Shown here: positions 1 to 64,000 of the stretch, piece after piece | Layout of the letters: each line of letters begins with the position of its first letter | Position numbering within the stretch: the stretch's first letter is position 1 | DNA from: a bacterium | GTDB taxonomy: Bacteria > Patescibacteriota > Minisyncoccia > Phycocordibacterales > UBA5272 | Length of the DNA stretch: 64,000 nt | Direction: 5' to 3' | NCBI GenBank assembly: GCA_043765155.1 | Contig: JAYUJP010000001.1 | Span: 19,268-83,267, forward strand | Program-made: the position numbers and the translations under genes | The notes under the pieces: model-generated | Seen by the model: only the letters and a program-made list of their open reading frames with translations | Database searches by the model: none | What the model was told of the DNA's origin: nothing

Positions 1-1084
1 CCGTATACATCAGGAAGAGGACACGGCTAAGAGCGATCATGAAAAAGGAGGCTATACTCTACTTGATTTTAACCGTGCCGCAGTGCCGCTAATGGAGCTA
101 GTGACTGAGCCGATAACTTATACTAGTAAAGAAGAGGCGGCAAGTAAGTCAGCAGACTTTGGCAAGGCTTTGCAAAGGTTACTTAGAACCCTAGAAGTTA
201 GTGACGCTAATATGGACAAGGGGCAATTAAGACTTGAGGCAAATATTTCAATAACTCTAGACCCGAAAAAATTTGGTACCAAATGCGAAGTTAAAAATCT
301 TAACTCATTTAACTCGGTAGAAAAAGCCATTATCTATGAGGTTAATAGGCATACCGACATGCTAGCGAGAGGCGAGACTATAATCCAAGAGACACGCGGC
401 TGGGATGAAAACAAATTAGAAACATTTTCACAAAGGAAAAAAGAAAATGCTCATGATTATAGATATTTCCCTTGCCCTGATCTTCCTAAAATGTACCTGC
501 ATGAGATGTTCGACCTAGAGCAGATGAAAAAGGATTTGCCAGAATTACCCGAGGCAAAGAAGCTTAGATTAGAATCATATGGTATTAATGAAAAGCAAGT
601 AACTGGATTGCTTGATGATATAGAGATGGGTAAATATTATGACTCTGCCTGTGCTGATTTAAATAATACAGAAGATAAGAAAACTTTGGCTAATTATCTA
701 CTTGGTGATGCGGCTGGTTTTATGTCAAAAGATACTAACCTAAAGTTACCAGCTCCTAATAATCTTGCAAAGATAATTCTAATGATATCTGAGAGTAAGC
801 TGTCGAGCCGCGGAGCAAAAGATTTACTGCTCAATATAATGGGTGATGACGTAGCTGATTCAGAATTAGAAACTCGCGCAAAAGATTTGGGACTAATACA
901 AAATTCTGACCCAGAAGCTACGAAAAACATAGTGATGAAAGTTATAGAGCAAGATGCAGAAAAATGGGCTGAGTACAAAGCTGGAGCTGACAAGCTTGAA
1001 ATGTACTTTGTGGGTAAATGCATGAAAGAGGCAGCCGGCAGCGGTAATCCAAAAGTCTTTATAGAGATAATAAAAAGTATCTAG
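1..1084 (+). CDS. gatB: Asp/Glu-tRNA(Asn/Gln) amidotransferase subunit B, C-terminal part. The gene starts upstream of the window: the frame is open from position 2 and reads ...YTLLDFNRAAVPLMELV.
   Basis: It has the GatB motifs LLDFNRAxVPLxE and LEANISI/RxEANISI and a C-terminal GatB/YqeY-like domain. The ORF track ORF at 83..1084 is in the same frame. Confidence 0.85.
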   Translation, partial: RIHQEEDTAKSDHEKGGYTLLDFNRAAVPLMELVTEPITYTSKEEAASKSADFGKALQRLLRTLEVSDANMDKGQLRLEANISITLDPKKFGTKCEVKNLNSFNSVEKAIIYEVNRHTDMLARGETIIQETRGWDENKLETFSQRKKENAHDYRYFPCPDLPKMYLHEMFDLEQMKKDLPELPEAKKLRLESYGINEKQVTGLLDDIEMGKYYDSACADLNNTEDKKTLANYLLGDAAGFMSKDTNLKLPAPNNLAKIILMISESKLSSRGAKDLLLNIMGDDVADSELETRAKDLGLIQNSDPEATKNIVMKVIEQDAEKWAEYKAGADKLEMYFVGKCMKEAAGSGNPKVFIEIIKSI

Positions 1085-1097
1085 ATTTAATATTAAT

Positions 1098-1128
1098 AAA
1101 GCGGCACCTTCGGTGCCGCTTTATTTTA
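1098..1128. terminator. GC-rich hairpin (aaaGCGGCACC-ttcg-GGTGCCGCttt) flanked by an A-tract and a T-tract. It is a bidirectional intrinsic terminator between gatB and the convergent membrane-protein gene.
   Basis: Perfect 8-bp GC stem with a TTCG loop and a T-run downstream. It lies between convergent genes. Confidence 0.6.
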
Positions 1129-1701
1129 TATTATCTCCACACTTTTTACACTTTTTCTATATTTCCAAAGGAGAGTTAATCCAAAGGTAACAGTTACAAA
1201 TATAACTACAAATTTATATCTTATCCATACATCTGGTGAGAAATTTCTACGTATATACTCATTGGTGACACCAAAAGTAATTAGAAAGGTGGCCCAGTAA
1301 TACGAAAGATGCACCCATGTCTGTATATCAAGGTCAAATATATGCCCAAAGAATTTTTTTATGATGGGTATTCTCATAATACCTGTTATAAGTATAGTTG
1401 TGCCTAATGCTATATCATAAAAAGTGTCACGCATCTGCACATAAATAGGATCCCTGAGCAATAATGTTAAGCTCCCGAAAAATGTAGTCTCAAGGCATAT
1501 AAAAAGAGCTATATAAGGCAGTCTCTTTTCTTTGTGAAAAGTGTAAAAAGTAAAGCTAATAGTCGCTACAATAAGTAAAAATGTTGAAGTGTAAAAGTTT
1601 TTAGTTATCTCAAAAGTGGCCAAAAATATAAATATCGGAATAAATTCAAATAGGCATTTTATTATTAGTTTTGAATAATGTATTATATTTTTTTTGTTCA
1701 T
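1126..1701 (-). CDS. Polytopic inner-membrane protein, 191 aa. It may belong to the intracellular septation protein A (YciB/IspZ) family.
   Basis: Five to six predicted TM helices and a basic C-terminus. Length and hydropathy pattern are consistent with YciB. The family assignment is tentative. Confidence 0.4.
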   Translation of the reverse strand: MNKKNIIHYSKLIIKCLFEFIPIFIFLATFEITKNFYTSTFLLIVATISFTFYTFHKEKRLPYIALFICLETTFFGSLTLLLRDPIYVQMRDTFYDIALGTTILITGIMRIPIIKKFFGHIFDLDIQTWVHLSYYWATFLITFGVTNEYIRRNFSPDVWIRYKFVVIFVTVTFGLTLLWKYRKSVKSVEII

Positions 1702-1762
1702 ATTTTCTATTATTAATTAACACTTTTGTGTTATAATTTATATTACATTATATAATAAAAAC

Positions 1763-2479
1763 ATGAAAAAAGATATACTAAAAAATATTTCGATATTAAT
1801 AGGAGCGACAATAATAGGGCTCAGCATACTTGGGGGATTTTATTTAAATAATAAAATGGGAAATAGTGGCAAAAATGACTTTGTTGATCCTGATTCGTTT
1901 TTCTCAGGACGAGAATTTAAAAAAGAGGAATTTCTGATTGGCAGCGGAAGCAAAAAAGTAATCTTGCTAGAATACTCTGATCTTGAGTGTCCATTTTGCA
2001 AAAAATTACATATAGATACAATGCAAGAAATATATAAAAATTATGGCTCAAAAGTAGACATAGCATTTCGTCATTTCCCCCTACCTTTTCATAAAAAGGC
2101 TAAGACAGAGGCTACAGCCACACTTTGCGCCCGTGATATTGGCGGTCAACAGGCTTACAAAAATTATATAGGTAAAATATATGAAAAAACTCAAGGCAAT
2201 GATAGCCTAGACCTAAATACTTTGCCTGATATAGCAAAAGAGATAGGGTTAAATGTTACCAGCTTTAACTCTTGTATGAGTAATGCTAGTAGCTCAGAAA
2301 CAAAATTAGCGTTAATAGAATCGGATATACAAGATGGTATATCAGCCGGAGTAGAAGGCACACCAAATGTATTTGTACTTATCAAGGATGGACAGGATTA
2401 TAAAAAGTTCACAATTATAAATGGCGCAAGAGATTATAAATATGTCTCAAAGGTTATAGATCAAGCTTTGAAGCAATAA
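1763..2479 (+). CDS. DsbA-family thiol:disulfide oxidoreductase, membrane-anchored, with a CPFC active site.
   Basis: N-terminal TM/signal anchor, and the thioredoxin-fold CxxC motif ECPFCKK followed by a DsbA-like helical insertion. Confidence 0.7.
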   Translation: MKKDILKNISILIGATIIGLSILGGFYLNNKMGNSGKNDFVDPDSFFSGREFKKEEFLIGSGSKKVILLEYSDLECPFCKKLHIDTMQEIYKNYGSKVDIAFRHFPLPFHKKAKTEATATLCARDIGGQQAYKNYIGKIYEKTQGNDSLDLNTLPDIAKEIGLNVTSFNSCMSNASSSETKLALIESDIQDGISAGVEGTPNVFVLIKDGQDYKKFTIINGARDYKYVSKVIDQALKQ

Positions 2480-2505
2480 GACTTTAAGAATTAAAGCTTA
2501 GCTAA

Positions 2506-2540
2506 ATAGCGCCGCCCTACGGGCGGCGCTATTTATTTGT
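2506..2540. terminator. Intrinsic terminator hairpin (AGCGCCGCCC-tac-GGGCGGCGCT) followed by a T-tract.
   Basis: Perfect 10-bp GC stem followed by ATTTATTTGTT. It lies downstream of the DsbA-like gene and, on the other strand, of rpiB. Confidence 0.6.
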
Positions 2541-2571
2541 TACTTATTTTTTGTATTTCTTTATATACTTT

Positions 2572-3072
2572 TTATCTTTCTATATTCTCCACTCTTTTGG
2601 CATGCTTACCCCCAGCAAAATCTGTTGAGAAAAATATCTCTATAGCTTTTTTGCATTCATCTATATCTAAAAATCTAGCCCCAAAAGAGATACTGTTGGC
2701 ATTGTTATGCTCGCGGCCTAATTTTATAATATCAAGATTACCGCCATAATATGTAGTACATCTAACTCCTTTGTACCTATTCATGACTATCGCTTCGCCC
2801 TCTCCGCTACCGCCAAATACAAAGGCTACACTTAGAATGTCGTTCTCAATATCATCAGCGAGTGCCCCGCCAGCTTTGTGTATATAATCAGTATAATCAT
2901 CAAGCTCATTATATACATGTGAGCCCATATCTATAATTTCAAAATTAGACCCCCTATTTTCACTTTTAAATTCACCCTCAAGATATTTCTTAATTTCACT
3001 TTTCATCTCAAGTCCCGCATGATCACAGGCCAGATATATATTTTGTATATTATTTGAATTTAAATTATGCAT
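2572..3072 (-). CDS. rpiB: Ribose-5-phosphate isomerase B (RpiB/LacAB family).
   Basis: N-terminal LACDHAG motif and a conserved central GGSGxGE-like motif (FGGSGEGEAI). The length of 166 aa is typical. Confidence 0.8.
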   Translation of the reverse strand: MHNLNSNNIQNIYLACDHAGLEMKSEIKKYLEGEFKSENRGSNFEIIDMGSHVYNELDDYTDYIHKAGGALADDIENDILSVAFVFGGSGEGEAIVMNRYKGVRCTTYYGGNLDIIKLGREHNNANSISFGARFLDIDECKKAIEIFFSTDFAGGKHAKRVENIER

Positions 3073-3120
3073 ATCTTTTATTTACTACTTATCAACTTGA
3101 TTCTAATTATTTTAAAATAT

Positions 3121-4305
3121 TTATAATAACTTAGCGACTTTTTCTGCATGCATAACAAGGGTATTAGTATATCCCATCTCATTATCATACCAGCCCAAAA
3201 CTTTTACTAGGTTACCGCCAACTACGCGTGTCATCTTGAGATCCGCGATGCTGGCAAAATGTGATCCCTGTATATCACTACTCACTAGCTCCTCATCACT
3301 AGCATCAAAAATATTCTTCCATTTATCCTGCTTTGCAGCATCTCTTAAGATATTATTAATCTCCTCTGTACTAGTTTCCCTTTTGGCGATAAAGGTAATA
3401 TCAACAATGGACCCCGCTGCTACCGGTACACGCATCGCTATACCGTCAAATCTGCCGTCCAGCTGCGTAAATACCTTACCCACAGCAATAGCAGCCCCAG
3501 TGCTACTTGGTACTATATTCTGCGCTCCTGCTCTACCCTCTCTATAATCTTTTTTATTTGGACCGTCTACAATAGACTGGCTTGCTGTATAGGCATGCAC
3601 AGTATTAAGCATTGCCTTTTCTATACCAACAGTAGCGTCGAGTATGGCGATAAGCGGTGATGAGGCATTAGTGGTGCATGAGGCATTAGACGTTATGTCA
3701 CATACGCTAAGCTTGTTTTCGTTTACAGACATGAGCACAGTCTCGCCCATAACTGACTTATCCTCGCCTGCCTTGGCCGGAGCCGAGATTATCACCCTTT
3801 TCGCTCCGCAGATGATATGAACTTTTGCCTTGTCATAACTTGTAAATAGTCCAGTGCTCTCGATAACAATATCAATATTCAAGTCCTTCCAAGGTAGCAG
3901 TAATGGATCTCTCTGTGACAGGAATTTAATTTTCTGGCTACTATCTTTTGTTTTTTTGTCAGGGCTTGCATTTACTTCTACCTTACTTGCGCCGCCTTCG
4001 GCGGCGCTGCTCTTAATTATTAGATATTTCTCCGTCTCACTCACCTCTTCTATCTCCACCTCAAAATTACTCCTCTTATATACTGTGTCATACTTAAGCA
4101 GGTAGGCCATATTATGTATATCACCTAGGTCATTCACAGCGACAACTTCAAAGTTTTCATTTGCTAATGACATTTTTAAAAATGCTCGGCCTATACGCCC
4201 AAATCCGTTGATAGCAACTCTTTTTTTATCTTGAGTTTTTATTTCTTCTTTATTTTCTTCCCCCATAATTAGCGCACTATTTTTTATACTATTTAAAATA
4301 TTCAT
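3121..4305 (-). CDS. gap: Glyceraldehyde-3-phosphate dehydrogenase with a lineage-specific insertion of about 45 aa and an N-terminal extension.
   Basis: NAD-binding motif INGFGRIGR, catalytic-Cys motif ASCTTNA, and a C-terminal WYDNE motif. Confidence 0.85.
   Translation of the reverse strand: MNILNSIKNSALIMGEENKEEIKTQDKKRVAINGFGRIGRAFLKMSLANENFEVVAVNDLGDIHNMAYLLKYDTVYKRSNFEVEIEEVSETEKYLIIKSSAAEGGASKVEVNASPDKKTKDSSQKIKFLSQRDPLLLPWKDLNIDIVIESTGLFTSYDKAKVHIICGAKRVIISAPAKAGEDKSVMGETVLMSVNENKLSVCDITSNASCTTNASSPLIAILDATVGIEKAMLNTVHAYTASQSIVDGPNKKDYREGRAGAQNIVPSSTGAAIAVGKVFTQLDGRFDGIAMRVPVAAGSIVDITFIAKRETSTEEINNILRDAAKQDKWKNIFDASDEELVSSDIQGSHFASIADLKMTRVVGGNLVKVLGWYDNEMGYTNTLVMHAEKVAKLL
3989..4007. 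repeat. Perfect GC-rich palindrome (GCGCCGCC-ttcg-GCGGCGC) embedded in frame inside the gap-specific insertion. It resembles the terminator stems of this genome.
   Basis: It has the same stem family as the intergenic terminators at 1.1, 2.5, 9.0, 11.0 and 50.3 kb. It encodes AAEGGAS within gap. Confidence 0.5.
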
Positions 4306-4423
4306 ATTTTTTACTTAGTTATATTATAGCAGAAATTTAACTTAAAATATCACAAATAAAAACCTTTTCCACAAGATAATAAAAGCTAATAATATTATAT
4401 GGATCTTATGGAATATATTATTA

Positions 4424-5020
4424 TTAATTTATGTATATTATTTCTTCTCTCAGTGCTCCTAAAGGCGCTTCAACATGAACTATTTTTTGAATCATTTTGT
4501 ACTTTAAAGCTTCTTGGGCCGATATTGTTGTGCCAGTTTCCATCATAGATTTAACTTTTTTAAGTGATATATTTGATTTTTCAGATACAAAATATGCTAT
4601 TCTGCTATTGTTTGTTTTTATAGCTGACAACTGATCTTTAAGAGCTTTTTCATCAAAATTACCAGAAACAGAAGCTCCGTGAAGATAAAATTTTGCATAA
4701 GACTCAGCGGTTCTTTCTTTAGCAGACATGTATATAACATTAGCTATAGAATCTATATGGTTTGTAGCATGTATAGCTATGGGAATTCTAGAATTTTGTA
4801 TTATTGAAGCAATAAGAAATCCGTCATATATACTACCTCCAAGTGAAGAAAATATTATTACAATTTTACTAACTGCGATACCTTCTATATTAATACTTTG
4901 AATAGCATTTACTAACCTTAATGTTGATGGCTGATCTATATCAGAAAGCTGAGTGTAGAACTCGTCATTCTTTGCTTTGTTAGCACTACGAAGGTTTTTA
5001 TTTGAAGATTTACTTTGCAT
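4424..5020 (-). CDS. ClpP/crotonase-fold serine-peptidase-like protein (peptidase S14-like) with a divergent active-site region.
   Basis: FSSLGGSIYDGFLI aligns with ClpP NSPGGxITAGMAIYD. The Ser and His regions are only partly conserved (HIDSIA, FYLHGAS). Confidence 0.45.
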   Translation of the reverse strand: MQSKSSNKNLRSANKAKNDEFYTQLSDIDQPSTLRLVNAIQSINIEGIAVSKIVIIFSSLGGSIYDGFLIASIIQNSRIPIAIHATNHIDSIANVIYMSAKERTAESYAKFYLHGASVSGNFDEKALKDQLSAIKTNNSRIAYFVSEKSNISLKKVKSMMETGTTISAQEALKYKMIQKIVHVEAPLGALREEIIYIN

Positions 5021-5040
5021 ACTTTTATTTCCAAAAGGTG

Positions 5041-5111
5041 CGGGCCCACAAGGAATCGAACCTTGACCAACGGATTTGGAGGCCGTCGTACTACCACTAT
5101 ACTATAAGCCC
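5041..5111 (-). tRNA. tRNA-Trp (anticodon CCA).
   Basis: The minus-strand sequence GGGCTTA...GTAT/GTAC D-arm...ACGGC-CTCCAAA-TCCGT...CAAGG-TTCGATT-CCTTG...TGGGCCC-G folds as a cloverleaf. The T-loop GGTTCGATTCC is present. The plus-strand ORF at 5002..5190 is spurious. Confidence 0.8.
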
Positions 5112-5266
5112 TAAAATGTTACTAAAAATGCGAACAGGATTCCCCATTCCTACAGACACACCGCTAAGCATGCACTTTTTAAGCTTGTGACTTAAAAAGA
5201 AAGTTTAACATTTTCAGTAACATATACATTATAACATAATATCCTAAAATAATAAAAGCTACATAT

Positions 5267-5298
5267 TAAAAGCTGGTCGCGAAGCGACCAGCTTTTAA
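5267..5298. terminator. Intrinsic terminator hairpin (AAAAGCTGGTCGC-gaa-GCGACCAGCTTTT) downstream of rpmG.
   Basis: 13-bp stem. U-tracts are present on both strands. Confidence 0.55.
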
Positions 5299-5325
5299 TA
5301 TGTGTTTTTGCAAAAAGGTTATATA

Positions 5326-5481
5326 TTACTTCTTGGCCTCTTTAAAGTTAACATGCTTACGTAGTTTTGGATCATATTTCTTAAGCTCTATCTTGCGAGT
5401 TACTTTCTTCTTATTTTTGGTAGTGTATATTGTAGTACCTGTTGCCTTATTTATTATTTTTATCAATCTATCTTGTGACAT
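5326..5481 (-). CDS. rpmG: 50S ribosomal protein L33 (51 aa). It was missed by the ORF track, which has a 60-aa cutoff.
   Basis: Manual translation gives MSQDRLIKIINKATGTTIYTTKNKKKVTRKIELKKYDPKLRKHVNFKEAKK. This matches the L33 signature (YxTxKNKxxxPxKLELKKYDPxxRKHVxxKE). It lacks the zinc-binding Cys residues (C-minus type). Confidence 0.8.
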   Translation of the reverse strand: MSQDRLIKIINKATGTTIYTTKNKKKVTRKIELKKYDPKLRKHVNFKEAKK

Positions 5482-5548
5482 ATATTTATTGTGTGCTGTG
5501 AATTTAGTCCTTGTATTATACTATAATTTTTATACTTTTGCAATTGTA

Positions 5549-7516
5549 TTATTTTACCAGCTCATAGTCTATAACACGCATCTCCAAGTTAGCGCTTTTG
5601 ACCCTTATTTTTAGCTTATCACCTATACGAAATATCTGCCCTGATCTCTCACCTACTATCGCATTTTTCTTTTCGTCATAATCATAAAAATCATTACCTA
5701 GGTCGCGTAGCCTTATCATACCTTCACATTTTGACTTTTTATCCTGAGCATACACCCCAAACTTTGTGACTCCAGACAGAACCCCCTCAAATACTTGCCC
5801 TATACGCTCGCTCATATACTCCACCTGCTTATACTTGATACTACCACGCTCGGCATCACTGGCCTCTTTTTCTCTATAACTTGCGTGTATACATAATTTT
5901 TCTAGTGCCATACGCTCCTCCTCTTTTGGCAGGTCACCGGTGAGTATTCTCATCAACAGTCTATGGGTGAGCACATCAGGATATCTTCTTATCGGTGAGG
6001 TAAAGTGTGAATAATGCTCAAAAGCGAGCCCATAATGCCCGACATTATGAGTGCTGTATATCGCTTTTTGCATAGATCTTGTTATATTACTCTGCAGTAA
6101 TTCTTTTTCTGGGCGACCCTCCATTCTGGTGAGTAAGTCATTGAGATCTTTGGATGGTATTGCGCCGTCGATAAATTTAACTTTTTCTCCTATGCCTTTT
6201 ATAAAAAGATCAAGGTCATGCATCTTATCAGCGTCAGGCTTATCATGTATACGATACACACATAGCGGCTCCTTTAGATCTTTTTGGCTACTTGTTATAA
6301 ATTCTGAGACTTTTCTATTAGCGAGTAGCATCAGCTCCTCGATCAGCTTATGAGTGTCACCACGATGCTTTACATATACGTCTACAGGCTTACCATTTTC
6401 GTCCAGCTTGAACTTTACCTCTTCACTATCAAGTATAAGCGCGCCGGCCTCTAATCTTTTGGCAAATAATTTTTTGGCTATTTTATTAAGAGTGTTTAGC
6501 TCTGTACTATGTAGCCCGTTTGTGTCCATACTCTCTTGAGCATTCTCATATGAGAATCTTTTGGCGCTACATATAACGCTACGTCCATACCACTCATCAT
6601 ATATTTTGCCATCCATATCAATGGTAAATACAGCTGACATTACTAGTCTGTCTTTTGCTTCTACTAATGAGCATAGATCATTTGAAAGTTCTTCGGGTAA
6701 CATAGGTATACATCTGTCCACCAGGTACACGCTGGTCTCACGCTCTATAGATTCATCATCTAGGGCCATGCCTGGGCGCACATAATGCGACACATCAGCT
6801 ATGTGGACACCGACTTCTAATTTTAAAATATTCCCCTCATTATCTTTTTCTATAACTTTATAGCTAATAGCATCGTCAAAGTCTTTTGCATCCACTGGGT
6901 CAATAGTAAAGGTTAGTACGTCACGAAAATCTCGCCTGCTACTTTTCTCCTCTTCTGTTATACCGTGTACACTTATTTCCCTCGCTTCTTTTTGTACTGA
7001 CTCATTATGCTCATCTGAGAATCCTTTTTCTATAGCATAAGCTAACATCTCGGCATTATTTTCACCAGGCTTACCCAGGTTTTTGACTACACGGCCAAAA
7101 GCAGTATCTCCGTCCACCCACTCGACTATTTCGACGGCGACTTTGTTATTTTCATCAGCTCCAAGAGTAGCGCCTTTATCAACGTAAATTTTTACATAAT
7201 TTTTGCTATCATGTGGGGCAAAAATATAATACTTATCATCTTTACTTTCTAGCTCAGTATTTATTATTAATTTACCAGCATGGGCGCGCTTACTTTTATT
7301 TATAACTGAGATAACTTTACCATAATAACCATCCTCATCTTTGCCCGATATCTCGACTAACACTCTGTCACCTTGCATCGCTCTATTTAGATATTTGTGC
7401 ATTACAAATACGCTCTCATAGTCGAGCTCGGGCATTTTTATATATGCATCACAACCTGATTCATTTGCTTTCGTCAGAGTCACCTGCCCCTCATATCTTT
7501 TTCCATCTAGATTCAT
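5549..7516 (-). CDS. rnr: Ribonuclease R / RNase II-family 3'-5' exoribonuclease with a C-terminal S1 domain.
   Basis: N-terminal cold-shock/OB region, a central RNB catalytic domain (DxxDxDDA-like VDAKDFDDAIS) and a C-terminal S1-like segment. Confidence 0.85.
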   Translation of the reverse strand: MNLDGKRYEGQVTLTKANESGCDAYIKMPELDYESVFVMHKYLNRAMQGDRVLVEISGKDEDGYYGKVISVINKSKRAHAGKLIINTELESKDDKYYIFAPHDSKNYVKIYVDKGATLGADENNKVAVEIVEWVDGDTAFGRVVKNLGKPGENNAEMLAYAIEKGFSDEHNESVQKEAREISVHGITEEEKSSRRDFRDVLTFTIDPVDAKDFDDAISYKVIEKDNEGNILKLEVGVHIADVSHYVRPGMALDDESIERETSVYLVDRCIPMLPEELSNDLCSLVEAKDRLVMSAVFTIDMDGKIYDEWYGRSVICSAKRFSYENAQESMDTNGLHSTELNTLNKIAKKLFAKRLEAGALILDSEEVKFKLDENGKPVDVYVKHRGDTHKLIEELMLLANRKVSEFITSSQKDLKEPLCVYRIHDKPDADKMHDLDLFIKGIGEKVKFIDGAIPSKDLNDLLTRMEGRPEKELLQSNITRSMQKAIYSTHNVGHYGLAFEHYSHFTSPIRRYPDVLTHRLLMRILTGDLPKEEERMALEKLCIHASYREKEASDAERGSIKYKQVEYMSERIGQVFEGVLSGVTKFGVYAQDKKSKCEGMIRLRDLGNDFYDYDEKKNAIVGERSGQIFRIGDKLKIRVKSANLEMRVIDYELVK

Positions 7517-7648
7517 ATTTTTATTAATTTTAATTTTTTGTTATTTTTTATATAAAATTACTTATTTATATAATTCATTTACTTACTTCATTATAACATA
7601 AAAATAACAAGAAAATATAATTGGATTTTAATATAGAATATTTGACTT

Positions 7649-8953
7649 TTAATTACTATTTTTAATTTCTAATTTATTTTTCTTTAAAAAATCTAATCTA
7701 CTCAAAATTACAAGCAAAATAACCTGAGAAATACTGCTCATAAGATAGGCTTTTGCCAAAAAAGTATAGTCATAGCCCATCTTATAAAAATAAGTTAGTG
7801 ATACGCACAATATGGCAAAAGAAAAGACTTGTATCATGGTTATAAGCTTAACCCTATGCATGGCCATCATGGCCCTAGCATAATACTGTTCCAAATTTAA
7901 AAAAGGTATGGCGAGTATAAGTATGTAAAACAGCTCTAGCACTTGCTTATTGTCATTATATATAATCTTTACTATAAATGGTGCAAACACAAAAGCAAGC
8001 ACGCAGAATAAAATAGAAAATACAAATATCTCAATAGTATTTTTCTTAACTTCTTTTTTAAGTTTTTCATTTTCTCCTTTTTCAAAATATTCAGAAAGTA
8101 TGGGGAAGCTAGCAACCGAGTAACTTGTCGCAAAAAACTGTACCGCCATATTAACAAGATTAGTCGCAAAAGTAAAAACTGATATAACTCCTACCCCCAA
8201 AAATCCTGCAAATATAGTAATTATAAATTGCTTGAGGCTCAGTATAATAAAAGCTGCGCTACGCCATAACGCAGTAGGTGCTATATTTTTTATATAAGAA
8301 AAGTTAAAGTATACTAAATTTATATCTATCTTATTCTTAAATATAAAAATAGAATTAATAAAAAGATGCATCAGAGCTCCAAGTAATACTCCATATGCTA
8401 GGCCATACACACCATAATTTTTGTAAAAGAAAATAATACCTATTATAATACCAGCATTATAAAACACTGGCGCCATGGCATAATACAAAAAGTTTTTGTA
8501 AGTCTGAGCCACGCATACTAACAAGTTAGAGATTCCTAGCATTATAGGCTGTATTAACATTATCTTGGACAAGTGTGAAAGAGTGGCGAGATTCTCAGCT
8601 GAAAAAGCGGGGAATAATTTGTGTAAAAATAAGTCGAGAGTGAGTATTATAATAATAGAAAATAAAGTCATGGCACCATTAAAAAACACAAATAGTGAAG
8701 CTAACTTTTTCTCAAATTCCGCCTTATCATTTTTGACAAGTGATGAAGTTAAAAATGGCACCACGATAGTTATACCCACAAAAGATACAAATATAGCCAT
8801 TATGAGATCTGGTATTTTAAAGCTGGCATTATAAATATCTAAAAGTGCGCCCACCCCAACAATAGATATAAGTAGCTTATCACGTAGCACCCCAAGTGCC
8901 TGCGAGATAATAGTAAAAAAGGCTATTATAAATGTATTTTTGTAGAGATTCAT
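7649..8953 (-). CDS. murJ: Lipid II flippase MurJ/MviN-family membrane protein (short form, 434 aa).
   Basis: N-terminal ALGxxRDxLxxxxxGxGxxxDxYxxAFKIP motif and about 12 TM helices. Confidence 0.65.
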   Translation of the reverse strand: MNLYKNTFIIAFFTIISQALGVLRDKLLISIVGVGALLDIYNASFKIPDLIMAIFVSFVGITIVVPFLTSSLVKNDKAEFEKKLASLFVFFNGAMTLFSIIIILTLDLFLHKLFPAFSAENLATLSHLSKIMLIQPIMLGISNLLVCVAQTYKNFLYYAMAPVFYNAGIIIGIIFFYKNYGVYGLAYGVLLGALMHLFINSIFIFKNKIDINLVYFNFSYIKNIAPTALWRSAAFIILSLKQFIITIFAGFLGVGVISVFTFATNLVNMAVQFFATSYSVASFPILSEYFEKGENEKLKKEVKKNTIEIFVFSILFCVLAFVFAPFIVKIIYNDNKQVLELFYILILAIPFLNLEQYYARAMMAMHRVKLITMIQVFSFAILCVSLTYFYKMGYDYTFLAKAYLMSSISQVILLVILSRLDFLKKNKLEIKNSN

Positions 8954-8995
8954 ACTTAAAATTAATTCTAATATATATTATATCATAAAATATTA

Positions 8996-9040
8996 ACAGG
9001 CGCCCGCTTCGCGGGCGCCTGTTAGGGATTTATTTGTTTT
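8996..9040. terminator. Intrinsic terminator hairpin (AACAGGCGCCCGC-ttcg-GCGGGCGCCTGTT) downstream of the ABC exporter gene on the minus strand.
   Basis: Perfect 13-bp GC stem. Confidence 0.5.
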
Positions 9041-9064
9041 CGTTTTTATTTATAATATACTTTT

Positions 9065-10858
9065 TCACTTCAGCTCCTGATGTTGTATCAGGTCTTGATA
9101 ATGACTAGAACTTTCTAATAATTCCAAGTGGGTGCCGTTCGCTACTACTTTCCCCTTGTCCATGACAAATATAATATCACTATCAATTATTGTTGATAAC
9201 CTGTGGGCGATGATAATAGTTGTTCTGCCCTTGCTCACATTATCTATCGCCTCTTTTATATACTTTTCATTTACAGTATCGAGTGAGCTCGTCGCCTCGT
9301 CAAATATAAGTATAGACGGATTTTTAATTATAGCCCTAGCTATACCTATACGCTGACGCTCACCGCCTGAGAGCTTGATGCTGCGCTCGCCTATTTCTGT
9401 CTCAAATTTTCGTACGCCAAGCCTATGATAAAATTCATCGATACGTGCCAGCTTTGATATTTCTTCTATCTTAGAATCTATAACTTGTTCTTTTTCCAAT
9501 TCTTTTAAAACTTTTTCGTCCACTCCAAATAAAATATTATTTTTGACAGTGTCGTCAAAGAGGTCAACATGTTGCTCTACATATCCTATATGTTTACGCA
9601 GATCACCCGCGTCTATGTCTTTTAACTCTACACTATTTATTTTTATCCCAGAATAATTCTCTCCCTCTTCACTTTTATTATTTAGATTATTATAATCATA
9701 AGCTCTGAGTAGTAACCTCGTAATGGTAGTCTTACCTGATCCAGAGTGTCCGACAAAAGCAACCTTACTACCTTGTGGTATTTTTATATTTATATTATTA
9801 AGTACATTACCTTCACTCTTTGGATATTTAAAACTCAAATTTTCAAACACTATATCCCCGTCGACAAATTTTGTATCGCTCTCCTCCTGAAAATCTGGCT
9901 CCTTATCAATAATTTCTAAGTATTTATCCAGCTCAACAAAACGAAGAGGTATTTGCCTCAAAGCTTTGATAACAGAAAAAATATTATTATATGCATCATT
10001 AATCCACATCCATATAGCATAGATGGCACCAATGGTTAAGTTGCCAAGAGAGGCTAAAAATATTATAAGTATTGTACTGCCAGTCTTACTGACAGAAAAA
10101 ATAAACCATCTTTTATGTGCATGTGAGACACTTTTTGTCCATGTAAAAATTTTATAATCTATAAAAACTTCTCTATTTTTAAGATATTTTTTAAGATAAA
10201 CTTTTTCAACGGCTAAGTTTTTCACTAATAGAAGATGCTGAAATATCTCTGATCTTATTTTTCTTTGCGTATCCCAATTATCCATATCTTTTTTAATAAA
10301 AGGCCTATGATATCTAGCAAAATAGCCGCTCCACAAAATAACCAGCATTAATGTCCCCGCACACCAAGCAGCTATAGTAACTGAATAAAAAGATATAGCA
10401 GCCAAAGAAAAGATTATTTGTGTAAAAGTTGGAAAAATACTTAAAATAAAGCTTGTTACTATATTTTGCACTGCACTCTCGCCTCTGTTAACGACTTGTA
10501 ATTTTATCGCACTATGATCTTCTACATATTGACTAGGGTTTAGTTTAAAAATATTTTTAAAAGAATATTCCTCAAGATGTTGCTGTATTCTAAAATCTAA
10601 ATTATCTTGTGCGTGTTTATCTGAAAAATAACTCACTATAATTAGTATACCCTGAATCACAAGCCATGAAAATATAAAATAATAAGCTAAATTAAAATCC
10701 TTGTTAACAATTTTGTCTAAAATTTTAGAAATTATAAAAACCATTAAGACACCGATTGCTTGCTGAAATATAGTAGAAATTAATTGTATATAAAAATCTT
10801 TATGGAAAGGCTTTAAAAGTTTCCACAATCGCCAAGTGGTTATAAGGTATTTTTGCAT
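9065..10858 (-). CDS. ABC exporter with fused permease and ATPase, MsbA/multidrug-exporter type.
   Basis: Six-TM domain followed by Walker A GHSGSGKTT, the ABC signature LSGGERQR and Walker B ILIFDEATS. Confidence 0.85.
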   Translation of the reverse strand: MQKYLITTWRLWKLLKPFHKDFYIQLISTIFQQAIGVLMVFIISKILDKIVNKDFNLAYYFIFSWLVIQGILIIVSYFSDKHAQDNLDFRIQQHLEEYSFKNIFKLNPSQYVEDHSAIKLQVVNRGESAVQNIVTSFILSIFPTFTQIIFSLAAISFYSVTIAAWCAGTLMLVILWSGYFARYHRPFIKKDMDNWDTQRKIRSEIFQHLLLVKNLAVEKVYLKKYLKNREVFIDYKIFTWTKSVSHAHKRWFIFSVSKTGSTILIIFLASLGNLTIGAIYAIWMWINDAYNNIFSVIKALRQIPLRFVELDKYLEIIDKEPDFQEESDTKFVDGDIVFENLSFKYPKSEGNVLNNINIKIPQGSKVAFVGHSGSGKTTITRLLLRAYDYNNLNNKSEEGENYSGIKINSVELKDIDAGDLRKHIGYVEQHVDLFDDTVKNNILFGVDEKVLKELEKEQVIDSKIEEISKLARIDEFYHRLGVRKFETEIGERSIKLSGGERQRIGIARAIIKNPSILIFDEATSSLDTVNEKYIKEAIDNVSKGRTTIIIAHRLSTIIDSDIIFVMDKGKVVANGTHLELLESSSHYQDLIQHQELK

Positions 10859-10961
10859 AATTATATAATATTATAACACAAAACAAAAACTTACTTGTTT
10901 TCGTTTTTTATTCAGTCTTTAGATTGTCAGATTTGGATATATTTCTAATGCTAGTCAATTA

Positions 10962-10988
10962 AAAAGCGGCGCCATAGGCGCCGCTTTT
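10962..10988. terminator. Intrinsic terminator hairpin (AAAAGCGGCGCC-ata-GGCGCCGCTTTT) at the 3' end of rnpB.
   Basis: Perfect palindrome flanked by an A-tract and a T-tract. Confidence 0.6.
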
Positions 10989-10991
10989 CTC

Positions 10992-11312
10992 ATCTGTCCC
11001 ATAAGCCGAATTCTGTTCTGCGTCTTTTATAAAACACATACGTAGATATTTATCTTGCTTGTATGTTACCATACAAATCTTTGCGACGACTCTGGCATAC
11101 AATAAAGTTACCAGCACGGTCTTGCACATATGTAAGTATTTAGCCGTTTCAGCCTAACTAAATAGGATCGTTTCTGTTCGCAACTCGCGTGTTACCACGT
11201 ATGGGTGTTACCCATTACACTTGTATACAATAAGTAAAACTATGTGTTCGGACTTTCCTCACTACCTAAAATAAATTTTAAGCTAGCGCATCTACTTGTT
11301 ACAGCTTATATA
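10992..11312 (-). ncRNA. rnpB: RNase P RNA, bacterial type A-like, compact at about 320 nt.
   Basis: The minus strand contains GAGGAAAGUCCGAACAC (P4 5' strand). It contains GGGUAACACCCAUACGUGGUAACACGCGAGUUGCGAACAGAAACGAUCC and GUGCAAGACCGUGCUGGUAAC. Its 3' end, ACAGAAUUCGGCUUAUGGGACAGAUGAG, matches E. coli ...ACAGAACCCGGCUUAUCGGUCAGUUUCACCU. The 5' AUAAGC pairs with the 3' GCUUAU to form P1. Confidence 0.75.
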
Positions 11313-11370
11313 ATATAGCATATATCAAGATAAAATAAAATACACTAATCACTTTCAAAAGACAATAAAA

Positions 11371-11994
11371 TTAAAAGCTCACCTCGTCTCCGACTTTTAT
11401 ATTTAAGTCTTTTACTTTGCCAGAATTAATCTCTAAAACATATTTTGCTGGATTTTTATTACTCACAGTATTTGGGTAACTAGAAACTTTTACATTTTCA
11501 AATATATCACTTATTATTTTTCTAGTTTTTACTTCTCCTGTTACGTTATCTTTTACCATCTCTTCTTTTATGTACAAAATATCAAGATTATAATTCATAT
11601 CCTTCATCCAAAAGCTATAAATATCTTCTGTATCAAAAATAAATAACATAGCACATTTATCACATAAACTTTTTGTATTGCTGAGTCCATTTCTCCTAGA
11701 CTCATTTGTATCTGCTATTTTTAAATTAAAATTAGTAATAACTTTGTTGTCTTGTTGTGAAATTATATTTAAATTTTTATCATAAGAATATTCTATATAT
11801 TTTTTACTCATACTATTATCTTTATTTTTATTTATATCTAGATGAGCTAAATTATAATACACACCAATAATTATAAACAAAGTGATAACAGCGAAAAATA
11901 AAGACTGTAAAGAATTAGCTTTAGAAATATTTCTTATTTTTGACTCTTCTATTTTTGATGCAATCTCTTGATTATTATCCATGTTTGTTTTCAT
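11371..11994 (-). CDS. DUF192-domain protein (COG1430-like), membrane-anchored.
   Basis: N-terminal TM anchor. The C-terminal region has the DUF192-like pattern (LFIFDTEDIYSFWMKDMNYNLDILYI). Confidence 0.5.
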   Translation of the reverse strand: MKTNMDNNQEIASKIEESKIRNISKANSLQSLFFAVITLFIIIGVYYNLAHLDINKNKDNSMSKKYIEYSYDKNLNIISQQDNKVITNFNLKIADTNESRRNGLSNTKSLCDKCAMLFIFDTEDIYSFWMKDMNYNLDILYIKEEMVKDNVTGEVKTRKIISDIFENVKVSSYPNTVSNKNPAKYVLEINSGKVKDLNIKVGDEVSF

Positions 11995-12196
11995 TTATAA
12001 AATATAACATAAAATACTTTTATTATATAGTCAATATAGTCACAAAATATGCGTAGAACTGGGGATAACTCGTTAATATCTGTAATAATAAAATATAAAA
12101 TAATATATAATTATAAGTGGACCTGCTCTATGTTGTTGTGATTATAAATTAAAAACTAAAAGTTTTAATATTTACTTAAAAAATATTATAAAAAAT

Positions 12197-12625
12197 ATGG
12201 CCAAAACAAAATTCGAAGTATATAAAGATAATAAGGGTAATTATCGCTGGAGACTACTTGCTCAAAATGGTGAGCCGGTGGCATCAAGCGGCGAAGGGTT
12301 TAAGGAAAAGAGAACAGCTATGAACGCTGTAAAGAAATTAAAAGAATGGGCTAATACCGAGACAATCCTGGATCTGGAAAAAATGAAAGAGGATGCTATT
12401 AAGCAAAAAGCAAAAGATACCAAAGCTAAAACTGCAGCAAAACCTACTGCAAAAACATCAACTAAAAAAACTGTAGCAAAGCCAGCTTCTAAAAAAGTAG
12501 CAGCGAAACCTGCGGCAAAAAAAGCTAATACAAAACCTGCTGCTCCAGCTAAGAAAACTGTAGCAAAGCCGGTGCAAGCAAAGGAAGTGATAAAAGAAGT
12601 AGTAATATCTAAGACTGTTATCTAA
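12197..12625 (+). CDS. YegP/DUF1508-domain protein fused to a Lys/Ala/Pro-rich histone-H1-like tail.
   Basis: N-terminal FEVYKDNKGNYRWRLLAQNGEPVASSGEGFKEKRTAMNAVKKLKE is a YegP repeat. The C-terminal 70 aa are AKPAAKK-type repeats. Confidence 0.6.
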   Translation: MAKTKFEVYKDNKGNYRWRLLAQNGEPVASSGEGFKEKRTAMNAVKKLKEWANTETILDLEKMKEDAIKQKAKDTKAKTAAKPTAKTSTKKTVAKPASKKVAAKPAAKKANTKPAAPAKKTVAKPVQAKEVIKEVVISKTVI

Positions 12626-12735
12626 TATTGATTCTGAGTAAAGGTGTTAACCAAATATTCAAAAAATAAAATCTCTTATAACTTAAGAGGTTTTATTTTG
12701 TTTAACTAATTAAAATTTATTTAAATTAGCGACCT

Positions 12736-13620
12736 TTAATTTAAAATATCTGAAATATTTATACCGTAATCCTTAAATATACTGTAGGTTATTTTACCAT
12801 CATGATAATCAGGCTTTATACTAGCATTTACTAATTTTAGATTTTTATTTTTGTCTAATACAAAGTCAATTTTTATAAGATTTTCTAATATGTGATCTGA
12901 GATTTTTCTAGCCTCATTTTGAATAATATCTTTTTCTGTTTGAGATAAAAAATTAGCACTAATATACTTTCTATAACCATTTTTATTATCAATATTGTCA
13001 AAAGTTTCTACTATAGGTGTCATATACAATTCCTCTCCTCTGTAATTTTTGATAGCTATTATTGTATACTTTTTACCTCTTGTATGTGTATCTAAAATAA
13101 TATCATCACCTATCGCGTGTGAAGTATTTATATGTTCAAATGCCTCTTGATAATTATAAGTTAAAAGATTGGGTATAGACTTTTTAGATGCTTTTAATAT
13201 TATCGGCATATGCATAGTTCTCCACATATCATATAATGTGCTTCTTATGTTCTTATCTTCTTTTTGTACTATGTTATACTCTGGATGATTTACTCCTACT
13301 TGAAAAATAGTTTTTCTAAAGTTGTCAGTATCCAAATCATTTGCAAAGAGAATCTTGAGTCCTAGGTTTCTGGCTAGTTTATGATGAGTATCTCGCCCAA
13401 TATAGTCATGGGTTGTATCTATAAGTATATCTGAGTGGGAGAAAATTTTGTGTATATCAGTTTTTATTTTGGATTCAAATATATTGCCATCTATGTCAAC
13501 ATAACAAAATCTAATTTTGTTATGAATATTTTTATCTGCATAATCCATATAAATAGCTCTGGCATTTTTTTCAGAGTTTGAGGCTTTTATTTTACCACCG
13601 TAAAGTATTATTATGCTCAT
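12736..13620 (-). CDS. ddl: Divergent D-alanine--D-alanine ligase-like ATP-grasp enzyme.
   Basis: N-terminal IIILYGGKIKASNSEKNA matches Ddl IAVLxGGxSxExEVS. The C-terminal KIDFVLDKNKNLKLVNASIKPDYHDGKITYSIFKDYGINISDIL matches Ddl RIDxxLDxxGxxYLLEANTxPGMTxxSLxPxxAxxxGxSFxxLV. Confidence 0.55.
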   Translation of the reverse strand: MSIIILYGGKIKASNSEKNARAIYMDYADKNIHNKIRFCYVDIDGNIFESKIKTDIHKIFSHSDILIDTTHDYIGRDTHHKLARNLGLKILFANDLDTDNFRKTIFQVGVNHPEYNIVQKEDKNIRSTLYDMWRTMHMPIILKASKKSIPNLLTYNYQEAFEHINTSHAIGDDIILDTHTRGKKYTIIAIKNYRGEELYMTPIVETFDNIDNKNGYRKYISANFLSQTEKDIIQNEARKISDHILENLIKIDFVLDKNKNLKLVNASIKPDYHDGKITYSIFKDYGINISDILN

Positions 13621-13720
13621 ATTTTTATAAAATATATTTCTAATAATATTATAGCATGCAAAATATTATTTTTGATATACTTGTCTACAGCGTGTGCACA
13701 TAATATCTTTTTATAAAAAT

Positions 13721-13749
13721 AAGAAGCGCCTGCTATGCAGGCGCTTCTT
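13721..13749. terminator. Intrinsic terminator hairpin (AAGAAGCGCCTGC-tat-GCAGGCGCTTCTT) downstream of nrdB on the minus strand.
   Basis: Perfect 13-bp stem with A/T tracts on both sides. The plus-strand ORF at 13735..14205 overlapping nrdB is spurious. Confidence 0.5.
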
Positions 13750-13784
13750 ATTTTTACTATTATTACTTTTTATTTCTATCTCGC

Positions 13785-14891
13785 TTACCAGTCTAGACTT
13801 CCTCCTGTCTTATACTCGGTAACTCTTGTCTCAAAGAAGTTCTTCTCTTTTGAAAGGTCTACTGCCTCACTCATCCAAGTAAATGGATTATGTGAACCGT
13901 ATAATATTGGTAGCCCTACTCTCTGTAATCTCCTGTCTGCAATATGCTCGATGTATTGCTTGAATCCCTCTGCATTGAGTCCAAATATTCCTTTTGGAAA
14001 TACGTCCTGCGCAAAAGTGTATTCTAGCTTAACCGCCTCATCAATAAGGGCGATAATACGAGCTTGGAATTCTGCTGTCCATAATTCTGGCTGCTCTTCT
14101 TTTATAGTATTAATCATATCTATACCAAAGTTAAGATGCTGGCTCTCGTCACGCATGATATATTGTATCTGCTCAGCGCTACCTGGAAGTTTATTTTGCC
14201 TTTGAAATCCAAACATAACTGCAAAGCTTGAATAAAAGAATATACCCTCGAGTATTAGTGAGAACACACAAATATTTTCTAAGAACTTTTGATCAGCTTC
14301 AAATGTACCAGTCTTAAAGTTAGGGTTAAGTACACCGTCGTTAAAACTTAAAACAAATTTATCTTTGTTATATATAGCGTCCACCTCACGGTACATATTA
14401 AATATCTCTGGACCATCAAGGCCGAGTGACTCTACGATGTACTGATAAGCCTGAGTATGTATAGCCTCTTCATAGGCCTGCCTTAATAGATACATACGCG
14501 CCTCAGGACTTGTGATGTGTTTATAGGTCGCTATAACTAGGTTATTAGCGGCTATCGAGTCAGCAGTCGAGAAGAATCCTATTACCATTTTAAGAGCATG
14601 CCTCTCATCATCGGTAAGTACATCTTTACTTTTCCATTGCTCTATATCTAGCTGCATACTTATCTCAGTAGGTAGCCAGTGATTCTGATTACCAGCATTG
14701 TATGCATCCCAAGCAAAAGTATGCTTGAGTGGATGTAGCTGTATCACATCGGCATTTTTACCATTAATCATACGTCTATCATTAATAGATACACGCCCTG
14801 CATCACGGTTAAGACTCTGAGCTATCTCCGCGTCATGTAAACTACTTACTAATACTATATTATCACTTGTTTTTGTTAATGTATCTTGCAT
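13785..14891 (-). CDS. nrdB: Class I ribonucleotide reductase small (beta, R2) subunit.
   Basis: Ferritin-like di-iron motifs (EEAIHTQAY, EGIFFYSSFA, RDESQHLNF), a conserved radical-site region and a C-terminal tail. Confidence 0.85.
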   Translation of the reverse strand: MQDTLTKTSDNIVLVSSLHDAEIAQSLNRDAGRVSINDRRMINGKNADVIQLHPLKHTFAWDAYNAGNQNHWLPTEISMQLDIEQWKSKDVLTDDERHALKMVIGFFSTADSIAANNLVIATYKHITSPEARMYLLRQAYEEAIHTQAYQYIVESLGLDGPEIFNMYREVDAIYNKDKFVLSFNDGVLNPNFKTGTFEADQKFLENICVFSLILEGIFFYSSFAVMFGFQRQNKLPGSAEQIQYIMRDESQHLNFGIDMINTIKEEQPELWTAEFQARIIALIDEAVKLEYTFAQDVFPKGIFGLNAEGFKQYIEHIADRRLQRVGLPILYGSHNPFTWMSEAVDLSKEKNFFETRVTEYKTGGSLDW

Positions 14892-15191
14892 ATTTTTAAC
14901 TAATTTTAATTATTTTATCTCTTAAATTTTATTAATTTTTGTTAAGACTTGGTTAGTCTTTGTATAACTTTATTATAACAATTTTTATTAATTTTTGACA
15001 TGACTTTTCCACAAGAGAATACTCATTAAGTATCATGGTTTACGTCTTCACTTTTCCAAAAAACCCTTATTATATTGAGTGTAAAATGCTATTGACTTAT
15101 AAGTCATAATAGTATATTATTTATATATAGCTTTTGAATTTCCACAAGCTTAAAGTTAAACAAATTGGCAATAAGCCAGAAAGGTTCCTAA

Positions 15192-15521
15192 GTGTTCTCT
15201 TGCAAAATTTTAGCTATTTTTGTAGCTGTATCTGCTCTTTTATCACCGCTACAAGCTGAAGCCAGAAAACCCTTTTCAGGGTTTAAAAAACCTCGCCCAG
15301 CAACTGTACAACAAGCGCCGAGGGCTGCGCAAATTCCAGATCAACCTTCTCAGCCGGGGCTCGGGCGTATGGCAGTCGAAGGTGTGGTGTTGGGTGCTGC
15401 TGTTGGTGCAGGTGCAACCGCTGGATCAATGGCAGCTCGTGACATCTATAACGGTGTCGTAGGTAAAAAAGTGGAGTGCGTCAAAGCTCCAGATGGGACA
15501 ATCACTTGTCCTGAAAAATGA
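15192..15521 (+). CDS. Small secreted protein with a glycine-zipper segment and two C-terminal Cys. It is Ala/Gly/Pro-rich, which makes it locally GC-rich.
   Basis: Signal peptide MFSCKILAIFVAVSALLSPLQAEA, the glycine zipper GVVLGAAVGAGATAGSMA, and a C-terminal CxxxxxxxxC. Confidence 0.45.
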   Translation: MFSCKILAIFVAVSALLSPLQAEARKPFSGFKKPRPATVQQAPRAAQIPDQPSQPGLGRMAVEGVVLGAAVGAGATAGSMAARDIYNGVVGKKVECVKAPDGTITCPEK

Positions 15522-15745
15522 CATTCAACCGCTCGAAAAAATTTTATTTCTTTCTAGCAAAAAGCCAGACTTAACATCTAGTTTTTTTATTTGCAAAAAT
15601 AGATTTAATATGATATATTATTCTTGTAGCACTGACGACAGGAAATAACAATTTGTTGATCGGCTTTGCTGCGGGTATCGCAAGATATACTAATGGGGGA
15701 AACTTTTAGAGTAATCTAATAGAGCCGTCCCCTCTGTGCTACAAA

Positions 15746-15776
15746 TAAAAAACTTACCTTACGGTAAGTTTTTTAT
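15746..15776. terminator. Intrinsic terminator hairpin (AAAAAACTTACC-ttac-GGTAAGTTTTTT) immediately downstream of the nrdA-linked hypothetical gene.
   Basis: Perfect 12-bp stem with symmetric A and T tracts. Confidence 0.6.
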
Positions 15777-15778
15777 TT

Positions 15779-16180
15779 TTAAGAGTTCGGATGGTAGCTG
15801 ACTACTTCTAAATGTTTTTCAAATCTTTCAAAGATTACACGGACGGATCTCATATTTAGGTGTCTCAAATCTTTTTTAATCTCTATTCTATTTTCTCTAT
15901 TATTTGAATACTTAAGGCTGTCAAGATTTTCTATAGAGAAAATTAGGACATTTAACATCTCTATGATTTTATCCAACGTATACTCTTCGTTATGATTCTT
16001 AAGAAAAGACTCTTTTCTACTTTCTACAAAATGCTTTAAGGACTTATTAGAAAAATAAACTTCATAACTTTTATTTTCTATAGCTACCAAACATACGTAG
16101 TTTTTGCAACTTGGTTCATTTATTTTTTCATTATATTGCAAGAAAAAATAATCTTTTGCTTTGTCTATTATTTCTTGCAT
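15779..16180 (-). CDS. Hypothetical protein of 133 aa, probably co-transcribed with nrdA.
   Basis: ORF with coding-like composition, 23 bp downstream of the nrdA stop on the same strand, followed by the terminator. No recognisable family. It is not NrdI-like. Confidence 0.45.
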   Translation of the reverse strand: MQEIIDKAKDYFFLQYNEKINEPSCKNYVCLVAIENKSYEVYFSNKSLKHFVESRKESFLKNHNEEYTLDKIIEMLNVLIFSIENLDSLKYSNNRENRIEIKKDLRHLNMRSVRVIFERFEKHLEVVSYHPNS

Positions 16181-16203
16181 ATATTTTTTCTAATCAGCTT
16201 TTC

Positions 16204-19176
16204 CTACTGGCACCCATCACATGTAGACTCGGGAGCTACTGTTATGTTATAGGCTGTTTTTGTTGCCGGCGCTGCACCCATATTGTATACTGCGGGCTGC
16301 GCAGGGTTAACCGTACTTGAGTTATTACTTGAAGCGGCGCTACTCATGCTTATCGGCTCTGGAGCTGCAGATATATTCATGGCTGATATTGGTGACGCTA
16401 CTGGACCAGGTATTTTTGTATCATTCATAATACCTACTACTGGATTATCAAGAGGTGTTGTATTTTTACTATCTCTCTTGTGTGTAGCTCCAAATTCTGC
16501 GCTGCTAACTGTACTCTTCTCAACCTGACTTGCTCCTAGTGAGCGGAGATAATAGGTAGTCTTGAGTCCCATTTTCCATGCGTACTCGTATATACTAGCC
16601 AAATCTTTTCCACTTGTACCTGCATAATATATATTGAGTGACTGTGACTGATCTATCCACTTTGCCCTATAGGCCGCAGTTCTGATTAGCCATTTTGCGT
16701 CTATTTCAAATACCTCTTTGTATTTATCTTTTAAGTCCTGAGGTACTGTTGTTATATTTCTAACACTACCATCATTATACTTTAGCTGGCCCATCATTTC
16801 ATAATCCCAAAGATTTCTAGCCTTTAAATCTTTTACAAGATATGGATTTATAACTATAAAGTCACCGTTCATATTTGCCTTTACGTATATATTTTTATAT
16901 ATTGGCTCTATACATGGTATTGACCCGACGATATTTGATATAGTCGCTGTCGGAGCTACTGCCATACAGTTACTGTTACGCATACCATAATTTTTAACAT
17001 TTGCCCTAACCAGTGACCAGTCAAGCTTACCCTCTTTTGAGACGTCGATATGCTCACCGCGTGACTCCTCGAGTAGCCTTAGCGTATCTTGAGGCATCAT
17101 ACCCCTATCCCATTTACTACCCTTATAACTCTCATATGCTCCGCGTTCTTTTGCCAGCTCGCTACTTGCGAGTATTGCATTATAAGATATAATCTCCATA
17201 CTCTCGTCTGAGAATATTACCGCTTGCTCACTATCAAAATTAATATTTAACTTGTATAGTGCGTCATGGAAACCCATCACTCCAAGTCCGACCGGCCTAT
17301 GTCTAAAGTTAGAATTTTTAGCCTCAATGGTTGGGTAAAAATTAATATCTATCACGTTATCGAGCATACGCATCGCGGTCTTAATAGTACTAGCGACTAG
17401 GTCCTTGTCGAGAGCGCCGTTTATAATATGCGCTTCATAATTAAATGAACCCAAATTACATACTGCGGTCTCCTCTAGGTTATTATTAAGAGTAATCTCT
17501 GTACACAGATTAGAATTACGCACTATACCGGCATGATCCTGAGGTGATCTTACATTTGATGGGTCCTTAAAAGTAATCCAAGGATGCCCTGTCTCAAATA
17601 GCATTGTTATCTGCTTTTTCCAAAGATCGCGCGCCTTCATCTCTTTGAATAATTTTATCTCACCAGCTTTCGCCTTAGCTTCATAAGCTATATAATTATT
17701 TTCAAAGTCCTTACCATAACTCTCGGTTAATAGTGGCACCTCTTCTGGTGAAAATAGTGTCCAGGCTCCGTCCTCACGCACACGCTTCATAAATGTATCT
17801 GAGATCCATAATGCAGTATTCATGTCATGTGTCCTACGTCTCTCGTCTCCAGTATTTTTACGTAGCTCAAGGAACTCCTCCACATCTAGATGCCAATTCT
17901 CAAGATACACGCACGCCGCCCCTCTTCTTCTGCCTGATCTATTAATAGCAACTGTCGAGCTGTCAGCTATTTTTAGAAAAGGTATAATACCATTACTCTT
18001 GATACCTGACCCCTTAACTAGTGCTCCGCTCGCACGTACATTGGTCCAATTAGTTCCTATACCGCCGGCCCATTTAGAGAGCTGTGCATTGTCCCCATAT
18101 ACTTTGTATATACTCTCCAGATCATCTCCAACACTATTTAGATAGCAAGATGATAGCTGTGGGTGATGTGTACCTGCATGAAATAATGTAGGTGATGATG
18201 GTACAAACTTCATAGTGGACATAACATTATAGAACTCTACAGCTTTTTCATTTTTATTTTCCGCTTTTTCTGATATAGCTAGGCCCATAGCTGTTCTCAT
18301 CCAGAAACCCTGAAGATCCTCAAGTATACGCCTAGTATCATTTGTATCCCTGACAAAATATCTCTCGTACAGTGTCTGCGTACCCATATACATCATAAGG
18401 TCATCACGCTTATAGTCCATAGCGTCTACTATCTTTTCTAGGTCAAAGTCATTCATTCTTGGATCTATATAACCCTTCTCTATTCCAAATTTTAAATTCT
18501 TGTTAAAAGATTGACGTAGAGAGCTATGTAGCTTATTATGATCTTTTATTTTTTCACCAACATGCTCAGCATACACGTCACGCATAAGTAATCTTGATGC
18601 TACATAACTATAAGCCGGGTCCAACTCTATCATTGAGCGCACTATCATAACTACTAGCCTAGCTAATTCTTTTGTGGTTATACCATCATGAACCTCCAGC
18701 TTTATCTGTGATATTATCTTTTCTATGTCTATCTCTTTTTCAAATCCGCCCACCACATAACCTAGTGACTTTCTCATTTTCTTTTCTGAAAAGCCCTGCA
18801 TTCTGCCATCACGTTTTGTTACCTTAAGCGCGCTCTCTTCTAATTTTTCTAGGTCCTCTAGCTTTTTCTCATCACGTATTTTCTGATGCTCATATCTGTA
18901 TATAATGTATTCCTTAGCTACATCAAAAAATCCTGCACTCATTATGTGCTTCTCGACAAGGTCCTGCACATGCTCCACACTAGGAGTATATTCCTCACGT
19001 GTCATAGCCTCAAGCTCTAGCTCTTTTTGTACTAGCTCACTAATATGCTTAGATACTTGCGCGTGCTCATCACGAGTGATTTGTATAAAAGCTTTCTTAA
19101 CTACATTTTCTATTTTTGACATTTCAAATGGGACTACTTCATTATTTCTTTTTTTGATAAAAGTTAAAGGATTCAT
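16204..19176 (-). CDS. nrdA: Class I ribonucleotide reductase large (alpha) subunit. It has an N-terminal ATP-cone and a C-terminal low-complexity tail of about 110 aa ending in CDGCQ.
   Basis: N-terminal ATP-cone (VVPFEMSKIENVVKKA...). Catalytic-core motifs include NLCTEI, PTATIS and SCYLNS. The C-terminal CxxC redox pair is present. Confidence 0.9.
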   Translation of the reverse strand: MNPLTFIKKRNNEVVPFEMSKIENVVKKAFIQITRDEHAQVSKHISELVQKELELEAMTREEYTPSVEHVQDLVEKHIMSAGFFDVAKEYIIYRYEHQKIRDEKKLEDLEKLEESALKVTKRDGRMQGFSEKKMRKSLGYVVGGFEKEIDIEKIISQIKLEVHDGITTKELARLVVMIVRSMIELDPAYSYVASRLLMRDVYAEHVGEKIKDHNKLHSSLRQSFNKNLKFGIEKGYIDPRMNDFDLEKIVDAMDYKRDDLMMYMGTQTLYERYFVRDTNDTRRILEDLQGFWMRTAMGLAISEKAENKNEKAVEFYNVMSTMKFVPSSPTLFHAGTHHPQLSSCYLNSVGDDLESIYKVYGDNAQLSKWAGGIGTNWTNVRASGALVKGSGIKSNGIIPFLKIADSSTVAINRSGRRRGAACVYLENWHLDVEEFLELRKNTGDERRRTHDMNTALWISDTFMKRVREDGAWTLFSPEEVPLLTESYGKDFENNYIAYEAKAKAGEIKLFKEMKARDLWKKQITMLFETGHPWITFKDPSNVRSPQDHAGIVRNSNLCTEITLNNNLEETAVCNLGSFNYEAHIINGALDKDLVASTIKTAMRMLDNVIDINFYPTIEAKNSNFRHRPVGLGVMGFHDALYKLNINFDSEQAVIFSDESMEIISYNAILASSELAKERGAYESYKGSKWDRGMMPQDTLRLLEESRGEHIDVSKEGKLDWSLVRANVKNYGMRNSNCMAVAPTATISNIVGSIPCIEPIYKNIYVKANMNGDFIVINPYLVKDLKARNLWDYEMMGQLKYNDGSVRNITTVPQDLKDKYKEVFEIDAKWLIRTAAYRAKWIDQSQSLNIYYAGTSGKDLASIYEYAWKMGLKTTYYLRSLGASQVEKSTVSSAEFGATHKRDSKNTTPLDNPVVGIMNDTKIPGPVASPISAMNISAAPEPISMSSAASSNNSSTVNPAQPAVYNMGAAPATKTAYNITVAPESTCDGCQ

Positions 19177-19550
19177 ATTTTTTTGTAAATTGTTTTTATA
19201 ATAATTTGACTATAAACTTGGCAGTTTCTAATATTAGTATATTACTACAAAAAATAGATAACTTTACAACACTTTTTGCGTATGTAAATAGTATTTTAAT
19301 CAAAACAAAAATAACTTTAACATGGGTACTAATAATGTCAAATAAAATACGCAAAATATTTTAAAATAAAGCTTAAAATAAACTTCTAAGCATAAATTAA
19401 ACTATTTTTTAGCAAAACATAATGTATATTTTGAAAAGTTATAGGATTATAAAAGTTATACACAGAGAAAATATTAAGTTGCTATTTTTATATATCTGTG
19501 TTATTATTTTATTGGATTTTGAATTTTTAAAATTTTAAAGGGAAAGTCAA

Positions 19551-20036
19551 ATGGGTAAAAAAGTATCAGCATACACCAAGCAAATGAAAATACTGTTAGG
19601 TGCTAACTCAGAACTAACAGCTAAAAATAAGCGCATGCAAAAAATAATTAATGATTTTCAAGAATCTGTCGCAAATCTTATGTCTAATCTGGACCATGAG
19701 ATATATCTTTTGAATGTTGAACCTGTAAGTAACGCACTTTTAAGCAGGCAGATAAAAGATTTGTTAACTTTAAATGTTGAACCTATAAGTAACGCACTTT
19801 TAAGCACGCAAATAAAAGATTTGGTAAATATAGAAGTTAGAACAAAAAACTGCCTGCGCGGCGATGGTATACATTTTGTGGGTCAATTAGTGCCCCTTAC
19901 GGAAAATAAACTTTTAAGAATACAACATTTTGGCCCTCAGTCTTTACATAGACTAAACAAAATTCTTGCTTTGCATAACCTAAGCCTAGGTATGAGTGTA
20001 GGCGACTGGGAACCACCACAAGAACAAAAAAATTAA
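19551..20036 (+). CDS. Orphan RNA polymerase alpha-subunit C-terminal-domain (alphaCTD)-like protein with an N-terminal coiled-coil region and an internal 20-aa duplication.
   Basis: The C-terminal IEVRTKNCLRGDGIHFVGQLVPLTENKLLRIQHFGPQSLHRLNKILALHNLSLGM matches the alphaCTD pattern (LSVRSxNCLKxxxIxxxGDLVxxTExELLxxxNxGxKSLxEIxxxLxxxGLSLGM). Confidence 0.55.
   Translation: MGKKVSAYTKQMKILLGANSELTAKNKRMQKIINDFQESVANLMSNLDHEIYLLNVEPVSNALLSRQIKDLLTLNVEPISNALLSTQIKDLVNIEVRTKNCLRGDGIHFVGQLVPLTENKLLRIQHFGPQSLHRLNKILALHNLSLGMSVGDWEPPQEQKN
19713..19832. repeat. Tandem direct duplication, 2 x 60 bp at about 90% identity, inside the alphaCTD-like gene.
   Basis: aatgttgaacctgtaagtaacgcacttttaagcaggcagataaaagatttg... 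is repeated as aatgttgaacctataagtaacgcacttttaagcacgcaaataaaagatttg... The protein repeat is LNVEP(V/I)SNALLS(R/T)QIKDL. Confidence 0.7.
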
Positions 20037-20123
20037 GCAAAATTTTCTGTGTTAGTCTCTGAAGATATAGAAAACACCTAGACCTGTAGCATTACTATGT
20101 TACGGGTTTTTATTTTATTATTT

Positions 20124-21422
20124 TTATTTTTTTATAAAATTATCAGCCCTCTTTTCTTTGTGATACTTGATCGCGAATCTATGAGCTTCAGAGTTAGCGA
20201 GTATTATGGACTTTTTGAGTCTCTCTATTTCTATTTTTGTCTTGGCTATATTTGTAGACTCTAGGCCGAGTACCTCACGCGCTTTGTGCTTGTCATCTTT
20301 TACAACGCTACAAGTAGCTACTAATATATTCATACTCGCGAGCACCTTTTCGCCAATATTTTTCTGACCCTCTCCGCCGTCAAATACAACCAAGTCAGGC
20401 GTAGGCCACTCAGTATGTTTGAATCTCCTTTTCATCAGCTCGACTATACCAGCATAATCATCATTAACATTTTCAACCAGCTTAAACTTTCTATACTCAG
20501 CTATATCTTTTTTACCCCCGGTTACAACGGTCATAACCCCAACACGCGCAGTGCCTGACATATGAGCTACGTCATAGGCCTCAATACGAAAATCTTTACC
20601 CTTAAAGTCCACTATCTCCTCATCCTTGATCAGCGACACGTCACGTATATGATCTAGAGCCCATAATGTGTTTCTCATTTTAGCCGCCATTTCAAAGTTC
20701 TCCTTTTTAGCATAATCCTCCATATCACTTTTTACATCTCTTTTAATTTTGGACATATTGCCCTCAAAAAGATCCTTGATATGCTTGATATTTTTTTTAT
20801 AATCTTCTTTTTTAATTAGTCCTACGCAGCATCCAGGACATAATCTTATCTGCGCGTTAAAACAAGGCTTGCTCATACCTATCTCACATCTATCACGAAA
20901 AGGGAATATCTTCCTTATTATTTTTATCGCGTCTTTTATTTGCATTCCATTTGTAAATGGACCATAAACTTTATCGACTTTTTCTATATTACCACTTGTG
21001 GCCTTTTTGCTAGCTACAAATCTCTTTTCATAATCACGTACGCGCATAGTCAGCACACGTGGATAATCCTCCTTGGTTATAACTACGCAGGTGTATGTCT
21101 TATTATCTTTTTCTTTGGTGTTAAATACTGGCTGATTTTTTTTGATCAGCTGATTCTCGAGCAGTAACGCCTCTAGCACGCTACTAGTAACCTGATAAGT
21201 CACATGTTCAGCAGCTAGCACCATGTTAACTATTTTTAATCCTCTGGTTTCTGAGATATCTTTTGCAAAGTAACTTTTTGTCCTGTCACGCAGATTAGTC
21301 GCCTTACCAATATACAAGATATTACCCAGATTATTATTAGCTTCATTTTTGTCCCCATCTCTAAAAAAGTACACTCCTGGTAGCTCGGGTAAATCTAATT
21401 TTTCTAGGTCTATCTTTTTCAT
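20124..21422 (-). CDS. uvrC: Compact UvrC-like excinuclease: GIY-YIG, UvrBC-interaction and RNase-H-like endonuclease domains, with no C-terminal (HhH)2.
   Basis: GIY-YIG at the N-terminus (LPELPGVYFFRD...ILYIGKATNLRDRTKSYF). EMAAKMRNTLWAL is a UvrBC-like motif. RIEAYDVAHMSG and LVVFDGGEGQ mark the UvrC endonuclease domain. At 432 aa it is about 170 aa shorter than the roughly 600-aa typical UvrC. Confidence 0.7.
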   Translation of the reverse strand: MKKIDLEKLDLPELPGVYFFRDGDKNEANNNLGNILYIGKATNLRDRTKSYFAKDISETRGLKIVNMVLAAEHVTYQVTSSVLEALLLENQLIKKNQPVFNTKEKDNKTYTCVVITKEDYPRVLTMRVRDYEKRFVASKKATSGNIEKVDKVYGPFTNGMQIKDAIKIIRKIFPFRDRCEIGMSKPCFNAQIRLCPGCCVGLIKKEDYKKNIKHIKDLFEGNMSKIKRDVKSDMEDYAKKENFEMAAKMRNTLWALDHIRDVSLIKDEEIVDFKGKDFRIEAYDVAHMSGTARVGVMTVVTGGKKDIAEYRKFKLVENVNDDYAGIVELMKRRFKHTEWPTPDLVVFDGGEGQKNIGEKVLASMNILVATCSVVKDDKHKAREVLGLESTNIAKTKIEIERLKKSIILANSEAHRFAIKYHKEKRADNFIKK

Positions 21423-21596
21423 TTTTTTGGTTATCTTAAAATTAAAACTTGTGTATAATCTTAATCTATGTTACTTGTTATTATATAACATTTGTGTTAT
21501 AATAACAACTTCTCTAAGCAAATTGTAAATCTGAGGCATACTGTCAAAAGATACAATTATAAGACTTTTTGAAAAACAAAAAAGAGGAAGTAAATT

Positions 21597-21755
21597 ATGA
21601 GTTCTTTAGGTTTTAACTTTGCAGTGACTGGGTACTTTTGTGCACAGCTAATAACTGCGTTATTCAGGAGTGAAGTTGCCAAAAACAAAATAGAAAGAGA
21701 AAGAAAAATTGACGCTAGGGTTTTAAAATCCTGGCCTGGGCAATTATCTAACTAA
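21597..21755 (+). CDS. Possible small protein of 52 aa, hypothetical.
   Basis: ATG preceded by aagaggaag. It translates to MSSLGFNFAVTGYFCAQLITALFRSEVAKNKIERERKIDARVLKSWPGQLSN. It lies in a cassette with the next small ORF. Confidence 0.25.
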   Translation: MSSLGFNFAVTGYFCAQLITALFRSEVAKNKIERERKIDARVLKSWPGQLSN

Positions 21756-21770
21756 AAACGGAGACAAGAA

Positions 21771-21965
21771 ATGAGTGTTGAACAAAAACAACCCGAGAAT
21801 CTTCATAGTCAACAAGAAGAAGCAAGAACTAATCCTTGGAATCAAGGAAATGTGCGGCTTCATCAGCCCGGTGTGAATTGGATGAGAAAAGAGCCTCCCG
21901 GCATTCCACATTATCCGCCAATAGGCCTCAGCAGACATGCTATGGGGGATAATTACCACCGCTGA
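21771..21965 (+). CDS. Hypothetical Pro/Gly-rich small protein of 64 aa.
   Basis: RBS-like ggagacaagaa precedes the ATG, and a terminator follows. No known family. Confidence 0.3.
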   Translation: MSVEQKQPENLHSQQEEARTNPWNQGNVRLHQPGVNWMRKEPPGIPHYPPIGLSRHAMGDNYHR

Positions 21966-22004
21966 ACTCAATTTTGTAACTTTTAGTTACAAACCCAAAC
22001 AACA

Positions 22005-22046
22005 ACCGCCCGCAATGACAAAAGTCATAGCGAGCGGTTTTTTTAT
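22005..22046. terminator. Intrinsic terminator (AACCGCCCGC..tgacaaaagtca..GCGAGCGGTT followed by TTTTTTT).
   Basis: Imperfect GC stem with an internal mini-palindrome followed by a 7-T run. Confidence 0.55.
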
Positions 22047-22067
22047 TGCTAATTTTTATCACCTAAA

Positions 22068-22111
22068 AGCACATATTAAAACTTCTTAAAAGTTCTAATA
22101 TGTGCTATAAT
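22068..22111 (+). promoter_or_regulatory. Candidate operator-promoter. Inverted repeats of 15 bp (AGCACATATTAAAAC / GTTCTAATATGTGCT, 14 of 15 matching, 9-bp spacer) overlap an extended -10 (TGcTATAAT).
   Basis: The palindrome lies about 100 bp upstream of the 105-aa ORF. TATAAT is at 22106..22111 and is preceded by TGn. Confidence 0.4.
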
Positions 22112-22211
22112 TTTATCTTGTTAATCCACACCGAAAAGTAAAAGATTGGCAAAAGGCGTTACAAGCTAAATGCTTGTAATTCGTTCAACAAAAAAGGAAA
22201 TAATTTAATTA

Positions 22212-22529
22212 ATGGCAATCGAAACTAAAAAAGTCGCTCTTTCAAAAAAGCTTTCAGAGGTGTACAAAGATTTTGCTAAATATGTAACGGAAATGATAAC
22301 CGGCTTACAGGAAAAAGGCAGATTGCAAAGATCTCTGGCTCGCGGGGAAAGAGTAAAGATATTGGCTAATATGACAAAAATGCATGACAAACTCTGCAAA
22401 GCTTTTAAGGAAAAGTATCCTGAGGGGTTAATGCCTTTGACAAATGTTCAAAGGTTCTATCAGGAAGTTATTTTCCCCAAAGTCTTTATTGTTGTTGGCG
22501 CATCACCAAGAATAAGCGCAAGGTATTAA
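22212..22529 (+). CDS. Hypothetical protein of 105 aa.
   Basis: ORF with RBS aaaaggaaat and a downstream terminator. No recognised family. Confidence 0.45.
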   Translation: MAIETKKVALSKKLSEVYKDFAKYVTEMITGLQEKGRLQRSLARGERVKILANMTKMHDKLCKAFKEKYPEGLMPLTNVQRFYQEVIFPKVFIVVGASPRISARY

Positions 22530-22561
22530 ACTGTAAAAATTTATCTAAAATCAAAATTAAA

Positions 22562-22598
22562 ACGCGGCACATGCAAATGTGACCGCGTCTTTTATTTA
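22562..22598. terminator. Intrinsic terminator hairpin (ACGCGGCACAT-gcaa-ATGTGaCCGCGT followed by CTTTTATTT).
   Basis: About 11-bp stem with one bulge, and a T-tract. Confidence 0.55.
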
Positions 22599-22634
22599 TA
22601 ATATTACTATATAATTAATTTTAAAATATATTAA

Positions 22635-22955
22635 TTATATGGACAGGGTTTCAGCTATTTCTCTTGCTAACTTTTGGTTATTTTCTTTATTTACTGATCT
22701 TAGTAAATCCTTAACTAGCTCAATAACTTTCTCTTTACTTTTATTATCGTATACGTCTATTAAATTATACAATCTTAGAAATTCTCCCTTAGAGTAATCA
22801 AAAGGTAAGCCGGACTTGTTAAAAGCCTGATCTAATAAATTGCTTTTTTCTGGATCAAGTGTATCTAAGCATAATTCTAATCCCTGTTCCGGGCTTTTAG
22901 CTTCTTCAGGTTTTTCATCTGGGACTGAGTTTGAGTTTATATTTTCTTGATTCAT
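22635..22955 (-). CDS. Hypothetical acidic protein of about 106 aa. The likely start is MNQEN.... The longer 131-aa ORF overlaps the peroxiredoxin gene.
   Basis: ORF downstream of the peroxiredoxin gene on the same strand. The internal ATG start avoids a 17-nt overlap. Confidence 0.4.
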   Translation of the reverse strand: MNQENINSNSVPDEKPEEAKSPEQGLELCLDTLDPEKSNLLDQAFNKSGLPFDYSKGEFLRLYNLIDVYDNKSKEKVIELVKDLLRSVNKENNQKLAREIAETLSI

Positions 22956-23013
22956 ATGTTTATTACTTTTAAAATTATCTCTACTGTATAATTCTAAAAA
23001 TTTAATTATAATT

Positions 23014-23775
23014 TTAGATCTTACCAACAAGGTCCACCCCTGGAGTTAGTACGTCGTCACCTGGTTCCCATTTTGCAGGACATACATTAGCACCGTTTTC
23101 ACGGACAAATTTGGCCGCTTGTAACTTTCTATATAACTCCTTTGCATTACGCCCTATGCCATTGTCATTGATCTCTATAATACGTAATACTCCGTCTGGA
23201 TCTATTACAAATGTACCGCGCATGGCCATGCCTTCGTCCTTTACTAGCACATTATAATATCTTGCTAGCTCATGAGTAGTATCAGCAAGCATAGGGAAAT
23301 TAATTTTCTTTATAGTATCACTAGCGTCATGCCATGCCTTATGCGCGTACACGCTATCAGTCGATATAGCTAACACCTCAGCACCGAGGGCCTTGAACTT
23401 TTCATAATACTCAGACATATCCTCAAGCTCAGTAGGACATACAAAAGTAAAGTCAGCTGGATAAAAAAACAATACCACCCACTTATCAGCATAATCTGAG
23501 AGCATTACGTCTTTTATTTTACCTTCATGAAAAGCTTGTAAGCTAAAATCATCTACATTTTTACCTATAGTAACTGTCTCACTGGCCATGTCACTGTAAA
23601 AAGAATTCTGATTAAGACTTTTCATACAAGCTCCCCCATTTTGACATGGACAATCTTCACATCCCTGGCCGCAGCAGCCTCCATTTGCTCCGCATGTATT
23701 ATTTCCACACATATTCATATTATCATCTTCTCCACTTGTGTTATTCATGTTATCATTTTTTTTAAAGCCGAACAT
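23014..23775 (-). CDS. Typical 2-Cys peroxiredoxin (AhpC/Prx1 family) with an N-terminal Cys-rich extension of about 50 aa, which is unusual.
   Basis: The peroxidatic Cys motif FTFVCPTE and the resolving Cys VCPAKW are present. The N-terminal MCGNNTCGANGGCCGQGCEDCPCQNGGAC carries 9 Cys in 30 residues. Confidence 0.8.
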   Translation of the reverse strand: MFGFKKNDNMNNTSGEDDNMNMCGNNTCGANGGCCGQGCEDCPCQNGGACMKSLNQNSFYSDMASETVTIGKNVDDFSLQAFHEGKIKDVMLSDYADKWVVLFFYPADFTFVCPTELEDMSEYYEKFKALGAEVLAISTDSVYAHKAWHDASDTIKKINFPMLADTTHELARYYNVLVKDEGMAMRGTFVIDPDGVLRIIEINDNGIGRNAKELYRKLQAAKFVRENGANVCPAKWEPGDDVLTPGVDLVGKI

Positions 23776-23831
23776 ATTTTTAGTTTTAGATATTATCTGT
23801 TAATATATATATTATAACACATAATACTATT

Positions 23832-25013
23832 ATGCAAAACGTAAATAAAAATGACAACGAAAAAGACTTGGCAAAAATAATAATAGTAATTGGCCCAACG
23901 GCAAGTGGTAAGTCAGACTTAGCTGTTAGCATTGCAAAAGAGATACAAGAAACTGGATACGCAACTATTGAGAAACTAGATTCTAGAAATAAAATATATA
24001 AAAAAGTATTTTTTGATAAAAAAGAATGCGTAATAATCTCAGCTGATAGCAGGCAGATATATAAACACTTAGATATTGGATCTGGTAAGATCACAAAAGA
24101 AGAAATGCAAAATATTCAACATTTTGGACTTGATATAGTTGAACCTAAGTATAACCTAATAGAAAATATAGCTAATAAAAGTACTTTAGAAATGAGAAAT
24201 GAAAATGAATTAAATGCAGAAAAAAAAGACGAAGAAAAAAATAAAATAGAAATATATAAAAACTTCACAGCTGCAGATTGGCTTAGATACGCTACAGATA
24301 AAATAGACAATATAATAAATGAAAACAAGATACCTATAATATGCGGTGGCACTGGGTTATATGTAGACGCCCTACTGTATGGACTAGATGATAATCCAGA
24401 GCCGGATTATATTTTTAGGAAAACTCTCGAAAACAAAACTACAGAAGATATAAAAGATATGATAAAAGAAAAGCTAGCTGAGCAAGATGACTTAGATTAT
24501 TTTTATAATCTTAATAATAGCGAGCAAAATAATAGAAATAGACTTATAAGAAAATTAGAGCTGCTTAACTCAGGGCATAAAATAAAAAATACAGATCTAG
24601 ATAACTCAAAACGAACCCTAAGATATAATGCAGAATTTATTATATTAGAACCAGAATTAGATACTTTACAAGAAAAGATAAAGTTAAGATTAGAAAAGAG
24701 ACTAGGTTTAAATGAAAAAGAAAATAATATAAATAATAGCGCCGCAAGCGTAGCTTGCGGCAGAGAAAGTGAAAAGAATTTAATAGAAAACATAAACTCT
24801 AGCCCATTAATATCAGAAATCAAAGGCCTAATAGAAAATAAAAAAGCAGATCCAAAGTGGTTAATGTCGCTAGGATTAGAATATAAATATGTCACTGAGT
24901 ACGTACTGGGGCAAATAAGTTTTGAGGAGATGGTTGATATCTTAAATATAAAAATATTTCAATATGCCAAAAGGCAAATCAAGTGGAATAGGAGATATGA
25001 GGGACTAAAGTAA
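23832..25013 (+). CDS. miaA: tRNA dimethylallyltransferase (isopentenyl-tRNA transferase) with low-complexity insertions.
   Basis: P-loop GPTASGKS and the motif SADSRQIYKxLDIGSGKIT are present. The C-terminus is MiaA-like. Confidence 0.8.
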   Translation: MQNVNKNDNEKDLAKIIIVIGPTASGKSDLAVSIAKEIQETGYATIEKLDSRNKIYKKVFFDKKECVIISADSRQIYKHLDIGSGKITKEEMQNIQHFGLDIVEPKYNLIENIANKSTLEMRNENELNAEKKDEEKNKIEIYKNFTAADWLRYATDKIDNIINENKIPIICGGTGLYVDALLYGLDDNPEPDYIFRKTLENKTTEDIKDMIKEKLAEQDDLDYFYNLNNSEQNNRNRLIRKLELLNSGHKIKNTDLDNSKRTLRYNAEFIILEPELDTLQEKIKLRLEKRLGLNEKENNINNSAASVACGRESEKNLIENINSSPLISEIKGLIENKKADPKWLMSLGLEYKYVTEYVLGQISFEEMVDILNIKIFQYAKRQIKWNRRYEGLK

Positions 25014-25406
25014 GATCTCAATAAGAGGTCTAGTTACAAATTCTCTCTCATATATTTTTGGATGTGGTATTTCTAACTTTTCAGTTTTAATTTTTAGATT
25101 ATTAAAAAATAAAATATCTATGTCTATTATCCTTGGACCGTTACTCTCTTCCCTTACTCTACCCATCTCACTCATTATGAGTTCTATTCTGTCTAAAAGT
25201 TCAAAGTGATCTAAACTAGTATAGGCTATACACACAGCATTACAAAAGTCAGCCTGGTCTAGCTTATACATTGGCTTTGTAATATAAAAACTAGAAACTT
25301 TTTCTACTTCTCCAATCTTCTCACTTATCAGCTCTACAGCTTTATTTAAATTTAAATTAATATCTCCCGTATTACTACCCAGTGCCAAGTATACTTTATT
25401 TTGCAT
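25005..25406 (-). CDS. folK: 6-hydroxymethyl-7,8-dihydropterin pyrophosphokinase (HPPK).
   Basis: VYLALGSN...RIIDIDIL is the HPPK signature. Confidence 0.8.
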   Translation of the reverse strand: MQNKVYLALGSNTGDINLNLNKAVELISEKIGEVEKVSSFYITKPMYKLDQADFCNAVCIAYTSLDHFELLDRIELIMSEMGRVREESNGPRIIDIDILFFNNLKIKTEKLEIPHPKIYEREFVTRPLIEILL

Positions 25407-25410
25407 ATTT

Positions 25411-25788
25411 TTAATCTCTTGTTAATTTTAAATTAATACCAACTTCGCAGTCTTTTAATAATTTACTTTTCATGATTGACAGCTCTACACTTTCTCTATT
25501 TTCACAATCTGATAATATTTTTTGACAGATTTTATAAGCTAAGTGCTCTATGGTATTTTTCGTCTCTGCGTGAAATATTTTTATTATCTCCTCTCTTATC
25601 TCGGCGTAGCATTTGTTGGCTGGTAGCTTATCAATATCCGCATAATCACTTTCAAATTTTGTCTCGACTATAACATTAACTACAAATTCTTGAGCTTCTA
25701 TTTTCTCTATCGGCAAAAGCCCGTGCTTGGCTATTATTTTAAAATCTTTTATTATTAGTTTATATATCATATTCTTTTTTTGTTTCAA
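25411..25788 (-). CDS. folB: Dihydroneopterin aldolase.
   Basis: Length of 125 aa and the FolB-like core (IKDFKIIAKHGLLPIEKIEAQEFVVNV). It lies within the folate operon. Confidence 0.7.
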   Translation of the reverse strand: MKQKKNMIYKLIIKDFKIIAKHGLLPIEKIEAQEFVVNVIVETKFESDYADIDKLPANKCYAEIREEIIKIFHAETKNTIEHLAYKICQKILSDCENRESVELSIMKSKLLKDCEVGINLKLTRD

Positions 25789-25864
25789 TTTTATTTTTTC
25801 TTATTTTCTACTCCTATTACATTTTTACCCCTTTTATCTTTTACATTATTTAAATCTTTATTTT

Positions 25865-27487
25865 TTACAAACCATCCCCATAACTGTTTATTAATTTTTG
25901 ATAATCTTCAGGATTTTTGGTATATTGCCTAAATCCAAGTGAGATTCTACTTTCACCCTCTTCTAATTTTTTTATATAATGTATAGGCCGCTGTTTTATG
26001 TTCATAAAGTCATAACCGCGCATGAGTATAATATCTCCAGGGCTTGCTTGTATATATTTTTCTCCATTACACTCCCTATCTTTTGCGATATAGAATTTTG
26101 AATCTCCTTCGATCAGCATCACAGCTACTAGCCCGACAAACCCTTTTTGATCCTGATGCGGTGGTATGGAAAATTTATCTTCGTTTTTATTCTCGTAACC
26201 CTGCTCTTTTTTTAATTTATTTTCTAGTGGTATGATTTTGTTTAAGTTATTATTTTCTTTTTTATGATTACCATAATCCTGCAATATTACATTATCAAAT
26301 TTTACTTTATCTAGATTATACTTTTCTAATTCACAATTTAAATTGTATTCTATATGATTTTTAAGATCCTCAAAAAAGTTTTTATTTATAAAATTAGTCT
26401 TTTGAAAAAAGTTTTGATATATAGCTCCTATTGTCGGCGAGCTGGTCATACCTATTCTGCTCTCTCTTTTAATTATTTTTAGAATATGAGATATTTTATC
26501 TCTGGCATTTTCTATATTTTTTAATTCTTCATCCTCTTCTTGATTTATTTTTAAAGTAGTTACCCCAATATTAACATCAAGTAATTCTCGCACATTCTGC
26601 TCAGTGATTTTGTACTTAAAATTAGAAAATATATCTAGACTATTTTCTGCATCACACATTTCTTTGTAATATTTTATATTATGAGTTCTAAATATTATAT
26701 TGTTACTTTTATTTTTAATAAAAGCGTGCATTATACTAGTTATATGATCGGCTTCTTTTACGTCATTGTCTCCTGTGATATTTCTTAAGAATTTCTTCCT
26801 AGATATGCCAATTAGCAGTTTAACACTAGGATATTTTTGATTTATTATTTTCATAATATAATCTAACTCTCTTAATATTTCTAGATTATCTTTTTCCCTT
26901 TTTGAAAATCCAATACAAGGGTCTATTATTATTCTATTATTTTCTATACCCAGACTTTTTAAGATATCAATCTTATTGTCGAAGTATTCTATAAGCTCAG
27001 ACACCATATCGTCATAATCATACTTAGAGTGTGTGGTTTCAAATTCTCCCTTAATATGACCTATTATGTATTTTATATTTTTATACTTAGATATAAGCTT
27101 AAACATTTTATGGTCTAGCTCACCACCAGAAATATCATTAACAATATCAGCTCCGCACTCTATGGCAACTTTTGCAACCTCACTTCTAAAAGTATCTACT
27201 GAGATTTGATACTCTAGATTATTAATTTGTCTATATTTTGCTAGAAACTTTACAGCTTTTCCTATTAACTCTTTTTCTAACTCTACAGATATAAGCTCAG
27301 CTTTATGATTAGTCGCTTGGGCGCCTATATCTATAATATCTGCTTTATATTTTATCGCTTCTTTTATTTTCATCTCTAAATATTCATAGCTAGCGTCACC
27401 CTTTTCACTAAAGCTACTTTCTGTAAGATTAATTATATACATAGATATATTTTTAATGTCTAGGTTTTTTATATTTTTTTCTATCAT
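25865..27487 (-). CDS. folP: Dihydropteroate synthase (first 290 aa or so) fused to a C-terminal AlkB-like Fe(II)/2-oxoglutarate dioxygenase domain.
   Basis: DHPS motifs are DIIDIGAQATN and ISVDTFRSEVAKVAIECGADIVNDISGG. The C-terminal HQDQKGFVGLVAVMLIEGDSKFYI...ASPGDIILMRGY...RPIHYI parallels AlkB HQDKDE...VSLG...LxHGDxxVxGG...HGV (HxD...H triad). Confidence 0.75.
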   Translation of the reverse strand: MIEKNIKNLDIKNISMYIINLTESSFSEKGDASYEYLEMKIKEAIKYKADIIDIGAQATNHKAELISVELEKELIGKAVKFLAKYRQINNLEYQISVDTFRSEVAKVAIECGADIVNDISGGELDHKMFKLISKYKNIKYIIGHIKGEFETTHSKYDYDDMVSELIEYFDNKIDILKSLGIENNRIIIDPCIGFSKREKDNLEILRELDYIMKIINQKYPSVKLLIGISRKKFLRNITGDNDVKEADHITSIMHAFIKNKSNNIIFRTHNIKYYKEMCDAENSLDIFSNFKYKITEQNVRELLDVNIGVTTLKINQEEDEELKNIENARDKISHILKIIKRESRIGMTSSPTIGAIYQNFFQKTNFINKNFFEDLKNHIEYNLNCELEKYNLDKVKFDNVILQDYGNHKKENNNLNKIIPLENKLKKEQGYENKNEDKFSIPPHQDQKGFVGLVAVMLIEGDSKFYIAKDRECNGEKYIQASPGDIILMRGYDFMNIKQRPIHYIKKLEEGESRISLGFRQYTKNPEDYQKLINSYGDGL

Positions 27488-27709
27488 ACTTTTTATATTT
27501 TATTACTTATATTTATTACTAGTTACTCTTTTGTAAATATATTATAATCTTTCTAAAAATAAAATAAAAATAATTAATAAAAAATACAAATAAACTATAT
27601 ATAATATGATTAAAACAGAACTTATAATAATATTCAGAAGAGTTGAATAAATTATAAAAAATAAAGTATTTGTGTTATAATTAGTTTAATAAATACAGCA
27701 AGTAAAATT

Positions 27710-28450
27710 ATGAAGGAAAAAATTTTAATAGAGATGATAGAAAATATGGGGCTAACAAATAAGGAGGCAACTCTCTATTTTAATCTTTTAAAACTTAAAA
27801 AGGCTACTGCGTATGAGCTAGGTAAGAATATTAACTCTATATCTAACGCCTATAATATACTTAACTCTCTGCAGAAAAAGTCGCTAGTGACTAAAGTCAA
27901 AATTAAGAATAAAACTATTTATACCGCCAAAAGACTGGAGGAATTTATAGCTGAAAAGCAGGATATGAGTAATATAATTTTTAAAAATATATTAAGCTTA
28001 TACCAAAAAGTAAATACAGGTAACGACACTAATATAAAAATATGGTCCGACTCTAAAAATACAAAAGAAGCCATACTTTATGGGCTAAGCGGCCTCACTG
28101 ACAAAAAATTATACTGCGTTTATCCGTCCAGAGCCAAGCTATCAATCTCGCCTGCCGAGTCAGTTTATATTTTTACTAATAGGTATATACATGAACTAGG
28201 TATCAAAAAGATTATACTTTCTGAAAAGAAAGTGCGCGAAGAATATACTCTTGCTGACAAAGAGTTCGGATTTGAGCGCTACACTAGTGATAACAAAATA
28301 CTAGAGAAAATATCTGACGCCAAGACTGGATTTGAAATAGCTGAGAATAGGTTTATAAAAATATACTTTTATTCTGAGGGGCTTATTATCTGCATAGAAA
28401 ACAAAAATTTGGCTAACATATCTCTAGAGATACTTAGAGGATCATATTAA
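27710..28450 (+). CDS. TrmB-family winged-HTH transcriptional regulator.
   Basis: The N-terminal LGLTNKEATLYFNLLKLKKATAYELGKNINSISNAYNILNSLQKKSLV matches the TrmB HTH pattern. Confidence 0.5.
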   Translation: MKEKILIEMIENMGLTNKEATLYFNLLKLKKATAYELGKNINSISNAYNILNSLQKKSLVTKVKIKNKTIYTAKRLEEFIAEKQDMSNIIFKNILSLYQKVNTGNDTNIKIWSDSKNTKEAILYGLSGLTDKKLYCVYPSRAKLSISPAESVYIFTNRYIHELGIKKIILSEKKVREEYTLADKEFGFERYTSDNKILEKISDAKTGFEIAENRFIKIYFYSEGLIICIENKNLANISLEILRGSY

Positions 28451-28467
28451 AAATACTGACTGGGTTT

Positions 28468-29232
28468 TTAAATATTTTCGCTCAGATATTTTTCTAAGAC
28501 GGGCATAATATTCTCTGAGATTATCTTTTCATAACCTGATCTATTTGGATGTATGCCGTCACTAGTATTATATTTTTCAACTTTGGCTACACCTTTTAAA
28601 AAGAAAGGTACTAATGGCGCATCATACTTTTGAGCTAGCTCAGGATATATGGCATCAAAATCATTTTTGTATTTGAGGCCATAACTAATTACCGACTCCA
28701 TGCCGAGTATTATAACTTTTTGATTATTATCTTTGAACTTTTTCAAAATAGAATCCAGATTATTCTTAGCCACATTAGCATCAGTGCCCCTGAGCATATC
28801 ATTGGCTCCGAGGCCAAGCAAGATGAGGTCAGGCTTTTGCTCCAATATAAAATCAACTCTATCAAGCCCTCCAGAAGTAGTCTCGCCCGAGACACCCATA
28901 TTTATAATTTCAAAATTTACATCTTTTTTATTTTTAAAATTACTATTAAGGATTTCTTCTAAAATACTCGGGTAACTATCTTTTAATTCTACCCCATAAC
29001 CAGCTGTGAGTGAGTCACCAAAGGCTACTATTTTAAAATTTTTAATACCTGACTCTGTACTGCTGCTATTACTCAGATTTGCATTTAAATTTGTATTTAC
29101 ATTTTTCTCTTTGCTATTTTGCATACTTTCTTTTTGAGCATTCTTATTATAAAAATAAAATAAAACACCAGAAATTATTATGATCAAGACAATAGAACAA
29201 ATGATAATTTTTACAAAATTAGTATTTAACAT
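28468..29232 (-). CDS. SGNH/GDSL hydrolase (lysophospholipase L1 / TesA-like), membrane-anchored.
   Basis: Block I GDSLTAGYG, block III GANDM and block V DGIHPN are present, with an N-terminal TM. Confidence 0.75.
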   Translation of the reverse strand: MLNTNFVKIIICSIVLIIIISGVLFYFYNKNAQKESMQNSKEKNVNTNLNANLSNSSSTESGIKNFKIVAFGDSLTAGYGVELKDSYPSILEEILNSNFKNKKDVNFEIINMGVSGETTSGGLDRVDFILEQKPDLILLGLGANDMLRGTDANVAKNNLDSILKKFKDNNQKVIILGMESVISYGLKYKNDFDAIYPELAQKYDAPLVPFFLKGVAKVEKYNTSDGIHPNRSGYEKIISENIMPVLEKYLSENI

Positions 29233-29269
29233 AATATAATCTTAACACAAATATGTTATAATTTGAAAC

Positions 29270-29941
29270 ATGATAAAAGTACAAAATATTAGCAAAGCTT
29301 ATAATGTAGACGGGCAAAAAATAAGTATTTTAGAAAATATAAACCTAAATATAAATTATGGTCAAAAAGTTGCAATAATTGGTGCGTCCGGCTCGGGCAA
29401 GTCTACTCTACTCTCTATAATATCAGGACTGGACAGGCCTACGTCTGGTGACATTTTGTATGACGATGTTGATATTAACACTATGGATGAGGCCACTATA
29501 TCTAATTTTCGAAATAAAAAAATAGGAATAATATTTCAAGCTTTCGAATTAGTACAATTTTTTACAGCTTATGAGAATGTAATGCTCCCGCTCTCTATAC
29601 GCGGCAAAAGCCGAGATAGGAGGGTTGTAGATAAATTATTTGAAGATATAAATCTAACCCATAGAAAAGATAATTTGCCCTCAGCTCTCTCGGGCGGCGA
29701 GCAGCAGAGAGTTGCCATAGCAAGAGTGCTCGCTTCTGGATGCGATATTATATTTGCCGATGAGCCGACTGGTAACCTAGACTCGATTAATGGTAAAAAA
29801 GTTTTAGACCTATTGCTGCAAAGCGTAAATGAAAATAAGAAAACTCTTATTATAATTACTCATGATATGAATATAGCCAAGCAAATGGATATTATATACG
29901 AGATCAAAGATGGCAAAGTTAATATTTTAGAAAATAAGTAA
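29270..29941 (+). CDS. ABC transporter ATP-binding protein (LolD/MacB-type).
   Basis: Walker A GASGSGKST, the signature LSGGEQQRVAIAR and Walker B IIFADEPTGNLD. Confidence 0.85.
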   Translation: MIKVQNISKAYNVDGQKISILENINLNINYGQKVAIIGASGSGKSTLLSIISGLDRPTSGDILYDDVDINTMDEATISNFRNKKIGIIFQAFELVQFFTAYENVMLPLSIRGKSRDRRVVDKLFEDINLTHRKDNLPSALSGGEQQRVAIARVLASGCDIIFADEPTGNLDSINGKKVLDLLLQSVNENKKTLIIITHDMNIAKQMDIIYEIKDGKVNILENK

Positions 29942-30039
29942 AAATTATAGCTTATAAATTTATTTTAATTAAATTACCCAGTAGGCGATTCTGCTGAACC
30001 GAAAAGAAAAACTACAAATTTAAAAACCAAAACAAAAAC

Positions 30040-32586
30040 ATGCTTACCTATTTTATAAAAATTATTTTCAAAAGATCTTACAAATATTTACTCCTAACTT
30101 TTTTTAGTATTGTGGTAGGAGCTTTTTTATTTGGCGCATCGGTATCACTGTCACGTAGTATTTCTAACTACTTTATAACCGAAGGCAAGACCTTGATTGG
30201 AGGCGACATAGTTATCTCAGGAGCTACAAAGCTTAACCTAAATAGCTTAGAATTTTCAAATGATATCAACTTGCAAAATATCATAAAAAAGTTTTCAATA
30301 ATAAGTCAGGAATACTCCCTGCAAGGCGTATTTAAAAATAAAAACAGTAGCTCGACCTCGCCAGCAAGCATAAGAGTGGTACAGGACTCTTTTCCGCTGT
30401 ACGGGGAAGTGTTAACTAATCCAGCACCATTTGATCTTTTTAATATTTCTAAAAATGACGCAGAAAATATTAATAATACAAGCTATATATATGCTGAACA
30501 AAGCTTTTTGGATAAAATAGATGCAAAGGTGGGAGAAGAGATTATTTTGGGTGATGCTAATTTTAAAATAAAAGGAATACTTTTAAAAGAGCCTGATAGC
30601 ATATCTTTTGGGATTTCATTTACGCCAAAAGTTATAATATCAGAAAGAGACTTTGTTAAAAGCGGCATAGACTTTAATCAGAGTAGAATTAATTATAAGA
30701 CACTAATCAAGCAAGATAATAATAAGCTCACAAAAGAAGACAGAGATTATCTTGAGTCTTTTGTTAAGGATAAAAAGCTCAGATATGATGACTCAACTAA
30801 TGGGCCCAATAATTTTGTACGTGGACTATCCAGTGTCGAGAGCTTTGTCGGTATAGTCATAGCTATCGCATTATTTTTGGTGGTAGTTAATATTATCGCT
30901 AATCTAACTTATATAATATCCAAATTTAAAAAGACTATCGCTATAATGAAAACTTTTGGTATGCCTAGCCGCAGCATACAGATTATATACGGATTTATGC
31001 TTGGTGTTATAGGACTCACTGCGGGTGCTATTGGCTCACTATTTGGGGCTTATGCTTCTAATTATTCGCTAACTTATATCAAGGCGTATACGGATACCAG
31101 TATAGGAGACATAAATATTTTACCTGTTACTGTTGTTGGCGGCATAATAGGGTTTCTAATTATACTAGCAGCCGCCCTTCCATTTTTCAGCTCTATCAAA
31201 AATATCTCACCCAAAGAGTTACTATTAAGCGCTAAGATTAATGACATAGATAACAATAAAAATCAAAACAAATACAAAAATCTATATAAGTTGCTGCGCT
31301 TAATCTTATTATATTTGCCAATACCAATAATATTAACAGCTTCTCTCTATATACTCTCTTCTAATATAAGCTTGGTCTTTTATAGTATGCTGGGCCTAAT
31401 AATATGTTTTGCATTATTTATGTTAGTGTCATATTTTATAATAAATATATTGTACAAAAATAGAAAATATTTTCCATTTATAATACAAAGTAGCGTCGCC
31501 TCTTTAAAATGGAGAGGATTAGAATCTGTTGTTATAGCTGCCTCGATCATGACTGCATACTCTGGAGTATTTATAGTCTCAACTATCGAGGAGAATATAG
31601 TAGTTAATATACAACAAAATGTCTCAGCCAAAGCTCCCTCTCTGTACCTTGTTGATATATCCAGGACTCAGATACAAGATATTAAAAATATAGCTGGCGA
31701 GACTTTTGTAGAGTACCCCATAATACGCGGCAGACTACTCGAGATTAGCGGAAAAGATATAACCTTATCAGGTGATCCGGGACTCACCAGAGAGTTCAAC
31801 ATGACCTATAGGTCCAAGCTTATAAACGAAGAAAAGATAGTGGCTGGCTCTTGGCATGGTGATAATATTATAAATTCTGTCTCTATAGATGACTCTTTTG
31901 CCAAAGAGATTGGGGACGTGAAGCTCGGTGACAAAGTCAAAGTCTTTATACAAGGCTTAACTGTTGAGGCTACTATTACGAGCATAAGAACTACAGACAG
32001 GTCAAGCGGTACTCCGTTTTTCTACTTGGTATTCTCGCCTGATTTACTTTCTAGATTCCCCTCTTCTTATTTTGCTACAGCTAATCTTAATAAGGAGGAT
32101 ATAAAAAAAGTTGAGCAAGAACTAGGCAGCAAGTATCCAAATGTGATACCGATACAAACAGGCAAAATATTAGACACAGTTAGCAGCATAGTGGATAACA
32201 TAGTCTTGGCCTTAAAAGTTCTCGGTCTACCTAGTATAATATTAGGGCTCATGCTGGTACTAGTCATGACTAGTCAGTCCCTGTATGAGAGGCGCGGTGA
32301 CATACTTGTACTGCGCGCTTTTGGACTAAGATCCAAAAATATAAAGTATCTATTTATACTTGAGATGGCAGGCCTAATATTAATAGCCTCAATAATAGCC
32401 TATATGGTCGCCAATATATTAGCTTACGCTCTTAATTACTTTTTATTTAATTTTGAGACTTTTGTATTTAGCTATACCCCGCTAATTATAAGTAGCGTAA
32501 CCATAATAATAGTGAGTATTTTTGCTCTCATATTATCCAGAACTATTACATCTTCTAGCTTGCGAGATCTACTATCGGAGAAGTAA
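30040..32586 (+). CDS. FtsX-family ABC permease with two FtsX (4-TM) modules and large extracytoplasmic domains (YbbP/MacB-like).
   Basis: At 848 aa it has two blocks of four TM helices separated by soluble domains. It lies adjacent to the ABC ATPase. Confidence 0.75.
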   Translation: MLTYFIKIIFKRSYKYLLLTFFSIVVGAFLFGASVSLSRSISNYFITEGKTLIGGDIVISGATKLNLNSLEFSNDINLQNIIKKFSIISQEYSLQGVFKNKNSSSTSPASIRVVQDSFPLYGEVLTNPAPFDLFNISKNDAENINNTSYIYAEQSFLDKIDAKVGEEIILGDANFKIKGILLKEPDSISFGISFTPKVIISERDFVKSGIDFNQSRINYKTLIKQDNNKLTKEDRDYLESFVKDKKLRYDDSTNGPNNFVRGLSSVESFVGIVIAIALFLVVVNIIANLTYIISKFKKTIAIMKTFGMPSRSIQIIYGFMLGVIGLTAGAIGSLFGAYASNYSLTYIKAYTDTSIGDINILPVTVVGGIIGFLIILAAALPFFSSIKNISPKELLLSAKINDIDNNKNQNKYKNLYKLLRLILLYLPIPIILTASLYILSSNISLVFYSMLGLIICFALFMLVSYFIINILYKNRKYFPFIIQSSVASLKWRGLESVVIAASIMTAYSGVFIVSTIEENIVVNIQQNVSAKAPSLYLVDISRTQIQDIKNIAGETFVEYPIIRGRLLEISGKDITLSGDPGLTREFNMTYRSKLINEEKIVAGSWHGDNIINSVSIDDSFAKEIGDVKLGDKVKVFIQGLTVEATITSIRTTDRSSGTPFFYLVFSPDLLSRFPSSYFATANLNKEDIKKVEQELGSKYPNVIPIQTGKILDTVSSIVDNIVLALKVLGLPSIILGLMLVLVMTSQSLYERRGDILVLRAFGLRSKNIKYLFILEMAGLILIASIIAYMVANILAYALNYFLFNFETFVFSYTPLIISSVTIIIVSIFALILSRTITSSSLRDLLSEK

Positions 32587-32708
32587 GGTTTTAAAAAAAT
32601 AAAATACCCAGACAGAAATAAAAGCCATCTCAAGCTTAATCTGGTGTTTTTGTAGTTGAAATAAAAACTAAATACCAATTTTCTACGCAGTAACTTACTT
32701 ATTACCAA

Positions 32709-33845
32709 TTAAATATTAAGATCAATATCTGGTATATTCCCGTACCACTTTAATGCATTTTGTATTCCTTCATGCAAAGAGTCGTCTGGTAAAACAAACT
32801 TTACAAACTGAGGAGCTTGAGAAAGAATTTCATTGCCACCAGCATTTTTTTCTTGATCGTAATGGTAAGAATGATTAGTAAAGAATATAAAATTATAATC
32901 TGATTTATTATTTACTGAGATGATTTTATTTTTCCGCTTAGCATTTTTTATAATGTCTTTAACCCAAGGAACATCTTCCATTCTTGACTTATTTTCTAAT
33001 GGACTATTAATATCAATAAAAATAATATATGGCATTAAACCACACTCTTCTTTTTCCAAAGCACTTGTTAAAAGCCCCTGAATATCACCTTTTTTTGACT
33101 TATACATATCAAGTATACCTAATTGATTTAACACTCCCTTACGATGCCTACTCTTTGCTTCAACTCCTATTTTCGTGCCACTAACTTGATGCTCGGCAAT
33201 AAATTCGCAATGCTTAGCGGTTGAATTATCTATCCAAGTTATATTAAACCCCAGTCTAGCAATAACTGCAGCAATCATTATCTCATATCTGACTCCTTGA
33301 TATTCATTAGTATTTTTTAATCTTTGAATAAGCTTATCTGGGATATTAGATACATGATCAAGAGTAAAAATGTCAAAAGCTAAAGAGTAAATAGATTTTA
33401 TATAGCCATTTGGATTTGTAGAATAAACACCTTCTCTTACTTTTACACCATTAAAAATAGCAGACCCTTTAAGCTTTATAACCTCTGTAAAAGCTTTCTC
33501 TAAAAAATTAAGTTCTTCTTTTTTATATTTAATTTCATTTAACCATTCTGGTCCTAGTTTTTCTAAAAGTATAAAAATACAAAAATCACTAAATGTTTCA
33601 TGTTTATTGTCTCTTTGGTAGATTCTATTTTTAATAGCCCATATTTTTTTATCTTTGAAGATAATAGGATTAACATAGTTAACGTAAATACCAACCTCTT
33701 TTAATTTATTATCTTTAAGTTCTTTTTTTGCAAGCATTTGTAGTGCCATATGACTAATACTTTCTTTTTTCATGAGGCAACACTTTTTATATTTCTTACC
33801 ACTAAAACAGTAACATTTTTCATTTCGACCTATTTTATTATTCAT
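32709..33845 (-). CDS. SEC-C-motif (zinc-binding) protein with a putative C-terminal PD-(D/E)xK nuclease-like core.
   Basis: N-terminal NEKCYCFSGKKYKKCC is the SecA-C-terminal metal-binding motif. RYEIMIAAVIARLGFNITWID...KIGVEAKS fits E...hhhD...hExK. The nuclease call is inference. Confidence 0.45.
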   Translation of the reverse strand: MNNKIGRNEKCYCFSGKKYKKCCLMKKESISHMALQMLAKKELKDNKLKEVGIYVNYVNPIIFKDKKIWAIKNRIYQRDNKHETFSDFCIFILLEKLGPEWLNEIKYKKEELNFLEKAFTEVIKLKGSAIFNGVKVREGVYSTNPNGYIKSIYSLAFDIFTLDHVSNIPDKLIQRLKNTNEYQGVRYEIMIAAVIARLGFNITWIDNSTAKHCEFIAEHQVSGTKIGVEAKSRHRKGVLNQLGILDMYKSKKGDIQGLLTSALEKEECGLMPYIIFIDINSPLENKSRMEDVPWVKDIIKNAKRKNKIISVNNKSDYNFIFFTNHSYHYDQEKNAGGNEILSQAPQFVKFVLPDDSLHEGIQNALKWYGNIPDIDLNI

Positions 33846-33916
33846 TTTAGTTACATTACAATCTATACAATTTTTTTAAGCTAAATCCTCAACAGTATCA
33901 AAAATATTATGATTGA

Positions 33917-34648
33917 CTATTCTATTCCAAAACTTTTTTTTAATTTTGCAATATCTGCTGGATTTTCAAATTCCTTCCTTTTTTGTTCTTCTTCTGCCTT
34001 TTTAATTTCATCTCTTAGGATCTCAAAATCTTTAATCCAAGCACCTTCAATAAAAGCATCTACGGAGTTTGGGTAATACTCAGTACCCCATTCCTTCTCG
34101 GAAAGACTTTCACTTACATGCAAAACTTTTTCTTCATTAAGAAACATTTCTAGGTCTCCCCAGTAGCTGTCTTCATGGTTACCTGTTGAATGGATAAATT
34201 TATACTCTCTTCCGTTCATCATTAAAAGAATACACTCTTCTCTACTTTGCTTTTCGTCAACTTCTTTTGCCTCAGTAACTATCGTAGGCACTGAGTCTCT
34301 TGGAGTATGTCTAATCCAGCTTGGGTAATAGCGTATAGAATCGTGATATAAAGCATCAACAAGTTGTGGTATACCAGACTTCATAGCTTGATCCTTTTTC
34401 TTTTCAGCAAGGTCTCTGATTCTCTCTGCTTCACTTTGTACGGCATTATTAATCGCCTCTCCTGAAGGATAGTTTTCTTTGCAAGGCTCTTCTTTTTTAG
34501 AGATTAAGTCTTTCTTTCTGTTACGTGAAAAAATCCAACCAATAAAGATAGCTCCCCAAAAACTCCATCCATTACCAGCCTTTAAAATCCAATAAAAAAT
34601 AAAGAAGAATGCCAATGATATTGCTAACCACTTTATATTTATATTCAT
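33917..34648 (-). CDS. Hypothetical membrane protein (2 N-terminal TM plus a soluble domain).
   Basis: Hydrophobic N-terminus (LAISLAFFFIFYWIL, FWGAIFIGWIF). No family recognised. Confidence 0.4.
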   Translation of the reverse strand: MNINIKWLAISLAFFFIFYWILKAGNGWSFWGAIFIGWIFSRNRKKDLISKKEEPCKENYPSGEAINNAVQSEAERIRDLAEKKKDQAMKSGIPQLVDALYHDSIRYYPSWIRHTPRDSVPTIVTEAKEVDEKQSREECILLMMNGREYKFIHSTGNHEDSYWGDLEMFLNEEKVLHVSESLSEKEWGTEYYPNSVDAFIEGAWIKDFEILRDEIKKAEEEQKRKEFENPADIAKLKKSFGIE

Positions 34649-34790
34649 AATTATTATTCTATGTTAAAAAATAACGAAGATTTTTATATTTTACAATGCG
34701 TTATCCGTTTAATTTGGTGCTTGGACTGGCTAGTAGTCCTGACTGGCTCCGCACTTGGGACGATGTCCGAAAAGCAATTATAGAAAATAA

Positions 34791-36113
34791 TTAAATTTCA
34801 AAAAAGTAGTAAGCTGGTAAATATAGGTTATCATTTCTTTCTTCTTGAAAATTAAAGGGGTCATTTATAAAAAAAGGAGTACTCCTCATTTCTTTATACT
34901 CGTCTAAGTTTTTAGCAAATTTCAAATGAATGACTCTTGTCTTTGCGACTTTATTTTCTTCACCAAGAATATATAATATTTCGTTAGAATACCTTTTATG
35001 ATCGCCTCCTGATATTAAAATTGCTCTATTTATCTCATCGTTAGAAGAAATATATCCACTTTCAATAATGCTTTTAATACTGCTATAATTTCCTGTTTGA
35101 ATACTCTGAGGCGAATATCTTAACAATTCAACAGCAACACATATTATTGGATTTGGCTCTAGGTCTCTTAATTTTAAAGACACGTAGCTCTGATTTGCAA
35201 TCCTAAGAGCAAGTTTTAATTTACGCATAGTAAATCCAGAGTAATTTCTAAACATTGCCGATATTAGATCTTGTAATATTATTAACTGCGCTTCATTTTT
35301 TAATTCAAAAATATCAGATAAAAATCCATTCAGGTTACTAACTTTATTTTTATAAAAATGAATATAATCCATACATTTAAAGTAAACCTCCTGTGTATTA
35401 ATATTTTCGTAGCTTTGTGTAGAAACTGGAACAATTGCAATAATCTGCTTATTCAATTCTGGTGATTTTATGAATTGTTTAAATGTCTCTAAAAAATAAA
35501 ATCCTCCTTGACCAGCTCTATCTATATCTTCTAGTACAAAAATAATTTTTTTCTTATTGTTATTCTCAAGTAATTTTAGAAAAATATCTTGCATCTCAAA
35601 AACTCTTGTGGCGGGAGTTTTGTCTATAATATCTTTTGACTTAGCTCCAACTATAGCGGTTAATGTTTTTATTATTAAACCAACACTTGGTGAAATTGTA
35701 CTAATTAATTCCGCGCCTGAATTTATAATATCGCTAGTAATTCCAATATTTGTCTTTTTACTATCGTCTGAATTACCGTCTAGTTTACACTTAATCTCTT
35801 TCTCTTTCCCGAACTGTTTTGCTGTAGCTAAAATTAGACCATCCCACAACTCTCTTTTATCTGGAAACTGCCAGGCGTCAAAGTCTACCCAGTACTCTTC
35901 TTCCTTTTTATCTTCTCTTTTATTTTTTACACTTTCAATTAGACTACTTTTCCCAATACCATAATCACCCACAATACCCAAAATAACAGAATTATTAAAA
36001 GTGTCAATTTTTTGACATAATTCTGAAATTGGAATTTGATTTTCCATCCGATCTTCAGTAGAAATCTTTTCTTCTAGTAGCGAGATATTTTTAATGAAGC
36101 CTTTAGTTTGCAT
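34791..36113 (-). CDS. KAP-family P-loop NTPase.
   Basis: Walker A GDYGIGKSS is followed by the KAP-specific YWVDFDAWQFPDKRELWDGLI (FNAW...W). Walker B is KKIIFVLEDIDRA. Confidence 0.6.
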   Translation of the reverse strand: MQTKGFIKNISLLEEKISTEDRMENQIPISELCQKIDTFNNSVILGIVGDYGIGKSSLIESVKNKREDKKEEEYWVDFDAWQFPDKRELWDGLILATAKQFGKEKEIKCKLDGNSDDSKKTNIGITSDIINSGAELISTISPSVGLIIKTLTAIVGAKSKDIIDKTPATRVFEMQDIFLKLLENNNKKKIIFVLEDIDRAGQGGFYFLETFKQFIKSPELNKQIIAIVPVSTQSYENINTQEVYFKCMDYIHFYKNKVSNLNGFLSDIFELKNEAQLIILQDLISAMFRNYSGFTMRKLKLALRIANQSYVSLKLRDLEPNPIICVAVELLRYSPQSIQTGNYSSIKSIIESGYISSNDEINRAILISGGDHKRYSNEILYILGEENKVAKTRVIHLKFAKNLDEYKEMRSTPFFINDPFNFQEERNDNLYLPAYYFFEI

Positions 36114-36544
36114 GTGTAAATTTTATTAAGTTATTTTTTGCTGGTATTAATATTTAGCAATTTTATTAAATTATATTTTACCATAAAAAGAATTTTTATT
36201 CAGTTTAAAATAGTAAACTTTTAGTACTGAAAGTAACTTAAATTTAATTACCCACCCCCTTAAACCTCCTATAATAGATCAAATACTCTATCGTATATAT
36301 AACTTAAATCACTTTTGCAGTACCTCTAAAAACCTGTGAAGCTGGGGTTTATGTAGTTTGTATCAAATACACAAAATAAGAGGCTCTTTTCTGCGTAATT
36401 TTTTGATTTAGGCCATGTTTTTACTTGTCACTCTTTGCTATGTCATTTATCTTTGAGGCATGCATGGTATTAAGCTTCTCTCTCAGATTTCTTATACGTA
36501 TTATTTGTTTTATTTTTTCTTGCATATATTATTTTTTTCTTATG

Positions 36545-37222
36545 TTATATGTTTTTAGCTTCCTGTTTTGTATCTCCGTTACAAGTATTCGCTGACCAAA
36601 AACCAAGCTTATTATTTCTAGCAAAAACTTCTGCCTCTTTATAATCTTTTTGATATTTATATGGTAGATTGTAGGTGTATTCGTGTGCGTATCCATCCCT
36701 AATCATTTTCTCTTGATAAGAAGTTCCATTTTCAAGAAAGACATATCTTAAGAGTCTATTATACTTATCTCTTTCACCTTGGCTTGGGTCTACTTCAAGA
36801 TACACTTGTTTATCCCCTAGAAGTTCTGTAGCTTTTTTAGATGCTTCTTTAGCGAAGCATTGAACTGGTTTTCTTGGGTCTTTTGTTTCAGGTGTATCAA
36901 TACCAATTAAACGAATAGTGATGGACTCACCATCAACTAATACTTTAATAGTATCCCCATCTACAACATCTAAAACTTTATAGAGTGTAGAAGTAGATGT
37001 TTTAATTTCTTTTACTTCAATCTTAGGCGTGTTTATGATGTTTTGACTAGGTATCTGGGTAGTTATTTTCTCCTCCGATGTTTTTATGATTGGCTTATTT
37101 ATAGATATATAAAAAACTAAAAAAGTTGATATAGCTAAAATAATAAGTAATAAGTCAGCTATTGTAATTTTATGTTCAAGAAATTTTTTAATCATATTAT
37201 TTTCTAGGCATTCTACCTCCAC
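36545..37222 (-). CDS. Secreted or membrane-anchored staphylococcal (micrococcal) nuclease homologue (SNase/thermonuclease).
   Basis: VVDGDTIKVLVDGESITIRLIGIDTPE...RDKYNRLLRYVFLENG...GFW contains the SNase catalytic and Ca-binding motifs. There is an N-terminal TM. Confidence 0.75.
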   Translation of the reverse strand: MEVECLENNMIKKFLEHKITIADLLLIILAISTFLVFYISINKPIIKTSEEKITTQIPSQNIINTPKIEVKEIKTSTSTLYKVLDVVDGDTIKVLVDGESITIRLIGIDTPETKDPRKPVQCFAKEASKKATELLGDKQVYLEVDPSQGERDKYNRLLRYVFLENGTSYQEKMIRDGYAHEYTYNLPYKYQKDYKEAEVFARNNKLGFWSANTCNGDTKQEAKNI

Positions 37223-37895
37223 TGTCTAGACACTCTTCTTTACTTGCATAAGCGGTAAAGTTCTGTGTTTTATAATAATAAGTTCCTCCTTTTGGATGAC
37301 ATATACCTGTTCTGCTTTTCTTTATAGGTGGATTTTCTTGGTCAATTTCTTCGACATTACCTATTTTATTGTCTGTAAGCTGCCTTGCATTCCCTACATT
37401 AGAGTTGTTATCAACTACGTTGCTTGTAGGCTTAGTTCCTGTAAGGTTAAATAATGATATGCCAAAAACAGTAATTAGTATCGCCGCAATGATAGATTTT
37501 TTACTAAATTTAGAAAGTATATTATTTACTATATCTTTTTTAATTGTATATTTCCCGTTTTCAAAAATTAAATCTTTAGGAGTTTTATTAAATTGTTTTG
37601 CAAGTATAAGATACGAAAAATACAGCTTGCATCTTTCTATTTCTTGGTCAGTTATATTTTTAAGCCCGCTAATTTCTAATCTTTCTCTGAAAGAGGCGTC
37701 ACCTCCGAACCCTCTAAACAATACCTTAAAGAGTGCTTTTATAAAAATACTTCTCCCTTTTTCTTTACTCTCTAAGCCAAAGATGGATTGCATTTCCAAT
37801 GCTCCAGCATCAATATCCGTTTCACCATTTGGTAAGTGAGTGGACTCTATTTTTTCATATATTTTTTTAGTAGTAGTTATTTTTTCTTCTTCCAT
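37197..37895 (-). CDS. Hypothetical protein with an internal TM and a Cys-containing C-terminal domain.
   Basis: ORF overlapping the SNase gene start by 26 nt, on the same strand. The C-terminus is GICHPKGGTYYYK...EECLDSGGRMP. Confidence 0.4.
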   Translation of the reverse strand: MEEEKITTTKKIYEKIESTHLPNGETDIDAGALEMQSIFGLESKEKGRSIFIKALFKVLFRGFGGDASFRERLEISGLKNITDQEIERCKLYFSYLILAKQFNKTPKDLIFENGKYTIKKDIVNNILSKFSKKSIIAAILITVFGISLFNLTGTKPTSNVVDNNSNVGNARQLTDNKIGNVEEIDQENPPIKKSRTGICHPKGGTYYYKTQNFTAYASKEECLDSGGRMPRK

Positions 37896-37946
37896 AAATT
37901 TTTATATTGTTGAGATTTGTTAAAAATACTTATTTGGTTCGTGTAT

Positions 37947-38291
37947 TTATTGTTGGCTTTCTTTATAATCTCTATAATTTTCTCTTTCCGTATCATACAT
38001 AACTTCAATCGTGTTTTTATTTGCCTCATCTACAACCTTGGTTAAATCTGAACAGATCTTTTTGCTATTGTATTTAATAACTTCTAATTCTTTGTTTTTA
38101 TTAAAATAATCTTCACACGGAGAAGTAAAGAAGTCCCCGTCCTCTGTGTTAGTTAAGTAATGCTTAACAGTTTCTATCTCTTTATCTTTTTGTATAAAGC
38201 TAAGAAAAGCTAAAAACAAGAGCGCAAAAAGCACCATCGTTACAAAGGGGTGTCTTTCGGAATAGCTCATAATTTTATTATTTGTGTTCAT
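37947..38291 (-). CDS. Hypothetical small membrane-anchored protein.
   Basis: N-terminal TM (FVTMVLFALLFLAFLSFI). Operon position. Confidence 0.35.
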   Translation of the reverse strand: MNTNNKIMSYSERHPFVTMVLFALLFLAFLSFIQKDKEIETVKHYLTNTEDGDFFTSPCEDYFNKNKELEVIKYNSKKICSDLTKVVDEANKNTIEVMYDTERENYRDYKESQQ

Positions 38292-38296
38292 ATAAA

Positions 38297-38599
38297 TTAA
38301 CTAAAAGAGCTTACTATTATTTTAGATAAGGTAGCTAATATAGATATCACTAAGCCAGATACTAACCACCAGTCCTGAGACTTTAAGTTATTTCTTGTCA
38401 AAAGAAAAGCTATAGGATATACGGGTAAAGCAAATATGACTCCACCAAAGACATAAGCAACAAAAGACCCTATAGATCCCACAGAAATAGGCCCACCCAA
38501 AATTATAAGATAGGCACCGAATATGGCACTTATTAAGATAAGTTTTAATATAATATTATTTTTTCTTATAAAGCTATCAGATACTACGTTATTTTTCAT
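38297..38599 (-). CDS. Hypothetical small integral membrane protein (3 TM).
   Basis: Hydrophobic through most of its 100 aa. It is the first gene of the co-directional cluster. Confidence 0.35.
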   Translation of the reverse strand: MKNNVVSDSFIRKNNIILKLILISAIFGAYLIILGGPISVGSIGSFVAYVFGGVIFALPVYPIAFLLTRNNLKSQDWWLVSGLVISILATLSKIIVSSFS

Positions 38600-38864
38600 A
38601 TATTTATATATTATTTATTAAGATTTGCTTACTTAATACGAAACAAAATAAGCACCCCAGTAAGGTGCTCACAAACCAATAGACTTGCTACTGATATGTT
38701 TCCTTACATAGGATGCCTATGTTGGACACATCAATAGCACTAAATAGACACTTTTTAAAGTGTAGTCTTGTTGGTTTATGAGCATATATATTATAACATA
38801 ATTTACTAAAATTTACCCCTCTCACACCCTCTCATAAAATGAGAAAAAATGGTAAAATATAAGT

Positions 38865-39689
38865 ATGGTAAAAATTAAGACTAATTCAATTTTTGCTCTA
38901 TCAGAAGTTTTACAGTACATATCTTATTCAATTCATGATAATATATACAAAAAAGATGACCCAGTAAATTATAGCTACTGGGGTGTAGCTTTCAGTAATA
39001 CCTATAGAGATCTAAGAATAAATAACAGGGAAGTTCTGAGTGGTTACAGTTTTGAAAGCGACGTAAATAATTTAGCTATTAATTCAGTAAAAACTACAGA
39101 GATAGATTTTTTTAGAAATATTTTTAATATTATTTTTACTCTTGAGGAAAAAGGGTTAATCGAAAACTCAGATATTTTTATCGGCACTATGCTTGCCTGG
39201 TTCTTAGACCCAGTAAGATCATTTTATACAAAAATACAAAGAGAAGGTGCTCTCAATGCTATAAATTTGATTTTAGATAGGTATTACTGGGTTATAAAAT
39301 ATAGTAATTCTAGAAAAAAATATATATTTGAAAGACAGGTAATGGTTGCTTCGGTAGATAAAGATGCTATTTATATTAATAACGAGAGGGTTTTTATAAC
39401 TAAAGGACACCTTAAATACAAAAAAGATAATGATGAAATTGAGAAAATTAAAACTAAGCCAGCAGATATAAAAATACTTATTTTTTTAATTAGCTCAGGT
39501 AAAGCAAATATTAATAATTGGTTTAAGATTAAAGATTTGGCAACAAAATTGGGTTTAAAAGCTGGAACAGTCTCTAACTCCTTTTCTTCTTTTAGAGGAA
39601 TTTCTAAAATTATTAAAAGTGATCTTTTTGAAGATCGTGGGATAGACTCCAAAGGTAAAGATTTTAGGATAAATCCAAAAGTTTTATAA
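38865..39689 (+). CDS. Hypothetical protein with a possible C-terminal winged-helix. Candidate island regulator or replication protein.
   Basis: It is the only plus-strand gene between the minus-strand cluster and the recombinase. The C-terminal KIKDLATKLGLKAGTVSNSF is HTH-like. Confidence 0.35.
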   Translation: MVKIKTNSIFALSEVLQYISYSIHDNIYKKDDPVNYSYWGVAFSNTYRDLRINNREVLSGYSFESDVNNLAINSVKTTEIDFFRNIFNIIFTLEEKGLIENSDIFIGTMLAWFLDPVRSFYTKIQREGALNAINLILDRYYWVIKYSNSRKKYIFERQVMVASVDKDAIYINNERVFITKGHLKYKKDNDEIEKIKTKPADIKILIFLISSGKANINNWFKIKDLATKLGLKAGTVSNSFSSFRGISKIIKSDLFEDRGIDSKGKDFRINPKVL

Positions 39690-40116
39690 GCATGCTCATC
39701 AGCTCCTTCACCAATTTTTAGTGAAGGTATATTTTGACGTAAAATAGTAAAGAGTATATTTTTTAATAACCAGTAAATTTTCTTATAATATAGGTAAATT
39801 TTTTCTTTTTACAGAACCCATTTTTATAATGGGTATTTTTGCTTGACAAGATATGTTGATGAATGAGTTAAAAGAAGAGTAATAAGTTAAATATAAATAT
39901 TACAGTTAAAAATACAGGTAAATAAAAACCTACGTCTATCTTTATCAAATCTATGTAGCAGTAACATTTCTAGTAAAGTCTACAGACTTACTCTTAATAT
40001 TACCGCCAGAAATAATTATACAAGAAATTAGATAGTAATAGTAAAAAGTTTATTTTTCATTTACCTTAACTGTGAGTTACTTACTTTTTCTTATTATAAA
40101 AAGCCCCCAACACATA

Positions 40117-40266
40117 CATGCAATTATCAGCAAAAGCAATTCAAGATCTAAGAATTGAGCTTCGTAGAAACTACGGCGCTAGTGTTGATATTGCTTTAGA
40201 CAATGAGGAAGTTAACAGGGTGGGTGTTCTAATGCTTAATCTTGTCGCTTCTAAATTATGTGCATA
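40117..40266 (+). CDS. Possible small ORF of 49 aa in the 1.1-kb non-coding stretch.
   Basis: Translation: MQLSAKAIQDLRIELRRNYGASVDIALDNEEVNRVGVLMLNLVASKLCA. No clear RBS. Confidence 0.2.
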
Positions 40267-40966
40267 GTGGTGTCCTTGGTCAAAAAATGTTTTTTATTTA
40301 TTCCCAAAAAGTTGAGGAGGCAAAAAAGACCTCAACATATCAAAAAGAGATATAGTTAGCAAAATATAACCGCAGTCTCGTATTTTGTATCAGAAAACAC
40401 TATATCAGTAAAACGCAGACTACGCTAGAAACTATTACTTGATTATCTGATTTTACAAAACCAAGTTCAAACTTATACAACGGCTCCAAAAGTGATACTC
40501 TTCAGAGTAAATAGAGGGGGATTAAATAAAAAATTACATAATATGATATAAACTTACTTTCAACATGTAAGCAGGTTGCCTTTTCTTACCAACTCACCAA
40601 ATGTGATAAACAAAACAAGGAAAATATGTACAAAACAAGAAAACAACACAAATCAAAAATGCTTGAGTTAAGAGCAGATAAGTTACTAAAAAATACAATC
40701 ATTAAAAATAACACAAAATATGAAAACAAGATACGTAAAAGTTAAACAATTATACACTCAAGAATATTTAGATAGCAAATTACCTGTTATCAAATTCTAG
40801 AGTTTGTGATAAAATAAATAAGCTACACCAGATCCAAAAATAATTCATAAAATCATCTAAAATATTTGTGAATAAAAACGAGGCAACGATGCGGATCCGG
40901 TGTAGCAACTTAATCTCAAAATATCGCTGCCTCATTTTTGTTTATAAACTAACTAATAAAAATAAT

Positions 40967-42670
40967 ATGTACGAAATAAATTATGGTGAACTTAAGGCAG
41001 TGAATTATAATCGTAAATCTTCTGAGTCAGAAGAGAAGCAAATACTATCTATAGACTCTCAGATTGATGAAAATAAAAAGATAGTGAGTCAATTGGGTGT
41101 TAAAAGTCTTGATATTCTGAGGGAGTCAAAGTCTGGTAAGATGTCAAATAAGAGACCAATCTTTACTCAAATGATTAAAGATATTAAGGATGGTAAGTAC
41201 GATAGCATTGTATGTTGGAAACTTGATCGTCTGGCTCGTAACATGATTGATGGCGGGGTTGTAATGGACATGTTACAGCGTGGGACTATCAAGTGCATAA
41301 TCACTCCTAGTAAGATTTATCATAGCAGCGAGAATACTCTATTACTCTCTGTTGAGTTTGGTTCTGCTAACCAATTCGTGCGTGACCTATCTGTAAATGT
41401 TAAAAGGGGTCAGACTAAGAAAGCGTCAATTGGGTTACCTCATGGTGTCGCTACACTTGGATTTTTAAATGACAGAGCGGGAGAAAAAGGAAATAAAAAA
41501 TGGCTTGTGGACGAAGATAGGCTATGGAAAATTCAAAAACTATTTGAAATGTTTTTAACTGGTAATTACTCGGCTAGCAGACTCTATGAATATGCCATAA
41601 ATGAGCTAAAATTGACTACAGTTAAGAGGAAAAGAACTGGGGGTAACAATATAGCTTTGTCTAGAATATACGATATATTTAAAGATCCCGTGTATGCTGG
41701 ATACTTCTTTTACGATGAGCAGAGATATGAACTAGATAAAAATTTACCCAGAATAATATCAGAGGCAGAATATGAAAAAGTAAAAAGTCTCTTATCAAGA
41801 AAAAATATACCTAAAACTCAACATCATAAACCTGTATACTCTGGCTATATATCTTCTCCCCTTGGGGAATATATTGGCGGAGATATAAAAAAGCAACTTA
41901 TTTGTGATTGTAAGTTCAAATTTGCTTACTCTAAAAGAGAAACCTGTCCTAAATGTCTTGTTGAGATAAGTAAGCTGTCGAACCCAAAGTTTTTAGAATA
42001 TAGAAAGTATATAAACATAAAAAGAAAGAAAGCTAAGATCCTAGATAGAACCATAAAAGTAAAATCTATAGAAGAGTCTTCTATAGATAGTCAGCTGTCT
42101 AATCATATTGAACAGAGTTTATTTTTTGCAGACGAGGTTCTTGGGTGGGCTAAAAAATATATACATGAATTAGAAAACATAGAAATGAGAAACAAAATTC
42201 TCTTTGAGAGAAATAAAGAAAGCAGGAAAATAGAGTTATCTGATAAAAAGTCAAAAATGAGAAGCAGGCTCTATGAAAATCAAATTACTAACAGTGAGTA
42301 TGGCGAAGATCTGATTAAATTAGAAAAAGAATATTCTGATACAAAAGAAGAAATAGGCGACGCAAAGATAAACTGGATTGATAAGCTAGATAAAATTATA
42401 TCAGTAAGTAAAATTGCAAGGGACACTATCCTCAATGGAACCTATAATGAAAAAAGACAACTACTTTCAGACTTTAGTCCTAACCTAGTCTGGGATGAAG
42501 AAAAACTCTTAATTAACAATAATTATTTGATAAATAAAATTATTGTGGCCATAAAAGTCTCAAATCAAGAATTTGCAAAGTACGAACCTAATTTAAGCTT
42601 TGATATACAAGGCTTAAATGAAAAAACACCCCTTAAAAGAGATGATTTTTCTATTATGCTCCGTGAGTAG
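40967..42670 (+). CDS. Large serine recombinase with resolvase/invertase catalytic domain, recombinase domain and a C-terminal zinc-ribbon/coiled-coil. The likely start is MYEINYG. The longer ORF from 40868 is probably not translated.
   Basis: The catalytic N-terminus AVNYNRKSSESEEKQ...SIDSQ (Ser nucleophile region) and DSIVCWKLDRLARN are present. CPKC marks a zinc ribbon. The stop codon overlaps tRNA-Asn. Confidence 0.8.
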   Translation: MYEINYGELKAVNYNRKSSESEEKQILSIDSQIDENKKIVSQLGVKSLDILRESKSGKMSNKRPIFTQMIKDIKDGKYDSIVCWKLDRLARNMIDGGVVMDMLQRGTIKCIITPSKIYHSSENTLLLSVEFGSANQFVRDLSVNVKRGQTKKASIGLPHGVATLGFLNDRAGEKGNKKWLVDEDRLWKIQKLFEMFLTGNYSASRLYEYAINELKLTTVKRKRTGGNNIALSRIYDIFKDPVYAGYFFYDEQRYELDKNLPRIISEAEYEKVKSLLSRKNIPKTQHHKPVYSGYISSPLGEYIGGDIKKQLICDCKFKFAYSKRETCPKCLVEISKLSNPKFLEYRKYINIKRKKAKILDRTIKVKSIEESSIDSQLSNHIEQSLFFADEVLGWAKKYIHELENIEMRNKILFERNKESRKIELSDKKSKMRSRLYENQITNSEYGEDLIKLEKEYSDTKEEIGDAKINWIDKLDKIISVSKIARDTILNGTYNEKRQLLSDFSPNLVWDEEKLLINNNYLINKIIVAIKVSNQEFAKYEPNLSFDIQGLNEKTPLKRDDFSIMLRE

Positions 42671-42730
42671 GGATCGAACCTACGACCAATTCCTTAACAG
42701 GGAACTGCTCTACCGCTGAGCTATCACGGA
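42659..42730 (-). tRNA. tRNA-Asn (anticodon GTT).
   Basis: The minus strand reads TCCGTGATAGCTCAGCGGTAGAGCAGTTCC-CTGTTAA-GGAATTGGTCGTAGGTTCGATCCCTACTCACGGA+G. The cloverleaf has a GGTTCGATCC T-loop. The 3' 12 nt overlap the recombinase stop. Confidence 0.85.
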
Positions 42731-42820
42731 ATATCAGACATCTGTGTTTTTATAAATAAATACGCAGAATGTTTGATACAGGTATTATACTTTATTTCGC
42801 CACTTTTTGCAAATATATTT

Positions 42821-43687
42821 TTATATGTTTTTGATAACTTGCAATATTGGATTATCAGCTTTTATTGTGAATGCTGCAGCATTTTTATGTCCTCCTCCGC
42901 CATGCTTTATTGCTATAACACTTACATCAAAATCAGCAACTGACCTCAGGCTAATCTTCCACTTATTATCAACATATTGATATATTATAGAAAAGCTATT
43001 TGTCTTTTTAGCTAACTCATGACCTAGCTCGCTTTTTATCTCGCTCGGAGCATTAACTGCGTACACCTGATGCCCTTCAAAATCTATAAGCTCTGCTCTC
43101 TCTATATATCTTTTTATATTACCTTCTCTAGAATCATGTAGCGCCTGACCTATTTTTTTTATTCTTTCAAAATTATTAGTATCTTCTAATTCTTTTACTA
43201 TCTCGTCTATCATTTGTATACTTAGATCCTTATCGCCTTTATATATATAGGCATTTATATACTTATAGTCAGGCATTTTGTTAGTCCAAGTGTCACTATC
43301 TGATATATACTGTATAACTAGTGGCATTTCTAATTCTGGGTAAAAATAATTCCAAGCTAGCGCGCAGCCAGAAATACCTTCACCGTATACATGATTGTGT
43401 ACGCTCTCAATATTTTCTTTTGCTCCAACATGATGGTCTAGTATAACTAGTTTTTTACATTTACTTTCCAGACCTAAAAGTATTTCTTTTGTAAAAGAAA
43501 AGTCCACTATATATATTTCTTTTTCTGATAATTCTGTATCAGAGAGACTGGAAATATTAATTGGCAAATTTTTCCAATCATCACAAGCGATATATTCTGC
43601 ATCATTACTATATTTCTGAAAACATACCCACGCCGAAGCCATGCCGTCCATACAATTTTTATGATATATAATTATTGTATTTTTCAT
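42821..43687 (-). CDS. DHH-family phosphoesterase (NrnA-like nanoRNase / pAp phosphatase) with DHH and DHHA1 domains.
   Basis: DHH motif ILDHH. Aspartate motifs are CMDGMAS and DFS. DHHA1 GGGH is near the C-terminus. Confidence 0.7.
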   Translation of the reverse strand: MKNTIIIYHKNCMDGMASAWVCFQKYSNDAEYIACDDWKNLPINISSLSDTELSEKEIYIVDFSFTKEILLGLESKCKKLVILDHHVGAKENIESVHNHVYGEGISGCALAWNYFYPELEMPLVIQYISDSDTWTNKMPDYKYINAYIYKGDKDLSIQMIDEIVKELEDTNNFERIKKIGQALHDSREGNIKRYIERAELIDFEGHQVYAVNAPSEIKSELGHELAKKTNSFSIIYQYVDNKWKISLRSVADFDVSVIAIKHGGGGHKNAAAFTIKADNPILQVIKNI

Positions 43688-43707
43688 AATTTACTTTTAT
43701 TTAACCT

Positions 43708-43783
43708 TGGTGCCAAGACCCGGGCTCGAACCGGGGACCCCTTCCTCTTCAGGGAAATGCTCTACCAACTGAGCTATCTTGGC
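43708..43783 (-). tRNA. tRNA-Phe (anticodon GAA) with an encoded CCA.
   Basis: The minus strand reads GCCAAGATAGCTCAGTTGGTAGAGCATTTCC-CTGAAGA-GGAAGGGGTCCCCGGTTCGAGCCCGGGTCTTGGCACCA. Confidence 0.85.
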
Positions 43784-43885
43784 TTACTTTTACACTTTTA
43801 ATTATAACACAAAAGCATAAAAAGTAAAAACCTATTCAAAACAGATAAAAGCAGTAAAGTTTAATCTAAAATAGCTTAAGTGTAA

Positions 43886-44206
43886 CTACTTATTGAAAAA
43901 AGATTTTATAACGTCTAAAAAGTTTCTGATGGCTTTTGTCTCAGGCAATTGACCTCCAACAGTGTTAAGATTATTGTTTACATTAGTAATAGCATTTTGA
44001 AGACTGCTAAAATTTTCAGTTATTTTTAGCATATACGGCTGAGCGTAATAATACACTCCAAGTAGAGTTCCGATTATAAACAACCAGTACAATATACGCA
44101 TAAAGTTAGCGATGCGTTCACGGCGTAGAAGTGAGCGCAGTATCTCGTTGTTCTCTTGTATCATTTCGTACATCTCGTCTAATTTTTCTTGGTTAGTTTG
44201 TGACAT
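43886..44206 (-). CDS. Hypothetical small membrane protein (1 TM).
   Basis: ORF with a central hydrophobic helix (ILYWLFIIGTLLGVYYY). No family recognised. Confidence 0.35.
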   Translation of the reverse strand: MSQTNQEKLDEMYEMIQENNEILRSLLRRERIANFMRILYWLFIIGTLLGVYYYAQPYMLKITENFSSLQNAITNVNNNLNTVGGQLPETKAIRNFLDVIKSFFNK

Positions 44207-44298
44207 GATTATTTTTGTTTGTCTAAAAAATATTTTATATTATTTTTATAAATTTATATGTTTCTAATTATATCACAAATATGTTAAAATAGAATAAC

Positions 44299-44370
44299 GC
44301 CCTTGTAGTTAAATGGATATAACTGCTCCGTCCTAAGGAGTTATTGTGGGTTCGATTCCTGCCGAGGGCA
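44299..44370 (+). tRNA. tRNA-Arg (anticodon CCT).
   Basis: GCCCTTGTAGTTAAATGGATATAACTGCTCC-GTCCTAA-GGAGTTATTGTGGGTTCGATTCCTGCCGAGGGCA. The acceptor stem has one G-U pair. Confidence 0.75.
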
Positions 44371-44440
44371 CAAAAAATAAACGAAGTGTTTTTAAAAGTC
44401 TCAATTATCCCCACCAATAAAATAAGCCCGATTATTTTAT

Positions 44441-44692
44441 TTGCAAATGAGACGTATTTATGATATTATACTAGGTATGCAATCTCTTATTTTAGCTGCA
44501 AACATAGTACTATCAGTCCTGCTTATCATACTAGTACTAATGCAGCGCGCAAATACTGACGCCGGCGGAGCTTTCTCATCAGAAAGTGTTGGCACATTTA
44601 AAAGACGTGGAGCCGAAAGTCTAATCTACAAATCAACAATTGTAGTATCTATACTTTTTGCTGCGTCACTATTAGCGCACGCATTGTTGTAA
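44441..44692 (+). CDS. secG: Preprotein translocase subunit SecG.
   Basis: The first TM is followed by LMQRANTDAGGAFSSE...FKRRGAESLIYKST and a second TM. This is the SecG pattern LLQxGKGGGxxxxFGG...RG. It lies after the tRNA cluster. Confidence 0.65.
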   Translation: MQMRRIYDIILGMQSLILAANIVLSVLLIILVLMQRANTDAGGAFSSESVGTFKRRGAESLIYKSTIVVSILFAASLLAHALL

Positions 44693-44726
44693 GCTTTAAT
44701 TAAAACAGGAGAATACATTTCTCAAA

Positions 44727-46493
44727 ATGCTTTTAAATAAAGAAGTTTTTAACTCAAAAAGTAATATTAAGAAGTTTCTAATAGTATTAAAAACACTAAC
44801 ACCAGAAAAATCTTTTTATTTTTACTTGTCACTTGTATTCATGCTGATACTTGGATTTTTTGCTATTTCTATTTTTCTAAAAAAGAATTATACCAAAGAG
44901 TCACCTCAGCATAATCAAGTATTAAATGTATACTCAGACGAAAAAGTCAAAAACTTTACTCCTCTTTTTGCTGAGTCAAAAACTGAAAAAATAATATCAG
45001 GACTACTATTTGCTGGGTTAATAAAAAATAACGGAGACTATTATACCATGGACTTAGCAGAGTCTATATATATAAGCGATAGCGGACTAGATATAAAAAT
45101 ACAATTAAAAGATAACTCGAAATTTTCAAATGGAGAAAAGATAACTACTGATGACATTATATATACTTACAAATTGATGCAGAGTTTTGATATAGATAAC
45201 AAGGATAGAGTCAAATATGAAGGATTATCTTTTGAAAAAGTCGATGATTTCAATATGAATATTGCTCTCAAAAAGAGTTACTCGCAAGTTAATAAGCTTT
45301 TGACCCTGGGTATAATAAGTAAAGATCAATATATAGGCGAGAAAATCGGTGACTTTGTTATATCTGATAAAAACTTGAACCCAATATCAAGCGGTCAATA
45401 TACTGTTAATAGCGTCTCTAATCTTAATGGTGTAATAGGAAATATGTCTCTTAAAAATAATAATAAATATTATAACCTTTCTAATTTTGGCAATATTAAT
45501 TTTTATACAGAAAAGTTAGAATCTGACAAAAGTATTATAGACTCATATGTAAAAGGTAATTCTATAGATATTATTCTGAGCGGCGCTTATTCTGAATATC
45601 TAGATACTACTATATATGATACTAAAAGCTATAACACTACTGTAGTCAATAATATATTTCTTAATCCTAGTAAAAATGATATTTTATCCAAAAAGATAAA
45701 TAGAGAATATCTTTATAAAAATATAAATAGGGACTATATAGTCAAAAATATATTAATGAACAATGCTGATACGTCTTTTGATATTATGCCTAATTCTAAA
45801 AATATAAACCCTCTTACTGAGGTGGATATAGAGAAAACTTCTCTTAAATTTACTGATAAGACTTCTATAGCTAGTTCTGGTACTAGCACAGAGCCTCAAA
45901 CGTCCGCTCAGCCTAATGCTAATCTTGTAACATCTATAAAGCTAACATTTTTAAATACCGATACCAATCAAAAGATTTATAACTACTTGCAGCAGACTTT
46001 TATTAAAAATAGTATAAATATAATTAGCGTGCCGGTCAATCAAGATACACTTCAGAGTATAATCAAAAATAGAGACTTTGAAATGCTTATGACCAATATA
46101 AGTATAGAAGATGTGTCTAGCCTATATTCATTTTTGCATTCTTCTCAGAAAAACGCTCCAGGCCTAAATATTACAAATTATATTAGCAAAACTTTTGACA
46201 AAAATATAGAAGTATTAAGGTCAGCGACCAACACAATAGATATAAATAATTCGTTAAGTAGCTTAAGGCAAGAATTTTATGAAGAGTATCCATATATACC
46301 GCTCTACTCAAAGACAAATAAGGTAAATATTACAAAAGAGCTAAAAACAAATACGGAAAATAACACAAGTAATGGCAATGAAGAAAATATATTAAAAAAC
46401 ATAAGCGCAGATTATAAAGAAACAGAATATCTGTACACTTTTTTAGAAAAATATAGAAATATTATTATCAAAGTTAACAAGATAATACATTAA
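44727..46493 (+). CDS. Membrane-anchored family-5 solute-binding protein-like (OppA/DppA-like) extracytoplasmic protein. It has no adjacent permease genes.
   Basis: The N-terminal region LFAESKTEKIISGLLFAGLIKNNGDYYTMDLAESIYISDSGLDIKIQLKDNSKFSNGEKITTDDIIYTYKLMQ fits the SBP_bac_5 N-terminus pattern. The rest is divergent. Confidence 0.45.
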   Translation: MLLNKEVFNSKSNIKKFLIVLKTLTPEKSFYFYLSLVFMLILGFFAISIFLKKNYTKESPQHNQVLNVYSDEKVKNFTPLFAESKTEKIISGLLFAGLIKNNGDYYTMDLAESIYISDSGLDIKIQLKDNSKFSNGEKITTDDIIYTYKLMQSFDIDNKDRVKYEGLSFEKVDDFNMNIALKKSYSQVNKLLTLGIISKDQYIGEKIGDFVISDKNLNPISSGQYTVNSVSNLNGVIGNMSLKNNNKYYNLSNFGNINFYTEKLESDKSIIDSYVKGNSIDIILSGAYSEYLDTTIYDTKSYNTTVVNNIFLNPSKNDILSKKINREYLYKNINRDYIVKNILMNNADTSFDIMPNSKNINPLTEVDIEKTSLKFTDKTSIASSGTSTEPQTSAQPNANLVTSIKLTFLNTDTNQKIYNYLQQTFIKNSINIISVPVNQDTLQSIIKNRDFEMLMTNISIEDVSSLYSFLHSSQKNAPGLNITNYISKTFDKNIEVLRSATNTIDINNSLSSLRQEFYEEYPYIPLYSKTNKVNITKELKTNTENNTSNGNEENILKNISADYKETEYLYTFLEKYRNIIIKVNKIIH

Positions 46494-46512
46494 TAAAATA
46501 ACAATCAAACAT

Positions 46513-48258
46513 ATGCAAAAATTTGGAAGAAGTAACTTTAAACAAAACACAACATTAGTCGACACAAAAAGATCGGCTCATATATCAAACATAAAAGATG
46601 GTGACTACAGGATAATCAATCTTGGTGGTACTGAGGAGTGCGGCAAAAATATGACGCTCATAGAGTATAAAAACAGTATACTAATCATAAATGCTGGTGC
46701 CCAATTTTCAGCTAGCTCAATGCCTGGTGTTGACTTTATAATACCAAATATAAAATATCTCGAGGAAAATAAAGACAAGATAAAAGGTGTAATATTTACA
46801 ACTAGTACTCTGGAGTATAGCGGAGCCTTTCCTTTTATAAATGAAATGTTAAATTTTCCGCGCGTATATGGTAGACATTTTACAAATACACTTATACAAA
46901 AAAGAATTGAGAATAAGGGGCTAATCTGCAAGAACGACTTTATACCTGTAGAGGATAATATATCTCTGAATATTGGTGACTTTAAAGTTAGATTTTCAAA
47001 TACTCAGTCCTCTACTCCAGACTCTATGAATATATCTATAGAGACTATAGAAGGTGATATCACTTATATGAGTGACACAAAGCTAGATAAGAATAATGTA
47101 AAAAATCTTGAGACTTTGCCTAATTTTGAAAATAACACTAAGACACTTTGCCTTATTGCTGACTCACTTAATAGTGAAGTAGGGATAAGTGAATTTGAGC
47201 TGTCTGACACAAAAGAAAAACTTAAGAAAGTATTTGCTGAGACCAAAAATAAAATATTTATAACTACTTTTGCTAATAATATATATCATATTATTAAAAT
47301 AATAGAGCTAGCCAAAGAAATGGGAAAGAAAATAATATTAGACAGCAAAACAGTAGAAGAAAATATATCTAGCGCCCAAGAGATTGGACTTATAGGTAAA
47401 ATAGATGACGTAGTCATAGATATACTTGAAAAAGATAAACATAAATCAAGTGACCTTATATATATAGTAACAGGCGAAGAAGGACGTGAGATGGATACTA
47501 TACTCAAAATAGTCGAGACTGATTACAAGGGTATCAAAATCGAGGACGGTGACATAGTAATAATGGCAACACACCCTATTATACATAATCAGCGTGCAGC
47601 CCAGAACTTAAAAGATGGACTGTCACGTGCCGGAGCTGATACTATACATTATAAGTATAGCGATATACTTATAACTCAATCAGGTAGCGGCGAGGACCTA
47701 GCCAAGATACATCGTGCCCTTACACCAAAATTCTTTATACCTATGGCTGGTTGTCACTATATGTTACGCGTACATGCTGATATAGAGAGAAGACTAGGAA
47801 CCCCTGAAAACCATATCATAATACCTGATAATGGTATGATAATCGAGATACGTGATAACTGTCAGCGTATATCTAACACCCGTGAAAAAGTAGATACCGA
47901 GGTTGTAGTAGTGGATGGGAACAAAATAGGTAAGCTGCATAATGTGGTACTAAAAGATAGAGAAATACTAGGAGCCCAAGGAGTATTCTTTATAATATCA
48001 CTCATAGACATGCGCGGTCATAAGCTGAAAAAAGCTCCGGACCTAGCAACGCGTGGATTTGTATTTTTAAAAGAGTCACAAGAATTATTAGTCGGCGCTC
48101 GTGACATGTCCAAAAATATAATCGAGGAATATCTTTATAAAAATAATCACATAGAAATAGACGACATAAAGGAGGCTCTGCAGTCACAAATAGCCAAATA
48201 CCTTATGCTAAAAACAGCTAAGCAGCCAGTCGTAATACCTATAATTATAAGAGTCTAG
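46513..48258 (+). CDS. RNase J paralog (metallo-beta-lactamase/beta-CASP fold) lacking the canonical metal-binding motifs. Probably catalytically inactive.
   Basis: It aligns along its full length to the downstream RNase J. HGHLDH is replaced by TTSTLEY, HTGD by YMSDT, and SGHA by SGSGED. The TDST-like motif is ADSLN. Confidence 0.7.
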   Translation: MQKFGRSNFKQNTTLVDTKRSAHISNIKDGDYRIINLGGTEECGKNMTLIEYKNSILIINAGAQFSASSMPGVDFIIPNIKYLEENKDKIKGVIFTTSTLEYSGAFPFINEMLNFPRVYGRHFTNTLIQKRIENKGLICKNDFIPVEDNISLNIGDFKVRFSNTQSSTPDSMNISIETIEGDITYMSDTKLDKNNVKNLETLPNFENNTKTLCLIADSLNSEVGISEFELSDTKEKLKKVFAETKNKIFITTFANNIYHIIKIIELAKEMGKKIILDSKTVEENISSAQEIGLIGKIDDVVIDILEKDKHKSSDLIYIVTGEEGREMDTILKIVETDYKGIKIEDGDIVIMATHPIIHNQRAAQNLKDGLSRAGADTIHYKYSDILITQSGSGEDLAKIHRALTPKFFIPMAGCHYMLRVHADIERRLGTPENHIIIPDNGMIIEIRDNCQRISNTREKVDTEVVVVDGNKIGKLHNVVLKDREILGAQGVFFIISLIDMRGHKLKKAPDLATRGFVFLKESQELLVGARDMSKNIIEEYLYKNNHIEIDDIKEALQSQIAKYLMLKTAKQPVVIPIIIRV

Positions 48259-48307
48259 GCTTTTAAATTATTATAAAAATTTATAAAAAAATATTAATAG
48301 AAAAAAT

Positions 48308-50236
48308 ATGCAAAATAACAACAATAAAAATAGTGGCGGATCATATCAAAACAAAAGGCCTGTAGCAGCTCCAAAAAGATTTGAATCAAAAGGTAGCTAC
48401 CCAGCGACTACACCAAAATCAAGTATGCCAAAATCAAATGACATATTAGATGGTATACAGAGAAAAGATTTTAAATCAAAAAGAGATAAAAAAATAGTGC
48501 AGCCAGTATTTGAAATGAAAATGGGTGAAGCAAATGAGACCGCTAATATACCACCTCTTGCTGATGGTGACATACGTATCATACATCTGGGCGGTGTAGA
48601 AGAGATTGGTAAAAATATGTCCATAGTCGAGTATAAGGATACTATTGTAGTTGTAGACTGTGGTATACAATTCTCAGAAGCTTCGACTCCAGGTATAGAC
48701 TTTATACTTCCTAATACCAAGTATCTAGAGGAGAGAAAGGACAAAATTAAAGGTGTATTTATAACTCATGGTCACCTAGACCATATTGGGGCTATACCCT
48801 ATATTATGCCGCGTATTGGTAACCCTAATCTTTATACTAGGAACTTTACTAGCCTAATGATAAGAAAAAGACATGAGGAGTTCCCATATCTTGATCCGCT
48901 CAAAATTAAAATTGTAGAGAAAACTGACGCCATAGATCTTGGTGGTCTTAAGGTTAGCTTCTTTGGAGTGTCACATGCTATACCGGACTCTATGGGTATC
49001 AGAATAGAGACACCGTACGGTGATATAGTTCATACAGGTGACCTGAGACTCGATCATGAGGCCGGCGTACCTAGCGAGCGTGAGCTAAAAAGCTTTGCTA
49101 GCTTTAACGAGAGAAAGACACTATTACTTATGACCGACTCGACTAATTGTGAGAATCCTGGATTTTCTATTTCTGACTCTATTGTGTATAGAAATATAGA
49201 AACTGCTATACGTGATACTAATGGTAGGCTTATAGTCTCTACTTTTTCTTCACAGGTTGAGCGTATGTTATTTATGCTAGAATGCGCCGAAAAATATGGC
49301 AAAAAAGTAGTAGTCGAAGGTAGAAGTATGAAAACAAATGTCGAGGTTACTAGACTTGCTGACATGATGAAAATAAAACCAGAGACTATTATACCAATAG
49401 AAACTATGGATAATTATCCGCCTAATAAGTTAGTCTTGATGGTAACAGGAGCTCAGGGTGAGGACTTTGCGGCACTGGGTCGTATAGGTCTCAAGAATCA
49501 TAAATATATCAAGTTATCTAAATACGATACTATACTTATGAGTAGCTCAATAGTGCCAGGTAATGAAAGGCCCGTACAAAAGTTAAAAGATAATCTCTCA
49601 AGACAAGGGGCGCATCTTATACTCTATAATACAAGCGATATACACTCTTCAGGTCACGCTAATGCTGACGAGCTAGCGTGGATACACAAGGCTATTAACC
49701 CTAAATTCTTTATACCGGTACACGGATATCATTATATGTTAGCAACACATGCTAATATAGCGATGAAGACTTTAGGTATACCAAGAAAAAGCGTAGTTAT
49801 ACCTGATAATGGTATGGTTATAGAAATAAGGGACAAGGGTGAGACCATAACTCATCTAAAAGAATACGCTCCTCGTGACCTACTAGTTGTAGATGGTACT
49901 AGTGTGGGTAAAATAGCCGACGTCATCATCAAAGATAGGCAGAATCTAGGTGATGAAGGTGTATTCTCAGTTATAGTGCTCATCGACTCGTTTACAAAAA
50001 GATTAAAGAAATCTCCAGACATAGCCTCACGTGGGTTCATATATTTAAAAGAATCTCAGGAGCTACTATTTCAAGTGCGCGAAGAGATAAAGCAAATATG
50101 TGAAAAATATCTACGTGAAAATGCCACCATCAACACTGATGACTTGCGTGCTATCTTAAAACTAAAAGTTCAAGAAATGCTAGTTGACGCTACTGCAAAG
50201 AAGCCGGTAATAATGCCAATTATTATTACTATTTAG
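48308..50236 (+). CDS. rnj: Ribonuclease J (5'-3' exo/endoribonuclease) with a Lys/Ser-rich N-terminal extension.
   Basis: Motif 2 HGHLDHIG, HTGDLRLD and the beta-CASP motifs TDSTN and SGHAN. The C-terminal domain is present. Confidence 0.85.
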   Translation: MQNNNNKNSGGSYQNKRPVAAPKRFESKGSYPATTPKSSMPKSNDILDGIQRKDFKSKRDKKIVQPVFEMKMGEANETANIPPLADGDIRIIHLGGVEEIGKNMSIVEYKDTIVVVDCGIQFSEASTPGIDFILPNTKYLEERKDKIKGVFITHGHLDHIGAIPYIMPRIGNPNLYTRNFTSLMIRKRHEEFPYLDPLKIKIVEKTDAIDLGGLKVSFFGVSHAIPDSMGIRIETPYGDIVHTGDLRLDHEAGVPSERELKSFASFNERKTLLLMTDSTNCENPGFSISDSIVYRNIETAIRDTNGRLIVSTFSSQVERMLFMLECAEKYGKKVVVEGRSMKTNVEVTRLADMMKIKPETIIPIETMDNYPPNKLVLMVTGAQGEDFAALGRIGLKNHKYIKLSKYDTILMSSSIVPGNERPVQKLKDNLSRQGAHLILYNTSDIHSSGHANADELAWIHKAINPKFFIPVHGYHYMLATHANIAMKTLGIPRKSVVIPDNGMVIEIRDKGETITHLKEYAPRDLLVVDGTSVGKIADVIIKDRQNLGDEGVFSVIVLIDSFTKRLKKSPDIASRGFIYLKESQELLFQVREEIKQICEKYLRENATINTDDLRAILKLKVQEMLVDATAKKPVIMPIIITI

Positions 50237-50264
50237 TTAACAGAAACAAAAATTAAAAGTAGGA

Positions 50265-50295
50265 AAGCGCCGGCTACGCCGGCGCTTTTATATGT
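50265..50295. terminator. Intrinsic terminator hairpin (AAAGCGCCGGC-tac-GCCGGCGCTTT followed by TA).
   Basis: Perfect 11-bp GC stem downstream of rnj. Confidence 0.6.
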
Positions 50296-50323
50296 TATAA
50301 TATTAGTAAGTATAAAATAAAAT

Positions 50324-51493
50324 ATGTCCTCAGAAATAAAAAAGAAATTATTAGTGGTCGGATTCTCAATCTCAATGCTCTACGCCCTCTACTTTGCGAT
50401 GCCGCTATATCTTAACTCTAGCGTGCTGAGTATATATTTTAGCTCCAGTAATGTATCTATAATATTTGCGGTATCTGCGCTGGTGGCCCTCATTACCAGT
50501 CTTTCTCTTGCCAAGTTTATAAGAAAGCTACATAGCCATACCTTCGCCATTTGTGTTATATTTGTTGGATTTTTTGCTACTCTTGGTCTTGGATATTTTG
50601 AGAATATTTATCTGATTCCAGTATTATTTGCGTTACATTTTTCAACCTCTATATTACTTCTTAACATAATCAATCTTTTTATAGAAGAGTTCACCGAGCG
50701 TGATAATGAGGGATCTACTCGTGGTATATTTTTGACTATGATAAATGCTGGTATACTAATATCTCCCCTCATAGCGGGTCAAATACTCAGCGCCTATGGC
50801 TATAAGTGGGTTTATATAGCTTCCGCGCTCATGCTTATACCTGTAGCTTATCTGATACGTCATTATTATGCTAATATTCCGGACCCAATCTATAAGAATG
50901 TAAATATGAGTATGGCTCTAGATCAAGTTAGGAGAAATAAAAATCTGTACGGCATAATGCTAGCTACTTTTTTGCTTGAGTCATTTTTTACAATGATGGC
51001 CATATATGCTCCGCTATACCTCATGATGAATACCACGATAACCTTGGCACAATATATAGGCATCATAATACCTTTTGCGCTCATTCCTTTTGTGTTGTTA
51101 CCATATGAATTAGGGTATCTGGCCGACAAAAAATTTGGTGAAAAAGAGATGCTAATAACTGGTCTTGTTATTATTATAGCCTGCTCACTACTCTTTCCAT
51201 TTTTGATGACAAGTAGTATTTTTTATCTTTCTATATTCTTATTTATCTCTCGCATTGGAGCCGCCATGGTCGAGACTATGTCACATACTTATTTTTACAA
51301 AAAAGTAAAAGTTGAGAGAGTTTCTGTTATAACTTTATTTAATAATGTTAGGACACTCGCTTATATTATCACACCTATAGTAGGCGGCCTAATCATAGCC
51401 CTAGCCGGTAACATGATGTATGTTTTTGTAGTTTATGCTATAATATCTTCTCTAATCTTGATAAAAGTATCTAAAATAAAGGATACCTTATAA
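50324..51493 (+). CDS. MFS-type transporter (12 TM).
   Basis: Twelve hydrophobic helices in a 6+6 arrangement with a central loop. Confidence 0.6.
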   Translation: MSSEIKKKLLVVGFSISMLYALYFAMPLYLNSSVLSIYFSSSNVSIIFAVSALVALITSLSLAKFIRKLHSHTFAICVIFVGFFATLGLGYFENIYLIPVLFALHFSTSILLLNIINLFIEEFTERDNEGSTRGIFLTMINAGILISPLIAGQILSAYGYKWVYIASALMLIPVAYLIRHYYANIPDPIYKNVNMSMALDQVRRNKNLYGIMLATFLLESFFTMMAIYAPLYLMMNTTITLAQYIGIIIPFALIPFVLLPYELGYLADKKFGEKEMLITGLVIIIACSLLFPFLMTSSIFYLSIFLFISRIGAAMVETMSHTYFYKKVKVERVSVITLFNNVRTLAYIITPIVGGLIIALAGNMMYVFVVYAIISSLILIKVSKIKDTL

Positions 51494-51531
51494 TCCTACT
51501 ACGCTAAAGCTACGCAGGACAAGAAAAAAAT

Positions 51532-52608
51532 ATGAAAGACCTAGAATCAAAAAAAGAAATAACAAGAGAAAATCTACTCATAAAAGCTGAAAAGAATATA
51601 CAAGATATTTTAAATATCTGTATAAAGCATAATACAGAAACTAATAACCCTGAGCATAAAAATAAAGCTCTTGTTATATATGATACTGATTATCAGCTGA
51701 CAAATATACTCACAGGGACTTATAAAAAGATTTTGCCCGACGCGACTTTTATCGAGTTCAAAGATGATAACAAACAAGAAATAATTAACTCTTTTGACAC
51801 CATGAATCCTGGTGACCTTGTAGTTATGCTACAGAGCACCAACTTTTTGCTCAATGAGTTTCGTATAAGACTACACCTTTTTAATAAAAACTTAAAAGTC
51901 GTCGAGCATATGCATCTAGAGCGTAACACTCCTGATCAGTGGGAGACATACATAGACTCGCTTGCTTATGATACATCTTGGTATCCAGTTGTTGCACCCG
52001 CTCTCAAAAATAAATTAGATAATTCTAAAATTTTAAATATAGTAACCGGAGCATCAGAGTCTGACACTGCCCTATTAACAATATCTGGCCCACTAGAGGA
52101 TGCTAAGCTTAATATTGGAGATTATACCGGTATGAATAATGTTGGCGGTACATTCCCGATTGGTGAGGTCTTTACCGAGGTGCAGAATTTTGAGGATATG
52201 AACGGTGAAGTATATATATATGCCTTTGCTGATAGTGATTTTAATATTAGCATGCATGAGCCGTTCAAAATCATAATAGAAAATGGACTAGTCACAGGCT
52301 ATGGCGATAATGCGCCTACTAGCTTTATTAATATATATAATCAGGTAAGTGGTCACGAGCGTCCGCTAATACGCGAAGTTGGTTTTGGTCTTAACAAAGC
52401 TATAACCAAGGAGAAATATCTCAATGATATCACCGCCTTTGAGCGTATACTAGGCTCACACCTTTCACTAGGTGAAAAGCATAGTGTCTACAAAAAAGAA
52501 GGTATGCAAAGTAAAAAGACAAAGTATCATGTGGACCTATTTCCTGCTATTATCTCAGCTGAGGTTAATGGTGAAGTTATTTTTAAAGACGGGAAATATG
52601 TGCTGTAG
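51532..52608 (+). CDS. Peptidase M29 (aminopeptidase T/S)-like protein.
   Basis: GTFPIGEVFTEV resembles the M29 NIPxGEVFTAP motif. The C-terminal KTKYHVDLFP...DGKYVL resembles M29 SMVHVDWM...G.W. Confidence 0.5.
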   Translation: MKDLESKKEITRENLLIKAEKNIQDILNICIKHNTETNNPEHKNKALVIYDTDYQLTNILTGTYKKILPDATFIEFKDDNKQEIINSFDTMNPGDLVVMLQSTNFLLNEFRIRLHLFNKNLKVVEHMHLERNTPDQWETYIDSLAYDTSWYPVVAPALKNKLDNSKILNIVTGASESDTALLTISGPLEDAKLNIGDYTGMNNVGGTFPIGEVFTEVQNFEDMNGEVYIYAFADSDFNISMHEPFKIIIENGLVTGYGDNAPTSFINIYNQVSGHERPLIREVGFGLNKAITKEKYLNDITAFERILGSHLSLGEKHSVYKKEGMQSKKTKYHVDLFPAIISAEVNGEVIFKDGKYVL

Positions 52609-52637
52609 ATTGTATTTTAAATATATTGTACTAATTA

Positions 52638-53414
52638 CTAAATAGCAGCATCATTTTTTATATTCATTTGAGCTTTGTACTTCTCAATAATTTCAGGATA
52701 TTTACCCTCTTTACACTCAGATATAAACTTATTCATACTTTCAGAATCTTTGAACCTCATATAAGTCAAAGCATCCTGGCACACAAAATTTATATCTAAT
52801 TTTCCAGATGTTTTAATATTTATATCAAATGTTTTGAGAGGGTTTGATTTTACAATACTCTGAGCCTCCTGATATCCTTGACTATAGTCAAAATCCCAAC
52901 GAGGCGGTAAAGCAAATACGTAAATATTATTTCTCCCTAACTCACTAGCAGCAAATGGTGCAGCTGATACAGAAAAATTGCCAGCAGTATAAGAAATCCA
53001 CTGATTGATACTAAATACAAGAACAGGAATATCCTCATACGGTAAAGCAGGAGTCCAGTTTGGATTTCTTATTAAGAATTTAGGGCCCATCTGCTTAGTA
53101 CTAGTAGCTTTTAATGAGTTTCCTTCCCAAGTACTACTTACAACTGAATACCCTTTCCAGCTGTCAGGCATAAAAAAGTTAAAACCGAGATTTTGATTGC
53201 TGTATACTACAGGATTATTAGAATTTTCACTAGTAGAAGAGGCATTATTATTAGAAATTGGAATATTAGCAGGTAACACATTTTTATTTTTGAAGTACTG
53301 CAAATATAGAATAGATCCCAGCGTGACAACAATTACTAAAGTTAATAGGTAAATTATTTTATTTTTGTTCATATATTTAATTGTAGCACAAAAATAAAAT
53401 TTTTTGTCAAGCAT
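52638..53414 (-). CDS. Hypothetical secreted or membrane-anchored protein.
   Basis: N-terminal TM anchor (IIYLLTLVIVVTLGSILYL), then an Asn/Ser-rich linker and a globular domain with Cys pairs. Confidence 0.4.
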   Translation of the reverse strand: MLDKKFYFCATIKYMNKNKIIYLLTLVIVVTLGSILYLQYFKNKNVLPANIPISNNNASSTSENSNNPVVYSNQNLGFNFFMPDSWKGYSVVSSTWEGNSLKATSTKQMGPKFLIRNPNWTPALPYEDIPVLVFSINQWISYTAGNFSVSAAPFAASELGRNNIYVFALPPRWDFDYSQGYQEAQSIVKSNPLKTFDINIKTSGKLDINFVCQDALTYMRFKDSESMNKFISECKEGKYPEIIEKYKAQMNIKNDAAI

Positions 53415-53508
53415 CTGCTAAACTTGTGTTTTATAATACAATTATTAAAAAATAAGAAACAAAAATATTTTGAGTATATAGGTAAAATATAGTATAATTT
53501 ATAATAAT

Positions 53509-55089
53509 ATGAAGACGCTGTACTGGCACAAAAGAGATTTTAGACTGATTGACAATGATGTTTTGCATAAACTAGAGGATAATTCTACTGAGTTTATCCC
53601 TTTTTATATCTGGGAGGACTTTTTGATCAACACTTATCAAATGTCAGGTATGCATAAGCATGTAGCGTTACAAGTAATAACTTCGACTAGGGAGCATTAC
53701 AAAAAATATGACGTGCAGCTACTTGAAGTAGCTGGCGATATAATATCTTTTCTAAAAGTGATGAAGGAGATATATAATTTTGACGCCCTATACTCTCACA
53801 TGGAGCATGGCACTACTGACACTTATGAGCGTGACCGCGAGGTTAACAAATGGTGTGATGCAAATAATGTTAAGCGTACCCAGCTCGCCCCCTCCTCTGT
53901 CGTTCGCGGTCTTGAGATGCGTAAACATAGGGAAAAATATTGGCATAAGTATATTAATAGTGCTACCAATACTATTAACAAGCTTGTAACAGTGTCTAAT
54001 AATGAGTATAAAAATATTGAGAATAATTTAACTCCGTTTATACTGGCCAAAGAAAATCTTTATAAAAATATTAGCAAAAGTAGCTCAGAGAATAATTTTG
54101 ATAATATGCTCGCCCCAGTTACCGAAAAGAATGCCCATCTCACTCTTAGGGACTTTTTAAAGGTGAGGAGTCTCAAATATCGCGGTAGCATTTCTTCTCC
54201 AAATACTGCGCTCATTTACGGCTCTAGGCTTTCAGCTCACTTGGCCTGGGGCACTATTTCATTACGTTATATTTATAGAGAGACAAATAAAATAATGGCA
54301 GAGTTAAAAAGATCTATTGACCTTGGTATAAATACGCAAAGTGACAAAAGACAAGTCCAGTCACTACGCGGCTTTTTATCTAGGCTACACTGGAGAGATC
54401 ACTTTATCCAAAGGTTAGAGACTAATAGCTCAATGCCTTGGCGCGCCCTTAATCCAGTTTTTGAAAATATAGAATATGTCCAAGGAAAAGAGAAGGAAAA
54501 AAGGCTAACAGCTTGGCTCACAGGTACTACGGGCGAGCCGCTAGTTGACGCCTGCAGGAGATGTTTGAGGCAGACTGGATTTGTTAATTTTAGAATGCGG
54601 GCCATGTGCGTATCTTACGCTTATTATGCACTCCATATCGACTGGCGTGATATTGGGTTCACTCTTGGCCCTATGTTCTATGATTATGAACCTGGTATAC
54701 ATTGGTCACAGGTGCAGATGCAGGCGGGAGTTGTGGGTATCAATGCCCTACGTGTATATAGCCCCGAAAAGCAAATGCTGGACCAAGATCCTGAATGTAT
54801 CTTTATCAAGAAGCATATCCCTGAGCTTAGCTCATTTACAAGTACCGATATACATAATTATAAGAAAAATAAGCTAGGCGACTATCCAGCTCCGATAGTA
54901 GACTTTTTAGCCTCGAGTAAGATAATGAAAAAGACTATGTATGACCTCAAGAAAAGCACTGAGAATAAAATAGAAAAAGAGATGGTCCTGGCCAAGCATG
55001 GTAGTACGGTGTTCAAAAAACCTTTTAAGAAAAAAGACAAAGGTATCGTGAAGAAAGATGATAGACAAATGAAGTTACTAGAAGATTAA
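53509..55089 (+). CDS. Cryptochrome/photolyase-family protein (FAD-binding DNA photolyase).
   Basis: N-terminal LYWHKRDFRLIDNDVL matches LxWFRRDLRLxDNxAL. The C-terminal TGEPLVDACRRCLRQTGFVNFRMRAMCVSYA...IDWRDIGF...YSPEKQ...HIPEL is the photolyase FAD-binding domain signature. Confidence 0.75.
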   Translation: MKTLYWHKRDFRLIDNDVLHKLEDNSTEFIPFYIWEDFLINTYQMSGMHKHVALQVITSTREHYKKYDVQLLEVAGDIISFLKVMKEIYNFDALYSHMEHGTTDTYERDREVNKWCDANNVKRTQLAPSSVVRGLEMRKHREKYWHKYINSATNTINKLVTVSNNEYKNIENNLTPFILAKENLYKNISKSSSENNFDNMLAPVTEKNAHLTLRDFLKVRSLKYRGSISSPNTALIYGSRLSAHLAWGTISLRYIYRETNKIMAELKRSIDLGINTQSDKRQVQSLRGFLSRLHWRDHFIQRLETNSSMPWRALNPVFENIEYVQGKEKEKRLTAWLTGTTGEPLVDACRRCLRQTGFVNFRMRAMCVSYAYYALHIDWRDIGFTLGPMFYDYEPGIHWSQVQMQAGVVGINALRVYSPEKQMLDQDPECIFIKKHIPELSSFTSTDIHNYKKNKLGDYPAPIVDFLASSKIMKKTMYDLKKSTENKIEKEMVLAKHGSTVFKKPFKKKDKGIVKKDDRQMKLLED

Positions 55090-55119
55090 AATTTGATATA
55101 TAAAAGTAGAGTATTTAAC

Positions 55120-55578
55120 TTAAGAATTAATAATTTTTATAAAGTTTTTAAAGTCTACATCTTTTGCTGCGGGGTCCAAATTTAACTTTTCAAAGTCGCC
55201 AATTTTGTCATTGATATAACTGATATGTAAGTGTTCTGGCTTATAATAAGCCACCTTATCTGTGTCACCGTAAAATTCTCTTACTATAACCATTAGCTGA
55301 TTAGTCCCAAATTCTTGCTTAAATTTACCCTTAATATACTCATGAATAGTTTTCCACTCCTGCCACTCATCCACAGACATGTCAGTAATTTTTAGCATAT
55401 GTCTATTTGGTATTAACATTGTGTGATATTTATAATATGGGGCAATATTAAATATCCATTTAAAATATTTAAATTTTTTTATTATAATCTGCGTGTCTGA
55501 CTCACAAAATCTACAAGATATATTTTTTATTTCTTCTAGATGATTTTTATACTCTTCTCTTGATAATAATTTTTGCAT
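55120..55578 (-). CDS. HIT-like (histidine triad) / GalT-like nucleotidyl hydrolase-transferase.
   Basis: CRFCE zinc motif at the N-terminus. TMLIPNRHM matches HxLVIPKRH. The histidine triad is EHLHISYI. Confidence 0.5.
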   Translation of the reverse strand: MQKLLSREEYKNHLEEIKNISCRFCESDTQIIIKKFKYFKWIFNIAPYYKYHTMLIPNRHMLKITDMSVDEWQEWKTIHEYIKGKFKQEFGTNQLMVIVREFYGDTDKVAYYKPEHLHISYINDKIGDFEKLNLDPAAKDVDFKNFIKIINS

Positions 55579-55689
55579 TTTGCTGGCATCCTTGAGCTAG
55601 AATCGTTATCGATCAAGCCTTGTAAAGGTATTTTTAGTACTTTCATTATAGCATTTCGACAGTCTTTGAGCATCTATTTAGACATTAAA

Positions 55690-56631
55690 TTATTTTTCTG
55701 GCTCAATAATATCGTTTATACTTAATGGCTCCACACCTTGCTGATTAATTTGCTTTGGTATGTGCAAAAATCTTTTGTAAGTAGTAACTATTTGTTTGAG
55801 TGTCTGATAAGATCTAACATCTCGAACCACTTCTTTACCAGTATCATGGTCAGTCGGTTTTAGTATTTTTTTATACATTAGAGAAAGTAATGGGGAAGGT
55901 AGAGCGCATGTAATAGAAGTACTCTTTTGATAAACAATAGGTTGACCTGTTTCAGTCTTTGCTAACATTTTAGATTCTGAGAATCCACCCCAAAGTATAG
56001 CAACAACCTTTCCATTTTCTGGATTAAATATAGGCGAACCGCTTGAACCGCCATGAGTAACTGCTTCTACCCATATTTCATGAGGATTTTCACATACAAA
56101 AGGAAGTATCGCGCTTACAATACCTTTTTGTAGTACAGGTGTAAGACGATGAATCCATCCCCCATTAGTTCTAAGTGTATTTGTTCCCATCGGAAATCCT
56201 GAAATTAATACATTATCACCTTCTTCCACTGTTAATGTTTCCTCAATCTCAACAAAAGGCAAGCCTTTGGCTTTTACATAAATAGCTCCAACATCTGGTA
56301 TATCTTCGCCGTAGTTTACAGCACCGTCTATAGCCTTCTCAATTTTGCTTGTTGTGAATGCTTCAACTTCAAGGGGGATCAGTACCATGCCTTCATTGGG
56401 TATGTTATGAAAAAGAATTACTCTTATGGGTATAGCGCTAGGCTCGTCTTTTCTTCTTGGAAGAGTTTCAATAGCTTTTATGACGTGATTGTTTGTAATA
56501 ATTATTCCATCTTCGTGAACAATAAAACCAGTTCCTATAATATCTGGGAAGTCAGGATTTTTAGATAGCTTTGATACAATAGCTACTACGGCAGGTTTTA
56601 CTTTTTTATATATTTCTGACGGTTTACTCAT
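55690..56631 (-). CDS. Trypsin-like (S1/chymotrypsin-fold) serine protease with no signal peptide and no PDZ domain.
   Basis: His region GTGFIVHEDGIIITNNHVI. Ser region GGSSGSPIF. Confidence 0.7.
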   Translation of the reverse strand: MSKPSEIYKKVKPAVVAIVSKLSKNPDFPDIIGTGFIVHEDGIIITNNHVIKAIETLPRRKDEPSAIPIRVILFHNIPNEGMVLIPLEVEAFTTSKIEKAIDGAVNYGEDIPDVGAIYVKAKGLPFVEIEETLTVEEGDNVLISGFPMGTNTLRTNGGWIHRLTPVLQKGIVSAILPFVCENPHEIWVEAVTHGGSSGSPIFNPENGKVVAILWGGFSESKMLAKTETGQPIVYQKSTSITCALPSPLLSLMYKKILKPTDHDTGKEVVRDVRSYQTLKQIVTTYKRFLHIPKQINQQGVEPLSINDIIEPEK

Positions 56632-57295
56632 ATACTTCTTTCATTAAATTTTTTATATTTTCAAAAGCATCTTCATAATCAAAATCAAGTAGTTTTTTAT
56701 AAACAGTGTCATAGGACTTAAAGTCAGATTCTTCACTCGCTGTTTTTAAATGGGTAACATTGTGTCTCAATTCAATGAAATCAAGAATCTTTAACCAATA
56801 TGCAAGATTACCTACCACAATACCAAGAACACTTTTTATTTTCTCTTCGACACTTAACTTTTTTTCTATTTTTTCTTTTGAAATAAAAATACCTGGCTTT
56901 TTTTCGTAACTAATGTCCTTCGGAATTTTCTGGTTAACCAGGGCTTCAAGAGCAGAGTATGCATAGATGAGAAAACTTATCATTTCAAAAATAAGGTCAT
57001 TATTTTTGAACATTTGACCTTCTACTATTACAGCATGTTTTTTAATGGTATCTAAAGATTTTTTAGCGCCATACAAATAAAACTCGATAGGGTTTGGTGC
57101 TATAAACATTATCTGCCCATATTTTTGGGTTTCAATCATATGATTAATGTTTAGCTTAAAACCCTTTTTGTGAAAGTGTTCACCCTGAAAGTCTTCAAGT
57201 GCTTCGGCTTCGTATAAAGGAGAAACATCATTAATGTCACCAACCTCTAAATTAATTTTTCTGGGAACCCATTTAACGTTTAAAGTATCTTTCAT
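56624..57295 (-). CDS. Hypothetical protein of 223 aa, translationally coupled to the trypsin-like protease (8-nt overlap).
   Basis: Its stop overlaps the protease start. No TM. No family recognised. Confidence 0.45.
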   Translation of the reverse strand: MKDTLNVKWVPRKINLEVGDINDVSPLYEAEALEDFQGEHFHKKGFKLNINHMIETQKYGQIMFIAPNPIEFYLYGAKKSLDTIKKHAVIVEGQMFKNNDLIFEMISFLIYAYSALEALVNQKIPKDISYEKKPGIFISKEKIEKKLSVEEKIKSVLGIVVGNLAYWLKILDFIELRHNVTHLKTASEESDFKSYDTVYKKLLDFDYEDAFENIKNLMKEVYE

Positions 57296-57322
57296 TTTAG
57301 CTATATTTGAGCTAGCTCAATC

Positions 57323-57396
57323 TGGCTGCCAGGCTTGGACTCGAACCAAGATAATATCCTTCAGAGGGATGTGTCCTACCATTAGACGATCTGGCA
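57323..57396 (-). tRNA. tRNA-Gln (anticodon CTG) with an encoded CCA.
   Basis: The minus strand reads TGCCAGATCGTCTAATGGTAGGACACATCC-CTCTGAA-GGATATTATCTTGGTTCGAGTCCAAGCCTGGCAGCCA. There is one A-C mismatch at the base of the acceptor stem. Confidence 0.7.
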
Positions 57397-57475
57397 ATTT
57401 TGTTCTTATATTATATCACATTTTTGCAACATTTTCTATACCAAATATAAAGCTTGTAAAATAATATAGTATGCA

Positions 57476-57516
57476 AAAACACTAGCCGCAAGCGAAGCTT
57501 GCGGCTAGTGTTTTTG
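57476..57516. terminator. Bidirectional intrinsic terminator (AAAAACACTAGCCGCAAGC-gaa-GCTTGCGGCTAGTGTTTTT).
   Basis: 19-bp perfect stem with A/T tracts on both sides. It lies downstream of ftsX on the minus strand. Confidence 0.6.
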
Positions 57517-57600
57517 TGATTGTATTACTTTTTTATTTATCTCACTTTTTTATTTAAAATTTTTCTAATTTAGATTTACAAAAATTATTTATTTAATTTC

Positions 57601-58518
57601 CTAAACATTCAGATACTTTCTCACTGCGAGCATCGAAGAAATCATGGATACTAGTATACCCGAGATACACAATATTATAAATATCTGAACTATGTTTTCC
57701 TTGTAATATTGCAGCATATCAAAGCCTACAAAAAAATCAATAGTCTTGTCCCTAACCCAAGAGACTATAGGATACATTATTATAACTGACACCAGGCTAG
57801 CTATAACACCGTATATCGCGCTCTCAACTATAAATGGACCCCTAATGTACATATTACTAGCTCCTACTAGCTTCATGACTGATATCTCCTCCCTATAGGT
57901 AAATATCGCAAGTCGTACTGTGTTATATATTATCATAATAGACATAGCTATAAATACTAATACTACCAGCACTCCAAAGCTCTCGACTCCGCGTATTATA
58001 TTGTTAAGCTTGGCTATGCTCTCCTTTATATCTGTATAATTTATCTTGTCTATGGCCGCAAAGTCGTCCCCAAGTATCTTTTCTTCATTAATCTTTGATA
58101 TTATGTTTTCATATTCTAATGTGTCCTTGGCTATGACTGAGAATGACGCGCCAAATGGATTAGTACCCAGCTCACTTATTGACGCCAGAGTATCTGGATC
58201 ATTTTTATATGCCTCTTTAAAATTATTAAGAGTATCCTCTTTGGTTATATAGCTTACCTCTTTTACATTGCTGAGCTGAGTTAGCTTTTGCTTGATATTT
58301 AAAATAGAAACGTCCGTTGCCTCGCTCTTAAGATATATGGTTATATTAACTTTCTTTTTGATTTCTAATACGCTGTATTTAAATAGAGCCTCAACGAGAA
58401 ACATATTAGCTATGATTGTAAGCGTGACTACAAGTATAAAAATACTCGCTATAGAAATAGTTTTATTCCTATAAAATCCCTGAAAGCCTGCGGTAAAAAT
58501 TCTTTTTAATAAGTTCAT
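57601..58518 (-). CDS. ftsX: Cell-division ABC transporter permease FtsX.
   Basis: One TM, a periplasmic domain and three C-terminal TM. It lies downstream of ftsE. Confidence 0.75.
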   Translation of the reverse strand: MNLLKRIFTAGFQGFYRNKTISIASIFILVVTLTIIANMFLVEALFKYSVLEIKKKVNITIYLKSEATDVSILNIKQKLTQLSNVKEVSYITKEDTLNNFKEAYKNDPDTLASISELGTNPFGASFSVIAKDTLEYENIISKINEEKILGDDFAAIDKINYTDIKESIAKLNNIIRGVESFGVLVVLVFIAMSIMIIYNTVRLAIFTYREEISVMKLVGASNMYIRGPFIVESAIYGVIASLVSVIIMYPIVSWVRDKTIDFFVGFDMLQYYKENIVQIFIILCISGILVSMISSMLAVRKYLNV

Positions 58519-58553
58519 ATATTTTTGGTTTACAATTTATATCTTGTTATGTT

Positions 58554-59231
58554 TTAGATGCTGTATTTGCCATGCTTATCATCACGGGCGACTCTACCCT
58601 TTTCCATCGTGATTACTCTCTTGCCTAGATTATCTATTACTCCCTTGTTGTGTGTTGTTAATATTACTGTAGTACCTAGATCATTAATCTTTTTAAATAT
58701 CTGAACTATATCATAAGTATTAACGGGATCAAGATTACCTGTAGGCTCGTCGGCGATTATTATCTCAGGCCTATTGACTATTGCCCTCGCTATCGCAACT
58801 CTCTGCTTTTCGCCGCCTGATAGCTCATGCGGAAATGAGTGCATACGAGACTTAAGATCTACAAGGTCAAGGACGTGGGGTACGTCAAGCTTTATCTCGT
58901 GGTCACTTTTACCTGCTGCCTCCATAGCAAAGGCTATGTTCTCATAGGCGGTTCTATTTGGGAGTAATCTAAAATCTTGAAATACGACGCCAATCTTGCG
59001 CCTATAATCATTGAGTAATCTACCTTTAAGGTCATGTATCACGTCGTCATGAAAAGAGACTTTTCCATTGGTTGGCTTTTCTTCAGCTAGCATTAGCTTG
59101 ATAAGGCTAGTTTTACCAGCTCCTGAGTGACCCACTATACTTACTAGCTCACCTTTTTCTATCAATATATTTATAGAGTCTAATATCTTATGACCTCTAT
59201 ACTCTTTGTTAACATTTTCAAACTGTATCAT
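58554..59231 (-). CDS. ftsE: Cell-division ATP-binding protein FtsE.
   Basis: Walker A GHSGAGKTS, the signature LSGGEKQRVAIARAI, Walker B IIIADEPTGNLD, and a length of 225 aa. Confidence 0.85.
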   Translation of the reverse strand: MIQFENVNKEYRGHKILDSINILIEKGELVSIVGHSGAGKTSLIKLMLAEEKPTNGKVSFHDDVIHDLKGRLLNDYRRKIGVVFQDFRLLPNRTAYENIAFAMEAAGKSDHEIKLDVPHVLDLVDLKSRMHSFPHELSGGEKQRVAIARAIVNRPEIIIADEPTGNLDPVNTYDIVQIFKKINDLGTTVILTTHNKGVIDNLGKRVITMEKGRVARDDKHGKYSI

Positions 59232-59322
59232 AAATATAATTATAGCATTTTTATAAGATTTTATAAAAAGTTGTTAACAAAATATTTATTATTTGTTAAT
59301 TATTTTATAAATTTAAAATATA

Positions 59323-60144
59323 TTAAAACTGATTAACAACGCGAAGGTCACCGGTATAAAGCAGTCTTATATCATCTATGCCCCACTTTAGCATGGCCAG
59401 CCTATCTATACCACAGCCAAAAGCAAATCCTCTGTACTCGTTTGGACTTATGCCGCAGCTCTCTAGAACTTTTGGATTCACCATACCAGCTCCGCCAATT
59501 TCTATCCAGCCGGCACCTCTACATACGCTACACCTATCTCCTAAATCATCTTCTAAAGTTTTTTCTTCCCCGCTGTCCTCTTTTTTTAAATAACCAGTAC
59601 CAGAACATTTAAAACATTGCATATCAACTTCATTGCCAGGCTCGACAAAAGGGAAATAAGAAGATCTGAGTCTTATCTTTAATTCTTTTTCACTTTCGAA
59701 AAATTCTGTAAAAAATTTCTGCATCACACCTATCATCATGGCTAAGCTCGCATCTTTTGCAACATACAATCCCTCTACTTGGTGGAATTGCGCCTCATGA
59801 GTAGCATCAGTTGCTTCATTTCTAAAAACTTTTCCAGGGCAGCATATAGCAATCGGAAATGGGCCACCAGCAGCTACAACCTTTTCCATGGTTCTGATCT
59901 GCATATTGCTGGTATGGGTACGTAGCACATAACCAGCTTCTTCGCTGTATTTATTTTGTGTCTTGATATCTTTTATCCAAAAAGTATCCTGCATGTCTCT
60001 AGCTGGGTGATTTTTAGATATATTAAGTGCGTCAAAATTATGCCATTCATCGTCAAGCTCAGGACCTGAGACAGTATCAAATCCCATATTTGAAAATATT
60101 TTGGATATCTTGTCTATTGAGATTGTTATAGGGTGTGAGTGCAT
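59323..60144 (-). CDS. pheS: Phenylalanine--tRNA ligase alpha subunit (short form) with a CxxC...CxxC insertion.
   Basis: Class II motifs LRTHTS, FRNEATDATH and GFAFGCGIDRLAM are present. The insertion is QCFKCSG...CSVCRG. Confidence 0.8.
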   Translation of the reverse strand: MHSHPITISIDKISKIFSNMGFDTVSGPELDDEWHNFDALNISKNHPARDMQDTFWIKDIKTQNKYSEEAGYVLRTHTSNMQIRTMEKVVAAGGPFPIAICCPGKVFRNEATDATHEAQFHQVEGLYVAKDASLAMMIGVMQKFFTEFFESEKELKIRLRSSYFPFVEPGNEVDMQCFKCSGTGYLKKEDSGEEKTLEDDLGDRCSVCRGAGWIEIGGAGMVNPKVLESCGISPNEYRGFAFGCGIDRLAMLKWGIDDIRLLYTGDLRVVNQF

Positions 60145-60190
60145 GATTTATTTTTATAATTATTTTTAATAGTATTTATTGTCTTGAAGT

Positions 60191-60601
60191 TTAAACTTTC
60201 AAAAGATCTTTGCTTTTTATACTTTCTATCTTAACTCTTACCATTTCTACAAACTTTTTCCTAAAACCATAAGCGGAGGTTATGTCTTTTTTAAGAAAAT
60301 CTTCTCTAAGACTTAATTCCAAAAAGTCTATATCATTTATTTTTGACACCCTCTCTATTTTTGAAGCCCTATCTACACCATTTTCTACTACTCCATTAGA
60401 CCTTTTTATTTCCCCCATTTTAAAAGCAATCAAAGTTAAGTCTTTTAGTTTTTTTGCAGTTGTGATATATAAACACTTTTCTATATCAGACATTTTTCTA
60501 AAGTCCTTTAGTACTGATGAGGTTGTGGGTTCCAAAAAGCTAGATCCTGGTACTGAGTTTTTAAAGTTTGAAACCGGTACAGAATGAGAGAAATTTTTCA
60601 T
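60191..60601 (-). CDS. Hypothetical protein. The likely start is MKNFSHS.
   Basis: ORF downstream of pheS on the same strand. No family recognised. Confidence 0.3.
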   Translation of the reverse strand: MKNFSHSVPVSNFKNSVPGSSFLEPTTSSVLKDFRKMSDIEKCLYITTAKKLKDLTLIAFKMGEIKRSNGVVENGVDRASKIERVSKINDIDFLELSLREDFLKKDITSAYGFRKKFVEMVRVKIESIKSKDLLKV

Positions 60602-60698
60602 ATTTATATTTAATTTATCATAATTATAACAAAATAAAATTATAAACACTATACTTTACAAGTATATATTTGTATTTTATAAATTATTAGATTCTATG

Positions 60699-62015
60699 TT
60701 AGACTTTGTTGTCTTGTATCTGCCATTTGTTCTCACTATTAAATAGAAACTTATACACTGCTATAAAAAGAAACAGCGGAGCTACAAAAGGATATACAAA
60801 AACATAAACAAAGAAATTAACTAAAATAGGGTTCTTGTTATTAGCCATTTTACGAGATGTTACTAACACTATGCCAAGTATTGTAAATATAAAAATACTT
60901 TGTACCAAAAATATATCTGTAGTTATATAAAATGGATCAAAGTTAAGATTGTTTATACTCGGCAAAATAAGACCTAGAGCATAATAATTTTCTATTTTTA
61001 AATACCATAACTGTAATGTTTTTACAACAGTAAAAGTTACAGCATATAGAACGTAAAATACGAATACAGCCGCGACTGGTAACGTGAACATTCCAAAATG
61101 TCCATATTTCTTTTTGAAAAACATTTCTCTATAATCCCAAGCATTCTCTAGGAATCCCCTTATCCATCTTACTCTCTGTTTTAAAAGTCCTCTGAGTGTA
61201 TCTGGGCCCACTGTATAGACATACGCTTTGTGGGCATTGGCTATCTTATAATGATTTTTATGTAGTCTTAGAGTCATCTCAAAATCTTCTGCATTATGAG
61301 CTGACTTATAATCACCTAACTCATCAAATACACTCTTTTTAAATACAGAAAATGGTCCAGGCATAACCTGTATAGCGTCTATAGCACTATAGGCTTTGCG
61401 CCAAAATATACTTAGCATGTACTCTACCACCTGAGCGCGCTGCCATATAGTGCGCACGTCACGCAGCTGCATACAGCTAGCAAGAGCCTTTATATTACTA
61501 TCTTTAAAATATTGAGCCGCTATGCTCATAGCATCAGTATGTAGGGTCGAATCTACATCAAGGCAGGCGACTAATTCTGTGTTTACATGCCTAAGGCCCG
61601 TATTCATTGCGTGATGTTTACCTTGCTTTGATTCAAAAATATATTTTATCCTTGTATCTAAATCTTCTAAAATAGCACCTGTGCTAATATCTTTTTTGTA
61701 CATAAAGCTTTCAACTATTTCTCTTGTATTATCAGTACTATTATTATCAAGATAGAATATTTCTATTTTATCTTTTGGGTAACTTAAATCTTGTATCGAT
61801 TTGATTGTGGTTGCTATATTTTTGCTTTCATTCCAACCAGGAAGCAAAAATGTTACACTTGGAAAATAGTCTTGGGCTATGTCTTCCTCATTATCCATTT
61901 TCTTTTTATTAGAAAGAAAATTATATAACATAAATACCTGAAAATATATAGACAAAAATATAAATGGATACAATAAAAACTCAAAAAATTTGTCTATATT
62001 ATCTAAAAAAATCAT
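60699..62015 (-). CDS. Membrane-integrated family-2 glycosyltransferase, a processive synthase type (cellulose/PNAG/hyaluronan-synthase-like).
   Basis: N-terminal TM, a GT2 DxD region (FYLDNNSTDNT, ACLDVDS), the QxxRW motif QRVRWIRG, and C-terminal TM helices. Confidence 0.75.
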   Translation of the reverse strand: MIFLDNIDKFFEFLLYPFIFLSIYFQVFMLYNFLSNKKKMDNEEDIAQDYFPSVTFLLPGWNESKNIATTIKSIQDLSYPKDKIEIFYLDNNSTDNTREIVESFMYKKDISTGAILEDLDTRIKYIFESKQGKHHAMNTGLRHVNTELVACLDVDSTLHTDAMSIAAQYFKDSNIKALASCMQLRDVRTIWQRAQVVEYMLSIFWRKAYSAIDAIQVMPGPFSVFKKSVFDELGDYKSAHNAEDFEMTLRLHKNHYKIANAHKAYVYTVGPDTLRGLLKQRVRWIRGFLENAWDYREMFFKKKYGHFGMFTLPVAAVFVFYVLYAVTFTVVKTLQLWYLKIENYYALGLILPSINNLNFDPFYITTDIFLVQSIFIFTILGIVLVTSRKMANNKNPILVNFFVYVFVYPFVAPLFLFIAVYKFLFNSENKWQIQDNKV

Positions 62016-62056
62016 ATTTTTATCTCTTGTCTTATCTAATTTTTAGAAAAATAATA

Positions 62057-62803
62057 TTACTTTTTTATTTTAATATTTTTATTAATAGTTGAAGTAGAAG
62101 ACGTAGCGTCCAAAGTAGAAGTTGCTTGCTTTAAAGTACTTGGCAGCAAATCTTTTAACTCAGTAAGATTCTTGAGGTCATAATAAGCCCTATCTTCTAC
62201 TACCAGCACCGGGAATGTACTAGTTGAATTTATCTTGTATATTGCCTTAAGTGTTTTAACTGGGCCCAGATCTATATCATAATCAAAAGTATATACGCGT
62301 AGCTCTGGATATATATTACGTAGCTCAGAGAGTATGGCTGCCTGCTTACCGCAATCTTCACAAGTAGTTTTGCTTGGATACATGTATATCATAAATATTG
62401 GCTTTTTACTGTTACCACATTTATCTGCTATTTTTTTACCTATAATATAATCTTTTATCTGCAGTAATGAATAATACTTTTTAAGATAAGTTACTTGCTC
62501 ATTATTATAACCCAGCTCTCTTTCTGCATAAGTTAGCTTATCGCCTAATTCTCCTATTTGAGCTGCTACTGGGTTAAAATTTTCATCACTACAAGATATC
62601 TCCTTTAAAAGAAATTGTGTTTCGTTCGAGAGTAAATCAACCGCTATACTATCACTAATATTATTTATACTCTTAACTTTTTTGTCCGAAAAAAAATTAG
62701 ATACATAAAATGCCGTAGCAAATATTGATATTGTTATTATAAGAGAAACTATATACCTACTATAATCAAATTTCATAAGATGTATTTCTATTTGTTGAGC
62801 CAC
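62057..62803 (-). CDS. Membrane-anchored thioredoxin-fold protein with a CxxC motif (TCEDCGK).
   Basis: N-terminal TM. The CxxC and the downstream FPVLVV are consistent with a thioredoxin-like fold. Confidence 0.4.
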   Translation of the reverse strand: MAQQIEIHLMKFDYSRYIVSLIITISIFATAFYVSNFFSDKKVKSINNISDSIAVDLLSNETQFLLKEISCSDENFNPVAAQIGELGDKLTYAERELGYNNEQVTYLKKYYSLLQIKDYIIGKKIADKCGNSKKPIFMIYMYPSKTTCEDCGKQAAILSELRNIYPELRVYTFDYDIDLGPVKTLKAIYKINSTSTFPVLVVEDRAYYDLKNLTELKDLLPSTLKQATSTLDATSSTSTINKNIKIKK

Positions 62804-62870
62804 CTGTCAGGATCGAACTGACGACCTACTGATTACAAATCAGTTGCTCTACCAACTGAGCTAAGGTGGC
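62798..62870 (-). tRNA. tRNA-Thr (anticodon TGT).
   Basis: The minus strand reads GCCACCTTAGCTCAGTTGGTAGAGCAACTGA-TTTGTAA-TCAGTAGGTCGTCAGTTCGATCCTGACAGGTGGCT. The acceptor stem is perfect. Confidence 0.85.
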
Positions 62871-62902
62871 TTACTTTCTAAGCTATTTGTTCAAATATTA
62901 TA

Positions 62903-63286
62903 TCACAAATTACTGTCAGAATCAATCTCTTTTTTAAACTTTTTAAGATCTTTCCAAAAAAATTTTACATAGCTTTTATTTTCTATAGATGCCTCTAAAA
63001 AGCTATTTATAAGCTTTTTATACCATGACCCAAATAAGCTCTGCATTATATTTATAAACTTTATAAAAAGTAACGCAAGATAATGAGTCAAGAATCTATA
63101 TACTCTGTTTAACTTTTTTAAGTAGAATTTTACTAGAACTTTTATAGTATTTCTAAAATTTTCATAAGAATTATACTTTTGACTTATTGCATAATCTGTT
63201 CTGGATAGATATTTATAATGCATAATCAAAACATATATTACGTATATACTTAATGTTGCTATTATAAATAAAAGAGCGTAGAGCAT
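62903..63286 (-). CDS. Hypothetical small membrane protein.
   Basis: ORF with an N-terminal TM (LLFIIATLSIYVIYVLI). Weak support. Confidence 0.3.
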   Translation of the reverse strand: MLYALLFIIATLSIYVIYVLIMHYKYLSRTDYAISQKYNSYENFRNTIKVLVKFYLKKLNRVYRFLTHYLALLFIKFINIMQSLFGSWYKKLINSFLEASIENKSYVKFFWKDLKKFKKEIDSDSNL

Positions 63287-63305
63287 GTGCGTATCTTATA
63301 TAAAA

Positions 63306-63746
63306 CTATATAGAGTATCTTGTGATACTATTAAGTTTTACATTCTCGCCAAATTTTTGCACAGCCTGATTGATATAATCTTGTACTGTTATGTCGTTGT
63401 TTTTGACATAAGCTTGGGTTAGGCATTCCTCCAAAGTTTCTGGAGCTACGGCACATACATGCATCGCAATATCACTCGCTACTGTTTTAAATTCTGGGTT
63501 ATTAGCTACAAAGTCAGTCTCACATCCAAGAGAAATTATTGACCCCATAAGAGCTGTCGAATGTACATAGCTAGCTACTACTCCGCATGATACTTCTCTG
63601 TCAGCTTTTTTCTCAGCCTGCGCCGCACTATATTCTTTTAACTTTGATCTTGCTTGTTCTATGTCTCCATTAACTTCATCAAGAGCTTTTTTAATCTGGG
63701 CAAATGATAAACCTGTTTCTTCGCGCAGTAATTTTAAATTGTCCAT
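63306..63746 (-). CDS. tsf: Elongation factor Ts (short form).
   Basis: N-terminal LREETGLSFAQIKKALDEVNGDIEQA is an EF-Ts UBA-like motif. GCETDFVANN is the EF-Ts core. It lies downstream of rpsB. Confidence 0.7.
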   Translation of the reverse strand: MDNLKLLREETGLSFAQIKKALDEVNGDIEQARSKLKEYSAAQAEKKADREVSCGVVASYVHSTALMGSIISLGCETDFVANNPEFKTVASDIAMHVCAVAPETLEECLTQAYVKNNDITVQDYINQAVQKFGENVKLNSITRYSI

Positions 63747-63788
63747 ATTCTATTATTATGATTAATTTTTAAATTTTATCTTTAATAA

Positions 63789-64000
63789 TTACTTATTAAA
63801 AATGGTCTTGATATGCTCAAGCATGGCTCTTGCAACCTGAGGAGCTGCATCATTACAAACTACAGGGTAATCTATAACTTTTATATCTGAGTCAGTATTA
63901 CATAGTGCAACTACTGGTATACGCATTCTAATAGCCTCATCAACACACATCCACTCCTTTTTAGAGTCTATAACAACAAGTGCTGCTGGTAATCCGTCAA
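63789..64000 (-). CDS. rpsB: 30S ribosomal protein S2, C-terminal part. The gene continues beyond the window end.
   Basis: The translation ...DALFVIDSKKEWMCVDEAIRMRIPVVALCNTDSDIKVIDYPVVCNDAAPQVARAMLEHIKTIFNK matches S2 (PxxxxVxDxxxExxAVxEAxxLGIPVxAxVDTNxDP...IPxNDDAxRSI). Confidence 0.75.
   Translation of the reverse strand, partial: DGLPAALVVIDSKKEWMCVDEAIRMRIPVVALCNTDSDIKVIDYPVVCNDAAPQVARAMLEHIKTIFNK

Follow-up and report, generated by a model that had tools for sequence, protein, structure and literature searches.

Three consecutive genes on the minus strand of the window (the whole stretch of 64,000 nucleotides analysed here) encode a SEC-C zinc-knuckle protein, a small membrane protein and a KAP-family NTPase (genes A, B and C; Table 1), and this locus raises the question of whether they form one defence or abortive-infection system, as the preliminary description had suggested. 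The ORF listing confirmed all three as co-directional neighbours, separated by gaps of 71 and 142 nt. Since a consensus scan detected no terminator-like site in either of these short gaps, co-transcription of the three genes is possible at this locus, while promoter-like sites in the consensus scan (20 versus 23.9 expected) did not exceed the shuffle expectation. As detailed below, A, B and C are most likely evolutionarily independent genes that have lined up by chance on a small mobile island and not a three-gene system.

The genes most likely ride, as cargo, on an integrative island of about 10 kb (approximately 32.6-42.7 kb of the window) in a Patescibacteria genome, bounded by a large serine recombinase gene and the abutting tRNA-Asn gene, which is the probable island boundary. 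The G+C content was 0.27-0.30 over 33-41 kb compared to 0.32-0.36 in the flanks. Att-type direct repeats could not be identified at either end of the island, where the search picked up AT-rich chance repeats only. The SNase gene that had been noted beyond a gap was recovered 431 nt upstream of gene C, and no restriction-modification (R-M) gene adjoins A or C in the window.

Table 1. Positions of the island features in the window.
Feature	Position	Strand	Description
Gene A	32709-33845	-	378 aa; N-terminal SEC-C zinc knuckle, helical/beta middle, C-terminal PD-(D/E)xK-like domain
Gene B	33917-34648	-	243-aa orphan membrane protein
Gene C	34791-36113	-	440-aa compact KAP-family P-loop NTPase
SNase homologue, membrane-anchored	36545-37222	-	Pfam SNase E=3e-24; NCBIfam NucI-like; PADLOC 'SNc+LTD' E=3e-45
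Large serine recombinase	40868-42670	+	Pfam Resolvase + Recombinase; far end of island from A/B/C
tRNA-Asn	42658-42730	-	ARAGORN + Rfam; overlaps recombinase 3' end by 13 nt

When A, B and C were compared by tblastn with 172 fetched loci (1.88 Mb), matches were obtained in 89, 9 and 85 loci, respectively. Any two of the genes occurred together only in L001-L006, which were recovered from several samples, are 99.7-100% identical to the window and represent one population, not independent loci. Neither B nor C was present within about 10 kb of A in any of the 83 independent A-family loci, neither A nor B was found around C in the 79 independent C-family loci, and the nearest relatives of A (44-50% identity) also lacked B and C. 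The informative contexts of B homologues contained neighbours other than A or C. With a second component in 0/83 A loci and 0/79 C loci, the trio does not qualify as a conserved unit, and the claim of a single module, for which the preliminary description had named absence of the three genes together elsewhere as contrary evidence, was not borne out within the loci examined. The reading as a probable chance line-up is based on the occurrence of each family without the other two elsewhere among these loci. A lineage-specific partnership may be compatible with the lack of co-occurrence elsewhere.

The SEC-C motif previously read in the first protein (CYCFSGKKYKKCC, residues 11-23) was supported by Pfam (PF02810, E=6e-5, 23.3 bits with a cut-off of 20.4) as well as by a comparison of the A-family profile with PDB sequences, which matched SecA C-terminal zinc peptides (E=2.9e-9). 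The zinc knuckle residues are C11, C13, C22 and C23 (CxCx8C[CH]), the first three of which were present in 39/39 A-family sequences, while position 23 was either cysteine (23 sequences) or histidine (16).

The same protein had been proposed to contain a PD-(D/E)xK nuclease core, and both segments underlying this proposal, 'ITWIDNS' and 'GVEAKSRHR', were found. In the AlphaFold2 model of gene A (pLDDT 91) the core follows the order alpha-beta-beta-beta-alpha-beta (H182-197, E200-204, E215-219, E225-232, H256-263 and E273-278), and the C-terminal domain conserves E188, E214, E229-x-K231, D278 and N280. Among the 39 aligned sequences E188, E229 and K231 were invariant, and E188/E214/E229-x-K231 occupy the canonical PD-(D/E)xK positions in helix 1, at the start of strand 2 and in strand 3 of the predicted order. 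Of the two candidates for the middle acidic residue, E214 in 'HCEF', which immediately precedes the second core strand of the model, was E in 38 sequences and D in one, while D206 in 'WID', the residue implied by the earlier reading, was present in 30/39; E214 is the more likely one. The Foldseek matches were mostly restriction endonucleases, and those at the top comprised EcoRV, FokI, HindIII, Hjc and nucleases of the viral restriction/VRR-NUC/Cas4 types; all were weak (E >= 1e-3; best E=5.6e-3) and none was statistically significant. The A-family profile matched only SEC-C peptides and no nuclease among the PDB sequences, and hhalign gave a probability of 0.2% for the A family against HsdR N-terminal nuclease domains aligned from the fetched loci. 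The confident structure model, the invariance of residues of catalytic type and the kinds of proteins matched by fold together suggest that the C-terminal domain of A is probably a PD-(D/E)xK nuclease. Neither a signal peptide nor a membrane segment was detected in A, and its PHROGs scan returned nothing informative.

The A family comprises at least 233 homologues/clusters in Patescibacteria, Proteobacteria, Actinomycetota, Bacillota, Planctomycetota, Acidobacteriota and Chlamydiota and represents a widespread solitary gene without a conserved neighbour. The commonest neighbour cluster occurred in 8/73 loci, and the 125 immediate neighbours matched 115 different Pfam families, each of them matched by three neighbours at most. 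Type I R-M genes were located on the same strand as A in five loci (L029, L041, L045, L050 and L058), and other homologues adjoin MutH-like+C5 methylase, type III Res/Mod or MmeI-type R-M genes. Large serine recombinases homologous to that of the island were encoded no more than 10 kb away from A homologues in at least seven loci (L007, L018, L030, L034, L044, L055 and L063), TraG-like genes recurred in their vicinity, and SNase homologues were found near A in three other loci (L021, L044 and L055).

Gene C was confirmed as a KAP NTPase, matching Pfam KAP_NTPase (PF07693) with E=2.6e-9 and 37.2 bits (cut-off 20) and carrying the GIGKSS, FDAWQFPDKRELW and LEDIDRA segments. These correspond to Walker A (G52-x-G54-K55-S56), the FDAW..P..W segment (residues 78-90) and Walker B (E195-D196-I-D198-R199). 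G52, G54, K55, S56, E195, D196, D198 and R199 were invariant across 41 sequences of the subfamily, 37 of which matched KAP_NTPase, and C presumably hydrolyses NTP. An exhaustive HMMER search retrieved 322 representatives, nearly all of 390-460 aa. In classical KAP proteins, transmembrane helices interrupt the NTPase domain, whereas the C subfamily has a short, poorly hydrophobic insert at this place; in C itself, one segment (residues 136-158, mean hydropathy 1.57) is of borderline hydrophobicity, and most relatives have a much shorter insert. The commonest immediate neighbours were HSDR_N and Methylase_S, and the order hsdM-hsdS-KAP-hsdR with gaps of about 1-19 nt was observed in approximately 10/67 C-family loci. 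SNase homologues were located near C homologues in two loci (L115 and L120), and the PHROGs scan of C returned nothing informative. A phage origin of A or C was rejected on the basis of the viral contigs, 2.9 million of which contained no relatives of C, with only two, both distant, relatives of A in viral contigs.

Gene B encodes a two-helix membrane protein, as described earlier, with a strongly hydrophobic helix at about residues 4-24 and a Trp/Gly-rich one at about 27-49, followed by a soluble part of approximately 190 aa. It had no match in Pfam, NCBIfam or PHROGs and only two non-self homologues among 5.8 billion clusters, and it is a rare orphan. Nucleotide homology to the copies in L012 and L014 ends at the gene borders. 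Structure prediction, which had been recommended as a check, was informative for A, with its nuclease-like core, and not for B, for which the model built from three sequences was poor (pLDDT 45).

Single-gene action has precedents among known antiphage proteins that share motifs with A or C. KAP NTPase proteins provide phage resistance alone and require their Walker B motif (PMC13552941, PLoS Biol 2026). EF_KAP and its relatives (PMC13552941) as well as PifA of the F plasmid share with C the KAP-type P-loop, Walker A, FDAW..P..W and the DxDR Walker B as well as the solitary position of the gene on an island that is mobile or linked to a recombinase. The recombinase linked to C is of the large and not of the small serine type, and the transmembrane insert is not conserved in the C subfamily. 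EF_KAP carries a 322-aa C-terminal extension, while C is much shorter. Against the PADLOC PifA model (E=2e-10), residues 40-199 of C aligned with model positions 38-193 of 720, that is 160 residues of a 440-aa protein, and orthology to PifA was rejected because only the N-terminal P-loop part matches. The same applies to QatA, the KAP-like ATPase of QatABCD, whose models matched the N-terminal P-loop of C (PADLOC E=2e-6) with coverage limited to this part and an NCBIfam score of 27.3 bits versus a cut-off of 600; no QatB-, QatC- or QatD-type genes were found among the scanned island ORFs.

For A, a close parallel in organization is Rugutis, a single lactococcal antiphage protein of 359 aa with an N-terminal SEC-C that has the terminase large subunit as its trigger (PMC11381338, PMC12184496). 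Like A, Rugutis is solitary, of similar size and carried on a mobile element, and behind its N-terminal SEC-C zinc motif lies a fold that is predicted with confidence and has no close PDB match. The comparison used a 359-aa SEC-C protein of a Lactococcus lactis plasmid taken as Rugutis-like. Homology was rejected since hhalign and BLASTP aligned this protein with the A family over the 27-residue SEC-C motif only; the remainder of the lactococcal protein showed no detectable homology to A and lacks the E..E..ExK pattern. EcoRV, the FokI cleavage domain, HindIII, Hjc and solitary defence nucleases share with A the core order and the placement of the acidic and ExK residues, and the A family, like PD-(D/E)xK restriction and defence nucleases, is often found beside R-M genes. 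In contrast, the SEC-C knuckle and the middle region of approximately 150 residues have no counterpart there, no single family gave a significant match, and the A family lacks a conserved cognate methyltransferase. In the PrrC/RloC-type arrangement, accessory genes are embedded in type I R-M operons. Members of the A and C families elsewhere, located on the same strand between hsdS and hsdR or beside hsdS, resemble this arrangement, but neither A nor C is related in sequence to PrrC or RloC.

The explanation we favour, and hold to be reasonably probable, is that the island carries separate single-gene cargo: C as a solo NTPase, A as a solo nuclease-type protein and B as an orphan. A and C recur, separately, in R-M loci and recombinase islands, and we consider a defence or mobile-island setting plausible. 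C would most likely be a self-sufficient NTP-driven switch whose output is its own C-terminal half. A would most likely be a metal-dependent endonuclease that cleaves DNA, its SEC-C knuckle and middle region controlling or targeting the nuclease domain. Genomic context suggests that A or C may protect against phage, a role drawn from a minority of loci, since most contexts of both families are not recognisably defence-related and the counts carry no background rate.

This predominance of other contexts is also consistent with a role outside defence, in which A would be a mobile-element nuclease (maintenance, recombination or addiction) or take part in salvage together with the SNase, and C would be a housekeeping or element NTPase. 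The recurrence of SNase genes near both families and of large serine recombinases and TraG-like genes near A points in this direction, and salvage, the processing of DNA for nucleotides, would fit the reduced genome of a Patescibacteria member. However, an extracellular salvage role of A is unlikely given its lack of a signal peptide and membrane segment, members of both families lie within type I R-M operons in unrelated phyla, a position typical of defence genes, and viral contigs contain few or no relatives of either, so that we regard a non-defence role as rather unlikely.

A lineage-specific three-gene system, in which the KAP protein would sense and switch, B would anchor or relay and the SEC-C/PD-(D/E)xK protein would be the nuclease effector, appears still less probable. 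The close, co-directional spacing without terminator-like sites and the stability of the arrangement in six contigs from several samples are in its favour, as are an unrelated locus (L117), in which a SEC-C-motif protein other than A is encoded 19 nt upstream of a KAP gene of the C family, and a close B homologue that precedes an enzyme gene of another kind, containing a RelA_SpoT domain, an order readable as effector swapping. These observations are opposed by the membership of all six contigs in one population, the zero co-occurrence in 83 + 79 independent loci or around the closest relatives, the occurrence of A and C each alone inside R-M operons, the SNase-A-recombinase arrangement of L044, which lacks C and B, and the B homologue in L014, which has no KAP gene within 890 nt upstream and no co-directional downstream gene. 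A partial link in which B would provide C with a membrane anchor in trans while A is independent agrees with the short, poorly hydrophobic KAP insert and with the N-terminal membrane helices of B, encoded 142 nt downstream of C, but is highly improbable, as no B homologue adjoins any of the 79 other C-family genes, which also led us to reject the idea that this subfamily has B as its conserved membrane partner, co-directional membrane-protein neighbours were present in only about 12-15/67 C loci with no common family, and L014, the one informative B-homologue context, lacks an upstream KAP gene.

With separate cargo as the preferred reading, the locus probably represents an ordinary defence or cargo island instead of a new multi-gene immune system. 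Two by-products emerge: a broadly distributed family combining SEC-C with a nuclease-like domain that recurs beside R-M genes, this domain lacking a description in the versions of Pfam, NCBIfam, PADLOC and PHROGs searched, and a compact KAP NTPase subfamily repeatedly located between hsdS and hsdR. The SEC-C knuckle also occurs in Rugutis and in several candidate proteins of PADLOC and may be a module that immune proteins use repeatedly. We tentatively propose, as a possibility somewhat short of even, that the A family comprises new widespread single-protein antiphage nucleases with SEC-C as a trigger-sensing or regulatory module, as maybe in Rugutis. In a bolder version, a composite system may have arisen in this lineage by recruitment of A alongside the membrane protein and the compact KAP NTPase. 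For phage-challenge screens of single genes, the two families A and C would be inexpensive candidates.

The preliminary description had proposed that three neighbouring minus-strand ORFs, encoding a SEC-C protein (A), a membrane protein (B) and a KAP P-loop NTPase (C), form a candidate novel defence or abortive-infection system. All three were present exactly at the positions it reported, and library scans agreed with its domain assignments (SEC-C for A and KAP_NTPase for C) as well as with the placement of a staphylococcal nuclease (SNase) homologue upstream of C, which confirmed the underlying observation. C is separated from B by 142 nt and B from A by 71 nt. The window has a G+C content of about 32%, and its proteins have their closest named relatives in Candidatus Paceibacterota and other Patescibacteria. 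G+C is slightly lower around the three genes, in a stretch bounded at one end by the gene for a large serine recombinase. We read about 32.6-42.7 kb as an integrative island, and a search for an att repeat there found none.

Positions of A, B, C and associated features in the window
Feature	Position	Strand	Description
A	32709-33845	minus	378 aa ORF
B	33917-34648	minus	243 aa ORF
C	34791-36113	minus	440 aa ORF
SNase homologue	36545-37222	minus	staphylococcal-nuclease homologue, 431 nt upstream of C
Large serine recombinase gene	40868-42670		overlaps tRNA-Asn by 13 nt
tRNA-Asn	42658-42730		overlapped 13 nt by recombinase gene

The gap between C and B contains a stretch of about 55 nt far more G+C-rich than its surroundings (window 34700-34760, minus strand; cggacatcgtcccaagtgcggagccagtcaggactactagccagtccaagcacc). 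The SNase homologue carries an N-terminal hydrophobic helix and matched the PADLOC candidate model 'C3a212 SNc+LTD' over the SNase part only (E=2.7e-45; model positions 6-182 of 279). Upstream of its gene, with an overlap of 26 nt, window 37197-37895 (minus strand) encodes a 232-aa protein whose Cys-containing C-terminal 50 residues (182-232) matched phrog_37565 (E=1.3e-14); a counterpart of this segment (48% identity over 52 residues) occurs in locus L007, close to a serine recombinase and an A homologue.

The SEC-C motif of A spans residues 7-24 (Pfam E=6e-5, above cut-off). The A family comprises at least 233 clusters at E<=1e-3, nearly all full length (370-400 aa). When one genome was scanned for each species, 73 loci were obtained, whose hosts include Patescibacteria, Gammaproteobacteria, Actinomycetes, Planctomycetota, Bacillota (Paenibacillus, Cohnella), Acidobacteriota and Chlamydiota. 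Across 39 aligned members, C11, C13 and C22, which are zinc ligands, never vary, and position 23 is C or H; E188, E229, K231, S232, D278 and N280 are likewise invariant. The AlphaFold2 model was confident (pLDDT 91.4, pTM 0.88) and arranged the C-terminal half as helix 182-197, strands 200-204, 215-219 and 225-232, helix 256-263 and strand 273-278, the alpha-beta-beta-beta-alpha-beta order of the PD-(D/E)xK nuclease core, with E188 in the first helix, E214 just ahead of the second strand and E229-x-K231 on the third. A core of this kind had been proposed for A, and the modelled order and invariant residues agree with that proposal in kind; the middle residue was slightly misplaced: the D of 'WID' is found in only 30 of 39 members, E214 in 38 (D in the other). 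Foldseek searches of the model against the PDB gave nothing below E=1e-3; the head of the list, all at E>=1e-3, consisted almost entirely of EcoRV, FokI, HindIII and EcoT38I, together with Hjc (probability 0.97, 53 columns, rmsd 3.1 A) and the DdmD nuclease domain. In a viral structure library the matches were again of this kind (restriction endonucleases, VRR-NUC, Cas4 and RecB-type nucleases; best E=1.2e-3). Because sequence-profile searches of A matched no nuclease, the predicted nuclease fold is probable rather than proven. In PADLOC, A matched (at residues 2-40) only the C-termini, themselves SEC-C-bearing, of the 'E1-E2', 'E2' and 'PDC-S12' models, which suggests that defence-island proteins repeatedly carry the SEC-C knuckle as an add-on.

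C matched Pfam KAP_NTPase (E=2.6e-9; 37.2 bits, cut-off 20), the PADLOC PifA and QatA models matched its P-loop part only, and NCBIfam QatA reached 27 bits where the cut-off is 600. A word-indexed search returned one non-self relative, and an exhaustive HMMER search gave 322 representatives with E<=1e-3, among which 105 reached E<=1e-30. Since nearly all of these are 390-460 aa long, C can be placed by sequence in a compact KAP subfamily, whose members share an invariant Walker A, FDAW..P..W segment and EDxDR Walker B; 37 of 41 members match Pfam KAP_NTPase. Most members have only a short version of the insert that bears transmembrane helices in classical KAP proteins, and in the window's C this insert holds just one borderline hydrophobic segment.

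By raw counts, each of the two families is found repeatedly, independently of the other, at restriction-modification loci. About 10 of 67 C-family loci (raw count) read hsdM-hsdS-KAP-hsdR, the genes being about 1-19 nt apart, and HSDR_N and Methylase_S are the commonest immediate neighbours of this family; A homologues adjoin hsdS, hsdR or hsdM on the same strand in L029, L041, L045, L050 and L058. Large serine recombinases related to that of the window lie within 10 kb of A homologues in L007, L018, L030, L034, L044, L055 and L063. In L044, from another Patescibacteria MAG, an SNase homologue (7768-8544; 47% identity), an A homologue (8607-9761) and a large serine recombinase (9841-11394) are contiguous on one strand, with neither a KAP gene nor B, an arrangement that resembles a naturally occurring form of the island lacking these two genes. 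Among 2.9 million viral contigs C was absent and A nearly absent.

KAP P-loop NTPase proteins, discovered via linkage to small serine recombinases, give single-gene, Walker B-dependent phage protection (PMC13552941). Rugutis (359 aa), encoded on a lactococcal plasmid, has an N-terminal SEC-C motif and a fold unmatched in the PDB; it protects against phage as a single gene, and a phage terminase large subunit triggers its toxicity (PMC11381338, PMC13064643, PMC12184496). An L. lactis plasmid encodes a 359-aa SEC-C protein, presumed to be the published one, whose similarity to the A family is confined to the 27-residue SEC-C motif; A is therefore taken as an analogue of Rugutis in architecture and not as a homologue. 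The literature searched held no description of a family combining SEC-C with a restriction-endonuclease fold. From context and the precedent of related architectures we infer that A or C may defend against phage; a role outside defence, in element maintenance or DNA processing, is considered unlikely.

B matched nothing in the domain libraries, its structure model was unreliable (pLDDT 45), and a collection of 5.8 billion clusters held only two non-self homologues. In L012 a RelA_SpoT-domain gene (947-1996; 350 aa) lies 85 nt downstream of the first (128-862; 68% identity), in place of the SEC-C/nuclease gene, and in L014 the second (58%) has a 106-aa ORF upstream and a convergent gene downstream. 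Nucleotide homology between the window and these loci ends at the B gene borders. The 106-aa protein (L014:497-817, plus strand) has a by-eye likeness to DUF559 or Vsr-like small endonuclease domains (IAIEIDG..H).

The window's KAP protein occurs on nine contigs, and all six that were fetched (L001-L006) carry A, B and C; being 99.7-100% identical to the window, they count as one population. Co-occurrence was confined to these self contigs in tblastn searches with A, B and C against all 172 fetched loci (1.88 Mb). Neither B nor C relatives were found by phmmer up to 10 kb on each side of 73 A-family genes, and no B relatives around 78 C-family genes from metagenomes, where the sole match to the A profile (18 bits) was the SEC-C motif of a different protein. 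The closest A relatives (44-50% identity) have differing neighbours, including a prophage-like region, MutH-like and C5 methylase genes, a type III R-M system, an MmeI-type enzyme and an RHH/YafQ pair. No fixed partner of A emerged, the commonest neighbour clusters being present in 8, 6 and 5 of the 73 loci, and the 125 immediate neighbours matched 115 different Pfam families, each by three neighbours at most. On L117, an unrelated metagenome contig, a 255-aa protein distinct from A with a C-terminal SEC-C motif (2865-3629, plus strand; Pfam E=9e-7) is encoded 19 nt upstream of a C-family gene (3651-4892); SEC-C-tagged proteins and KAP genes thus meet more than once.

The preliminary description had itself named co-occurrence elsewhere as a test of its interpretation, of which the domains and the probable nuclease fold were upheld and the three-gene system was not. 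Such a system retains a slim chance as a lineage-specific invention, given the shared direction and close spacing of the genes and the lack of a terminator-like site between them; its weaker variant, a pairing of C with B as membrane anchor, is slimmer still. The most likely reading, favoured with some reserve, is that A, B and C act independently, B having no assigned role. C would be an NTP-driven switch with its output in its own C-terminal half, and A would be a metal-dependent DNA endonuclease that the zinc knuckle and middle region restrain or target. The novelty, modest in weight, would lie in two uncharacterised solitary families, those of A and C, rather than in a new system.

Follow-up and report, generated by a model that had tools for sequence, protein, structure and literature searches.

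Patescibacteria have some of the most streamlined genomes known. Why would such a genome keep, immediately upstream of an RNase J gene, a second copy in which most of the metal ligands have been replaced? We addressed this question for one locus within a 64-kb stretch of DNA that was analysed as a whole (the window). Patescibacteria have kept only a few ribonucleases, RNase J among them (PMC12641178), so that RNase J probably has a central part in their rRNA maturation and mRNA decay.

Two adjacent RNase J paralogues

The locus contains the following two genes, with two Pfam-defined domains of the upstream gene given below them:

46513..48258, + strand: gene A (psiRNJ), an RNase J paralogue of 581 aa without the canonical di-metal site
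48308..50236, + strand: gene B, a canonical RNase J of 642 aa with all catalytic motifs present
47248..47607, + strand: beta-CASP domain of gene A (PF22505, E 2.5e-21, residues 246–365)
47947..48255, + strand: C-terminal domain of gene A (RNase_J_C, PF17770, E 3.6e-19)

The two proteins align end to end with 39% identity and 63% positives over 572 residues (E 3e-146), which bears out the initial annotation of the open reading frames as adjacent, collinear RNase J paralogues of similar length. Gene A has full-length homology to RNase J across three domains (MBL, beta-CASP and C-terminal), placing it in the family; phmmer aligned its residues 27–581 to 3zq4 and 6k6s with E-values of 1e-84 to 1e-86. 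Both proteins match the Pfam families RNase_J_b_CASP and RNase_J_C; Lactamase_B, Lactamase_B_2 and RMMBL match gene B and not gene A. Similarly, gene B scores 455.4 bits against NCBIfam TIGR00649, above the curated cutoff of 400, and gene A scores 347.3 bits, below it. Gene B begins with a basic low-complexity extension of ~85 residues. An identical copy of the gene A protein is found in at least four independent assemblies, indicating that gene A is not an assembly artefact.

Gene A has lost most of its metal ligands

We read the catalytic motifs from an alignment to B. subtilis RNase J1 (3zq4) and 56 canonical relatives. Every catalytic position is kept in all 56 relatives and in gene B, whose motif II (HGHLDH) is at 48767-48784. 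The alignment located the corresponding regions of gene A as follows:

46684..46698, + strand: motif I region, IINAG; the conserved Asp is replaced by Asn60
46798..46818, + strand: degenerate motif II, TTSTLEY (canonical HGHLDH)
47002..47022, + strand: motif III region, TQSSTPD; the ligand His is replaced by Ser166
47065..47079, + strand: motif IV region, YMSDT; the bridging Asp is kept (D188)
47665..47691, + strand: motif B/5'-phosphate loop, ILITQSGSG (canonical IHSSGHANA)
47740..47760, + strand: motif C region, PMAGCHY; the ligand His is replaced by Ala412

Motif II, which is HGHEDH in J1, reads T97-S-T99-L-E101-Y102 in gene A, corresponding to H74T, H76T, D78E and H79Y in B. subtilis J1 numbering. 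The alignment to J1 and the canonical relatives thus confirms the initial reading of TTSTLEY as a replacement of HGHLDH. In the motif B loop, HxSGH has become L386-I-T-Q-S390, with both His residues gone; this loop had been read as a change from SGHA to SGSGED, which was correct as to the loss of the motif B His and slightly shifted in its alignment. By contrast, YMSDT had been taken to represent loss of the motif IV sequence HTGD, and this does not hold, since the motif IV Asp is retained as D188. Among 24 clade members, the residue at this position is Asp in 17, Asn in five and Ser in two, and the acidic residue of motif II (E or D) is kept in all 24.

Altogether, five of the seven metal ligands of gene A are now non-ligand residues, in addition to the two missing motif B His residues, and gene A lacks the metal-binding motif set of an RNase J as judged over motifs II, III, IV, B and C. 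Alignment to RNase J structures, which had been suggested as a check, indicated that these ligands are truly replaced and that the motif IV Asp is still present. Hence the claim that all catalytic motifs had been lost is right for most of the ligands and too strong for motif IV, where D188 is kept, and for D78E, which is conservative. These substitutions give good support to the view that canonical binding of the two catalytic metals is not possible for gene A. We predict that nuclease activity is absent for gene A and present for gene B.

Two further observations concern these positions. The losses in motifs III and C of gene A are real and were absent from the initial annotation. Cys43 and Cys414, which are conserved in the crown group, were considered as a new metal site; we rejected this candidate because the deeper-branching members P0013, P0015 and P0017–P0019 lack one or both residues.

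The degenerate copy is conserved, syntenic and under purifying selection

The motif HxHxDH is absent from 20 of the 120 protein clusters closest to gene A and present in the other 100. In neighbour-joining trees with a simple distance correction, the ~20 dead-copy clusters (43–100% identity) form one clade with 100% bootstrap support, and this clade joins its own active partners and a single-copy relative with 93% support. An RNase J with HxHxDH lies directly downstream, on the same strand, in 16 of 16 loci with a dead copy of this clade (L001–L004, L006–L016 and L042, with L004 and L012 referring to a single contig). All full-length clade members read, down to ~40% identity, have an unbroken reading frame, apart from L042, where the dead copy is split into two overlapping ORFs by either assembly error or real decay. 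The proposed check on conservation in relatives therefore found the dead copy intact and syntenic, with two exceptions: L042, and the single-copy relative L005, which has the order secG-SBP5-RNJ and no dead copy.

The AF2 monomer model of gene A has a pLDDT of 83.6. Foldseek searches with this model gave top matches that were all RNase J (E 5e-51 to 1e-36), the best being the RNJ2-RNJ1 integrative model 9a5v, and the catalytic core matched RNase J structures with TM 0.89–0.91 and an rmsd of ~3 Å. Estimates of dN/dS were 0.037–0.14 for the dead copy and 0.017–0.076 for the active partner, with dS near or above 1 in most pairs. Protein distances among dead copies were ~2-fold those among active partners, and the ratio of dead-copy to canonical distances differed by domain: 2.77 for MBL-N, 2.44 for beta-CASP, 1.41 for MBL-C, and below 1 for both the linker (0.82) and the C-terminal domain (0.92). 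Overall, the catalytic domains of the dead copy evolve ~2.5-fold faster than those of the partner. Its best-conserved part is the linker together with the C-terminal domain, on par with the active partner, and the motif B loop and catalytic cleft are its most variable and fastest-evolving parts. In D. radiodurans RNase J, the C-terminal domain is needed for the dimer and for full exonuclease activity (PMC4477667). We conclude that gene A is a pseudoenzyme, with its catalytic residues lost, its predicted fold kept and purifying selection acting across species. The proposal that a non-catalytic copy has been retained is upheld by the orthologue clade, the tandem synteny, the dN/dS values of 0.04–0.14 and the predicted intact RNase J fold.

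Origin and recurrence

The dead-copy clade lies inside the Patescibacteria RNase J sequences, well separated from B. subtilis J1 and the homologues in Bacillota context (L063 and P0216). We considered whether gene A is an orthologue of rnjB, which encodes Bacillota J2, and rejected this because the neighbour-joining trees place the dead copies beside the Patescibacteria active partners. In phmmer searches, gene A scored higher against S. epidermidis J1 (294 bits) than against J2 (250 bits). The pair would have arisen by tandem duplication of what was then the only RNase J gene, in the ancestor of a Nomurabacteria-like clade (Paceibacteria, Patescibacteria).

Further tandems of a degenerate and an active copy were found at L061, L062, L064, L069 and L070. 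The dead copies of L061 and L062 fall together with the active partners from their own tandems (bootstrap 96%, or 95% on the catalytic core alone) and have only 3% support for grouping with the clade of the window, indicating an independent origin of that tandem. We therefore rejected a single ancient duplication giving rise to all degenerate copies in the case of L061/L062 (95% versus 3%, catalytic core). The dead copies of L064, L069 and L070 cluster at only 67% bootstrap, in a test that left out the active partners of L069 and L070. It is possible, and we propose it only tentatively, that Patescibacteria have several times independently evolved an obligately asymmetric RNase J made of an active and a dead protomer encoded by adjacent genes.

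Genes A and B are probably co-transcribed

We next consider the surroundings of the pair, which contain the following features:

44441..44692, + strand: secG, the first gene of a conserved block secG - SBP_bac_5 - (psiRNJ) - RNJ (Pfam SecG, E 1.5e-12)
44727..46493, + strand: family-5 solute-binding protein homologue (Pfam SBP_bac_5, E 6.7e-22)
48259..48307, + strand: AT-rich spacer of 49 nt between A and B, in which no terminator-like hairpin was found
50263..50289, no strand assigned: terminator-like hairpin with a 12-bp stem containing 8 G-C pairs (pattern match)

The position of secG is shared by L001, L003, L005, L061 and L062, and the SBP_bac_5 gene, which ends 19 nt before gene A, is upstream of the RNase J gene or genes in relatives with and without the dead copy. 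The only strong terminator-like hairpin is 27 nt past the stop of gene B, and is probably the end of the transcription unit. Based on gene spacing and pattern scans, genes A and B are probably co-transcribed. A promoter scan gave 48 candidates compared to 40.8 ± 6.0 in shuffled sequence, i.e. no excess over chance, and we therefore do not claim a promoter. Rfam and tRNA scans of the 64-kb window found six tRNAs only, none of them tied to the A-B pair.

A proposed non-catalytic partner of RNase J

We favour, with moderate confidence, a model in which psiRNJ is a dead RNase J paralogue that most likely serves as a heteromer subunit modulating the active product of gene B. According to this model, the motif B/5'-phosphate loop and the two-metal centre's His ligands have been lost from psiRNJ, which would have kept the RNase J fold, notably the linker and C-terminal domain that form the dimerisation part of characterised RNase J. 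The products of A and B would form a heterodimer or heterotetramer that pairs an active site with a dead one, where psiRNJ may act as a structural or specificity subunit that tunes the activity of the active protomer or its choice of substrate. The tandem arrangement with its 49-nt gap, the presence of a hairpin only past gene B, and the conserved linker and C-terminal module are consistent with such a partner role. We also considered the R544/D449 salt bridge of B. subtilis J1/J2 as an interface marker. The equivalent residues are Lys570 and Lys474, respectively, in A, B and all relatives; with Lys at both positions the marker is not transferable, and we rejected it.

It is rather unlikely that psiRNJ instead works alone, as a monomer or psi-psi homodimer, in the capacity of a non-catalytic RNA-binding protein uncomplexed with the gene B product that would, for example, occupy or protect 5' ends or compete with RNase J for substrates. 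In favour of this reading are the entire RNase J fold, predicted to be intact including the beta-CASP/MBL cleft, and the strong purifying selection along the full length of the protein, and conservation of the C-terminal domain fits a psi-psi homodimer as well as a heteromer. However, the parts with which characterised enzymes contact RNA and the 5'-phosphate (motif B loop and cleft) vary most and evolve fastest, and the adjacency to an active copy is strict and has evolved repeatedly, a pattern for which stoichiometric co-production of two subunits is the simpler explanation. The structural evidence for the partner model applies equally to a dominant-negative brake, whereby the heteromer would lower 5'-3' decay and tune RNA half-life in slow-growing cells. 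Dimerisation sets the exo/endo balance of D. radiodurans RNase J (PMC4477667), such that a dead protomer could shift that balance. We regard a brake as improbable; Firmicute J2, the sole precedent studied so far, is a poorly active partner that J1 requires or is stimulated by (PMC3937233; bioRxiv 10.64898/2026.05.27.728192), and lower expression would cost a streamlined genome less than keeping a 1.7-kb gene.

We attach very little weight to the idea that gene A is still an enzyme that uses Asp188, Glu101 and other residues in a mono-metal or metal-independent reaction, or on a new substrate. The frequencies of the motif IV Asp (17 of 24) and the motif II acidic residue (24 of 24) are in keeping with it, as is a subclade (L013, L014 and P0122) that retains H76, D78, H79 and the motif C His. 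Moreover, D175A in motif IV is the one single substitution that abolishes activity of D. radiodurans RNase J (PMC4477667), suggesting that the motif IV Asp is the most critical residue. Nevertheless, positions 74, 76, 142, 368 and 390 are occupied across the clade by chemically unrelated residues (S, N, T, G, K, R, L, Y, A and others), no alternative conserved ligand set was found in the clade alignment, and the Lactamase_B and RMMBL matches are gone from gene A. Finally, loss of catalytic residues, evolution ~2-fold faster than that of the partner and the split copy in L042 would be expected if gene A were decaying into a pseudogene or resulted from faulty annotation or assembly. This explanation is effectively refuted by the intact frame of the other full-length members, the dN/dS of 0.04–0.14, the identical sequence in several independent assemblies and the confident structure prediction.

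Comparison with known systems

The favoured partner model resembles J1/J2 of Bacillota (B. subtilis, S. aureus and S. epidermidis), a pair of full-length paralogues with the same fold as A and B, one of them with a degenerate motif II. This motif is HGHEHA in S. aureus J2 and HGHDEN in B. subtilis J2, and the active site of Firmicute J2 is dispensable, J2 acting by complexing J1 (PMC3937233; bioRxiv 10.64898/2026.05.27.728192). The systems differ in origin, with gene A having arisen by a separate duplication inside Patescibacteria, and in the extent of degeneration: J2 retains most ligands and residual activity, whereas gene A has five of seven ligands replaced and neither motif B His. They also differ in that A and B are adjacent and apparently in one operon, whereas in B. 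subtilis rnjA and rnjB lie apart from each other, and in that the heteromer has been demonstrated for J1/J2 and is inferred for A/B. The initial description of gene A as a J1/J2 analogue with complete active-site loss is therefore apt as a functional analogy and overstated as to the loss, given D188.

CPSF73/CPSF100 and INTS11/INTS9 likewise combine an active MBL/beta-CASP RNA nuclease with a paralogue without metal ligands, and both pairs are joined through their C-terminal domains. By contrast with A and B, they are eukaryotic, operate within large multi-subunit machines and belong to another beta-CASP branch (Foldseek TM ~0.5, 12–14% identity), so the comparison is by analogy only. Single-copy RNase J of T. 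thermophilus, D. radiodurans, M. tuberculosis and H. pylori shares the three-domain architecture and length, and homodimerises through its C-terminal domain (PMC4477667). Gene B is an ordinary representative of this group, whereas gene A lacks the di-metal site and falls under the TIGR00649 cutoff.

Implications for RNase J biology

Dead copies are annotated in databases simply as "ribonuclease J" or "ribonuclease", such that active RNase J genes are over-counted in gene-content surveys of these genomes. In the literature searched we found no report of a dead RNase J in CPR/Patescibacteria; one paper names RNase J only as the structural match of a CPR MBL protein (PMC9145738). That such streamlined genomes keep a 1.7-kb dead copy under strong purifying selection, and that degenerate and active copies stand in tandem in several lineages, at least one of them independent, argues for a real and sizeable benefit gained from a non-catalytic partner. 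The pair provides a natural, independent means of testing whether Firmicute RNase J2 is a cofactor and not a nuclease, as recently proposed, and extends the active/pseudoenzyme pairing of eukaryotic beta-CASP nucleases to bacteria. If an obligately asymmetric RNase J has indeed evolved several times in Patescibacteria, these tandems would be to bacteria what CPSF73/CPSF100 and INTS11/INTS9 are to eukaryotes, and would offer "clean" systems, with a partner free of residual activity, for dissecting the long-puzzling J2-type subunit. A half-dead dimer would then be functionally superior to a homodimer for beta-CASP RNA nucleases, with possible gains in substrate selection, exo/endo switching or the docking of other factors.

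A tandem RNase J paralogue lacking most di-metal ligands

The initial annotation described tandem paralogous RNase J genes, and our analysis confirmed both the arrangement and the coordinates of the genes, which we refer to as A and B:

46513..48258, + strand, gene A, ORF of 581 aa
48308..50236, + strand, gene B, ORF of 642 aa

An alignment spanning both proteins from end to end has 39% identity (572 residues, E 3e-146). Pfam RNase_J_b_CASP and RNase_J_C matched both; Lactamase_B, Lactamase_B_2 and RMMBL all matched gene B, with no match in gene A. Against NCBIfam TIGR00649 (RNase J; cutoff 400 bits), gene B scored 455 bits and gene A 347, below the cutoff, and gene A also lacks the full set of catalytic motifs expected of the family. 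Both proteins matched solved RNase J chains over their full length (E 1e-84 to 1e-86 for A and about 1e-115 for B).

In Deinococcus radiodurans RNase J, His84, His86 and His153 bind one metal and Asp88, His89 and His403 the other, with Asp175 bridging both (PMC4477667). We compared ligand positions in Bacillus subtilis J1 numbering, using a J1 reference rebuilt from a HMMER alignment printout (residues 4–555) and 56 canonical relatives, all of which keep every ligand position (56/56).

Active-site positions of B. subtilis J1 and the residues of gene A
H74: T97
H76: T99
D78: E101 (conservative)
H79: Y102
H142: S166
D164 (motif IV): D188 (kept)
H364 and H368 (motif B, 5'-phosphate loop): L386 and S390
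H390: A412
Motif I Asp: N60

Most ligands are thus replaced, but the claim that every metal-binding motif had been lost was slightly too strong, since the motif IV Asp is kept and D78E is conservative. Likewise, the motif B histidines are gone, but the reported replacement of SGHA by SGSGED was a one-register misreading of the alignment. At the level of sequence, the original observation is right in substance.

The degenerate copy is conserved next to an active partner

Among the 120 closest protein clusters in a collection of 5.8 billion proteins, 100 carry HxHxDH (motif II of canonical RNase J) and 20 do not, the latter being 43–100% identical to gene A. Going by the labels of the source records, some of which ('Saccharibacteria') are probably wrong, the named sources of degenerate clusters are Patescibacteria, and those of the closest canonical clusters are Nomurabacteria, Paceibacterota or Parcubacteria. 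All degenerate copies of the clade lack most ligands, with replacement residues that vary between copies, and a protein identical to A occurs in several separate assemblies. An HxHxDH-bearing RNase J gene lies directly downstream, on the same strand, in 16/16 loci with an A-type copy (L001-L004, L006-L016 and L042; L004 and L012 being one contig); about 40 other Patescibacteria loci have one canonical RNase J gene each. L005, a single-copy relative (Nomurabacteria MAG), has the order secG-SBP5-RNJ-...-MFS-pseudouridine synthase, where SBP5 encodes a family-5 solute-binding-protein homologue. Because L005 carries the same gene block minus A, gene A looks like a tandem-duplication insert.

In neighbour-joining trees (Kimura-type distances), dead copies were monophyletic (bootstrap 100) and joined a clade of their own active partners plus L005 (bootstrap 93), with branching inside the dead-copy clade broadly matching that of the partners. 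Protein distances were ~2-fold larger for the dead copy (median ratio 1.96). dN/dS was 0.037–0.14 for the dead copy and 0.017–0.076 for the partner, values that are rough except for L001/L007, the only pair with dS < 1. A confident AlphaFold2 model of gene A (mean pLDDT 83.6, pTM 0.75) retrieved RNase J structures as its best matches throughout (E 5e-51 to 1e-36), and its predicted catalytic core superimposed on RNase J with TM 0.89–0.91 and rmsd of about 3 Å. The fully supported clade, the low dN/dS and the predicted RNase J fold uphold the view that the upstream copy is retained. We conclude that gene A is a conserved gene rather than a wreck, and almost certainly a dead paralogue under selection.

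At two loci a gene looks interrupted. At L042:1859-3759, the dead copy is broken into two overlapping ORFs (1859-2446 and 2299-3759), and an intact active gene follows; the cause is either an assembly-error frameshift or genuine decay in one lineage. L067:2796-3746 (ena:ERZ28573911 scaffold_7616) has an identical A protein, and its downstream active gene is called from 3399 (350 aa) rather than 2796, which may reflect an error in the sequence or a disrupted gene in this assembly.

Constraint is retained on the dimerisation module

We split the alignment by B. subtilis J1 domains, with approximate boundaries based on the J1 structure. For each domain, we divided dead-copy divergence by active-copy divergence.

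Psi/canonical distance ratio by domain
N-terminal MBL part: 2.77
Beta-CASP: 2.44
C-terminal MBL part: 1.41
Linker: 0.82
C-terminal domain: 0.92

Domain boundaries in D. radiodurans RNase J are analogous; without its C-terminal domain, that enzyme no longer forms the homodimer and its exonuclease activity is impaired (PMC4477667). These ratios indicate that constraint in the dead copy is relaxed on the catalytic machinery and kept on the module that mediates dimerisation. This is our main argument, an indirect one, that gene A continues to pair with a protomer of RNase J.

Locus organisation

The window is AT-rich (G+C ~26–39% in 2-kb windows). SBP5 (44727..46493), preceded by secG (44441..44692), ends 19 nt before gene A, and an AT-rich spacer of 49 nt, in which a hairpin scan found no hairpin, separates A from B. 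The sole strong terminator-like hairpin in 44200-52800 lies 27 nt past the gene B stop:

50263-50289, scored on both strands, terminator-like hairpin with a perfect 12-bp G+C-rich stem, between gene B and the MFS gene

With gaps of 19 and 49 nt and a strong hairpin only after gene B, secG-SBP5-A-B looks, from spacing, like one transcription unit. A promoter scan gave a count not above background.

The linkage of RNase J to secG and SBP5 persists across distantly related Patescibacteria, with or without the dead copy (window 44441-50236, L001, L003, L005, L061, L062 and L069, the last without secG); a functional reason is not obvious. After the MFS gene, L001 and L004 have an RluA-type pseudouridine synthase gene, where the window has an ORF (51532-52608, 358 aa) with no Pfam match. 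The first ~85 codons of gene B (48308-48560) encode a basic low-complexity N-terminal extension, in which N, K, S and P are abundant and which is absent from B. subtilis J1; extensions of this kind, differing in length, occur in canonical relatives, and gene A has only ~25 extra residues.

The window genome uses the standard code (TGG 0.77% of codons; stops TAA 31, TAG 9, TGA 1). In L003:1-13707 (ena:ERZ26695388:ctg156495_74.25x_c, a 755,644-bp contig), which has the dead-active tandem, UGA is apparently a sense codon: 8/11 called genes contain 1–5 in-frame TGA, TGG occurs 0–2 times per gene, and all stops are TAA or TAG. In the active RNase J, TGA stands in the alignment where 'DELAWIHK' has its conserved Trp (for example, L003:8974-8976), suggesting that UGA encodes Trp, as in code 4, in this Paceibacteria-type genome.

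Degenerate copies in other lineages

A wider search, through 1.84 billion representatives clustered at 50% identity, added full-length RNase J homologues that have lost several ligands, including five on Patescibacteria-type contigs whose dead copies are 28–31% identical to gene A:

L061:6001-9771 (P0163), secG-SBP5-degenerate-canonical
L062:6001-9658 (P0145), secG-SBP5-degenerate-canonical
L064:6001-9022 (P0159), rpsP-degenerate-canonical
L069:5001-8727 (P0209), SBP5-degenerate-canonical
L070:1-3128 (P0138), canonical-degenerate, order reversed (active copy first)

The L061/L062 dead copies clustered with the active copies beside them (bootstrap 96; 95 for the catalytic core alone), and only 3% of replicates placed them with the dead clade of the window. 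Their motif II replacements are TDGAMSH and TEASRTH, versus TTSTLEY in gene A. We take L061/L062 to represent independent duplication and decay, given their grouping with their own partners and since long-branch attraction would pull the opposite way. The mutual relationship of L064, L069 and L070 was poorly supported (bootstrap 67).

A stand-alone degenerate homologue, P0176 (L063:6001-7680), came from a food-fermentation metagenome and has Bacillota-like neighbours (PTS, GcpE, GntR). Its motif II is strongly degenerate ('TSG--KY') and it has Gln for the motif III His; the Asp of motif IV and the histidines of motifs B and C are all present. We consider it a probable J2-type protein, with greater degeneration than in the studied ones.

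A proposed partner subunit

Of the systems studied, Firmicute RNase J2 comes closest. Staphylococcus aureus J2 has HGHEHA at motif II; mutating its active site gave no phenotype, whereas deleting the gene did, and its authors proposed a structural role in a J1+J2 complex (PMC3937233). B. subtilis J2 has HGHDEN, its H76A mutant resembles wild type, and it stimulates J1-dependent decay of an mRNA subset via inter-subunit contact (bioRxiv 10.64898/2026.05.27.728192). The J1/J2 analogy drawn in the initial annotation survives as a functional resemblance; gene A is not an rnjB orthologue, since in the trees it branches within Patescibacteria RNase J. Unlike J2, gene A has a far more degraded di-metal site and adjoins its partner gene, and the degenerate-active arrangement appears to have arisen more than once. 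Eukaryotic CPSF73/CPSF100 and INTS11/INTS9 pairs are more distant likenesses. An RNase J partner without catalytic function is already a known concept; a search of a literature library with most subscription journals outside its coverage turned up no description of a dead RNase J in CPR/Patescibacteria.

That gene A is a pseudogene or artefact is scarcely credible for a gene so conserved. Residual or novel catalysis via D188/E101 would draw on the kept Asp and the conservative substitution, but with most ligands replaced we regard it as very improbable. It is unlikely that A acts as a free RNA-binding protein or a psi-psi homodimer, and a dominant-negative brake, itself a variant of the heteromer model, seems more doubtful still. 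We somewhat favour a heteromer of A and B, by analogy to Firmicute RNase J2 and from conservation, domain constraint and recurrence: A would be co-produced with B and assemble with it, cutting would be carried out by B only, and A would serve as a structural or specificity subunit.
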